From the NCBI GenBank assembly GCA_017521145.1, contig JAFXDR010000033.1:1-40952 (forward strand): 40,952 bases of DNA. The letters are read 5' to 3'. A model generated the notes under the pieces. It saw only the letters and a program-made list of their open reading frames with translations. It made no database searches and was not told where the DNA came from. Numbering within the stretch: position 1 is the first letter of the stretch; the number at the start of each line of letters is the position of its first letter. A program made the translations under genes and the position numbers. Below, one piece after another: positions 1-40,952 of this stretch. The stretch comes from Akkermansia sp. (GTDB lineage: Bacteria; Verrucomicrobiota; Verrucomicrobiia; Verrucomicrobiales; Akkermansiaceae).

Positions 1-66
1 ACGAAGTGCTTCACCACTCAGTTTCAGAAGAATACGCTTATACGGAGGCTGTGTCTGTTCGCTCAT
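1..66 (-). CDS. pyrH: UMP kinase, N-terminal fragment (gene runs off the left edge)
   Basis: Manual translation of the reverse complement of 1-66 gives MSEQTQPPYKRILLKLSGEALR. YKRILLKLSGEAL is the characteristic PyrH N-terminus. Not in the ORF track because it is truncated. Confidence 0.9.
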   Translation of the reverse strand, partial: MSEQTQPPYKRILLKLSGEALR

Positions 67-234
67 GTTGCCAATATAGGTTCAGTTCCTCATAACTCTG
101 CCACTTTTAGCCCCAAAAAGCGAGTAAAAAATGTGCCAGTCTGTAAAAAAATCCCATGCTGATTTCAACATTTCCCACACCAGTGCAATCGATTTCGCCC
201 CGCTTCACTTTGTTTAAAATTATTCTAATTAATC

Positions 235-262
235 TTGATTTTCTGAACAACGCCGTTATAAT
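235..262 (+). promoter_or_regulatory. Putative sigma70 promoter of the flavodoxin-fold gene
   Basis: TTGATT (235-240), 16 bp spacer, TATAAT (257-262). Favours ATG 273 over ATG 261 as the start. Confidence 0.55.
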
Positions 263-272
263 GTTCACTAGC

Positions 273-812
273 ATGAAAAACATCCTCATCATTTCCGGTC
301 ATACCAACACCACCAGCGACTCCGTAGCCAACAAGACCATTCTGGAACAGATTGAAACCCAACTTCCGGGAAGCCAGGTGGTCTACCTCGACCGCCTGTA
401 CCCTGATTTCAAGATTGATGCCACCGCTGAGCAGGAACGCCTGCTCTGGGCGGATGTGATTGTGCTGCAATTCCCGGTTTTCTGGTTCTCCATGCCCTCG
501 CTGCTGCACCGCTGGATGGAGGAAACCTTCCTGCACGGCTTCTCGCACGGCAGCACCGGAGACAAACTGCGCGGCAAAACGCTGGTCATCTCGTACACGA
601 CCGGGGCTCCGGCTGATGCGCTGCCCTGGGAAGATTTCTTCGGCAACCTGAAAGCCAACTGCCAGTTCACCGGGATGAACTGGGGCGGCTGCATAGGCAC
701 AGGTGGTGTTTCCTACCAGATGCGCAATGACCCGCAGATGCTGGCAGAAATCACTGAAAAAGCCCGTCAGCACGCCCAGAGGCTTGTCGCGCATCTGGAG
801 CAGCTCAGCTGA
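273..812 (+). CDS. NAD(P)H-dependent oxidoreductase, flavodoxin-like fold (KefF/YwrO/MdaB-like)
   Basis: MKNILIISGH..., LYPDFKIDATAEQERLLWADVIVLQFPVFWFSMPSLLHRW and GDKLRGK are Flavodoxin_2 family motifs. Start trimmed from ORF 156..812. Confidence 0.88.
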   Translation: MKNILIISGHTNTTSDSVANKTILEQIETQLPGSQVVYLDRLYPDFKIDATAEQERLLWADVIVLQFPVFWFSMPSLLHRWMEETFLHGFSHGSTGDKLRGKTLVISYTTGAPADALPWEDFFGNLKANCQFTGMNWGGCIGTGGVSYQMRNDPQMLAEITEKARQHAQRLVAHLEQLS

Positions 813-1392
813 GCCGGGCAAATTGCAGGTGCATCCAGTCGTAGTTGCGCTCCCGCCCCAGCGAGACGGCGCCGTGTCGTTCCCATATTTCCCACCAGGC
901 AGTGCAATCCGGGTGGGAAAGTGATGCCCGGGGAGATTTGACGCGGAGCCCGTTACTGCGGGGCGCAAAATCAAGCGCAATACCCCAGGCGTGCATCGAA
1001 AGCGAATTCCCACCACCGGATGTGGGGCGGTAGTTATAACTCCCCCCGTACTGATCCAACCCGAGTCGCTGGATTTCAGCCAGGCCATAATGCTCCAGCA
1101 CCTCGCGCAACGCCTGCTGCACATGCGCGGCTATCAGCTTGTGCACCCGGATACTGCGCACGGCACGTCCTTCGAAATACAGCGGATAAGCCGGCAGAAT
1201 ACTTTCCAGCACATCTTCCCTTCCCGGTGCTCCGAACACACTGGTACCCCGGCGCACCTCTGCCTGGGTGGGCCAGGACGGGATTTCCTTGATTCCCAGC
1301 GCGGAGCTGATGGCTCGGAGCGTACGAGGGCCCATGATACCATCTGCCGGCACCCCTAATTTCTGCTGAATCAGCCTGATACTCGTCTTCAT
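805..1392 (-). CDS. M15-family Zn peptidase (endolysin-like peptidoglycan endopeptidase) with a short N-terminal PG-binding motif
   Basis: N-terminal IQQKLGVPADGIMGPRT matches the PG_binding_1 DGxxGxxT motif. YNYR...SMHAWGIALD (SxHxxGxAxD) and DWMHLQ supply the M15 Zn ligands. Confidence 0.85.
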   Translation of the reverse strand: MKTSIRLIQQKLGVPADGIMGPRTLRAISSALGIKEIPSWPTQAEVRRGTSVFGAPGREDVLESILPAYPLYFEGRAVRSIRVHKLIAAHVQQALREVLEHYGLAEIQRLGLDQYGGSYNYRPTSGGGNSLSMHAWGIALDFAPRSNGLRVKSPRASLSHPDCTAWWEIWERHGAVSLGRERNYDWMHLQFARLS

Positions 1393-1607
1393 TTGGCCGG
1401 GGCGTTGGTATGGAGTTCGATGACACCCAGCCGGCCATCCATGGCACGCAGAATTTCTACCGTCTGGGCGGCGGTGGTGGACTGGTCATGCGCCAGCTGG
1501 CGGAAATCGCTATACACAAAGCACATGAGCACAAAACCGCCGAATGTGATGATTTCGCGGGTGTACTCGCGGGTAAGGGTCAGGTAGTCACGGAATGGTT
1601 TGCACAT
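1389..1607 (-). CDS. Small single-TM membrane protein, possible holin-like protein
   Basis: 72 aa from ATG 1607. Hydrophobic stretch IITFGGFVLMCFVY followed by an amphipathic tail. The stop overlaps the M15 start (ATGA at 1389-1392), indicating translational coupling. Confidence 0.6.
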   Translation of the reverse strand: MCKPFRDYLTLTREYTREIITFGGFVLMCFVYSDFRQLAHDQSTTAAQTVEILRAMDGRLGVIELHTNAPAK

Positions 1608-1658
1608 GACTATGATATACCCCCTGCCCGTCTCCATAAGCAAGCTGGTTCAAATGAA

Positions 1659-1691
1659 CGGAACCGCTTCCCTGCATGGAAAGCGGTTCCG
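1659..1691 (-). terminator. Putative intrinsic terminator downstream of the lipoprotein gene
   Basis: Inverted repeat CGGAACCGCTT / AAGCGGTTCCG about 25 bp past the stop at 1716, followed by TTCATTTG on the minus strand. Confidence 0.6.
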
Positions 1692-1715
1692 GGTAGAAGA
1701 ATGTAACTCTTTGAT

Positions 1716-3116
1716 TTACACACCAGCAGGCATAGCAGCCGGTGCAGGAGCAGCGGCAGGAGCCGGTGCAGCCGGAGCAACAGGCGCAGGAGTGGCGGGA
1801 GCCACAGGAGCCGGAGTAGCAGGAGCAGCGGCAGGAGTCGCCGGAGCTGCGGGAGCCGGAGTAGCAGAAGCAGCGGCAGGAGCCGCCGGAGCTGCGGGAG
1901 CCGGCAGCGGATTGGTGGTGATAGGAGCATCCGGCGGGGTGTAGGTGAAGTACACCTGGCCATCCACACTGGCATGGTACTGACCACCGGGCACAATGCT
2001 GATGCCCACGGTCTTGCCGGCGTAGTTAGCGGGCGGATTCACACGGTAGCGGCGGATTTCCGGCTGTCCCTCTTTATCGGGGTCACGCACAATCACGGTA
2101 ATCGGCCCCACAATGGGAGCTACCTGTTCGCGGGGAGTCACGCGGCTTTCGCCACCGGCCATCTCACCACAGGGGAATTCCACACCGGCGGCATCGCGGG
2201 CTTCCACCAGGATGCGGCCACCAGTCGTATTGGTCACCTTCACGGAGTAATTCATCAGGCCACCAGGAGTAGTGGGCATAGGGGCAGTCGCCACGATACT
2301 GGGAGCCGTTGCGGGCGGAGCTACCGCATCACCACTGGCATAGACATTGCCATCCACGCTGGCGTGGTACTTACCACCGGGAATGATGCTGATACCCACG
2401 GTCTGGTTGGCGTACTGCGAAGGCGGATTCACCTTGAAACGGCGAATCTCAGGAGCGCCATCCTTATCGGGGTCGCGCACCACAATGGTGATGGGGCCCA
2501 CAATGGGGTTAGCCTGCTCCAGGGGAGTGGTGGCGCTGCGGCCGCCCTCCATGAAACCACAGGGGTAAATGTAACCGGAAGCATCCTGAGCCTCCACGAA
2601 AATCTTACCAGGTGTACTGTTGGTAATGCGTACGGAATAGTTCATCGGCACCCCGGGAATCACGCCCTGTGAGGGCATCATACCAGCGGCAGCACCGGGC
2701 ACCATACCCACCATGGCCTGTCCCGGCACGGCGGTCTGCCCCGGCACCACATTCTGGTGGATGTAGGTCGGAGCGGCAGTATTATTCACCGGCAGCATCG
2801 GCGTGGGAGTGTGCTGCAGAGGAGCCAGGGAACCGGCTGCTGCGGCAGCGGCATTGCCCATGGCAGCACCCATAGCGGCACCAGTCTGCGGCACGGCATT
2901 GTTGTACTGATTCACCTGGGCATCAAAAGCGGCATTCACATCATCCCCACCAACGGCCATGGCGGCCTGTCCAGGGAGCGCAAGATACTGCGCAGGACGA
3001 GCTGTCTGCGGTTTGGCTACCACACTGGCACGGTTCGTCACCACCGTATCATCAGTGGAGCTACAGGAAGCCACCACCAGGGCGGCACTAGCTACAAGAC
3101 TAAGTTTTACCTTCAT
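1716..3116 (-). CDS. Lipoprotein with two tandem ~102-aa beta-rich domains and Pro/Ala-rich linkers and tail
   Basis: MKVKLSLVASAALVVASC gives a lipobox (VAS|C). The domain MNYSV...SVDGxVY occurs twice. The C-terminus is PAAPA-rich. Start trimmed to ATG 3116. Confidence 0.8.
   Translation of the reverse strand: MKVKLSLVASAALVVASCSSTDDTVVTNRASVVAKPQTARPAQYLALPGQAAMAVGGDDVNAAFDAQVNQYNNAVPQTGAAMGAAMGNAAAAAAGSLAPLQHTPTPMLPVNNTAAPTYIHQNVVPGQTAVPGQAMVGMVPGAAAGMMPSQGVIPGVPMNYSVRITNSTPGKIFVEAQDASGYIYPCGFMEGGRSATTPLEQANPIVGPITIVVRDPDKDGAPEIRRFKVNPPSQYANQTVGISIIPGGKYHASVDGNVYASGDAVAPPATAPSIVATAPMPTTPGGLMNYSVKVTNTTGGRILVEARDAAGVEFPCGEMAGGESRVTPREQVAPIVGPITVIVRDPDKEGQPEIRRYRVNPPANYAGKTVGISIVPGGQYHASVDGQVYFTYTPPDAPITTNPLPAPAAPAAPAAASATPAPAAPATPAAAPATPAPVAPATPAPVAPAAPAPAAAPAPAAMPAGV
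1807..1904. repeat. 45-bp tandem repeat (about 2.2 copies) encoding part of the Pro/Ala tail
   Basis: GGAGCCGGAGTAGCAG(G/A)AGCAGCGGCAGGAG(T/C)CGCCGGAGCTGCG starts at 1807 and 1852, with a partial third copy at 1897. Confidence 0.8.
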
Positions 3117-3240
3117 GCTGACACAGAAAATATCACAAATGACAAAAAAAAGCAAGGATAATTATTGCCGATTCTACGGCAGGTAAAAGAACAGAGTCAG
3201 AGGAGTTGATTCCGGGAAACCGCAAGCGCCTCTGCAGGAT

Positions 3241-3792
3241 TCATTCCAAACTAATCGGGAAAAGCACATCGCGCACAATCGAAAACTCGAGAATCAGGTC
3301 ACTCAATTCATCCAGCTTTCCAGGATGCAGTTTAGAACTCTTGCGCGACTTTGTGCGGCGAGCAGGCTTCGATGGGCTTCTCGTATTGGCAAGACCGTCG
3401 TCCATATGCAGACTCCCATGCGCCTTATATAACCGCAAAAATTCCTTTTTGAGCTGCTTGACCACTTTATCGAACTGTCTTTTCTCCCTGCTGCCCAGCT
3501 GGTCATATTCAAAATCCTTTTCAGGGCAAGGATCCAGATAGGCTTCCTGCTGAGCATCCATATACAATTTTCGGACAGCCTCCATAGCAAGGTCACATGA
3601 AGCATTATTTTTCACACGCTTGATTATCTGCACAAGCTTGCGCGTGCGCTCGAGCTCGCGCTGCTTCCAGGAAGCCAGCGTCTCCTCGGCGCTGACCGTC
3701 TCCCCCGGCTGGCTGTCATCGGCATACAGAGGCTCACCCTGCATGAATACCAGCCCGGAAACCACTAAAAGAATCCGAATAATTTTCATCAT
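3241..3792 (-). CDS. Hypothetical exported, mostly helical protein
   Basis: Signal-peptide-like N-terminus (MMKIIRILLVVSGLVF...LYA|DD). Starts 9 bp after the ispA stop on the same strand. Confidence 0.65.
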   Translation of the reverse strand: MMKIIRILLVVSGLVFMQGEPLYADDSQPGETVSAEETLASWKQRELERTRKLVQIIKRVKNNASCDLAMEAVRKLYMDAQQEAYLDPCPEKDFEYDQLGSREKRQFDKVVKQLKKEFLRLYKAHGSLHMDDGLANTRSPSKPARRTKSRKSSKLHPGKLDELSDLILEFSIVRDVLFPISLE

Positions 3793-3801
3793 ACGCCGGA
3801 A

Positions 3802-4686
3802 TCAGTAATCGCGTTTCAACAGATAATCGTTAATGGCCAGCAGATTCTCCCGGCGGCGGTCGGAGAACACATCCAGCGCCGCACGTGCAGAAGCAGTCAG
3901 AGCCCGGGCCTCGGCACGGGCGTTATCCATGCCCACCAGCGCGGGATACGTAGCTTTCTGCACCTTGGCATCCTTGCCGATGCTCTTGCCCAGCACCTCC
4001 GGGGTGGAAGTCACATCCAGAATATCATCAATAATCTGGAACGCCAGCCCCAGGCTGCGGCCATATTCGGTAAGCGCATCGAGTTGCTCCCGGGTGCAGC
4101 CGGCAGCCATGCCGCCCAGCCGCACAGAAGCAATGATGAGTGCAGAAGTCTTGCCATGGTGAATGGCACGCAGCTCGTCCACCGTCAGCTCACGTCCCTC
4201 ACCCTCCAGGTCGAGCACCTGACCACCCACCAGATGCAGACTCCCGGTGCGGTAGGCAAGCTCTGCCACATAGTCGCCGGCATCGTAGCGGTCATTGGCC
4301 GGCACGCGGGCCAGCATGGCAAACGCTTCGGTCAGCAGCGCATCACCAGCCAGCACTGCAATCCCCTCCCCGAATACCTTGTGGTTGGTGGGGCGCCCGC
4401 GGCGCAGGTCATCATTGTCCATGCAGGGCAGATCATCGTGAATCAGGGTGTAAGTGTGCAGCGCTTCGAGGGCGCAGGCTGCGTCCAGGGCAGCTTCCTC
4501 GCTGCCTCCACAGGCCTTGGCAGCCTCCAGGCACAGCAGCGGGCGAATGCGCTTACCACCGGCAAAGATGCTGTAGCGCATGGCCTTGTGGATAGTGGTG
4601 GGAGCAATGTCTTCACCAGGCAGCAGCTCATTGAGGCGCTGCTCCACCTTAGCCGCAGATTCGGCGATGAGAGTCTTGATATCCAT
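3802..4686 (-). CDS. ispA: Polyprenyl (farnesyl/geranylgeranyl) diphosphate synthase
   Basis: GGKRIRP, LIHDDLPCMDNDDLRRGRPT (FARM), AFQIIDDILD (SARM), GKD and KATYP. Confidence 0.93.
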   Translation of the reverse strand: MDIKTLIAESAAKVEQRLNELLPGEDIAPTTIHKAMRYSIFAGGKRIRPLLCLEAAKACGGSEEAALDAACALEALHTYTLIHDDLPCMDNDDLRRGRPTNHKVFGEGIAVLAGDALLTEAFAMLARVPANDRYDAGDYVAELAYRTGSLHLVGGQVLDLEGEGRELTVDELRAIHHGKTSALIIASVRLGGMAAGCTREQLDALTEYGRSLGLAFQIIDDILDVTSTPEVLGKSIGKDAKVQKATYPALVGMDNARAEARALTASARAALDVFSDRRRENLLAINDYLLKRDY

Positions 4687-4701
4687 GGCAGGAAAATCGG
4701 C

Positions 4702-5718
4702 TTATTTGCCCTTAACGAGCAGCTCGGCAATCTGCACTGCATTCAGCGCAGCTCCCTTGCGCACCTGGTCGCCCACCACCCAGAGGTTCAGGGCGTTATC
4801 AATGGCGATATCCTTGCGGATGCGCCCCACGTAACAGGTATCACCATTGGTGGAATCAAGCGGTGTGGGCCACACGTTGTTGGCCACATCGTCCATGAGC
4901 TCCACGCCGGGCATGCCATTGTAGCAGCCACGGGCACCTTCTACATCCACCGGTTTCTCGAACTGGGCAATGCAGGAAATAGAGTGGCTGCGGTAAACCG
5001 GCACGCGCACGCAGGTGCAGGTCACATTCAGCTCCGGCAGGTTCATAATCTTGCGTCCCTCGTTAAGCATCTTAAGCTCCTCCTTCGTGTAGCCGTTATC
5101 GGCAAACTTATCAATCTGGGGCAGCACATTGAAGGCAATCTGGCGGGGATAAGTCTTGATTTCCACCGGGTGTCCGTCCACAATGGCGCGCACCTGGTTT
5201 TCCAGCTCGGTGATACCATGCTGACCGCTGCCGGAAACTGCCTGGTAGCTGCTGGCCACAATGGTCTTGAGACCATACTTGAGGTGCAGCGGGTAAAGAG
5301 CCATCAGGGTGATGATGGTGGTGCAGTTCGGGTTAGCAATAATGTTGCGCGGGTGGTCAAAAGCGGCATCGCCATTGATTTCGGGCACCACCAGGGGCAC
5401 ATCCGGATCCTGACGGAAAGCGGAGGAATTATCCACCACCACACAACCGGCAGCCCCGGCAATGGGGGCATACTCACGGGAGATATCGCCACCGGCGGCA
5501 AAGAGCGCAATGTCTACATCGCCGAAGGAATCAGCCGTAAGTTCCTGCACGGTGAGCATCTCACCACGGAAAGCAACCTGTTTACCAGCAGAACGATGAG
5601 ATGCCAGAAGTTTGAGCGAGGCCAGCGGGAAGTTGCGGGTCTCAAGGCAGGAAAGAATCTCGACGCCCACCGCTCCGGTGGCGCCCACGATAGCTACTCT
5701 GGGGGTATTCATGTTCAT
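4702..5718 (-). CDS. asd: Aspartate-semialdehyde dehydrogenase
   Basis: VAIVGATGAVG, VVDNSSAFR, catalytic ANPNCTT, YQAVSGSG, CVRVPV and DQVRKGAALNAVQIAE. Start is ATG 5718 or 5712. Confidence 0.96.
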   Translation of the reverse strand: MNMNTPRVAIVGATGAVGVEILSCLETRNFPLASLKLLASHRSAGKQVAFRGEMLTVQELTADSFGDVDIALFAAGGDISREYAPIAGAAGCVVVDNSSAFRQDPDVPLVVPEINGDAAFDHPRNIIANPNCTTIITLMALYPLHLKYGLKTIVASSYQAVSGSGQHGITELENQVRAIVDGHPVEIKTYPRQIAFNVLPQIDKFADNGYTKEELKMLNEGRKIMNLPELNVTCTCVRVPVYRSHSISCIAQFEKPVDVEGARGCYNGMPGVELMDDVANNVWPTPLDSTNGDTCYVGRIRKDIAIDNALNLWVVGDQVRKGAALNAVQIAELLVKGK

Positions 5719-5765
5719 GAATGGTGTATTGACAGGATGATTTGATGTGCCCACGGCACGCGGGT

Positions 5766-5794
5766 AGTATAACCCGATTCTGCTCAGGGAGCAA
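5766..5794 (-). promoter_or_regulatory. Putative sigma70 promoter of the asd-ispA operon
   Basis: TTGCTC, 17 bp spacer, TATACT on the minus strand. Confidence 0.55.
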
Positions 5795-5801
5795 GCAAAA
5801 T

Positions 5802-5900
5802 GAATTACGAGGTAGGAGGTACGAAGCAAATAATTGCGGGCGAACGCCCGCGGAACTTTACACTTCGTACTTCGGACTTCGGACTTCGTACTTTAAATTC
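5802..5900. repeat. Palindromic intergenic element made of inverted heptamer arrays around a GC hairpin
   Basis: Left arm GAATTACGAGGTAGGAGGTACGAAG, central GCGGGCG-AA-CGCCCGC, right arm ACTTCGT ACTTCGG ACTTCGG ACTTCGT ACTTTAAATTC. Confidence 0.7.
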
Positions 5901-5908
5901 TGTTTTTC

Positions 5909-6523
5909 TCAGCGGATAAAGTGCGTCCAGGCACGGGGCTCGCTCAGCTGCGGGTGTGCCGGGCCTGCAGCCACGCACTGCATCATCCAGGCCATGTTCT
6001 GCCCCAAGTGGCGCAGGGTCTGGGCTCCTTCGGCATCCATCTGCACCTCCCCCGGGCGCATGCCGTATATCATATTCCAGTAAAATGAACTGATGAGCGG
6101 CTGGTTGTTGTAGGTAATATACTTATTCAGGCGGTCAAGGGTCGTGCTGGCGCCCCCGCGGCGGGCCACGGCAATAGTGGCGCCCGGTTTATACGCCAGC
6201 TTAGAACCCGCAGAATAATACAGGCGGTCGAGCAGCGCGCAAAGGGAACCATTCGGCCCGGCAAAATAAGTGGGACTGCCAATCACAATGCCATCAATGC
6301 TGTCCAGCTGGTCGTAGATGTGGTTATAGAGCTTATCCTTCATCCCGCAACGCCCGGTCTTGAGGCACTGGCGGCAGCCGATACACCCCTGCACCGCAGT
6401 GGCACCAATCTGCACAATCTCTGTTTCCACCCCGGCCGCATTCATGGCCTCTGCCACCATGCTCAGAGCCTGAAAGGTGTTGCCATTCGCATTCGGACTA
6501 CCATTGATCAGAAGAGCTTTCAT
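5909..6523 (-). CDS. Flavodoxin-family / iron-sulfur flavoprotein (Isf/WrbA-like)
   Basis: MKALLINGSPNANGNT, Cys motif CIGCRQCLKTGRC, and GIVIGSPTYF. Start trimmed to ATG 6523. Confidence 0.88.
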   Translation of the reverse strand: MKALLINGSPNANGNTFQALSMVAEAMNAAGVETEIVQIGATAVQGCIGCRQCLKTGRCGMKDKLYNHIYDQLDSIDGIVIGSPTYFAGPNGSLCALLDRLYYSAGSKLAYKPGATIAVARRGGASTTLDRLNKYITYNNQPLISSFYWNMIYGMRPGEVQMDAEGAQTLRHLGQNMAWMMQCVAAGPAHPQLSEPRAWTHFIR

Positions 6524-6530
6524 GGCTTGT

Positions 6531-6559
6531 AGTCTAGCAGTACTGCGACTTAAGCTCAA
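6531..6559 (-). promoter_or_regulatory. Putative sigma70 promoter, leaderless geometry
   Basis: TTGAGC, 17 bp spacer, TAGACT, then 7 nt to ATG 6523. Confidence 0.55.
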
Positions 6560-6587
6560 GGAAATAATGCGAAGACAGAACGGAAGA

Positions 6588-6617
6588 TTGACCGCGCAGG
6601 CGCGCGTGTGATATTCT
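6588..6617 (+). promoter_or_regulatory. Putative ligA promoter
   Basis: TTGACC, 18 bp spacer, TATTCT. Confidence 0.45.
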
Positions 6618-6632
6618 TGAGAAGCAATCGTT

Positions 6633-8933
6633 ATGGATCTCTTTGAATTCGCCGCCAGCCAGCAACAGAAAGCGACCCCGCAGGAACGCTATGCGGAGTT
6701 GTGCGATATTGTGCACCGCAACAACCAGCTGTATTACGCCCAGGCGCAGCCGGAAATCAGCGACGCGGAGTACGACAAGCTCTACCGCGAAATCGAGGAA
6801 CTGGAACGCGAACACCCGGAATTCATCACCCCCGATTCGCCGACCCAGCGCGTAGGCAATGACCTGAGCGAAGGTTTCCACAAGGTGACCCACCCTGCCC
6901 CCATGCAGAGTATCGATGATATCTTTGAACACAAGCCGGAAACCGGAGAGACTGATGCCGAGCTGGTGGAGTTCTACCAGCGCCTGAGCGGAAGCCTGGG
7001 GCAGACAAGCCCCCGTGTGACCATCGAACCGAAGATTGACGGCTGCGCCGTAACCCTGCTCTACCGTGAGGGAAAACTGGCCTATGCCGCCACGCGAGGC
7101 GACGGCCGCACGGGTGATGATATCACCGCCAATGTACGCACGATTAAGAATGTGCCATTCATCCTGCCTGCCGGAGCACCGGAACTGCTGGAAGTGCGCG
7201 GTGAAATCTACATGCCCTCTGCCGATTTTGATATCCTGAACGCCGAGCGGGATGCCGATGGCCTGCCAGCCTTTGCCAACCCTCGCAATGCCACAGCCGG
7301 CACCATCAAGCTGCTCGACAGTGCCGAGGTGGCCCGCCGCCCGCTGCGGTTTCTGGCGCACGGCATCGGGGGATATGAAGGCCCCGCCCTGCGCACCACA
7401 GCCGATTTCACCGACCTGCTTGACCGCATGGGAATTCCCCGGAACCAGCCGGTCATCTATGCTGATTCCCTGCAGGAAACCCGCGCTGCCGTGCAGCAGG
7501 TGAACATCCTGCGCCGTGAGCTGGGCTATGGCACCGATGGAGCCGTCATCAAGCTGGACGATTTTGCCCTGCGTGAATCACTGGGCAGCACCGCCCGAGC
7601 TCCCCGCTGGGCGGCCGCTTTCAAATACCTGCCGGAGCAGAAAGAAACCGTGCTGCGCGGCATCAGTATCCAGGTAGGCCGCACCGGCGTGCTCACCCCC
7701 GTGGCCGAGCTGGAGCCGGTGCAGCTTTCCGGCACCACCGTTTCCCGCGCCACCCTGCACAATCAGGACGAAATCGAGCGCAAGGACATCCGTATCGGCG
7801 ATACGGTGCTCATGGAAAAAAGCGGCGAAATCATCCCCGCTGTGGTGCATGTCGTCACCACCAAACGCCCGGCCGATGCCGTACCCTACAGCCTGTACGA
7901 TGCCGTGGGTGGCGTATGCCCCAGCTGCGGCGCCCCCATTGCACAGGAGGAAGGCCAGGTAGCCTGGCGCTGCACCAACTTTGCATGTCCGGCGCAAGCC
8001 GCCATGCGCACCACCTACTTCTGCCGCCGCGAGGCGCTGGATATTGAGAATCTGGGCGGTACCGTAGCCGAAGCTCTCGTGAACCGCGGCTATATCACCA
8101 CCCCGCTGGATTTATTCTCGCTCACGGTAGAGCAGCTCGGTGCCCTCAATCTGGGAAGCGATGACGAGCCCCGCCGCTTTGGCGAAAAGAATGCCGCTAA
8201 AGCCCTGGCGGCCCTCGCGAACGCCCGATCCCTGCCCCTCGAACGCTGGCTTACCGCCTTCGGTATCTCCACCATCGGTACCGTGACCGCCCGCACCACC
8301 GCCAGATACCACCGCAATCTGCAGGAACTGGCCGGGGGAGAGTTCCTGCGTCTGCTCGTGCAGCTGGAAGAAGGAGTCGAGCAATACAACACCCTCAACC
8401 CCAAGGCTCGCGCAAACAAAGGAGCTGATAAAGACACCCTGCTGGCCCGGCAGGCCGAGCTGAAAGCTGCGCTCGAAGCCACCGCCGCTCCCTACACTGC
8501 CCGCGGCTATGTGACGCTGGAAGCCGATGGTGCCAACAAGCTGAAATTCACCAATCCGCTGGGCTCTGTCTCCACCCGCAAGCTGCTGGCCTACTTCAAC
8601 TCCACCGCCGGGCAGAGCGTGCTCCAGACTCTGGGGCAGCTGGGTATCAACCCTGTATCTGCCGGGTTCGTCGAAAACATGAACAACCAGGCAGAGGGGC
8701 CGCTGAGCGGCAAAACCTTTGTGCTGACCGGAGCCCTGAGCCGACCCCGCCCGGAGTTTGAAAAGATGATTACCGCCGCCGGTGGCAAAGCTACGGGTTC
8801 CGTCACAAAAAACACCACCTACCTGGTGGCAGGCGAAGGTGGAGGTTCCAAACGCGACAAGGCAGCCAGGCTCGGCATCCCGGTCATCGGAGAGGAAGAA
8901 TTACTCACCCTGCTGGAAGGAGGTTCCCTGTGA
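6633..8933 (+). CDS. ligA: NAD-dependent DNA ligase
   Basis: ISDAEYD, adenylation motif EPKIDG, TRGDG, EVRGE, FANPRN, GRTG, Zn finger CPSC...C-x4-C, HhH region and C-terminal BRCT (GKTFVLTG). Confidence 0.97.
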   Translation: MDLFEFAASQQQKATPQERYAELCDIVHRNNQLYYAQAQPEISDAEYDKLYREIEELEREHPEFITPDSPTQRVGNDLSEGFHKVTHPAPMQSIDDIFEHKPETGETDAELVEFYQRLSGSLGQTSPRVTIEPKIDGCAVTLLYREGKLAYAATRGDGRTGDDITANVRTIKNVPFILPAGAPELLEVRGEIYMPSADFDILNAERDADGLPAFANPRNATAGTIKLLDSAEVARRPLRFLAHGIGGYEGPALRTTADFTDLLDRMGIPRNQPVIYADSLQETRAAVQQVNILRRELGYGTDGAVIKLDDFALRESLGSTARAPRWAAAFKYLPEQKETVLRGISIQVGRTGVLTPVAELEPVQLSGTTVSRATLHNQDEIERKDIRIGDTVLMEKSGEIIPAVVHVVTTKRPADAVPYSLYDAVGGVCPSCGAPIAQEEGQVAWRCTNFACPAQAAMRTTYFCRREALDIENLGGTVAEALVNRGYITTPLDLFSLTVEQLGALNLGSDDEPRRFGEKNAAKALAALANARSLPLERWLTAFGISTIGTVTARTTARYHRNLQELAGGEFLRLLVQLEEGVEQYNTLNPKARANKGADKDTLLARQAELKAALEATAAPYTARGYVTLEADGANKLKFTNPLGSVSTRKLLAYFNSTAGQSVLQTLGQLGINPVSAGFVENMNNQAEGPLSGKTFVLTGALSRPRPEFEKMITAAGGKATGSVTKNTTYLVAGEGGGSKRDKAARLGIPVIGEEELLTLLEGGSL

Positions 8934-9865
8934 ACGGCCGCGCACTCATTTACGGCACCATTGCCATTGACACCCTCATCACCCCGGGGGGACAGGTCAA
9001 TTCCGTGCTGGGTGGCTCCGGGCCATACGCGGCGCTGGCGGCGCGGCTGGTGACAGACCAGGTGGATATGGTCGGCGTTGTGGGAGAAGATTTTCCCGAA
9101 GCATGGGAGCAGGCACTCGAATTGCGCGGGGTCAGCATGAAGCACGTGGCACATGAACCCGGCCAGACCTTTGCCTGGACCGGCCAGTATGAGGACGACA
9201 TGAACAAGCGCACCACCGTGAGCCGCACCGAGGGCGTGCAGGAACACTGGGTGATGCAGCTGCCAGAAGAGCTGCAGCAATGCAGCATTGCTGTGGCTAC
9301 CAATGTGACCCCCCGCTTGCAGAATCGCATGCTGCAGCAATGCCCGCATGCCTGTTTCCGCATGGCTGATTCCATGAAAAGCTGGCTGGAGCGGGAGCCG
9401 GAATACGCTACAGAGCTTCTCAAGCGCGTAGACCTCATGCTCATGAACGATGAAGAAGCTCAGTTCTGGGCGCAGACGGATGATTCCCTGGAGGCTGGCG
9501 AAAAACTACTGGCGGCGGGGCCTCGCTACGCCATCGTGAAGCATGGCAGCGCGGGTTCCACCCTGTTTCACCGCACACCGGAGGGAGATATAAAACTATT
9601 CCGCAGCCCGGCATGGCCACTCAGGCATGCACAGGATCCCACCGGTGCCGGCGATGCCTACATGGGAGCCCTGGCGGGCTACCTGACCAAATGTCTGAAC
9701 GGCGGCAATCCCGCATGGGAGGACATGAAGCGCGGCGTGGCCATTGCCACCGTGATTGCCGCTGCGGTATGCGAAAAATTCGGCACCATCTCGCTCTTCT
9801 CGCTGGGACTCCACGAACTCGCCCGCCGCATTTCCTCATTCCAGGAAATGACGAACTGGGAATAA
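8930..9865 (+). CDS. PfkB-family carbohydrate/nucleoside kinase
   Basis: GGSGPYAA, NDEEA and the PfkB signature DPTGAGDAY. The GTG start overlaps the ligA stop (GTGA). Confidence 0.88.
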   Translation: MNGRALIYGTIAIDTLITPGGQVNSVLGGSGPYAALAARLVTDQVDMVGVVGEDFPEAWEQALELRGVSMKHVAHEPGQTFAWTGQYEDDMNKRTTVSRTEGVQEHWVMQLPEELQQCSIAVATNVTPRLQNRMLQQCPHACFRMADSMKSWLEREPEYATELLKRVDLMLMNDEEAQFWAQTDDSLEAGEKLLAAGPRYAIVKHGSAGSTLFHRTPEGDIKLFRSPAWPLRHAQDPTGAGDAYMGALAGYLTKCLNGGNPAWEDMKRGVAIATVIAAAVCEKFGTISLFSLGLHELARRISSFQEMTNWE

Positions 9866-10045
9866 AAGAATGAAGTTGAAACCTCCCGTTTTTTTAACCA
9901 GCAGATTTGGAGCAGACCCGGTAAATAATGATTTTTTCATTATTTACTAGACATCTATGAACACAAGGAATAGAATAACGGTTGGGTGATAATTCCCGTC
10001 AACCATTATTCTTTTCCATACAAGAAGTAACAACAACATTATATC

Positions 10046-10738
10046 ATGAAAGCAACAAAACTCTCCCGTCTGGCTCTCGCAGGCATACTTATCGGCGGTA
10101 TCGCTCAGGCTGCCCCCTATTACATGCCCAGCAACAACTACACAGCCAACATACCACCGGAAAGGCCCACCAACTATTCCGACTATGGCGATTCTGATAC
10201 CGTGTCTGCAAACTTCTCGATGGAAATTGGTGGCACCTACACCAACATGTGCATCCACGACACAGGCGCGGATTATGACTTAAATCCGATTGGTGTGGAT
10301 GTAACAGGCGTTTACCACCTCTCTAAGAACTGGGCTGTAACGCTTCGCTGCGCCTGGAACAAAGCCGATGACAAATCGACATATGAGGAGTACGATAAAT
10401 GGGATGCCGAAATCCAGGAATGGGCCATTATGCCGGGTATCCGCTATACAGTTCCTGTAAGCGACAGAATCAAGTGGTACGTAGGCGCAAACATCGGCTA
10501 TGCCTACGCAAAGGCCGAAGAAAGATGGATGGATACCTACGATGGTGAGCATGAGAGTTACAAATGGAACGAAAATGGCATTGATTATTCCATCGAAACG
10601 GGTGTGAATTTCTACATCACGAATTCGTTCTACGTATACGGTGCAGTTCAATTCTGGGGTACAACAATCAAACCCGGCGATAACGGTGATTACCATCAAG
10701 GTATCGGCGTGCGCGTGGGTACGGGTATTTCCTTCTGA
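10046..10738 (+). CDS. Outer-membrane beta-barrel protein (OmpA/OmpW-like 8-stranded barrel)
   Basis: Signal peptide ending AQA|A, alternating aromatic/Gly strands (YVGANIGYAY, ETGVNFYIT, FYVYGAVQF) and a terminal Phe (VGTGISF). Confidence 0.8.
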   Translation: MKATKLSRLALAGILIGGIAQAAPYYMPSNNYTANIPPERPTNYSDYGDSDTVSANFSMEIGGTYTNMCIHDTGADYDLNPIGVDVTGVYHLSKNWAVTLRCAWNKADDKSTYEEYDKWDAEIQEWAIMPGIRYTVPVSDRIKWYVGANIGYAYAKAEERWMDTYDGEHESYKWNENGIDYSIETGVNFYITNSFYVYGAVQFWGTTIKPGDNGDYHQGIGVRVGTGISF

Positions 10739-10766
10739 TTCAGCACAAAGTATCGGCATATAAGCA

Positions 10767-10800
10767 TCCCCTGCAGCCTTGCTGCAGGGGCTTTGTTTGT
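10767..10800. terminator. Intrinsic terminator for the OMP gene, possibly bidirectional
   Basis: CCCCTGCAGC-CTT-GCTGCAGGGG followed by CTTTGTTT. Confidence 0.75.
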
Positions 10801-10802
10801 GC

Positions 10803-10954
10803 AAATACTCCCAGGATTAACAGTACGGGCGGGTAATCTGCTCTGGGATCACAGTCGAAATTTCGCCCTCGCAGATTGACCCCGGCTCTTACGAGCCACC
10901 AGAATCAGACTGAAAGGCTGTCGAAAATCGCTGTCCCCTATCGGGTGCCAGTAG
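10803..10954 (-). ncRNA. Candidate structured ncRNA, rod-like (possibly 6S RNA)
   Basis: ORF-free region. The minus strand folds by hand into a long interrupted stem with G-U pairs, capped by GGCTC-GTAA-GAGCC (GNRA loop). TATAAT lies at 10965-10960, TTGACC at 10986-10981, and a terminator hairpin lies downstream. Confidence 0.5.
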
Positions 10955-10968
10955 TGTTTATTATAGGC

Positions 10969-10997
10969 TTGATGAAAGGCGGTCAATGTGCTAGAAT
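10969..10997 (+). promoter_or_regulatory. Sigma70 promoter of coaE-rho, leaderless geometry
   Basis: TTGATG, 17 bp spacer, TAGAAT, GCGCGC, then GTG at 11004. Confidence 0.6.
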
Positions 10998-11003
10998 GCG
11001 CGC

Positions 11004-12902
11004 GTGAAGGTTATTGTTGTAACGGGAGGCATAGCCTCCGGCAAATCTACAGTGGTGGAGCTGCTGCGTGAACTGGGCGGCGAGGGAGTGGAACTTTTCG
11101 ATTGCGATGCCGCCGTGGCTGAACTGCAGCAGGCCGGCAAGCTGTCGCGTGATTTAGTGACAGCGTTCGGCCCCGATGCCCTGTGCGACGATGGCAGTGT
11201 GAACAAGGATTTCCTCCGTGCCATTGTGCAGAATGACCCCGAGGGGCGCGATAAGCTCAACAATGTGGTGCACCCGAAACTGGCGCAGCTGTGTCTGGAT
11301 GCCCAGGCTGCAGCCCGCCAGCGTGGCGATGTGCATACCTTCCTGGTTGATATTCCCCTGTATTTTGAAAGCCCGGTGGAATTCGGAGCCGATGTGGTAT
11401 GCGTGGTAGCCGTGACCCCGGAAACACAGATTGCCCGTATGGCCAGCCGCGATGGCTTTGACCGCCCCACGGCAGAGGCCATGCTGGCCGCCCAGATGCC
11501 TACCCAGGCCAAGATTGACCGCGCCAACCTCGTATTCTGGAACGAAGGCTCCCCTGAAACGCTGCGCAGGCAGGTGGAACTGTTCTATGCCACCGAACTG
11601 GCAGCCGATGCCAAGGCCATGCATGCCCGCTCCGTGGTGGTGAATCTGAACGAGCTGCGCGCCCTGCCGCTCAATGAACTGCAGCGCATCGCCACTACAA
11701 CCGCCCGCCGGGGCACCGATACCCTGCCACGCCCGCAACTGGTGGGTGAGCTGGCCCGCACCTATCTGGCAGAGGGCAGTCAGGTGGTAGTGAGCGGGGT
11801 GCTCGAATTCGGTAAGGACAACATGGTATTCCTGCGCGATGCCGCCCGCAGTTTCCGCCCCGGCGACGATGATCCCCGCATCACCCAGGATTTAATCCGC
11901 AAGCATGAGCTGCGCCCCGGCAACATGGTGAAGGTGAAGCTGCGCCCCGCCCAGGGCAAGCAGGAGCGAAGCCTCATGGCAGGCGAAGTGCTGGAAATTG
12001 AAGGCACGCCGGTTGCTGAGTTCCAGCAGCCCAAACCTTTCGACCGCCTCACCCCGCTCATCCCGACTGAACGATTGATTCTGGAAAACCCGGATATCAA
12101 ATCCCCGGCCATGCGGGTGCTCGACCTCATCACCCCGCTGGGGCTGGGGCAGCGAGCCCTGGTGGTAGCCCCGCCCCGCGGTGGCAAGACCGTGCTGCTC
12201 AAGACCATGGCTAAGAGTCTGCGCGCCAATTACCCCAAGACAGACCTGCTCGTACTGCTGCTGGATGAGCGCCCGGAGGAAGTGACTGATTTTGAGGACA
12301 CGGTGGATGTGCCGGTGTATGCCTCCACCTTTGATGAACCCTCCCGCCGCCACGCGCAGTTGAGCGACCTGCTGCTGGAACGCGCCCGCCGTCTGGTGGA
12401 ACAGGGGCACGATGTCATCATCATGCTCGATTCCCTCACCCGCCTGGCCCGCGGCTACAATGCCAACCAGAGCGGAGGCCGCACCATGTCCGGCGGTCTG
12501 GGTTCCAATGCACTGGAAAAGCCCCGCAAATTCTTTGGTGCCGCCCGCAAGGTGGAGGAAGGCGGAAGCCTCACCATCATTGCCACCTGCCTTATCGAAA
12601 CAGAATCCCGCATGGATGAAATCATCTTCGAGGAATTCAAGGGCACGGGCAACATGGAAATCCGCCTCGACCGCGAGCTTTCCGAGCGCCGCATCTACCC
12701 GGCCATCTCCATTCCCCAGAGCGGAACCCGCAACGATGACCGCCTGTACCACCCGGAGGAGATGATTCGCGTGCTGCAGGTGCGCCGCCAGCTGGCCTCC
12801 CTGCCCGGCTGGGAGGGACTGCAGACCCTGCTCCGGAATATCGACCAGACCCAGAACAACCTGGAAATTCTGCTCAAGGGACTCACTATCTCCACCCGCT
12901 GA
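11004..12902 (+). CDS. rho: Fusion of dephospho-CoA kinase (CoaE, aa ~1-197) and transcription termination factor Rho (aa ~206-632)
   Basis: CoaE part: [35 protein letters not shown]. Rho part: [63 protein letters not shown]. There is no stop codon between the two parts. Confidence 0.92.
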
Positions 12903-12914
12903 GGCATCGCTCGC

Positions 12915-13655
12915 TCAGCGGCGGGGGCTCTTATCTTCCGGGATAATGGCACCCATGTAGGGCAGCAGCTTGTTCATGACGAGGATATTCCCCTCGCCGG
13001 TGATATGCACGCGGTCTTTCCAGCGAATGGTGGCTTTGCGGCCGTTGGGCATGGTGGCGGTGTGCGTGTAACGGCCGTGTGAATCTGCCAGTATGGGGCG
13101 GGTGTTGATGAATCCCAGCCTGTAATGGCGGCAGATGGAGCGCATCAGGTTAGTGATTTCAGCCAGCTGGGAATTGAGCGGCTCTTCATCCATGACCGGT
13201 GGGCTCAACAGAATGATGCGGGCCCGGTAGAACTGGCACAGGCGCACAATTTCCAGAATTTTACCGGCATAGGCGCGCATCCACGGGCGGGAGCACGGCT
13301 CGCCCAACCCGCGCTTGCCATAAATATTCTGCGGGTCGTTAGTACCCACCCACATGACCACGATATGCGGACGGTGCTTGCGCAGGTTCTCCTCCAGCAC
13401 GCGCGGCCAGTTGTAGAAATCCGGGCGGCTGAGGCCCGTGGAGCGTTTACCGATGGGGATGAGGGTGATATTCTCATACCCGGCCATGGCATCGCGCATC
13501 TGCGGCCCCATGGATTCCATAAGGGAATCGCCAGCCAGCAGAATGCGGATAGGACGCGCCGCACGCCCCTTTCCTCCGCATTGCAGATGCATGCCGCAGG
13601 CCACTGGCAGCAGCACGGCCAGTATAAGAAAAACAGTGTGTATCAATCTGCTCAT
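12915..13655 (-). CDS. Exported SGNH/GDSL hydrolase-fold protein (DUF459-like), putative O-acetyltransferase or esterase
   Basis: GDSLM, STGLSRPDFYNWP, GTND and DRVH (DxxH) motifs. The N-terminus looks like a signal peptide or lipobox (LPVAC). Confidence 0.85.
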   Translation of the reverse strand: MSRLIHTVFLILAVLLPVACGMHLQCGGKGRAARPIRILLAGDSLMESMGPQMRDAMAGYENITLIPIGKRSTGLSRPDFYNWPRVLEENLRKHRPHIVVMWVGTNDPQNIYGKRGLGEPCSRPWMRAYAGKILEIVRLCQFYRARIILLSPPVMDEEPLNSQLAEITNLMRSICRHYRLGFINTRPILADSHGRYTHTATMPNGRKATIRWKDRVHITGEGNILVMNKLLPYMGAIIPEDKSPRR

Positions 13656-15058
13656 TTACGCCTGTGTGGTATGTATTTAATGGTAACGTCCATGCGGGCG
13701 TTGCCCCTTTGCTTTATCTCTTCCGGGGTAAGACATTTCTCCGGATGTTTTGTGCGGAAATCATAAATGACGTGTTCAATATGCGGCAGCATGCTGCGGA
13801 CAATCAGCTCGTTACCTGCCGGTGCCAGATGTTCCAGATCCTTCTTACGCAGGCGGACAGTTTGGCCTCGCTCATTGGTCATATACGTGCGGTACGCCCC
13901 ATTCTCATCCCCCAGCAGCGGTACCGTATCCAGATACGGCACATGGAGCGATTCGCAAACCGCCTGCTGCGTGTCTGCCGTATTCTTCAGCAGCGCTGCA
14001 TACTTGCCCCCCATGGGCGGCAGTCCCACCCACAAAACCCGGCATTCGTACTTACGGGCAATGTCGAAAATCTCCTGCATTTTGCCCCGGTATGCGTCTC
14101 GCCAGGCATCACGGGAATATGGGGAGATATTCTTATCCTCCACCTTGATGGGCATGCCATCATTGGCCCCTATGAAGATAATGATGATATCCGGGCGATG
14201 CTCCTTCACTGCAGGCTCCAGATTCTGCGGCCAGTTGAAGTAGTCCGGGCGGCAGAGGCCGGTGGAGAATTTAGCCGTCAGGATGAAATGCAAGCCCTTG
14301 CGGCTTCGCAAGACACGGTAGGTGGCTGGCCCCAGGTCCTCCATGAGCGAATCGCCCATAAGCATGATACGATAGTGCACCGGAGCCGCCAGATTGGCAG
14401 CGGCCACAGCCTGTGGTTCCATGTTCAGCTCCGGCAGGGGTGCGGGCCACTCGCTCGTGCGGGGCATGGGGCGGCGTTTCAGGAGAACTTCCTTCTTATT
14501 GGATTTAACCTTGAGCACCACGCCCGGAGCAGACTCGCTCCTGATGCGAGCAAGCTTCCTGACTGGCTTTTTACGGACACGGGGTTTCGCTTTCTTCCTG
14601 ACTGATTTTTTCGTTATCTTCTTGCGGGCTACGGGCTTTTTTCTGTTTTTCTTTTTTGCTGTTTTTTTCGCGCCCACGCGTTTCTTCTTACTTACACGCT
14701 TTTTGCGTGCAACGGGTTTAGTCTTTACCTCAACCGGCGGCGCAGGAGTAACAAGCGGCTGCGGAGCAGGTACAATTTCCGGTTGAGGAATTGGTTCTGC
14801 AGGAGGAGCCTCAGGTATGGCGGGCTCCTGCTGAGCTGATTCTCCCCATGAATTATAAAAATTCTTCTGAATATTGAACCACTGCGGTAGTCCCGTGCAG
14901 CGGCATATTTGCCGTAAGTCTTCAGCCAGTCCGCTCAGCTGGGGAGCTTTCATCTCCAGCTGCTGGGCATATTCATCGATATTCTGCAAGCCAATCAGCA
15001 CCGCTGCCAGGAGAGTCCCCAGGCAGATTTTCAGTGAGTGTGGCATTGGTGGCAGCAT
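13652..15058 (-). CDS. Membrane-anchored SGNH (DUF459-like) protein with a Pro-rich and Lys/Arg-rich linker
   Basis: N-terminal hydrophobic segment, then GDSLM, STGLCRPDYFNWP, GAND and DLEH. Overlaps the next gene by 4 nt. Confidence 0.85.
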   Translation of the reverse strand: MLPPMPHSLKICLGTLLAAVLIGLQNIDEYAQQLEMKAPQLSGLAEDLRQICRCTGLPQWFNIQKNFYNSWGESAQQEPAIPEAPPAEPIPQPEIVPAPQPLVTPAPPVEVKTKPVARKKRVSKKKRVGAKKTAKKKNRKKPVARKKITKKSVRKKAKPRVRKKPVRKLARIRSESAPGVVLKVKSNKKEVLLKRRPMPRTSEWPAPLPELNMEPQAVAAANLAAPVHYRIMLMGDSLMEDLGPATYRVLRSRKGLHFILTAKFSTGLCRPDYFNWPQNLEPAVKEHRPDIIIIFIGANDGMPIKVEDKNISPYSRDAWRDAYRGKMQEIFDIARKYECRVLWVGLPPMGGKYAALLKNTADTQQAVCESLHVPYLDTVPLLGDENGAYRTYMTNERGQTVRLRKKDLEHLAPAGNELIVRSMLPHIEHVIYDFRTKHPEKCLTPEEIKQRGNARMDVTIKYIPHRRK

Positions 15059-15066
15059 GGGGTTTA

Positions 15067-16506
15067 TCAGAAATCAAAGTAAATGAACGGCAACATACCC
15101 TCAGGCCCCATGGCCAGAATAGCACCACCCAGCACACCCGCCACCAGAGCCTGCACTACCCAGGGCAAGCGGGCCATCAGGGCGGCAAAACGGGAGAAAC
15201 AGGCAGGCCCCACCCATTGCATGACCAGCACCAGAGCGATAATGAGGAGAATGCGCAGGTCAAAGCTGCCGCTCCCGCCACCCTGTACCACGCTCCGGAA
15301 CACGCCGCAGGCTTCGTCAAAAGTACCAGCGCGGAAAAACACCCACAGAACAGCCACGGAATGGAAGGTCAGCACCCAGGCCAGCACTTTCCCGGTAATG
15401 CTCCACCCACGCCCGTCGAAACGGGAGAACAGGCTCATACGATCACGCAGACTGTGAAAGGCATGCACCACGGCCAGCCCAAGTCCATGGAAAAAGCCCC
15501 AGATGAGGAAATTGAGCCCGCTGCCATGCCAGAGCCCGCCGATAACCATGGTGACGATAAGATTGACATATCGGTTTCCCCTGCGGCTGCCACCCATGGG
15601 GATATAAAGGTAATCGCGCAGCCAGAGTGAAAGGGTGATGTGCCAGCGACGCCAGAATTCCTGGAGGTTCAGCGAGCGGTAGGGCGATTCGAAGTTCTGC
15701 GGCAAGCGGAAGCCCATGAGACGCGCTACGCCTATGGCCAGGTCTGTATACCCGGAAAAGTCGCAGAGTATCTGAATCGTGTAGGCATAGATGCCGACCA
15801 GGGCTGCGGTAGAAGAATAGCTGTCCGGCATCTCGAAGAGCGGGTCTACCAGATTCCGGGAAAGGAAAGTGGCCAGCACCACTTTCTTGAACAGACCACT
15901 GAGGATATAGCAAATACCCTCGTTGAAATCCGATGCCTCTGCCCGGGTACGCTGAAGCTGGGGAAAGAACTGCTTCCCACGCATGATAGGCCCGGCCATA
16001 ATGGTGGGAAAGAAAGAGACATAGGCCAGCACATCCGGGAAACTACGCGGCGGCAGGGTCCGGTCGCGGTAGTGGTCAATCACCAGCGAGAGCCCCATGA
16101 AAGAATAGAACGAAAGCCCCGCTGGCAGCACTACATCACCCATGCCGGATTCCATGAGCCACTGATGCAGGCAGCCATTCCCCAGGGGAAGTTCAGTCAG
16201 CAGCAGAAACAAGGGCTCTGCGTACTTGTAAAATGCCAGCAGGCAGACATGCAAAGCCACATCGCCCGCTACCAGCCATTTTCGCGTAGCTTCCCGCTCG
16301 CTGGATGCCACCAGCCGCACCGTGCCCCAGTTCACCGCAGCCACAAGCAGCAGCAGAGCAAGATAATTCACCCCCAGCTGGCCGTAGAAAAACAGACTCA
16401 CCAGCACCAGGAACCATTTGAACCACGCCCCCCTCCGACGCAGTATCCATCCCAGGCAGAGCACGGGCAGGAAGAAAAGCACAAAACTGACGGTGGCGAA
16501 GTTCAA
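15067..16506 (-). CDS. MBOAT-family O-acyltransferase (AlgI/PatA/DltB-like)
   Basis: LPAGLSFYSF, FFPTIMAGPI, GLFKK, DFSGYTDLAIG, NF.SPY, FWRRWHITLSLWLRDYLYIPMGGSR and GLWHG (catalytic His). TTG start. Confidence 0.93.
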   Translation of the reverse strand: MNFATVSFVLFFLPVLCLGWILRRRGAWFKWFLVLVSLFFYGQLGVNYLALLLLVAAVNWGTVRLVASSEREATRKWLVAGDVALHVCLLAFYKYAEPLFLLLTELPLGNGCLHQWLMESGMGDVVLPAGLSFYSFMGLSLVIDHYRDRTLPPRSFPDVLAYVSFFPTIMAGPIMRGKQFFPQLQRTRAEASDFNEGICYILSGLFKKVVLATFLSRNLVDPLFEMPDSYSSTAALVGIYAYTIQILCDFSGYTDLAIGVARLMGFRLPQNFESPYRSLNLQEFWRRWHITLSLWLRDYLYIPMGGSRRGNRYVNLIVTMVIGGLWHGSGLNFLIWGFFHGLGLAVVHAFHSLRDRMSLFSRFDGRGWSITGKVLAWVLTFHSVAVLWVFFRAGTFDEACGVFRSVVQGGGSGSFDLRILLIIALVLVMQWVGPACFSRFAALMARLPWVVQALVAGVLGGAILAMGPEGMLPFIYFDF

Positions 16507-16530
16507 GGAGAGGAAATGTTATGTCCTGCC

Positions 16531-16559
16531 ATTGTAAAAATTCCACCCTCCCTAGTCAA
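16531..16559 (-). promoter_or_regulatory. Putative promoter of the MBOAT-SGNH-SGNH operon
   Basis: TTGACT, 17 bp spacer, TACAAT. Confidence 0.6.
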
Positions 16560-16565
16560 GCAAAT

Positions 16566-18569
16566 CTAATCGTTATTTTCGAGCATAATGTGTCCCTGCA
16601 GAGGAACCTGCAACACATGGGCACCTTCTCCGGGAGTTCCGGGGAAGAGGATAAGCTGCCTGGCTTCCAGCGCCGCCGCGGGTACGGGCATGTACGGATT
16701 CTTTCCAAGGATGGCAATGTCTGCCCTGCGGGCAGCTGGAGGAAGCGCGTGGTAGACAGGGAATGCTGCATGGCCTATGTAAAGCACCTTGCGATGCTGC
16801 GTTTCCCACAACACCACAGGACTATGTGAAACCGCGCGTTCGCGGGGTAATTCCGCAGGCGGTGGATACAAGGTGAACCGCCCGGCCTGGGTTTCAAAAA
16901 CAAGCCCCTCCGCAGGCAGTTCATGCGCATGGATTACCTGCAATTCCGGCCACATGCGCTGCAGAACCGCAGCGCCCCCACCCGCATTTACCTGTGGTGC
17001 GGAAACCAGCAGCACAGCCGGTGTATACCCGGCGTGAAACAAGGTGGGTACCGTAGTCAGTCCCGCCGTAGTTTCATTGCCACAATCAATAAGGAGCCCG
17101 TGATTGCCCAGCATGGTGAAGCAGCTGCCAAAACGGGTACTCTGTACCAGCAGGGAATGCTCTGAGGCCGGAGGATGCGCCGGAAGATACGCATACGGCA
17201 ACTCACCAAACCATGTAACGACACCCAGCAGCAGAGCAGCCGATTGCTGTGCTGCCCACCCACTTGCTATGCCAACCCAGGGAATTCCGCCCACGCACAA
17301 ATGCAGCAGGCCACAGAACATGACAACGGGCAGCAGTGGAGTAATGGCTATATTGGTCAGGAAACCGGAACTGTTGGCCGAATGGAAGAAATACAGGGTG
17401 ATAGGTACAGATACCAGCCAGGCACTCAGGGAAACGACGATAGTGCCCCGCATGGCATATTCGGCATTGCTCCAGCGGATTTCCCACGGGGTACGCAGCG
17501 AGACGGGGATGTACTCATCCGGCCCGAACCATGCCTTCTCCTGCATGCAGTAGAAAAGACTCAGGCAGATGGTGGCATATATACCGAACGAAAGGATGAA
17601 GCCAGCATTGTAAAGCTGGCTCGGGTCTGTCAGCAGGATGAGCAGCGCAGCAAAACTCCAGGTATTCAGCAGATTCACCCGGCGCTGCAGCATGTAGCCC
17701 GCCAGCAGCACAGCCAGCATGATATACGCGCGTATGGCAGGAACCGCACAACCCGTCATGAGCACATACACACCCACCGATACCAGCAGCAGGGGCCGAA
17801 TCACCACCGGGCGCACCCGCAGCAATTTCAACAGAAACCACAGAATACCCGACACCAGGCCAACGTGCAGGCCACTCACCGCAAAGGCATGCAGACAACC
17901 GCCGTTACGGAACCCCTCCAGGGTCTCACTCTCAGCCCCGCTCTTATCACCCAGCACCAGGGCGCAAAGCACCTGCCGGGCGGCATCCGTCTCCGTACCA
18001 GGTGGCATCAGCCGCCGCGCCAGGCTCTCGCGAATGCGAAGCCCCCAGTGCTGCACCGTGCGAAAGGAAAGCGGCTTTCCCAGTTTCTCCCCCTCCAGAT
18101 AATCCAGAGATGCAGCTATCCCCTGCCCGTGTCTCCAATCTGCAGCATGGAACACACCGCGCACCGGCGGGGGCTCAGCTTCCCGCCACGCAGCACGCAC
18201 GCGAACCACATCACCCGGGGTAAACGGCATTTCGCCCCGCAACTGCACCCGCACACCATTCCACCCGGTGCTCAGCACACAGCCACGAGTCAGGCATCGT
18301 TCCACCGTGCCGCGCAATTCCACCACTTCCTGTAATTCCAATTGCTCACAGAATGTTTCCGCACGTTCACGGATTGACTGCGTATGCAAACCGGACACCA
18401 GGGCACACAGCAAAGAACAGGCTGCAATTCGCCATAAACGCCAATATAAAGCGAGCAGAAACACCGCCACAGCGGTGAGCAACCAATACCCGCCCGCAAC
18501 AGCCCCCACCACCGCCAGCAGTGGCAGAAACAACGGGGCAGCTTGAGCATGGCGGCGAAGAAGCTTCAT
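16566..18569 (-). CDS. comEC: ComEC/Rec2 competence DNA-uptake channel
   Basis: ALVLGDK, GCLHAFAVSGLHVG, PAIRA and GFILSF, several TM segments, and a degenerate C-terminal MBL-like region (LLIDCG). Confidence 0.88.
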   Translation of the reverse strand: MKLLRRHAQAAPLFLPLLAVVGAVAGGYWLLTAVAVFLLALYWRLWRIAACSLLCALVSGLHTQSIRERAETFCEQLELQEVVELRGTVERCLTRGCVLSTGWNGVRVQLRGEMPFTPGDVVRVRAAWREAEPPPVRGVFHAADWRHGQGIAASLDYLEGEKLGKPLSFRTVQHWGLRIRESLARRLMPPGTETDAARQVLCALVLGDKSGAESETLEGFRNGGCLHAFAVSGLHVGLVSGILWFLLKLLRVRPVVIRPLLLVSVGVYVLMTGCAVPAIRAYIMLAVLLAGYMLQRRVNLLNTWSFAALLILLTDPSQLYNAGFILSFGIYATICLSLFYCMQEKAWFGPDEYIPVSLRTPWEIRWSNAEYAMRGTIVVSLSAWLVSVPITLYFFHSANSSGFLTNIAITPLLPVVMFCGLLHLCVGGIPWVGIASGWAAQQSAALLLGVVTWFGELPYAYLPAHPPASEHSLLVQSTRFGSCFTMLGNHGLLIDCGNETTAGLTTVPTLFHAGYTPAVLLVSAPQVNAGGGAAVLQRMWPELQVIHAHELPAEGLVFETQAGRFTLYPPPAELPRERAVSHSPVVLWETQHRKVLYIGHAAFPVYHALPPAARRADIAILGKNPYMPVPAAALEARQLILFPGTPGEGAHVLQVPLQGHIMLENND

Positions 18570-18691
18570 CTTGCATCAGTATATGATGATGACAATAACA
18601 TTATGGACTCTCTGACCGCAAGAAAAATCAACTGTACAATCAATGAAAGCTCAACAAAGAAAGGTTGCCATTCGCCCGTTCGCATGCTAGC

Positions 18692-19321
18692 ATGAACTTA
18701 CGTATGCTACAAAGAAGACTCTCTCTCCTCATCACCCTGATACTACTCTGCTGCCTGAGCAGCTGCATCAGCTTCAATACCGGAGCCAGACTGGACAGTC
18801 TGGGAAAGGCTGTACCCACAGCCACCACATACAATGGGTCGTGCTACCGGCTCAACGGCGTGGCATACAAGGAAGTGATGGTGGAATACCGGCAGCCGAA
18901 TCCCCACCTCATCGGCACAGCCTTCATGGGCTATTTTGATAACAGCGGGCCAGGTCTCCCGGCCGCAGACGAGACCGTAGCCCCGCAGCCGGAGCTCTAT
19001 CTGGCTCGCCTGAGCCCCGCACGTACTGATGCCCCCGGCTTCATCCGCGCCATTGATTTCCCCTATGCCCGGGCCGAGAGGCTCACCCAGAGCAGCAGTC
19101 TCCCGGAATCCTGTTTCAAGCACATGGACTGGCTGACCCTCACCCGCAGCCAGATTGATACAAACCACGAACTGGCAGAGCTGCCGACCATCCGCACCAC
19201 AGGAAACCAGATTCGCCAACCCGTCTCCATTCTGCTTTCCTATGGGGTGGATATGCCCCTCACGGCCGTGGGGTACGCGGTGGGGGGCCTGCTCCAGCTG
19301 CCGATACTGTTGTTTTTCTGA
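18692..19321 (+). CDS. Hypothetical lipoprotein with a C-terminal hydrophobic segment
   Basis: Lipobox LSS|C after a hydrophobic core, and a hydrophobic C-terminus. Start is ATG 18692 or 18704. Confidence 0.65.
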   Translation: MNLRMLQRRLSLLITLILLCCLSSCISFNTGARLDSLGKAVPTATTYNGSCYRLNGVAYKEVMVEYRQPNPHLIGTAFMGYFDNSGPGLPAADETVAPQPELYLARLSPARTDAPGFIRAIDFPYARAERLTQSSSLPESCFKHMDWLTLTRSQIDTNHELAELPTIRTTGNQIRQPVSILLSYGVDMPLTAVGYAVGGLLQLPILLFF

Positions 19322-19361
19322 CAAAATCAGCCCCGTCGGCATTACCTGCCGCACTTGCAGC

Positions 19362-19391
19362 TTGACCGGAGGGGAGTGTTTCTGATAGTCT
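19362..19391 (+). promoter_or_regulatory. Putative promoter of the ABC operon, leaderless geometry
   Basis: TTGACC, 18 bp spacer, TAGTCT, then 7 nt to ATG 19399. Confidence 0.5.
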
Positions 19392-19398
19392 GTTACGA

Positions 19399-20379
19399 AT
19401 GCTCAGAAAACTACTCAGTTGCCTTTTTCTGGTGTGCTCCCTGCCCATCATGGTGAGCTGCAACCAGGAAGACCCGGACAGCACGGTGATCCGCATAGGC
19501 GGATTCCCGAATGTGACCCATGTGCAGGCACTGGTAGCGCGCAACATGAGCCGCCACGGCGAAGGATGGTTCGAGCGCTACCTGCCCGGCTACACCATTG
19601 AATGGTACACCTACAACGCCGGACCAACCGCCATGGAAGCAATCTTCGGGCGCACGACCGACCTCACCTATGTGGGGCCAAGCCCCGCGCTGAATGCCTA
19701 TGCCGTATCAGCCGGGCGTGAAGTACGCCTGCTGGCGGGTGCGGTGAACGGGGGCGCTGCTCTTCTTGTTGCTCCGGATAGCGGTATCCGCTCCGCCGCC
19801 GATTTCAAGGGACGCAGCATTGCCACTCCGCAGCTGGGGAACACGCAGGATGTCTCCTGCCGGGCATGGCTTACCAGGAACGGGCTGAAATGCACCCTGG
19901 AGGGTGCCGGGGATTGCCGCGTGGCTCCCACGCCAAACTCGATGCAGCTGCAACTCATGAAACAGGGCGATATCGATGCCTGCTGGACAGTGGAACCCTG
20001 GGTCTCCCGGCTGGAATCCATGGCAAACGCCCGCATTCTCATACAAGAGCCGGATGTTGTCACCACTGTTCTCGCCGGGCGTGTAGCCTGGCTGAAAAGG
20101 CATCCTGAACAGGTATCTGCCATCATCCGAGCCCACCTCGACCTGACCCGCTGGATTATCGAAAACCCGGAAGCAGCCCAGGCCAGAGTAGTGGATGAAC
20201 TGACGCAACTGACCCAGGCTCCCATGGATCCGCAATTGGTCCGAAGCGCCTGGAAACGGCTCAAGCTCACCGGTGAGATAGACCTGCCGGGGCTGACTCA
20301 ATTTGTAAAAGATGCACAGGCCGCCGGACTGCTGGACCGCACCCCCCCACTGGATGGAATGATTTACAGACAAGACTGA
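19399..20379 (+). CDS. ABC transporter substrate-binding lipoprotein, SsuA/NitT/TauA family
   Basis: Lipobox-like MVS|C, plus FPNVTH, YNAGP, YVGPSPA, IATPQLGNTQDV and VEPWVSRL. Confidence 0.88.
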   Translation: MLRKLLSCLFLVCSLPIMVSCNQEDPDSTVIRIGGFPNVTHVQALVARNMSRHGEGWFERYLPGYTIEWYTYNAGPTAMEAIFGRTTDLTYVGPSPALNAYAVSAGREVRLLAGAVNGGAALLVAPDSGIRSAADFKGRSIATPQLGNTQDVSCRAWLTRNGLKCTLEGAGDCRVAPTPNSMQLQLMKQGDIDACWTVEPWVSRLESMANARILIQEPDVVTTVLAGRVAWLKRHPEQVSAIIRAHLDLTRWIIENPEAAQARVVDELTQLTQAPMDPQLVRSAWKRLKLTGEIDLPGLTQFVKDAQAAGLLDRTPPLDGMIYRQD

Positions 20380-21188
20380 TGACACAAGAAAAACTACACC
20401 AGGAAATACACAACTTCCCCACGGCAAAGCTCAGCATTGAGCACGTGTGCAAGGACTTTGTAACCAAACGCGGCACGGTGCGAGCCCTGGACGATGTTTC
20501 ACTCACCATCAACGAAGGCGAATTCGTCTGCTTTGTGGGGCCCAGCGGCTGCGGCAAATCCACCCTGCTCAACATCATAGCCGGGCTGGAGAAGCCGGAT
20601 AGCGGACTGGCCCTTATAGATGGCACCCCCATCACCGGCCCCGGCCGCGACCGCATGGTCATGTTCCAGGAACACGCCCTTTTCCCCTGGCTGGATGTCA
20701 TCGGCAACGTGATGTTCGGCCTCAAGCAGAAACCCAACCTTACCGATAAAGAGCGGCTGGAGGTAGCCAAATACTACCTGTACCTTGTCAAGATGGACCG
20801 CTTTGCCCATGCCAACATCCACGAACTGAGCGGCGGCATGCGCCAGCGCGTTGCACTGGCTCGTTCCCTGGCGCCCAACCCCAAGATTCTGCTCATGGAT
20901 GAACCTTTCTCTGCGCTGGATGCCATGACCCGCGAGCGGCTCTACGGCGATATCCAGGATGTGTGGGAGAAGCGCCGCAAGACCATCGTCTTTGTGACCC
21001 ACAATGTGCGCGAAGCCGTGTGCCTGGGCAGCCGCGTGGTGCTTTTCTCACCGCATCCCGGCCGCGTTCGCGAAGAGTTCCCGGTTTATCTTGCCCGCCC
21101 GCGTAATATCAACAACCACGACCTGGCCGACCTCTCGCAGAGCATCACCTCGGCGCTCAAGGGCTACACCGCCAACGAATCTGATTAA
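20379..21188 (+). CDS. ABC transporter ATP-binding protein, SsuB/TauB family
   Basis: GPSGCGKST, FQEHALFPW, LSGGMRQR, LLMDEPFSALD and VTH. Confidence 0.93.
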   Translation: MTQEKLHQEIHNFPTAKLSIEHVCKDFVTKRGTVRALDDVSLTINEGEFVCFVGPSGCGKSTLLNIIAGLEKPDSGLALIDGTPITGPGRDRMVMFQEHALFPWLDVIGNVMFGLKQKPNLTDKERLEVAKYYLYLVKMDRFAHANIHELSGGMRQRVALARSLAPNPKILLMDEPFSALDAMTRERLYGDIQDVWEKRRKTIVFVTHNVREAVCLGSRVVLFSPHPGRVREEFPVYLARPRNINNHDLADLSQSITSALKGYTANESD

Positions 21189-21194
21189 CCCGCC

Positions 21195-21986
21195 ATGAAA
21201 CGCGTTCTCATCACCATCATTTTCTTCAGCCTGCTCATTCTGGTATGGGCAGCGCTCACCGGGGATCTGTCTGCTTTCGGCCTCGAGCTCAGCCTGTGGT
21301 CACCCTACGTGCTGCCGCCTCCCAGCACAGTGGGTCATTATCTTATCGATAATACCGTCAACGGGAAAATTCCCCTCTCCATGCTCATTACCCTGCGACG
21401 CCTGCTGGTGGGCTATGTCATCGGTCTGGCACTGGGGGTGCCTCTGGGTATGCTGGCAGCGCGCTTCCGCTGCGTGAATGATACCCTGGGCATGCTGGCA
21501 CTGGGTCTGCAGGCGCTGCCCAGCGTGTGCTGGGTTCCGCTGGCCTGCATCTGGTTCGGGCAGACAGAAGCCGCCCTGCTCTTTGTGGTTATCATGGGTA
21601 CCCTGTGGAGCGTGCTGCTCTCCACCCAGAATGGCATGAAGAACGTGCCGCCCATCTATGCCCGCGCCGCCCGCACCATGGGTTCCAGCCCGCTGCATAC
21701 GCTCGTGTTCGTCACCCTGCCCGCCTCGGCTCCCTTTGTAGTAAGCGGCATGAAGCAGGGCTGGGCTTTCGCCTGGCGCTCGCTCATGGCGGCAGAAATC
21801 TATGTATCCGTGGTCTCCGGTTTCGGTATCGGCCAGTACCTGCACTATGGCCGCGAGCTGCAGCGCATGTACCAGGTCATCGGCATTATGTTCATCATCA
21901 TTGCCGTAGGCTTGCTGGCAGATAAGATTCTGTTTTCACCTGTGGAATCCTGGCTGCACCGCCGCTGGGGAACTGATAAGGACTGA
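21195..21986 (+). CDS. ABC transporter permease, SsuC/TauC family
   Basis: LPPP, the EAA-like loop ARAARTMG, AWRSLMAAE, and about 6 TM segments. Confidence 0.9.
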   Translation: MKRVLITIIFFSLLILVWAALTGDLSAFGLELSLWSPYVLPPPSTVGHYLIDNTVNGKIPLSMLITLRRLLVGYVIGLALGVPLGMLAARFRCVNDTLGMLALGLQALPSVCWVPLACIWFGQTEAALLFVVIMGTLWSVLLSTQNGMKNVPPIYARAARTMGSSPLHTLVFVTLPASAPFVVSGMKQGWAFAWRSLMAAEIYVSVVSGFGIGQYLHYGRELQRMYQVIGIMFIIIAVGLLADKILFSPVESWLHRRWGTDKD

Positions 21987-22001
21987 TTGACTATTGCTGC
22001 T

Positions 22002-23381
22002 ATGATGCCGGACTGGATTGATGAGCTCAGGGGGCTGCTGGGAGAGTGCGTGCGCACGGACGATGCCACGCTGCAGGCCCATGCGGGTGATAAATGGCAT
22101 GCCGCGGCGCTGCCGCAGGCTGTGGTGCTGGCCACGGAGACAAAACACGTGGCTACCGCTCTGAAATTTGCCAGTGCACGTGGTATTCCCGTGACCCCGC
22201 GCGGTGCCGGCGTGGGCTATGTGGGCGGCTGCGTGCCGGTCAAGGGAGGCATTGTCATTTCCGTGGCCCGCATGACCCGCATTCTGGAGGTCAACCCGGC
22301 CGATGGGGTGGCCGTGGTGGAAGCCGGCGTGCTCACCGCCGATCTGCAGGCCGCCTGTGCTGAGCAGGGCTGGTTCTACCCGCCTGACCCCGCCTCGCGC
22401 AAGGAATCCAGCATAGGCGGCAACATTGCCACCAATGCCGGCGGTCCCCGCTGCCTGAAATACGGCGTGACCCGCGCCTATGTGCTGGGGCTCACCGTAG
22501 TGCTGGCCGATGGCCGTGTGCTGCGCTGCGGCGGGCGCACCCACAAGAACAAGCAGGGCTTTGACCTGGTGGGGCTTTTCTGCGGCAGCGAAGGCATGCT
22601 CGGCATTGTAACCGAAGCCACGCTGCGTATCATTCCCGCACCGCCTGCCCGCGCCGCACTGCACGCCAGCTTCCCGCAATTTGCCCTGGCCGCCGCCGCG
22701 GTGCAGAACACCCTGCAAGGCGGCCACCTTCCCTGCGCCATCGAAATCACGGATGCCTTTACCCTGGCCGCCGCCCGCAAGCACCTGGGTCCCAGCGCCC
22801 TGCCCGCCGGCGCCAGGGGGCACATCATCATTGAAATTGATGGCCAGGCCGATGCCGTGGCCACCGAGCTGGAAGCCATTGCCGCCATTCTGCGCGGAAC
22901 CGGCGCCACCGATGTGGTCTACGCCCGCACCGAAGAAGAAGTCGAAGGCATCTGGCAGCTGCGCCGCGAATTCTCCTACAGTCTGAAAGCCACCGGGCTC
23001 ACCAAGCTCAACGAAGATATCGTCATTCCCCGCTCGCAGCTGGTGGCGCTCGTCAGCTTCTGCGAGAGCATGCAGCAGGAAACCGGAATCCCCGTGGCCT
23101 GCTTCGGCCACAGCGGCGATGGCAACATCCACACCAATATCATGGTGCTCAAGGATGCCACCGGACGCGATATCCGCGAACCGGCCGATGCCCTGGTGAA
23201 CCGCCTTTTCGACTGGGTGATGGCTCACGGCGGCAGCATCACCGGCGAGCACGGAATCGGCCTGGCCAAAGCACCCTGGTTTGAACAGGCCATCGGCAGC
23301 GTTGCCATGGATACCCACCGGACTCTCAAGGCTGCGCTTGACCCCGCAGGCATTCTCAATCCCGGCAAAATGAACCTGTAA
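22002..23381 (+). CDS. FAD-linked oxidoreductase, GlcD / D-2-hydroxyacid dehydrogenase family
   Basis: PRGAGVGYVGG, YPPDPAS, IGGNIATNAGG, KYGVT, GSEGMLG, GHSGDGNIH, GEHGIG and LNPGK. Start is ATG 22002, or TTG 21987. Confidence 0.88.
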   Translation: MMPDWIDELRGLLGECVRTDDATLQAHAGDKWHAAALPQAVVLATETKHVATALKFASARGIPVTPRGAGVGYVGGCVPVKGGIVISVARMTRILEVNPADGVAVVEAGVLTADLQAACAEQGWFYPPDPASRKESSIGGNIATNAGGPRCLKYGVTRAYVLGLTVVLADGRVLRCGGRTHKNKQGFDLVGLFCGSEGMLGIVTEATLRIIPAPPARAALHASFPQFALAAAAVQNTLQGGHLPCAIEITDAFTLAAARKHLGPSALPAGARGHIIIEIDGQADAVATELEAIAAILRGTGATDVVYARTEEEVEGIWQLRREFSYSLKATGLTKLNEDIVIPRSQLVALVSFCESMQQETGIPVACFGHSGDGNIHTNIMVLKDATGRDIREPADALVNRLFDWVMAHGGSITGEHGIGLAKAPWFEQAIGSVAMDTHRTLKAALDPAGILNPGKMNL

Positions 23382-23405
23382 GCCCCCCACTAACACGATA
23401 TGGGG

Positions 23406-23434
23406 TTGACACATCCCCCGCTGCGCCGTATCAT
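23406..23434 (+). promoter_or_regulatory. Putative sigma70 promoter
   Basis: TTGACA, 17 bp spacer, TATCAT. Confidence 0.65.
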
Positions 23435-23449
23435 ATCTCCCGGCAAATT

Positions 23450-23821
23450 ATGAAAAAGCTCCTTACCATCGTCCTTGTTGTCATCATTGCCGTGCTGGGT
23501 ACCGTTTTCGCCCTCACCCAGTCCGGTCATCTTAAGGGTCTTGGCCTCAGTGCCCCGATTGAAATCAGCGTACGCGACTCCCTGCTCTTCTCCGGCAAGG
23601 TGGTCAAGGTGGTGAACACAGATAAGGAAACACCCCTGGAATGCACGCTGACAGTGAGCACCACCAGCGGCGACATGACCAAGAGCCACACTTTCCAGCT
23701 CAACCCTGGGCTCTTCTACGAAATCGGCATGGTGCAGATGCAGTGGAATTTCAAATCCGGTGAAAAGGTGCAGGTAAAGACAAAAGGCTACCTGCTGCCG
23801 GAGAGATTCCAGATTCCCTGA
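23450..23821 (+). CDS. Hypothetical N-terminally anchored small beta-rich protein
   Basis: Hydrophobic N-terminus, with its own promoter and terminator. Confidence 0.7.
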   Translation: MKKLLTIVLVVIIAVLGTVFALTQSGHLKGLGLSAPIEISVRDSLLFSGKVVKVVNTDKETPLECTLTVSTTSGDMTKSHTFQLNPGLFYEIGMVQMQWNFKSGEKVQVKTKGYLLPERFQIP

Positions 23822-23844
23822 TGCATCCCGCAACCTTTTTCCAG

Positions 23845-23875
23845 AAGCCCGCAGTGCCATGCTGCGGGCTTTTTG
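23845..23875 (+). terminator. Intrinsic terminator
   Basis: AAGCCCGCAG-TGCCATG-CTGCGGGCTT followed by a T run. Confidence 0.8.
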
Positions 23876-23895
23876 CGTTATGACTTTACACCTGC

Positions 23896-23924
23896 TTGCG
23901 CAGCCCCTGTGTGCGTGCTAAAGT
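23896..23924 (+). promoter_or_regulatory. Putative FKBP gene promoter, leaderless geometry
   Basis: TTGCGC, 17 bp spacer, TG-C-TAAAGT, then 6 nt to ATG 23931. Confidence 0.5.
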
Positions 23925-23930
23925 GGAGTC

Positions 23931-24566
23931 ATGGATAACGACCAGATGATTAAAGTGATGTCCTACCTCATCGGCTACCGCGTAGGCAGCCAGGTCATGC
24001 CGCAGATGCTGCCCGGGCTCCAGGGCGCCGATGTGCTGGCCGAGATGCTGGGCAAGGGGTTCCAGGATGGCCTTTCCGGCAACATGGATATGAGCCTCAT
24101 TGATGAACATGTCAACGAATACCAGCAGACCTTCCTCTCCATGCTCCAGAAGCGTGGCGATGAAAAAGCCCGGAAGAATCTGGAAATTGGTAAGAAGTAC
24201 ATGGAGGAAAACGGCAGGAAAGAAGGCGTGACCACCACCGCCTCCGGCCTGCAGTACGAGGTTATCACCCCCGGCAGCGGCGAAAGCTATGATGCCGCCA
24301 GGCATGGTGAAGCCCCCACTGCCGAGGTGATGTACAAGGGCACACTGGTAGACGGCACCGTGTTCGACCAGAGCCAGGCTCCTGTGAAGTTCAACATCCG
24401 CCAGGTTATCCCCGGTTTCACCGAAGCGCTCAAGCTCATGCCCGTGGGTGCCAAGTGGCGTGTCACCATCCCCTCTGACCTTGCCTACGGCGCCAACGGC
24501 CCCGGCAGCATTGGCCCGAACAGCACGCTCATCTTCGAAATGGAGCTGCTGGGGCTCACCAAGTAA
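23931..24566 (+). CDS. FKBP-type peptidyl-prolyl isomerase (FklB/Mip-like, with an N-terminal dimerisation domain)
   Basis: SYLIG, TASGLQYEV, YKGTLVDGTVFD, VIPGFTEAL, IPSDLAYG and IGPNSTLIFE. Confidence 0.93.
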   Translation: MDNDQMIKVMSYLIGYRVGSQVMPQMLPGLQGADVLAEMLGKGFQDGLSGNMDMSLIDEHVNEYQQTFLSMLQKRGDEKARKNLEIGKKYMEENGRKEGVTTTASGLQYEVITPGSGESYDAARHGEAPTAEVMYKGTLVDGTVFDQSQAPVKFNIRQVIPGFTEALKLMPVGAKWRVTIPSDLAYGANGPGSIGPNSTLIFEMELLGLTK

Positions 24567-24581
24567 CCCACCAGAACCACC

Positions 24582-24773
24582 ATGGCCGACTACTCTTCCC
24601 GCCGCACCGCGATTACCCGCGTATGCCTTTTCGGGCTGCTCGGGCTCGTGCTGCTGGGCTATGCCTTGTGCTCACTGGAGGGCAAGGAGAAAATGCTCTT
24701 TGCCGGCATTGGCATCTTCGACCTCGTCTATGCCGCCATCATCTCCTACCCCCTCTGGCGCAAGAAAAAATAA
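24582..24773 (+). CDS. Small two-TM membrane protein
   Basis: 63 aa, starting 15 bp after the FKBP stop. Two hydrophobic helices, a basic tail (WRKKK) and host-like codon usage. Confidence 0.6.
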   Translation: MADYSSRRTAITRVCLFGLLGLVLLGYALCSLEGKEKMLFAGIGIFDLVYAAIISYPLWRKKK

Positions 24774-24800
24774 GTCCTTCACCCACTGTTTCAACACGCA

Positions 24801-24833
24801 GCGCCGCTCCCACCCAGGAGCGGCGCCTTTGTT
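24801..24833 (+). terminator. Intrinsic terminator
   Basis: GCGCCGCTCC-CACCCA-GGAGCGGCGC followed by CTTTGTT. Confidence 0.7.
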
Positions 24834-24871
24834 ATAAAATGATACTGCGCGCAACGCAGCTGATCTTACAC

Positions 24872-24902
24872 ATTCAAAATCAAAAATTCTACATTCAAAA
24901 TC
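24872..24902. repeat. Degenerate heptamer array
   Basis: ATTCAAA ATCAAAA ATTCTAC ATTCAAA ATT/ATC. Confidence 0.5.
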
Positions 24903-24930
24903 CTGAACCCTGCTTCCGAGAACCTTCCCC

Positions 24931-26076
24931 TCACTTCTTCGGGAACCCCACCTTGACCTTCTTGCCGCGCCATGCGCGCACAAACTGGTTCTGGAGCCGG
25001 GCTGCCGTGTGGTAGGGCTTGATGAGCACCTCCGCGGCCTCCTGCGGAGATTTACCATCCAGCAGCGCCTGGAGATACGCCTTCATGGCATCAATACCGC
25101 GCTTGCCATCCAGATGCACAAAGAAAGCAAGAGTCATCACAGACAGCATATAGGTATCCTTGCGCTGCCCCATGTATCCATACATGGTCTGCTGATCCAT
25201 GGTGAGGAAATCTTCCAGTTTGAAATCAAAATCCAAAGCACCGAAAGGAACCCGCTTCCTGGCCTCATGCAGAATCAGGGAGAAACCACGGTCGAAATCC
25301 AGGTCTTCCCCCACATAGGGCACATAGCCCACGTACTCAGCCCAGCCCTCATTGGCCCAGATAGGCAGGCGGTTCAGCATGAATTGCTGGTGGGTCAGCT
25401 CGTGCACCAGCGCGTGGGTATCAATATCCTCCCGCTGCACAGCACCGGAGCGGGTCAGCCCGAGAGATTCGAAAGGAATCATCACGCGGTCCATCACCAC
25501 CGCAGCTTCCGAACCGGGGGTCGTACCCTCGCGGGAGACAAACTGGAACACACCCGCAGAGCCCTCGGGGCCGCCGGCTTCCAGATACGCGGCCTTAGTA
25601 GGCTGCAACACGATGGCAAATTTCTTATTGCCACGGTCCAGGGTCGTGCGATGCACCGGCAGCACTCCTGCAATAGCCTTGTTGGCAGCATAGGCGCATT
25701 CGCACAGGCGCGCCACCGTCTGCTGAGCACTCGGCGGCAGCTTGACCGGGGAGACGTAGCAGTAATTGTTCGACTCATACAGGAAGCCGGGCTTGCCCTG
25801 CGGCTTGCCAAGCTCTTTCACCTCGGTCTCTTTCGGCACCGAAACCTGGCGGGGCCAGTCACCGGGATTCTTGACCCGCACATTCCTGACCCCCATTTCA
25901 CGAAGCTCGCGTTTCTTACGGCTGGCAGCCTTGCGCACATTGCGCCCCTTGTCCTTACCGGCGCGCACTGAGCTGCCGCTTCCGGTGAATCCGTCCTCCT
26001 CCTCTGCCCCGGCCTGCAAAGCCAGGGGCAGCATAAGTACGGCCGCAGCCAGCAGATAGAAACACCATTTCTTCAT
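24931..26076 (-). CDS. Exported putative Zn metallopeptidase (gluzincin-like, DUF1570/peptidase MA-like)
   Basis: Signal peptide (…LALQA|G), HELTH, and downstream PIWANEGWAEY supplying a third Glu ligand. Confidence 0.72.
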   Translation of the reverse strand: MKKWCFYLLAAAVLMLPLALQAGAEEEDGFTGSGSSVRAGKDKGRNVRKAASRKKRELREMGVRNVRVKNPGDWPRQVSVPKETEVKELGKPQGKPGFLYESNNYCYVSPVKLPPSAQQTVARLCECAYAANKAIAGVLPVHRTTLDRGNKKFAIVLQPTKAAYLEAGGPEGSAGVFQFVSREGTTPGSEAAVVMDRVMIPFESLGLTRSGAVQREDIDTHALVHELTHQQFMLNRLPIWANEGWAEYVGYVPYVGEDLDFDRGFSLILHEARKRVPFGALDFDFKLEDFLTMDQQTMYGYMGQRKDTYMLSVMTLAFFVHLDGKRGIDAMKAYLQALLDGKSPQEAAEVLIKPYHTAARLQNQFVRAWRGKKVKVGFPKK

Positions 26077-26082
26077 GCGTAG

Positions 26083-27339
26083 TCAGCGGGTAAGACCATC
26101 GCGTTTAGCCTGGTTCCAATATGCGTATTCGGAGCGGTTGAAATCCACATATTCCGGGGAAAGATCCGTGGTATACACCACATATTCCTCACTACCCAGA
26201 TTCAGATTGATGCGGATTTCGAACTCGCGGGCCTGCACCAGCTCGCGCAGGTCATCACTGGGGGTATCAGTCTGTTCGCCGCCCCGGCAGGCAGGCAGCC
26301 CGGCAATGTCGATATCCACCTTCTCCTCCACCACCAGGGCGCCGGAGTACCCCACGGCGTGAATAATGCGGCCCCAGTTCGGGTCGCCGCCATTCCAGGA
26401 GCTCTTCACCAGGTTCGACTTTGCCACACCTTCGGCCACCTTCTTTGCCTCCTCGGCCGTGGGCGCACCCTCCACCTTCACCGTCACAAACTTGGTCACA
26501 CGCTCGCCATCCTGCACAATGCGCTTAGCCTGCTCCAGCATCACATAATGCAAGGCGGCCACAAAGGCATCCCAGCCTTCAGCCCCGGGAGCCAGCTGCA
26601 CCCCCGAAGCACCATTGGCCATCACCAGCGTGGTGTCATTGGTGCTCATGTCGCCATCAATCGTGATGCGGTTGAAGGAATGCTCCACACCATCGCGCAC
26701 AATGGCATCCAGATCCTCGCGGGAAACGCCGGCGTCCGTGCAGATAAGGCAGATCATGGTAGCCATGCAGGGCGAAATCATGCCGGCACCCTTGCAGCAG
26801 GAACCAATGCGCACCGGCTTGCCGCCAATGCAGATTTCCACGGCCACTTCCTTCTCGCGGGTATCGCTGGTGATGATAGCCGAGGCCACATTGTGACCAT
26901 TAGCGGCAGAAAGGTTGGTGCAGAGCTCCGGCAGACGCGGGGTGATGCGCATCATGGGCATGGGCAGACCAATCACACCCGTGGAGCATACAGCCACCTC
27001 ACTGGGAGTGAGCCCCAGCTGTTCGGCCACCACGCGGCACTCGGTGCGGGCATCCTCCACACCGCGCACGCCGGTGCAGGCATTGGCATTGCCACTGTTT
27101 GCCACAATAGCGCGGATATTGCCGCGGGTCAGGTGGTGCTCGCTCACGCGCACGCAGGCGGCGCGCACGCGATTAGTCGTAAAAGTGCCGGAAGAAGTAG
27201 TCGGCAGCTCGGAATATACCAGAGCCAGATCCAGGCGGGTAGCCTCAGGCTTCTTGATTCCGCAGCTCAGTGCATTAGCAACATATCCCCTGGCGGCGGT
27301 CACGCCACCCTCAATGCTCTTCATGGTGCAATCAGACAT
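26083..27339 (-). CDS. argJ: Bifunctional glutamate N-acetyltransferase / amino-acid acetyltransferase
   Basis: DLAL, NSGNANACTG, STGVIG, KGAGMISPCMA|TM (autocleavage site), DGDMSTND, DGE and DPNWGRI. Start trimmed to ATG 27339. Confidence 0.95.
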   Translation of the reverse strand: MSDCTMKSIEGGVTAARGYVANALSCGIKKPEATRLDLALVYSELPTTSSGTFTTNRVRAACVRVSEHHLTRGNIRAIVANSGNANACTGVRGVEDARTECRVVAEQLGLTPSEVAVCSTGVIGLPMPMMRITPRLPELCTNLSAANGHNVASAIITSDTREKEVAVEICIGGKPVRIGSCCKGAGMISPCMATMICLICTDAGVSREDLDAIVRDGVEHSFNRITIDGDMSTNDTTLVMANGASGVQLAPGAEGWDAFVAALHYVMLEQAKRIVQDGERVTKFVTVKVEGAPTAEEAKKVAEGVAKSNLVKSSWNGGDPNWGRIIHAVGYSGALVVEEKVDIDIAGLPACRGGEQTDTPSDDLRELVQAREFEIRINLNLGSEEYVVYTTDLSPEYVDFNRSEYAYWNQAKRDGLTR

Positions 27340-27509
27340 GGTAAAATGTAAGATTCTTGGTACACGCCCACTTTGCCACATTTTCCCTGCATCTTCAAGC
27401 CTAAACGCCAATCCATGCCAGAAAAGCCAACCGCCCTCTCCTTTTCTACAAAATCATATTGATCCTTCATCAAACATCTGGAGAAGCGCCGGAAACACAT
27501 GAGCCCCCC

Positions 27510-27543
27510 CCAATAGTCAATCGTCAATAGTCAATCGTCAATC
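27510..27543. repeat. Heptamer tandem repeat (CAATAGT/CAATCGT), about 4.5 copies
   Basis: CAATAGT CAATCGT CAATAGT CAATCGT CAAT. Confidence 0.75.
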
Positions 27544-27544
27544 C

Positions 27545-27585
27545 AAAATGAACCACCCCGACTACCTTGCGGTTGCCGGGGTGGT
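27545..27585 (-). terminator. Intrinsic terminator (for hisC and/or the sRNA candidate)
   Basis: ACCACCCCG...CGGGGTGGT followed by TCATTTT on the minus strand. Confidence 0.7.
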
Positions 27586-27630
27586 GTCAACTTTTCTCTC
27601 TCTTTTACTGAACCTCGCTCTCGCGGGTAC
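27545..27630 (-). ncRNA. Candidate ~85-nt sRNA with its own promoter and terminator
   Basis: TTGACT (27664-27659), 16 bp spacer, TAAAAT (27642-27637). A 5' hairpin with a GAGA loop, a purine-rich linker, and a GCAA-capped terminator hairpin with a U-tract. Confidence 0.4.
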
Positions 27631-27692
27631 GAGCTCATTTTACATAAAAACCCTACTAAGTCAAGAGGATTTTTAATAAAATCACACTATTT

Positions 27693-28784
27693 TTACAGAA
27701 TTTTGTTCAAAACCTCGATACAGCGGGCATTTTCCCGCTCATTACCGATGGTGATGCGGATGAATTCGGTCAATCCGTACGCCGCCATGGGACGCATGAT
27801 GACCCCCTGGGCAAGAGCCTTGCGGAACACCTCCACCCCATTGCCCACATTCACCAGAATGAAATTGGTATGGCTCGGCACATACTCCAGCCCCCGGGAG
27901 GTGAAGAAATCCACATACTGCTGCCGCCCCTTGTTCACCATCTCGACCGAGCGGGCAATGTGCTCCGCATCATCCAGCGCAGCAAGCGCCCCCACCTGGG
28001 CAAAAGAGTTCACATTGAACGGCGAGCGGGCCTTATTCAGCAAGTCAGCAATCTCCGGCGTGGTAATGGCATAACCGCAGCGGGCCCCCGCCAGACCATA
28101 AGCCTTCGAGAACGTGCGCAACACCGCCACATTACGCCCCTGCTTCACAAACTGCATGCTATCCGTCTCCTCCCCGGCAAATTCGATATAAGCCTCATCA
28201 ATCGCCACCACCACATGCTCCGGCACGCGGGCAATAAAGGATTCCAGCTCAGCCTGAGTCACCATGGTACCCACCGGATTTGTCGGGTTCGTGATAAACA
28301 CCAGGCGGGTCTGCGGAGTGATGGCAGCCAGCATGGCCTCCAGATTGTGCGTCCACTTATCCCGGTTCGGGATGGAAACATAGCTTGCTCCCATCAATCT
28401 GGTCACAATCGGATAGAGCGTAAAGGCATAATCCGCGGCAATCACCTCCGTGCCGGGGCGCAGGAACGCATGCGCCAGCAGCTCGATAAGCTCACTGCTG
28501 CCATTAGCCACCACCGTATTGGCAAAAGCCACCCCATGCAGCTCAGCCACGCGGCTGCGAAGAGCAAACGAAGCACCATCCGGGTAGATATGCATACCGG
28601 CAGCAGCCCTCTGCATAGCCTCCACAGCCAGCGGCGAAGGCCCCATGGAATTCTCATTGGAAGCCAGCTTCACAATCTCTTCCGGGCGCAAGCCCAGCTC
28701 TCGGGCAGTTTCCTCGATCGGCTTGCCGGGCTGGTAAGCCACCAGCTCATACACATTCTGATTTGCGTAAGAAACAATACTCAT
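27693..28784 (-). CDS. hisC: Histidinol-phosphate aminotransferase
   Basis: YQPGKP, KLASNEN, YPD, NGSSELI, NPTNPVG, DEAY and the PLP-lysine motif RTFSKAYGLAGARCGY. Start trimmed to ATG 28784. Confidence 0.94.
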   Translation of the reverse strand: MSIVSYANQNVYELVAYQPGKPIEETARELGLRPEEIVKLASNENSMGPSPLAVEAMQRAAAGMHIYPDGASFALRSRVAELHGVAFANTVVANGSSELIELLAHAFLRPGTEVIAADYAFTLYPIVTRLMGASYVSIPNRDKWTHNLEAMLAAITPQTRLVFITNPTNPVGTMVTQAELESFIARVPEHVVVAIDEAYIEFAGEETDSMQFVKQGRNVAVLRTFSKAYGLAGARCGYAITTPEIADLLNKARSPFNVNSFAQVGALAALDDAEHIARSVEMVNKGRQQYVDFFTSRGLEYVPSHTNFILVNVGNGVEVFRKALAQGVIMRPMAAYGLTEFIRITIGNERENARCIEVLNKIL

Positions 28785-28796
28785 ATCCTGCCCCTC

Positions 28797-28824
28797 ATTA
28801 TACCCCTGCCCCCGCTCCGTGCAA
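28797..28824 (-). promoter_or_regulatory. Putative hisC promoter
   Basis: TTGCAC, 16 bp spacer, TATAAT. Confidence 0.6.
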
Positions 28825-28903
28825 GCATTCTTTCCGGCATCCGCCCCCCATCTCACGCGCCAACGGCGCGTTTTCACTCAGGCTCCGCCTGTTTCACCGA
28901 CGT

Positions 28904-28988
28904 CCGCGCAGCGCGCGGATATCGTCGCGGCACGCGCCGCGATATCGTCCACCGCAGGTGGATATCGTCGCCCGCAGGGCGATATCGT
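28904..28988. repeat. Array of four GC hairpins, each followed by ATATCGT
   Basis: CCGCGC-AGC-GCGCGG ATATCGT CGCGGC-ACGC-GCCGCG ATATCGT CCACC-GCA-GGTGG ATATCGT CGCCC-GCA-GGGCG ATATCGT. Confidence 0.8.
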
Positions 28989-29186
28989 TTCCGATGGGGC
29001 TTTCCTTACCCTCGCTCTCCCCCATTGGGACATCATGAATTACGAATTTCAGCGCCCTCTCCCTGCTCATCAGCGCGTTTTCACGCAGCCGCAGGCTGCT
29101 GAAAAAATCCCGATAAACGCAAATAATTAAATACCAGCCTCCATTGGGAAACAACACCAAGCCCCCGATGGGCGCATGTTCTGCGG

Positions 29187-30941
29187 CTACTCAAACAGGT
29201 TCGGGTAGGAACGAAGAGCGAGTTCCTTGGAAAGAGCGCGTATAGTGCGGGAATCCTCCGCCTGAAGAGCCATTTCTGCCATCTGGCGGCATTCTTCGTA
29301 GTTGAGATGACGGATGGCAAAGCGAATGAGCGGCAAGAGATGGGAACCCACGGAGAGCTCGGTGGCCCCCAGGCCGACAAGGAGCGGTACCAGGGTGATA
29401 TCACCGCCCATTTCACCACAGATGGCGGTGGGAATACCCGCTTTGATGGTCTGGTGAATCAGGCGGATAACCCCGGGATGCGTGGAGCGGAACATGCTGG
29501 CCACGCGGTAGTTCACGCGGTCCACAGCTATGGTGTACTGCGTAAGGTCATTGGTGCCGATGGAGAAGAAATCAACATAGCGGGCCAGTACATCGGCCAT
29601 CACGGCGGCGCTGGGCACCTCAATCATGATACCTACGCGCATTTCTGCATCGAATGCCTCGCCGCGGTCGCGGAGTTCGCGGCGGCATTCATCGAGAATG
29701 GTGTGTATCTCCTTCACCTCGGTAAGCCCGGAAACCATGGGGAACATGACCCCCACCTTGCCGTGCGCCGAAGCCCGGAGAATAGCTCGCAGCTGCTCCT
29801 TGAACACTGCCGGGCGGCTCAGCGACACACGAATGCCCCGCCAGCCCAGGAAGGGGTTATCCTCCTTTTCTGCCTGCTCCTCGAAAGGAAGCTTATCACC
29901 GCCGGAATCCAGGGTGCGGAAAATCACTTCCTGCGGGGCGCATTCCTCCACCAGGCGCTTGTAGTGCTGGTACTGGGTCTCTTCATCCGGCAGTCCATCA
30001 CCGCCAAGCAGGAAAAATTCGGTGCGGTACAGGCCCACGCCCTCTGCCCCGTTGCGCTTGATGGAGCCGTACTCATGCACGAACTCCAGATTGCAGGCCA
30101 CGCGGATATGGCGGCCGTCGCGGGTTTCGGCAGGCAGGTCGCGCATATCAAGCAGCGCCTGGTAGGCTTTTTCCTTCTCGGCGCGCATCTTTTCGTAATA
30201 GGCGCGGGTCTCCGGGGTGGGGTTCAGGATGAGGGTGCCATGGTAGCCGTCCAGAATGGCAGGAATGCCCATACGGGCCTCGCGCACCAGGTTCGGCACC
30301 GCTACCACCGCCGGCAGACCGAGCGAGCGGGCCAGAATGGCGGTGTGGGAAATGGAAGACCCCGCCTCCGTCACAAAGCCCAGCACATTCTGGGAGTCGA
30401 GGTCGGCGGTATCACTGGGGGTAAGGTCGTAGGCGGCCAGCAGACAGGGTTCCTCGCTCACCGCCTTGTTACGGCGGGTTCCGGCGCCCCCCTGGTCCAG
30501 ATTCTTGAGCACACGCTGCAGCACATCACCAATATCGGTCACGCGGCTGCGAAGGTACGCATCGTCCACCATGCGCATGGCTTCCATGAAATTCTGCACC
30601 ACGGCGTAGTAAACCGATTCGATATTCTGCAGACGCCTGGGCATTTCCTTGCGCATGCGTGAAATAATCATGCGGTCGCGCAGGAAAAGGAGGTGGGCAT
30701 CGAAAATGGCGGCCTCATTCGCGCCGCTCAGTTCCTCCACGCGGGTCTTGAGCAGCTTGATTTCCAGTTCCGTGCGTTCCAGCGCCGCTTCGAAGCGCTG
30801 CCACTCAGCCTCGATATCCGTGGGCAGGATGGTGCGGGTAACGGGAGCCGAGCAACCGCGGGCTTCGATGCGCAGCTTGCCCATGGCAATACCCGCCGAA
30901 ACGGGCTGCCCCTGGAACCGGCGTTCTAATCCTTCGCTCAT
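29187..30941 (-). CDS. ptsI: PTS enzyme I (phosphoenolpyruvate-protein phosphotransferase)
   Basis: IFDAH, DLTPSDT, SHTAILAR (phospho-His), GVGLYRTEF, RTLDSGGDK, NPFLGWRGIR, MIEVP, FSIGTNDLTQY and CGEM. Start trimmed to ATG 30941. Confidence 0.95.
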   Translation of the reverse strand: MSEGLERRFQGQPVSAGIAMGKLRIEARGCSAPVTRTILPTDIEAEWQRFEAALERTELEIKLLKTRVEELSGANEAAIFDAHLLFLRDRMIISRMRKEMPRRLQNIESVYYAVVQNFMEAMRMVDDAYLRSRVTDIGDVLQRVLKNLDQGGAGTRRNKAVSEEPCLLAAYDLTPSDTADLDSQNVLGFVTEAGSSISHTAILARSLGLPAVVAVPNLVREARMGIPAILDGYHGTLILNPTPETRAYYEKMRAEKEKAYQALLDMRDLPAETRDGRHIRVACNLEFVHEYGSIKRNGAEGVGLYRTEFFLLGGDGLPDEETQYQHYKRLVEECAPQEVIFRTLDSGGDKLPFEEQAEKEDNPFLGWRGIRVSLSRPAVFKEQLRAILRASAHGKVGVMFPMVSGLTEVKEIHTILDECRRELRDRGEAFDAEMRVGIMIEVPSAAVMADVLARYVDFFSIGTNDLTQYTIAVDRVNYRVASMFRSTHPGVIRLIHQTIKAGIPTAICGEMGGDITLVPLLVGLGATELSVGSHLLPLIRFAIRHLNYEECRQMAEMALQAEDSRTIRALSKELALRSYPNLFE

Positions 30942-30984
30942 ATTCCGGAAAGTGGGTGAAGGTTGATAAATCAACGGCGAGGTT

Positions 30985-31251
30985 TTAAGCCTCGCCGAAC
31001 TTGTTGTTGATGAGCTCCTCAAGAGCAGCCATAGCCTCGGCTTCATCCGGTCCGTCGGCGGTCACCGCAATTTCAGCGCCCCAGCCCACGGCCAGCATCA
31101 TGAGTCCCATGATACTCTTGCCATCCACGGCTTCATCATCTTTCTCAACCGATACATCGGCCTGAAAGCGGCTGGCTACACGCACAAACTGCGCGGCCGG
31201 GCGAGCGTGAATACCAAGCTTATTCTGAATGGTGAGCTTTTTTGTAATCAT
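30985..31251 (-). CDS. ptsH: Phosphocarrier protein HPr
   Basis: 88 aa from ATG 31251, with GIHARPAA (His15) and DGKSIMGLMML (Ser46). Confidence 0.94.
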   Translation of the reverse strand: MITKKLTIQNKLGIHARPAAQFVRVASRFQADVSVEKDDEAVDGKSIMGLMMLAVGWGAEIAVTADGPDEAEAMAALEELINNKFGEA

Positions 31252-31336
31252 GGTAGAAGTGCGGCGGTGGGGCTGTTGTTGTCTTTCATTATACTGCCCC
31301 GGAGAGAAAATGCGAGCTTTTTTTATCGGCCAGCCC

Positions 31337-32575
31337 TTATTTTTCGCGCCGGAGCAAGGCTGCGTAGGCGCCATCGGCAAGTTCGCGGTGAGGCAAAGCG
31401 AGGTAATCTTCCACAAAGGAAAAATCCTTATGCTTTGTCAGGAAAGCCTCTACCACGGCGCGGTCTTCCTCGCGGTCGATGGAACAGGTGCTGTAGACCA
31501 GGCGGCCACCGGGGCGCACCGCAGCGCAGGCCTGCTCCAGAATCTGCAGCTGGAGCGCTGCCAGACGGGTCAATTCCTCTTCCGAAAGCCGCCAGCGGGC
31601 ATCCACGCGGCGCTGCAGCACACCACTGTTCGAGCATGGCACATCCAGCAGCACCGCATCGAAAGCACCGCACCACGATTCCGGGCACGGGCGGGTCCAG
31701 TCGTGCTGCGCTACCTGAACGGCTCTGCCACCCGCACGAAGCAGGTTCTCGCGCAGCGGCTTGAGGCGGAATTCCTCCACATCGGTAGCCAGCAGCTCCA
31801 GATTGCCACCCGCAGCTGCCAGCATGGCAGCGGATTTACCGCCCGGAGCCGCACAGGCATCGAGCACGCGCTCCCCGGGCTGCGGAGCAAGGAGTTGCAC
31901 GCAGTAGCGGGTGGAGGGGTCGGTCACATACACCTGCCCTGTCCTCAGGGCATCCAGAGGCAGCGGGCCATGCAGCCGGTACCACTGGGGCAGCTGCGGC
32001 AACGGCTCCCACGACTCCGGGATTTCAGCCGGGGGATTCACCGGATTCACACGGGCATACACCGGCGGGGTGAGCGAGTTCCATTCCAGCATGGCGCGGG
32101 TGTCGGCCTCGCCGAATTCACGCAGCCAGCGCTTCACCAGCCAGGAGGGCGTGGAATAACGCACCGCGAGCGGCAGTTTTTCTGCATCGGCCTCTAGTTC
32201 AGCGCGGCGGCGGGCGGCATTGCGCAGCATGCCATTCACCACCCCGCGGACGCGCTGCGGAGCCAGGCGCACGGTCTCGCTCACAGCGGCGTGCTCAGCC
32301 TGGCGCAGAATGAAGAGCTGGCAGAGCCCCATGAGCACCAGCCAGCGCATCTTCTCCTCCAGCTTACCAGGGCGCAGGGTCTTGCGGATGTGGTCCAGCC
32401 AGCTGAGGTGGCGTAGGGTATCATACACAATGGCCTGCAACAGCGAGCGGTCGGACGGAGCGAGCTGATGCTCTGCCGCGGCACGGGCTACCAGGGTTTC
32501 CGCAAAGATACCGCCCTGCGACCAGCGCAGCAGGCATTTCCAGGCCAGTTGGCGAACTGTGGGTCGGGCATTCAT
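31337..32575 (-). CDS. rsmB: 16S rRNA m5C967 methyltransferase (RsmB/Sun) with a NusB-like N-terminal domain
   Basis: AAVSETV, VNGMLR, RYSTPSWL, VLDACAAPGGKS, DVPCSNSG and YSTCS. Confidence 0.88.
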   Translation of the reverse strand: MNARPTVRQLAWKCLLRWSQGGIFAETLVARAAAEHQLAPSDRSLLQAIVYDTLRHLSWLDHIRKTLRPGKLEEKMRWLVLMGLCQLFILRQAEHAAVSETVRLAPQRVRGVVNGMLRNAARRRAELEADAEKLPLAVRYSTPSWLVKRWLREFGEADTRAMLEWNSLTPPVYARVNPVNPPAEIPESWEPLPQLPQWYRLHGPLPLDALRTGQVYVTDPSTRYCVQLLAPQPGERVLDACAAPGGKSAAMLAAAGGNLELLATDVEEFRLKPLRENLLRAGGRAVQVAQHDWTRPCPESWCGAFDAVLLDVPCSNSGVLQRRVDARWRLSEEELTRLAALQLQILEQACAAVRPGGRLVYSTCSIDREEDRAVVEAFLTKHKDFSFVEDYLALPHRELADGAYAALLRREK

Positions 32576-32581
32576 GAGAGC

Positions 32582-33358
32582 TTATTCATCCATTTGCAGA
32601 GCCTCCGGCAGCGGCAGCTTTCCATTCCACGCCACGATGGCGCCTTTCACAGCATCCCCGCTGTGAGGCGTAAATTCGAGCTTGCCGCCGGCAGCTTCCA
32701 GAATCACACGCGCGGCGGCAAAATCCCACAGGCAGATGCGGTCTTCCACATAAGCATCAAAGCGCCCGGCGGCAATGTAGCACAGCGTGAGCGCCGCGCT
32801 CCCCAGAATCCGCATCTTACGCACCTGGCGGGAAATATGGGCAAAGCGGCGGATTCCCCTCTCGCCGGAGCCATCGTGCGTGCCATGGCCCACAAACACC
32901 ACCGCCTCACGCATCTGCCGGCGCCCGGAAACCGCAATGGGTACACCATTCAGCGTGGGCTGCTGCCCGGCGATAGCCTCGAAACATTCCTGCTGCATGG
33001 GGTCGTACACGCAGCCCAGCACCCATTCGCCCTTGTGCTGCAAGGCAATGCTCACGCAGAAGATCGGGATGCCGTAAAAATAATTCACCGTGCCGTCAAT
33101 CGGATCCACCACCCAGAGAAACTCCGCAGCGGAATCCCCCGTGTTGCCCTCCTCGCCCAGCACTGCGCTCTGCGGAAATGCTGCCAGCAAGTGCCGGGTG
33201 ATGAGTTCCTGGCTCTCCTTATCCAGCCGCAGCTTGATATCATGCAGCAGGGCTTCATCCACCAGCTTGACACTGTGAAACTGCTCGCGCAGGAATGCAC
33301 CGGCGAGCCGTGCAGCCTGCCGTGCAGCAGTAAGATAGGCTGAATAATCGACTATCAT
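32582..33358 (-). CDS. suhB: Inositol monophosphatase family protein (SuhB-like)
   Basis: LGEE, WVVDPIDGTVNY, RILGSAAL and WDFAAA. Confidence 0.82.
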   Translation of the reverse strand: MIVDYSAYLTAARQAARLAGAFLREQFHSVKLVDEALLHDIKLRLDKESQELITRHLLAAFPQSAVLGEEGNTGDSAAEFLWVVDPIDGTVNYFYGIPIFCVSIALQHKGEWVLGCVYDPMQQECFEAIAGQQPTLNGVPIAVSGRRQMREAVVFVGHGTHDGSGERGIRRFAHISRQVRKMRILGSAALTLCYIAAGRFDAYVEDRICLWDFAAARVILEAAGGKLEFTPHSGDAVKGAIVAWNGKLPLPEALQMDE

Positions 33359-35271
33359 GGCGTTTTCCGGCTGGCTTGAGCAGTGGACTGGGCAGCGGCG
33401 GCGGTCTCCTGCTGGGCGCGCAGTTCCTTGCGCGCCTGTTCGTAGATTTCACGTGCCAGTCGGGAGGAAGCCCGGGAAAGCAGCGGACGCAGCTCGCGCG
33501 CCGTAGCCTGAGGCGAGGAGGCATCGTCAAATCCCATCCACACAAAGGTGCACACCCCGCGGTTGCGGAACACCATGGACCAGTGGCCGCAGCCCTCGGG
33601 CAGCATTTCATTCATGGTGACCGGCTCGCCATCAGTAATCTGGAATGGCGGCAAAGTGGCCACGGCACCGGCACTTTCGCGGCGGATGTATTCGGGCGAT
33701 TTCTCGGGCTCGTAGTGGTAAATGAGCTGGCGGTTGCTGTTCCACACACTGTTCACCATGCTCAGGCGGTAGCCCCTGCCCTCATTGAGCAGACAGAACA
33801 AGAGGCGCGCCAGATCCAGTCGGCGGATTTTGAACAGGCCGTTGTACAGGTAGAGTTCCTGCTCACGGGACGGAATCTCGATGGGCAGCTTGAGCGATTT
33901 GTAGAACGAGCTCACCACATCGTAGCCCATGCGCAGGCCGGTCACCTCCGTACTGCGGGCCACGATGTGCATATCATCCCCGCCGGGCAGACAGGCACAG
34001 CAGAACAGGAACGGTGCAGCCACGCGGCCGGGGCGCACCTTGTCCAGCCAGCGGTCGTGGCCATCCACCGCACTGCGACCACCCACCAGGGCCAGAATCT
34101 TGCCACGGTGGCTGCGGCGGGCATCCACCACCAGCACGCAACACTGCAGCAGGCCCTTCAAATCATTATTCTCGCCGCGTACCTTCAGGCCTTCGGGGCG
34201 GCGCAGGCGTGCAAAGGAAGTACGCGCAGCGGCGGCCTCCTCGGGACTCAGGCCGAGCAGCCAGGCCTCCGGGTACTGGCCCGGTTGTTCAATGGCCGTG
34301 AGAGCTGCTTCCACCGCCTTTTCCAGATACTGCTGCAGAGGCAGATTCAGGCTCGACACCACGGAAATGCCACCGGAATGCTCGGGGAGCTCATCGCCCA
34401 TTTCCTGAAGTTCATGGCGGGTCCACATGACCGAATAGGAACTGAGGGTATCCGCGCTTTGCACGCCACGCCTCAACACAATGGGAGCAGCGGTAGCCAG
34501 ATTGCATTCCTCCTGGTTAATCATCTCACACTCCAGCATGCGCTGCAGGGTCTCATTTTTGACCGCAATTGCCTTATCCATGCTGGTGACCGGGTTATAC
34601 CACGAAGGAGCCCGCACCAGTCCGGCCAGGGTGGCGCATTCCACCAGGTTGAGCTCTTTTACCTCCTTGCCGAAATAATGCCGCGCCGCCGCTTTGATGC
34701 CGTAGCAATTCTGTCCGTAGAAAATGCGGCTGAGGTATTGCTCCAGAATGGTGTATTTATCGAAGCGGCGCTCAATGCGCTGGGCGAGCATCATTTCCAG
34801 CAGCTTGCGGTCCATGGATTTGCCGCTCAGTTCATACACATTGCGGGTAAGCTGCATGGTGATGGTGGATGCCCCCTGCTCATAACGCATGGACTGCAGG
34901 TTACGCAGCGCCGAGCGCAGTACCGAGGTGAACACCACCCCGCCGTGTTCAAAGAAATTCTCGTCCTCCCGCGCCACAAAGGCATTCACCAGGTGCCTGG
35001 GCAGCTCGTCTCGCGACACGAAGCGTGATTCCGATTCCGAAATCGATGCAATCGGGCGGTTCGATGAATCGTAAAGCATGCTGGTGTTCACCCCGGCACA
35101 CACGCGGTTCAGGTCGAACTGTGCAGCGCGGTAGCCGTAATACCCGATCACCCCCAGAAAAATCACCAGCAGCAAGCCCAGCAACGAGCCGATGATGACC
35201 AGTTTCCTGTGTCCGATAGAGAGCAGGCGGAACCAGCTCTTGCGGCGGTTTGGCGTGGGTGAGTAATACAT
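33355..35271 (-). CDS. Class A PBP-like protein: intact GT51 transglycosylase plus a degenerate transpeptidase-like domain
   Basis: One TM segment, then EDENFFEHGG, GASTITMQL, RKLLE, ILEQYLSRIFYG and LAGL. The expected RQPGSxxKPF reads RPGRVAAPF. Confidence 0.85.
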   Translation of the reverse strand: MYYSPTPNRRKSWFRLLSIGHRKLVIIGSLLGLLLVIFLGVIGYYGYRAAQFDLNRVCAGVNTSMLYDSSNRPIASISESESRFVSRDELPRHLVNAFVAREDENFFEHGGVVFTSVLRSALRNLQSMRYEQGASTITMQLTRNVYELSGKSMDRKLLEMMLAQRIERRFDKYTILEQYLSRIFYGQNCYGIKAAARHYFGKEVKELNLVECATLAGLVRAPSWYNPVTSMDKAIAVKNETLQRMLECEMINQEECNLATAAPIVLRRGVQSADTLSSYSVMWTRHELQEMGDELPEHSGGISVVSSLNLPLQQYLEKAVEAALTAIEQPGQYPEAWLLGLSPEEAAAARTSFARLRRPEGLKVRGENNDLKGLLQCCVLVVDARRSHRGKILALVGGRSAVDGHDRWLDKVRPGRVAAPFLFCCACLPGGDDMHIVARSTEVTGLRMGYDVVSSFYKSLKLPIEIPSREQELYLYNGLFKIRRLDLARLLFCLLNEGRGYRLSMVNSVWNSNRQLIYHYEPEKSPEYIRRESAGAVATLPPFQITDGEPVTMNEMLPEGCGHWSMVFRNRGVCTFVWMGFDDASSPQATARELRPLLSRASSRLAREIYEQARKELRAQQETAAAAQSTAQASRKTP

Positions 35272-35286
35272 GATTCCAGCAGCTTA

Positions 35287-37755
35287 TCAGCCTTCCTGCT
35301 CCATGAATTGCTTCACATCCGGCGCGGGGTTCCACTGCGGGAACTCAGTGCGGAGAGCCTGCTCGTACTGGGCCGCTTCTCCTGCCTTGTCGCACTTCTT
35401 AAGCGCCACGGTGATCTTATACAAGGCAAGCGGCTTGAGCTCCTTATCACTCACCACGTTAGCGGTGCGGCCATAGTACTTGGCAGCCTCACTGTACTGG
35501 CGGTCAATATAGCAGGCATCACCCAGGGTGATGAAGAGCGTCGACTTGATCGGCCCATCAATACCCATGGCTATGGCGGTCTCACAAATCTTGCGGGCCT
35601 CCTCGCCGCGCTTCAGACCAATAAGCAGCAGAGCCTGGTCACGCATACCCTCAGCCTTGCGGTAGGGCTGGCTTTCCATGGATACGTAATGCTCGGCAGC
35701 AGAAAGGCCACGGGCATACAGCCTGAGCTCCAGTCTGGCGCGAGCCAGGGTCTTCCACACAATGGGTTCCACCTTGGGGCGTTCCTGCTCGCTGCCATCG
35801 GCTGCGGTATACTTCTCGCGCGGTTCGCGCACCAGAGCATCGGAGAGATACTTATCGGCCGAAAGATAATCGTGCGTCTGGAAACAGGTCCAGCCACACC
35901 AGCGGAGAATCGCAGGCGGCAGCGCATTGTACGAAGCCTGGTTGCTGCGTTCCAGCACCGTGAGCGCCTTTTTCAGATTCTCGGCATCCTTCATCTTGAA
36001 GAAGCACTGCACCAGTCGCAAATCCACCAGCGAGGCATACTGCTCCGGGTACATGGTGCGGGCCTCCTGGAAATGCGGCACGGCAGCAGCGGGGTCTTTC
36101 TCTGCCAGCACACCGGCAATGTTGTAGTGAGCCTCTGCCAGTGCGCCGGGCTTGACCTTCTGCCCCTTATTGGTCATTTCATCACACTGCTTGATGAAGC
36201 CCTCGTAGTAATGCACCATCTTATCCGGGTCCTTACCGGCACAAAGCTTGGCTGCACGCTGCCAGCATACGGCCACGGACTCAGAATCCGGGTAATCGCG
36301 GATGACGCGGTCATAGTCGGCCAGAGCCTCTTTCACACTACCCTTCCTGCCATGGAATGTACCACGCAGGGTGAGGGCATCGGGCATGCGGTGATCTGCC
36401 GGGTACGATTCTATGTAAGTGGTGAGCGTGGGCAAGGGGTCATATACAGCGCCCTGGGCGGCGGTCCAGGCTTTCTTATACATGGCATCCGGCCGCACGG
36501 CTTCGGGCAGGTTCTCAAAGTTGATGGTATCGAACTGACGAGCTGCGGCGGCCGTATCAGTGGTCATCAGGCGGTCAGCATACATCAGGCGCACCAGGTC
36601 AACACAAGCGAGTCCTGCCGTGGGAGTACCGGGGTTGGCATAAGTGCCGAGGTATTTTTCTGCCTCCTGGAAGAAGTTGGAACCCCGCACCTGCTGCAGA
36701 CAAATCAGACGGCGATACCCGGCATCGGCCGCCAGCGGCGTACCGGGCTGGCTGCGCTCTGCCATTTCAAACCAGATGGCGGCAGCCTCGTACTGGCGCA
36801 CCTCCATGGCCGACTGCCCCACGATGATAGAACGGCGGGCATCCTTGGCGGGGTCATCCAGCGTGCTGGACTGGGCAGATGCACGGCGCACCACCTCAGC
36901 ATACTTGCCACTCTTATAAAGGAAGAGGATGCTTTCCATCTGGGCCTCGCCGGCATACTTCTCCATACCACGGATGCTGGTCAGGCGGCTGTAGAGCTGC
37001 TGCGATTCCTCGGCCTTGCCCAGGCGGGCGGCCAGGCGCGCCGCCTGCAGGGTGGCCGTACCCAGCACGCGTTCATCCAGACCGTTCATGTTCAGAATGC
37101 TGCGGAAAAGGCTGTATGCCTCGGCATCATTGCCATCCTCAGTCTTCATCTGCGCCATGGAAAGCAGCGCAGTCTGCAAAATAACCGGATTCACCCCCTG
37201 CATCAGCTGCAGGGAACGGAACGAAGCCTCGGCCTCCTTGCGCTGGCCGGTCTGCAACTGGGCGCGCCCCAGGCGGTAAAGGGCATCATTGCGCAGCTCC
37301 GGGCGCTTGGTTTCGCGCACCGTAATCTGATAAAACCCCAGGGCTTTCTGCCACATCTGACGCTCCGTGGCCTGATTGGCCAGTTTATAAGCGGCCGCAG
37401 CGGCGTATTCCCCCTTGTGCTTGTTGGCCAGTACCCCAAGCGTATTGTTGGAAGCTGCGGCATCTCCGGCCTCTGCTTCACAGATAGCTTTCAGGTACAT
37501 AGCCTTGTCACCCAGGGGAGACTGGGGGAAACGATTCACAAAATTACCGAAGAGCTGAGCAGCACGAGCCATGGCCTGCGCGCGGGAAATCGGCTCCGTT
37601 GTGTTGCGGGCCTGGGCATACAGGTGCTCGGCAATGGCGTAGCCATCGGCTTCAGCATTGGCCACCAGCGGGCCATCGCTGCCAGCCGGTTGTTGTGCAA
37701 ATGCCGGCACAAGGGAAACACCCAGTGCCAGCATGGTGGAAAATCGAGTATTCAT
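35287..37755 (-). CDS. Exported multi-TPR protein
   Basis: Signal peptide (…PAFA|Q) and many TPR-like helix pairs (ALYRLGRAQ, YP.S motifs, AHYNIA, LGDACY...YSEAAKYY, ALYKI). Confidence 0.85.
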   Translation of the reverse strand: MNTRFSTMLALGVSLVPAFAQQPAGSDGPLVANAEADGYAIAEHLYAQARNTTEPISRAQAMARAAQLFGNFVNRFPQSPLGDKAMYLKAICEAEAGDAAASNNTLGVLANKHKGEYAAAAAYKLANQATERQMWQKALGFYQITVRETKRPELRNDALYRLGRAQLQTGQRKEAEASFRSLQLMQGVNPVILQTALLSMAQMKTEDGNDAEAYSLFRSILNMNGLDERVLGTATLQAARLAARLGKAEESQQLYSRLTSIRGMEKYAGEAQMESILFLYKSGKYAEVVRRASAQSSTLDDPAKDARRSIIVGQSAMEVRQYEAAAIWFEMAERSQPGTPLAADAGYRRLICLQQVRGSNFFQEAEKYLGTYANPGTPTAGLACVDLVRLMYADRLMTTDTAAAARQFDTINFENLPEAVRPDAMYKKAWTAAQGAVYDPLPTLTTYIESYPADHRMPDALTLRGTFHGRKGSVKEALADYDRVIRDYPDSESVAVCWQRAAKLCAGKDPDKMVHYYEGFIKQCDEMTNKGQKVKPGALAEAHYNIAGVLAEKDPAAAVPHFQEARTMYPEQYASLVDLRLVQCFFKMKDAENLKKALTVLERSNQASYNALPPAILRWCGWTCFQTHDYLSADKYLSDALVREPREKYTAADGSEQERPKVEPIVWKTLARARLELRLYARGLSAAEHYVSMESQPYRKAEGMRDQALLLIGLKRGEEARKICETAIAMGIDGPIKSTLFITLGDACYIDRQYSEAAKYYGRTANVVSDKELKPLALYKITVALKKCDKAGEAAQYEQALRTEFPQWNPAPDVKQFMEQEG

Positions 37756-37801
37756 ATTGGGGAAATCTGGTTCTGTTCGTTAACCGCAGCCCCGCTCGCT
37801 A

Positions 37802-38233
37802 TTATTTCTTAGCTTCGGGCATCTGCTTGGAGAAAGATACATTCCACACGCCTGCCTGAGAGCAGGTGGAAATCACATCGGCCATGCGCTGCCAGCTCAT
37901 CTGCGCATCTCCGCGGATTCGCACCGGCTGGTTCGGGTTCACGGCAATCATGCGCTGGAGCATGGCGTAGAGCTTATCGCGGGTGAACACCTCGCGGTCA
38001 ATGGTGATGACCAGGTCGCCATCTTCCTCGCGGGCATTGATGATGATTTCATCGATGGCGCGGGAGGTTTCCTCAGTGGATTTGGGCGCAGTGGGCACCT
38101 TTACCTTGAGGTCCTGTTCGTTCAGGATGAACTTCTGGGTCACCACGAAAAAGATGAGCAAGAGGAACACCACATCCAGCATGGGTGCAAGCTGGAATCC
38201 GATAGGCTCCGGTATCTTGGTGTTGAACTTCAT
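37802..38233 (-). CDS. ExbD/TolR-family biopolymer transport protein
   Basis: TM segment with the conserved Asp (LAPMLDVVFLLLIFFVV) and periplasmic VRIRGD. Confidence 0.9.
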   Translation of the reverse strand: MKFNTKIPEPIGFQLAPMLDVVFLLLIFFVVTQKFILNEQDLKVKVPTAPKSTEETSRAIDEIIINAREEDGDLVITIDREVFTRDKLYAMLQRMIAVNPNQPVRIRGDAQMSWQRMADVISTCSQAGVWNVSFSKQMPEAKK

Positions 38234-38266
38234 GGCGTTTTGTGTTTCAGCACGCAGGGCTGTGCT

Positions 38267-39019
38267 TTAGAAATCCTCCCCATCCAGCACTTCCTGGGCG
38301 GTACCGCGCTGGTAGGTGCTGCCCAGGCGCCGCTCGCGGTCCATCTGCACAGACACCACGGAAAGAATGTGGGTCACGGCCACTTCCATATCGGCAATGC
38401 GTTTCTGAATGCGGCTGCGGAAGAACACATAGGCAGCCATGGCAGGAATAGCCAGCACCAGACCACCGGCAGTGGTAATCATGGCTTCAGCGATACCGTG
38501 AGCCATCTGCATCTGCTTCACGCCCTCAAAGTTGCCGGCGGCCATTTCCATGAAAGTCTTCATCATACCCACCACGGTACCCAGCAGACCAATCATGGGT
38601 GCAATGGCGCCAATATCAGAAAGCCAGTTAATCTGGCGGGTCAGGATATTGGTCTGGCGGGCACCCTCGGCAGAGGCCACTTCACGCACCTCCTCAATAC
38701 CGGCACGGGGGTTACGCTGCAGGAACATCACAATCACGTGCATGGTGAGGGCAAAGCTGGAGCCGTCGCGCTCGCACATGCTCATGAGCCCGGCGTAGTC
38801 CTTGCGGCGGATGCAGGATTCAACCGACATCACCATACGGGGCGGCAGCACGGCCGAGGTGCGCGTGGTCCAGAGGCACACGAACATCACCATAAAAGCC
38901 ACGACAGAAAGGAAAAGCAAAGGCCACATGAGAGGACCGCCTTTTTCGAAAAGCTCCATAAGCCCCCAGCCCATCGACTTCAGAGGATCTGTTGCAGAAA
39001 GGAAAACATGCATATTCAC
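38267..39019 (-). CDS. ExbB/TolQ/MotA-family proton channel protein
   Basis: GGPLMWPL, IAPMIGLLGTVVGM and GIAEAMITTAGGLVLAIPA. Start is GTG 39019 (leaderless) or ATG 39013. Confidence 0.92.
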   Translation of the reverse strand: MNMHVFLSATDPLKSMGWGLMELFEKGGPLMWPLLFLSVVAFMVMFVCLWTTRTSAVLPPRMVMSVESCIRRKDYAGLMSMCERDGSSFALTMHVIVMFLQRNPRAGIEEVREVASAEGARQTNILTRQINWLSDIGAIAPMIGLLGTVVGMMKTFMEMAAGNFEGVKQMQMAHGIAEAMITTAGGLVLAIPAMAAYVFFRSRIQKRIADMEVAVTHILSVVSVQMDRERRLGSTYQRGTAQEVLDGEDF

Positions 39020-39025
39020 GCGCGC

Positions 39026-39054
39026 ATTATAGGCAAAAACTGAGCCGATTTCAA
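39026..39054 (-). promoter_or_regulatory. Sigma70 promoter of the exbB-like operon
   Basis: TTGAAA, 17 bp spacer, TATAAT, GCGCGC, then GTG at 39019. Confidence 0.7.
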
Positions 39055-39106
39055 GCGAGATACCTGTCTGTATTGTTTTTTTTGCGCAAAAGGGAGTGAA
39101 TAAATG

Positions 39107-39135
39107 TTGCAATCGCGTGGCCGGAAGCTTAGAAT
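39107..39135 (+). promoter_or_regulatory. Sigma70 promoter of alr, leaderless geometry
   Basis: TTGCAA, 17 bp spacer, TAGAAT, then 6 nt to ATG 39142. Confidence 0.65.
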
Positions 39136-39141
39136 AAAGCC

Positions 39142-40248
39142 ATGCAGGACACATCTCTCTTCCGCGCCTGGGCTGAGGTAGACACCGCCGCCATGCGCCA
39201 TAATCTGGCCGTGGTGCGCCGCGTGCTGCCCGACCATAAGCAGATGGCCATTGTCAAGGCCGAAGCCTACGGCCACGGCCTCGAAGGCGTAGTCAAGGCA
39301 CTGGATGACTGTGATCTGGAATTCTTCGGCGTGGCCACCCCGGCAGAAGCCGCGCGGGTGCAGGCCGCAGGCTGCCGCACCTGCCCGCTGATCCTGGGCC
39401 CCTGCTTCCCGGCAGAACGCGAGATGGTGGTGCAGAATGGCTGGCGGGCCGCACTCTCCAGCCTGGAGGAAGCCGCGCATTACAACTCGCTGGGGCAGTT
39501 GTATGATAAGAAGGTGCACCTGCATATCAATGTGGACACCGGCATGGGGCGTGCCGGCCTCCTGCCCCACACACTCAGCGAAATGGGGCCCCGCCTGGCA
39601 GATTTTGAGCATCTGAATATTGAGGGCGTGTACTCCCATCTTTCCGCTGCGGCAGATGACATCGCCTTTACCCACCGCCAGATCCGCAGCTATGGGGAAG
39701 CCGTGGCCGAGCTGAGCACCTACCTGAACATTCCCTACCGCCACCTGTGCAGCAGTTCTGCCGTGTTCAACTACAACGCACCCGGCACCAACATGGTGCG
39801 TCTGGGGCGCATTCTCTACGGCTACTCCCCCATGCCCTCCCCCTATAACCGGGAACTGCGCAACACTCTTACCCTCTTCAGCCGGGTCACCCTGCTGCGA
39901 ACCCTGCCCGACAACCACGGCGTTTCCTACAACCACACCTACATCACCAGCGGCCCCACCCGCGTGGCCACCATCGGCCTGGGCTTTGGCGATGGCTACC
40001 TGCATTACCTTTCCAACACCGGCGCGCGCGTTTATCTGAACGGCCAGTACTGCCCGGTGCTGGGCCGCGTGACCATGGACCAGATTATGGTGGATGTGAC
40101 CCACCTGCCCCGGGTTCAGGCGGGCGATGTAGCAGAAATCATGGGGCCGAACGTCCCCTGGGAGGAACTGACCACCCGCGCCAGAACCATTCCCAGCAAC
40201 ATCATTACCAGCATTACCGGGCGCGTTCCCCGCGTCTATAAGGACTAA
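39142..40248 (+). CDS. alr: Alanine racemase
   Basis: PLP-lysine motif [34 protein letters not shown] (catalytic Tyr), GFGDG and GRVTMDQ. Confidence 0.95.
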
Positions 40249-40277
40249 GCGTCCGCTGCACTCCTTTCCCCGCCATG

Positions 40278-40312
40278 AAAAAGGCACGCAAGCAGAACTT
40301 GCGTGCCTTTTC
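40278..40312. terminator. Bidirectional intrinsic terminator between alr and tpiA
   Basis: AAAAAGGCACGCAAG-CAGAA-CTTGCGTGCCTTTT between the converging genes. Confidence 0.85.
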
Positions 40313-40337
40313 TGTATGGAAGTTGTTTCCGGGGCTA

Positions 40338-40952
40338 TTACAGAGCAGCCTTGATGATGGCGGCAAAGGAATCAGCCTTCAGGGCGGCGCCGCCCACAAG
40401 GGCACCGTCGATATCGGGCTGGCTCATGAGCTCGGCAGCGTTGTCGGGCTTCACGGAACCACCGTACTGCAGACGCACAGCCTCAGCGGCAGCAGCGCCG
40501 AAAGCCTCGGCCACCACGCCACGGATGAAAGCATGAGCAGCCTGGGCATCAGCGGAGGAAGCAGTCACGCCGGTACCGATAGCCCACACGGGCTCGTAGG
40601 CAATCACCAGACCAGCCACTTCTTCAGCGGTCAGGCCCTCAAGACCTTCCACCACCTGGCTCTTGAGCACGGTCTCGAGCTCGCCACCCTGGCGCTGCTC
40701 AAGCGTCTCGCCGATGCAGTAGATGGGGCAGATGCCAGCGGCAAGAGCCTTCTTGATCTTCTTGTTGATGTAGGCGTTGGTCTCGCCGTGGTACTGGCGG
40801 CGCTCGCTGTGGCCAAGCACCACATACTTGCAACCCAGCTCGTTGAGCATGGTGGTAGAAATCTCACCGGTGAAAGCACCGTTGTCGCGGTCGCTCACGT
40901 CCTGAGCGCCCACACCGATGCAGGTGCAGCCATTGAGAGTCTCCATAACGGC
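40338..40952 (-). CDS. tpiA: Triosephosphate isomerase, 3' part (5' end lies beyond the window)
   Basis: GAQD, GAFTGE, LGHSERR, AYEPVWAIGTG, YGGSVK and LVGGAAL. Confidence 0.96.
   Translation of the reverse strand, partial: AVMETLNGCTCIGVGAQDVSDRDNGAFTGEISTTMLNELGCKYVVLGHSERRQYHGETNAYINKKIKKALAAGICPIYCIGETLEQRQGGELETVLKSQVVEGLEGLTAEEVAGLVIAYEPVWAIGTGVTASSADAQAAHAFIRGVVAEAFGAAAAEAVRLQYGGSVKPDNAAELMSQPDIDGALVGGAALKADSFAAIIKAAL

Follow-up and report, generated by a model that had tools for sequence, protein, structure and literature searches.

The window analyzed here, a 40,952 nt stretch of Akkermansia sp. DNA (contig JAFXDR010000033.1), carries a gene in which coaE, for dephospho-CoA kinase, runs in frame into rho, for the transcription terminator; this coaE-rho gene is real and encodes an apparently undescribed Rho variant. 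The original prediction of such a fusion is borne out by a single ORF of 632 codons, with a GTG start and no internal stops, that matches both domain families, the Pfam matches being to CoaE at residues 3–183 (E 2e-36), Rho_RNA_bind at 263–335 and ATP-synt_ab at 370–573. The features of the locus, in window positions, are:

10768–10800, + strand: intrinsic terminator of the upstream beta-barrel gene (10-bp stem, 8 of its pairs G-C, followed by a run of T)
10969–10997, + strand: predicted sigma-70-type promoter (TTGATG, 17 nt, extended -10 TAGAAT), 6 nt before the start codon
11004–12902, + strand: whole coaE-rho fusion ORF, 632 aa (ORF reading and junction-bridging contigs)
11004–11588, + strand: CoaE, dephospho-CoA kinase domain, aa 1–195 (profiles and alignment); sole coaE found in the genome
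11553–11633, + strand: predicted continuous helix, aa 184–210 (AlphaFold2, pLDDT about 90)
11619–11621, + strand: in-frame ATG (M206), not a conserved start (conservation counts; MFE -12.7)
11640–11789, + strand: Rho N-terminal helical bundle, aa 213–262, diverged (NF006886 and model; dN/dS 0.18)
11790–12014, + strand: Rho OB-fold RNA-binding domain, aa 263–337 (E. coli alignment; dN/dS 0.19)
12060–12872, + strand: Rho RecA-type ATPase/translocase, with P-loop, catalytic Glu-Arg, Walker B, R-loop and arginine finger (dN/dS 0.056)

The source genome assembly is fragmented (204 contigs, 85% complete), which speaks for an assembly or sequencing artefact. Logan contigs nevertheless bridge the junction in all four DNA runs, from four studies, without any stop or indel; three of them show 0 differences and one shows 15 substitutions and no gap, and one of the four runs may be the source sample itself. 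Likewise, close relatives do not all have separate genes, as 103 of the 118 Akkermansia genomes with the locus are fused. An artefact, refuted on both counts, retains practically no probability: the fusion is no artefact. A contig from RNA runs (X18, 11154–11671, 14 differences) also bridges the junction and is a weak hint of a junction transcript (contigs from three runs, with possible DNA carry-over). Both Pfam domains are also present in all of the 120 best homologues listed of 7445; two of the 120 are labelled Akkermansiaceae.

Anatomy and expression of the fused gene

The CoaE part scores above the cut-offs of PF01121 (125.7 vs. 27 bits) and TIGR00152 (115.8 vs. 65.55 bits) and, when aligned to E. 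coli CoaE, contains the P-loop, D-x-D, HP, P-L-x-x-E and lid arginines. Residues K14 (P-loop), D33, D35, H90 and R149 are conserved in 72/72 loci of the compact Akkermansia clade, to which the window's fusion belongs, and dN/dS of the CoaE part in this fused clade is 0.125 (25 disjoint pairs). The fused copy is the only CoaE match in the genome of the window, and exactly one match occurs in 115 of the 117 Akkermansia genomes possessing any. The domain likely phosphorylates dephospho-CoA, that is, makes CoA. The genome also contains coaD, as well as coaB and coaC, the latter two as separate genes on different contigs (C186:24181-24795 and C68:6336-6899), in contrast to the rho-fused coaE. The fused CoaE is acidic (net charge -7.9), compared with +0.7 for CoaE of unfused Akkermansia, and the acidic tail of the unfused Akkermansia Rho-A (net -10.7) is absent in the fusion; CoaE may have assumed the electrostatic role of this tail, a post-hoc pattern from one clade.

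The Rho part passes the cut-off of NF006886 (458 vs. 315) and lies below those of TIGR00767 (446 vs. 509) and of the short-form Rho2 profile NF041509 (364–365 bits vs. 628). Pfam Rho_N was not detected by profile search in the fusion protein; the helical bundle is present, as the alignment to NF006886 starts at profile position 2, helices are predicted at 215–256 and the fold aligns over its full length, the model matching E. coli Rho with TM 0.89 over 420 columns at about 40% identity. The ATPase motifs had been described as intact, and indeed the P-loop, Walker B, loops and arginine finger are all present; the motor motifs, including the Q- and R-loops, are invariant in 72/72 loci and near-invariant in 121 proteins. 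The Rho part may hexamerize and terminate transcription.

The primary RNA-binding site has a different history. F62 and Y80 of E. coli Rho serve in the pyrimidine pocket; by alignment to that protein, from which the numbering is taken, the window's copy has M274 for F62 and R292 for Y80, and retains the equivalents of F64, R66 and D78. The fused Rho hence departs from the canonical primary site (F62, F64, R66, D78, Y80), which lowers its claim to be a canonical Rho and leaves its membership of the Rho family standing. Both F62 and Y80 equivalents are lost in 62/72 compact Akkermansia loci, while those of R66, D77 and D78 are kept in 71–72 of 72; in the remaining 103 Akkermansiaceae loci, F62 is aromatic in 103/103 and Y80 is Y or H in 101/103. 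The losses involve many different replacement residues, scattered over several branches, a pattern that fits relaxation better than new specificity. Fusions from groups g12 and g14, from Sumerlaeota and from the P0154 group retain the primary site, so decay of the RNA site is no general outcome of fusion. Changes at this site need not abolish RNA binding either, because a non-canonical RNP1 was noted in Rhos from Actinomycetota and PVC bacteria (Moreira et al., 2024; PMC11347177). E. coli Rho Y80C is described as rut-defective and still able to support H-NS silencing (PMC12360218). In unfused Akkermansia (three pairs only), dN/dS is 0.18 (CoaE), 0.03 (bundle), 0.046 (OB fold) and 0.024 (ATPase). 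The ratio of OB to ATPase divergence, in amino-acid distances, is 5.2 in the fused clade and 4.6 in the unfused g10; g14 and three other groups were also compared by amino-acid distances instead of dN/dS.

In the AlphaFold2 prediction (50 sequences, mean pLDDT 85.5, pTM 0.70; 74–77 for the other four models), helix 184–210 comprises the last CoaE helix and the linker and runs up to the first Rho strand. The segment 190–215 is 26 aa long without indels in 72/72 compact Akkermansia loci, and dN/dS of the linker is 0.12 (25 disjoint pairs), on par with the CoaE part. Linkers of the same length, or close variants, look non-helical in 8/72 loci (five clearly Pro/Ser-rich), and the only invariant residues over positions 188–262 are Q190, N216, L226, A230 and R243. 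A complex prediction with CoaE (1–196) and the Rho part (205–628) gave no answer (score 0.00) and argues neither for nor against contact.

A stand-alone Rho had been proposed to start at the ATG at 11619, preceded by AAGG. The codon is in frame; the AAGG lies only 2 nt upstream, within the codons for Lys204 and Ala205. Met occurs at this position in 58/121 proteins and 32/72 loci, no ATG is found within codons 196–214 in 38/72 compact Akkermansia loci, and the mRNA is structured at the ATG, with a folding energy of -12.7 kcal/mol against roughly -3 for true rho starts. An internal start at 11619 is thus not supported.

The terminator at 10768–10800 divides the beta-barrel gene from coaE-rho. 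The same promoter layout, ending 6–7 nt before the start, is present in 68/72 loci, with the TG extension in 63; the pattern, defined after inspecting the sequences, matches 260 of 153,809 ATG/GTG sites in the genome (0.17%). From this promoter geometry, the coaE-rho mRNA is predicted to be leaderless; around 10% of transcription start sites were reported as leaderless in A. muciniphila (PMC4782308). With a looser pattern, a comparable layout is seen in 15/15 loci of the compact clade g12. In most Akkermansiaceae, including g14, coaE follows a secretin gene with its terminator; the secretin is missing from the locus in the compact Akkermansia clade (0/7 and 0/80 loci). Unfused relatives share a conserved hairpin ahead of coaE, which was considered as a riboswitch or attenuator and turned out to be the terminator of the secretin gene; there were no Rfam matches in 20 loci or in the window. 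This secretin may correspond to PilQ as reported in PMC4960237. Loci L036-L045 and L056-L115 show no obvious promoter between the secretin terminator and coaE-rho, whose expression may there rely on read-through. At its other end, the fusion in the window lies 12 nt from a convergent cluster of an MBOAT and two DUF459 genes (PatB-like O-acetylation; window 12902–12915), and no intrinsic terminator was found in between, making this a candidate Rho-dependent end. Elsewhere in the window, six long ORFs (225–1124, 1716–3155, 18665–19321, 21936–23414, 24931–26076 and 39016–40287) match neither Pfam nor NCBIfam; some could be shadow frames of opposite-strand genes.

Distribution and origins of the fusion

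The genus sample consisted of 121 evenly drawn Akkermansia genomes, 118 with the locus and 3 without a match. The 103 fused genomes comprise 102 with a single match spanning the junction plus G002, assigned by locus inspection, and the other 15 have separate genes, with CoaE frames of at most 270 codons. Stops flagged in some full-length matches sit in frames of at least 632 codons, and three loci taken at first for interrupted ones (L225, L226 and L241) are fused after all, with slightly shorter C-termini. One of them, L225, is from a MAG titled A. muciniphila (label as given), and its product is 66% identical to the query; Table S2 of Moreira et al. (2024; PMC11347177) gives A. muciniphila a stand-alone Rho of 474 aa and another Rho of 584 aa. 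Among the best 80 of 426 in GTDB, a set biased to close relatives, most of the named loci come from MAGs that bear the label Akkermansia sp., and many originate from ruminant gut.

A survey of the family covered 110 loci in 109 of 151 genomes: 63 are fused, 41 are separate and 6 have no coaE match (two rows were reclassified by hand); selection favored full-length matches, so these numbers are not frequencies. Counts over loci and genomes, here and above, are from related genomes and not independent. One of the 6 loci without a coaE match, G003, looks fused. The idea that the fusion arose from neighboring genes agrees with the position of coaE directly upstream of rho in the 41 unfused Akkermansiaceae loci and in 10/12 Verrucomicrobiota loci outside the family. 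The rho ATG overlaps the coaE stop or lies within 10 nt of it in 35/41 unfused loci, the commonest offsets being -4 and -8, with at least one ATG pick doubtful. The linkage is breakable, as coaE is absent from the 1.8 kb upstream of rho in two g6 genomes (L097 and L098). Other oddities in the family are the Rhos from g10 and g20 (L093, L104, L105, L115, L106-L108), with long Lys/Ala-rich N-terminal repeats (KKAAKK) resembling histone-like tails, and G050 (g12), which has two distinct fused copies (C17:47013-48908 and C47:3053-4948), by duplication or binning contamination.

The fusions are of two kinds. In Met-keeping fusions (n = 33), the Rho Met and acidic tail directly follow the last CoaE helix, and mRNA folding at this Met (-3.9 kcal/mol; control -12.3) resembles that at true starts (-3.1; control -10.4); compact fusions (n = 30) lack the Rho Met and have no open mRNA window (-9.9; control -10.2). 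Folding energy alone separated both kinds, partly confounded by the acidic residues after Met; the two did not separate by AT-richness ahead of the internal Met (p 0.42). A quick Rho tree of 106 rows (SH-aLRT only; the 6 loci without a coaE match and 8 distant rows were left out) requires at least 9 changes between fused and separate states, compared with 27 or more for shuffled labels. A single origin was rejected both for all fusions (p-AU 5e-58) and for compact fusions (p-AU 1e-37). The compact fusions group into three clades, none of which contains a separate gene, and separate genes nest within Met-keeping groups; from this tree, several lineages appear to have re-split coaE and rho.

In a phylum sample of 201 genomes, full-length matches were only in Akkermansiaceae, among the matches listed (108 more lay outside the list). 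A search of representative sequences retrieved fusions outside the family in two other Verrucomicrobia, in a Sumerlaeota group (5 clusters), in a 14-cluster group whose closest named match is a Planctomycetota Rho, and in P0166. These fall apart on a Rho tree, with separate CoaE-Rho fusions in Sumerlaeota and other lineages; the linkers of independent fusions are unrelated, from helix to Pro-rich or long acidic stretches. P0166 and P0360 are long CoaE-Rho fusions (796 and 1068 aa); P0166 has a low-complexity region before CoaE and a P-loop reading GEQGAGKS, and its kinase may be degenerate. CoaE is also joined to PF01464, PF03703, PF04229, PF07072, PF01149, PF00849 and others, and this range of downstream partners suggests that it fuses readily.

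A second Rho (Rho-B) is present in 117/121 Akkermansia genomes; the existence of two Rhos in PVC bacteria was already known (PMC11347177). Rho-B from the window's genome (contig C110, L003:1483-2898) is of the group B type, has a Gln/Arg/Asn-rich N-terminus without the helical bundle and scores 379 bits on NF041509, below its cut-off of 628. Its neighbors, named from their translations, are presumably lepA and a yebC-like gene. Rho-B from the window's clade keeps F62, F64, R66 and Y80 in 32/32 and has Ala at the position of D78 in 32/32. No nusG was detected in the window's genome (85% complete assembly) and NusG is present in 5/5 relatives, so its absence is treated as an assembly gap.

A possible ratchet and its alternatives

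The account that we favor, at a probability just past even, is that of a passenger fusion made irreversible, with labor divided between two Rhos. The gene encodes the sole dephospho-CoA kinase joined to one of two Rhos, probably as one obligate chain of ~70 kDa; the kinase would be located at the ring's outer N-terminal rim and would probably make CoA without regulating the motor. The ancestral order would have been secretin, terminator, coaE and rho; as the stop of coaE overlapped the ATG of rho, a small indel would suffice to fuse both genes. Early fusions would retain the Rho start and could hence revert; in the window's Akkermansia clade, the Rho start codon and the acidic N-terminal tail would later have been deleted, and a single-copy coaE, a Rho motor under selection and the lost Rho start would jointly have removed the way back. 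The gene would have acquired its own leaderless-type promoter and the joint would have hardened to a helix; the motor would have stayed intact while the rut-catching aromatics were lost repeatedly, with Rho-B now performing most RNA recognition and the fused Rho acting with NusG/RNAP assistance or within rings mixed with Rho-B. In Salmonella, a single copy of an N-terminal sfGFP-Rho was reported not to sustain viability (bioRxiv 2026.05.02.722398), so tolerance of a folded domain at the N-terminus cannot be taken for granted, which suggests why the second Rho may have helped. Some results count against a mere passenger, in that fusion recurs in several distant lineages and an indel-free helical linker under purifying selection exceeds the needs of a neutral tether. 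Likewise, the ratio of 4.6 in unfused g10, the small number of unfused dN/dS pairs and the Ala at D78 of Rho-B weaken the division of labor.

In most Akkermansia species, CoaE might also replace the RNA-catching crown of Rho to make a metabolite-gated terminator, in which CoA status, via the rigid helix or CoA-capped 5′ ends, would decide loading and termination while the second Rho serves ordinary rut sites; we give this a small but appreciable probability. That substrate binding and lid closure in CoaE act allosterically through helix 184–210 on the Rho bundle, so that CoA or dephospho-CoA tunes termination, is unlikely: the continuous predicted helix, the constant length of the 26-aa segment, its enzyme-like dN/dS, the repeated origins and the coaE-rho adjacency maintained across Verrucomicrobiota would all agree with it, but independent fusions have unrelated linkers, eight linkers in the clade itself look non-helical, several lineages apparently re-split the genes, CoaE is joined to many unrelated partners, and five invariant residues over 188–262 make no clear conserved interface. 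Recognition by CoaE of dephospho-CoA-capped RNA 5′ ends, substituting for the lost primary site in Rho loading, is very improbable. The primary site has decayed in the window's clade, capped RNA would resemble CoA in being phosphorylated at the adenosine 3′ position, and CoaD, whose gene is present in the genome, makes CoA-RNA in vitro (PMC10761072); according to the same source, however, CoaE acts on the 3′-OH, dephospho-CoA is ~100–200x scarcer than NAD, and ATP blocks RNA capping by CoaD. In a capped RNA, the RNA chain occupies this 3′-OH, so that the cap is no substrate. Moreover, the kinase site does not differ from an ordinary CoaE site and is still needed for the supply of CoA, and the domain is acidic.

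Other alternatives concern the Rho part itself. It is decidedly unlikely that the fused Rho no longer terminates transcription by itself, as an ATPase ring functional only in hetero-hexamers with Rho-B or serving in RNA clearance or scaffolding, given that motor and secondary-site motifs are all invariant, that R66, D77 and D78 are almost always kept, and that the unfused Akkermansia Rho-A combines an acidic tail with an intact primary site. This possibility would account for the lost primary-site aromatics and for an acidic CoaE above the RNA entry face; acidic appendages were reported to lower Rho activity in Salmonella (bioRxiv 2026.05.02.722398) and hetero-hexamers were proposed for two-Rho species (Moreira et al., 2024; PMC11347177). 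Two products, with Rho freed alongside the fusion by an internal start or proteolysis, are likely where fusions keep the Rho Met, as 33 do in other genera; for the window's clade we hold them to be quite improbable in spite of Met206 in the window's copy and 32/72 relatives, as over half of the loci lack an ATG around the joint (GTG or TTG starts being possible in single loci), the mRNA is structured and the linker is predicted as helix instead of an exposed loop.

Relation to known Rho proteins and significance

The fused Rho most resembles the Group A Rho from two-Rho PVC bacteria (Type 2 in Moreira et al., 2024; PMC11347177), with which it shares a full bundle, OB fold and ATPase and the coexistence with a second Rho lacking the N-terminal bundle; a non-canonical RNP1 is also noted there for PVC. 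It differs in that its N-terminal extra is a folded, intact enzyme and not a disordered tail, the Rho extensions surveyed in that paper being predicted disordered regions. From E. coli Rho (PDB 8q3q, 1pv4 and others), with which it shares the fold and all motor motifs, it is set apart by the replacement of F62 and Y80, the N-terminal CoaE and a leaderless-type gene. E. coli rho is controlled by attenuation in its leader, which a leaderless-type gene would lack. Other CoaE proteins with C-terminal partners (CoaE-GrpB/PF04229, NF002879; PF03703, PF01464, PF07072) likewise have an intact N-terminal CoaE and a downstream domain, whereas the partner here is a hexameric RNA motor, with the kinase predicted in up to six copies. 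The fluorescent-protein-Rho chimeras from Salmonella (bioRxiv 10.64898/2026.05.02.722398) also place a folded domain at the N-terminal face of Rho, with surface charge proposed as decisive; by comparison, the fusion occurs in nature, where purifying selection acts on it, and it retains the helical bundle in a host with a second Rho.

A search of the literature outside subscription journals and bioRxiv supplements found no paper describing a CoaE-Rho fusion. None is described in PMC8762339, and the main text and supplement of Moreira et al. (2024; PMC11347177) do not mention CoaE, dephospho or fusion, with kinase and PF01121 absent from the supplement. New features are the conserved leaderless-type promoter, the indel-free predicted helix of the linker and the loss of F62 and Y80. 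NCBI names the protein as Rho only, and one automatic JGI name (P0356) gives both functions; as a consequence of Rho-only naming, pathway tools may miss coaE in fused genomes.

Most of the Akkermansia genomes sampled and, independently, several other lineages thus have a Rho to which an essential metabolic enzyme is attached. The relatives provide a full series, from separate genes to fusions with and without the Rho start and with the RNA site intact or decayed, with which natural proteins can test the roles of the two PVC Rho paralogues and how far termination proceeds when the primary site does not recognize rut. Should CoA status indeed tune the ring, a direct metabolic input would be built into the terminator; in the reading that we favor, coaE-rho would cleanly exemplify a gene-fusion ratchet that turns one way only.
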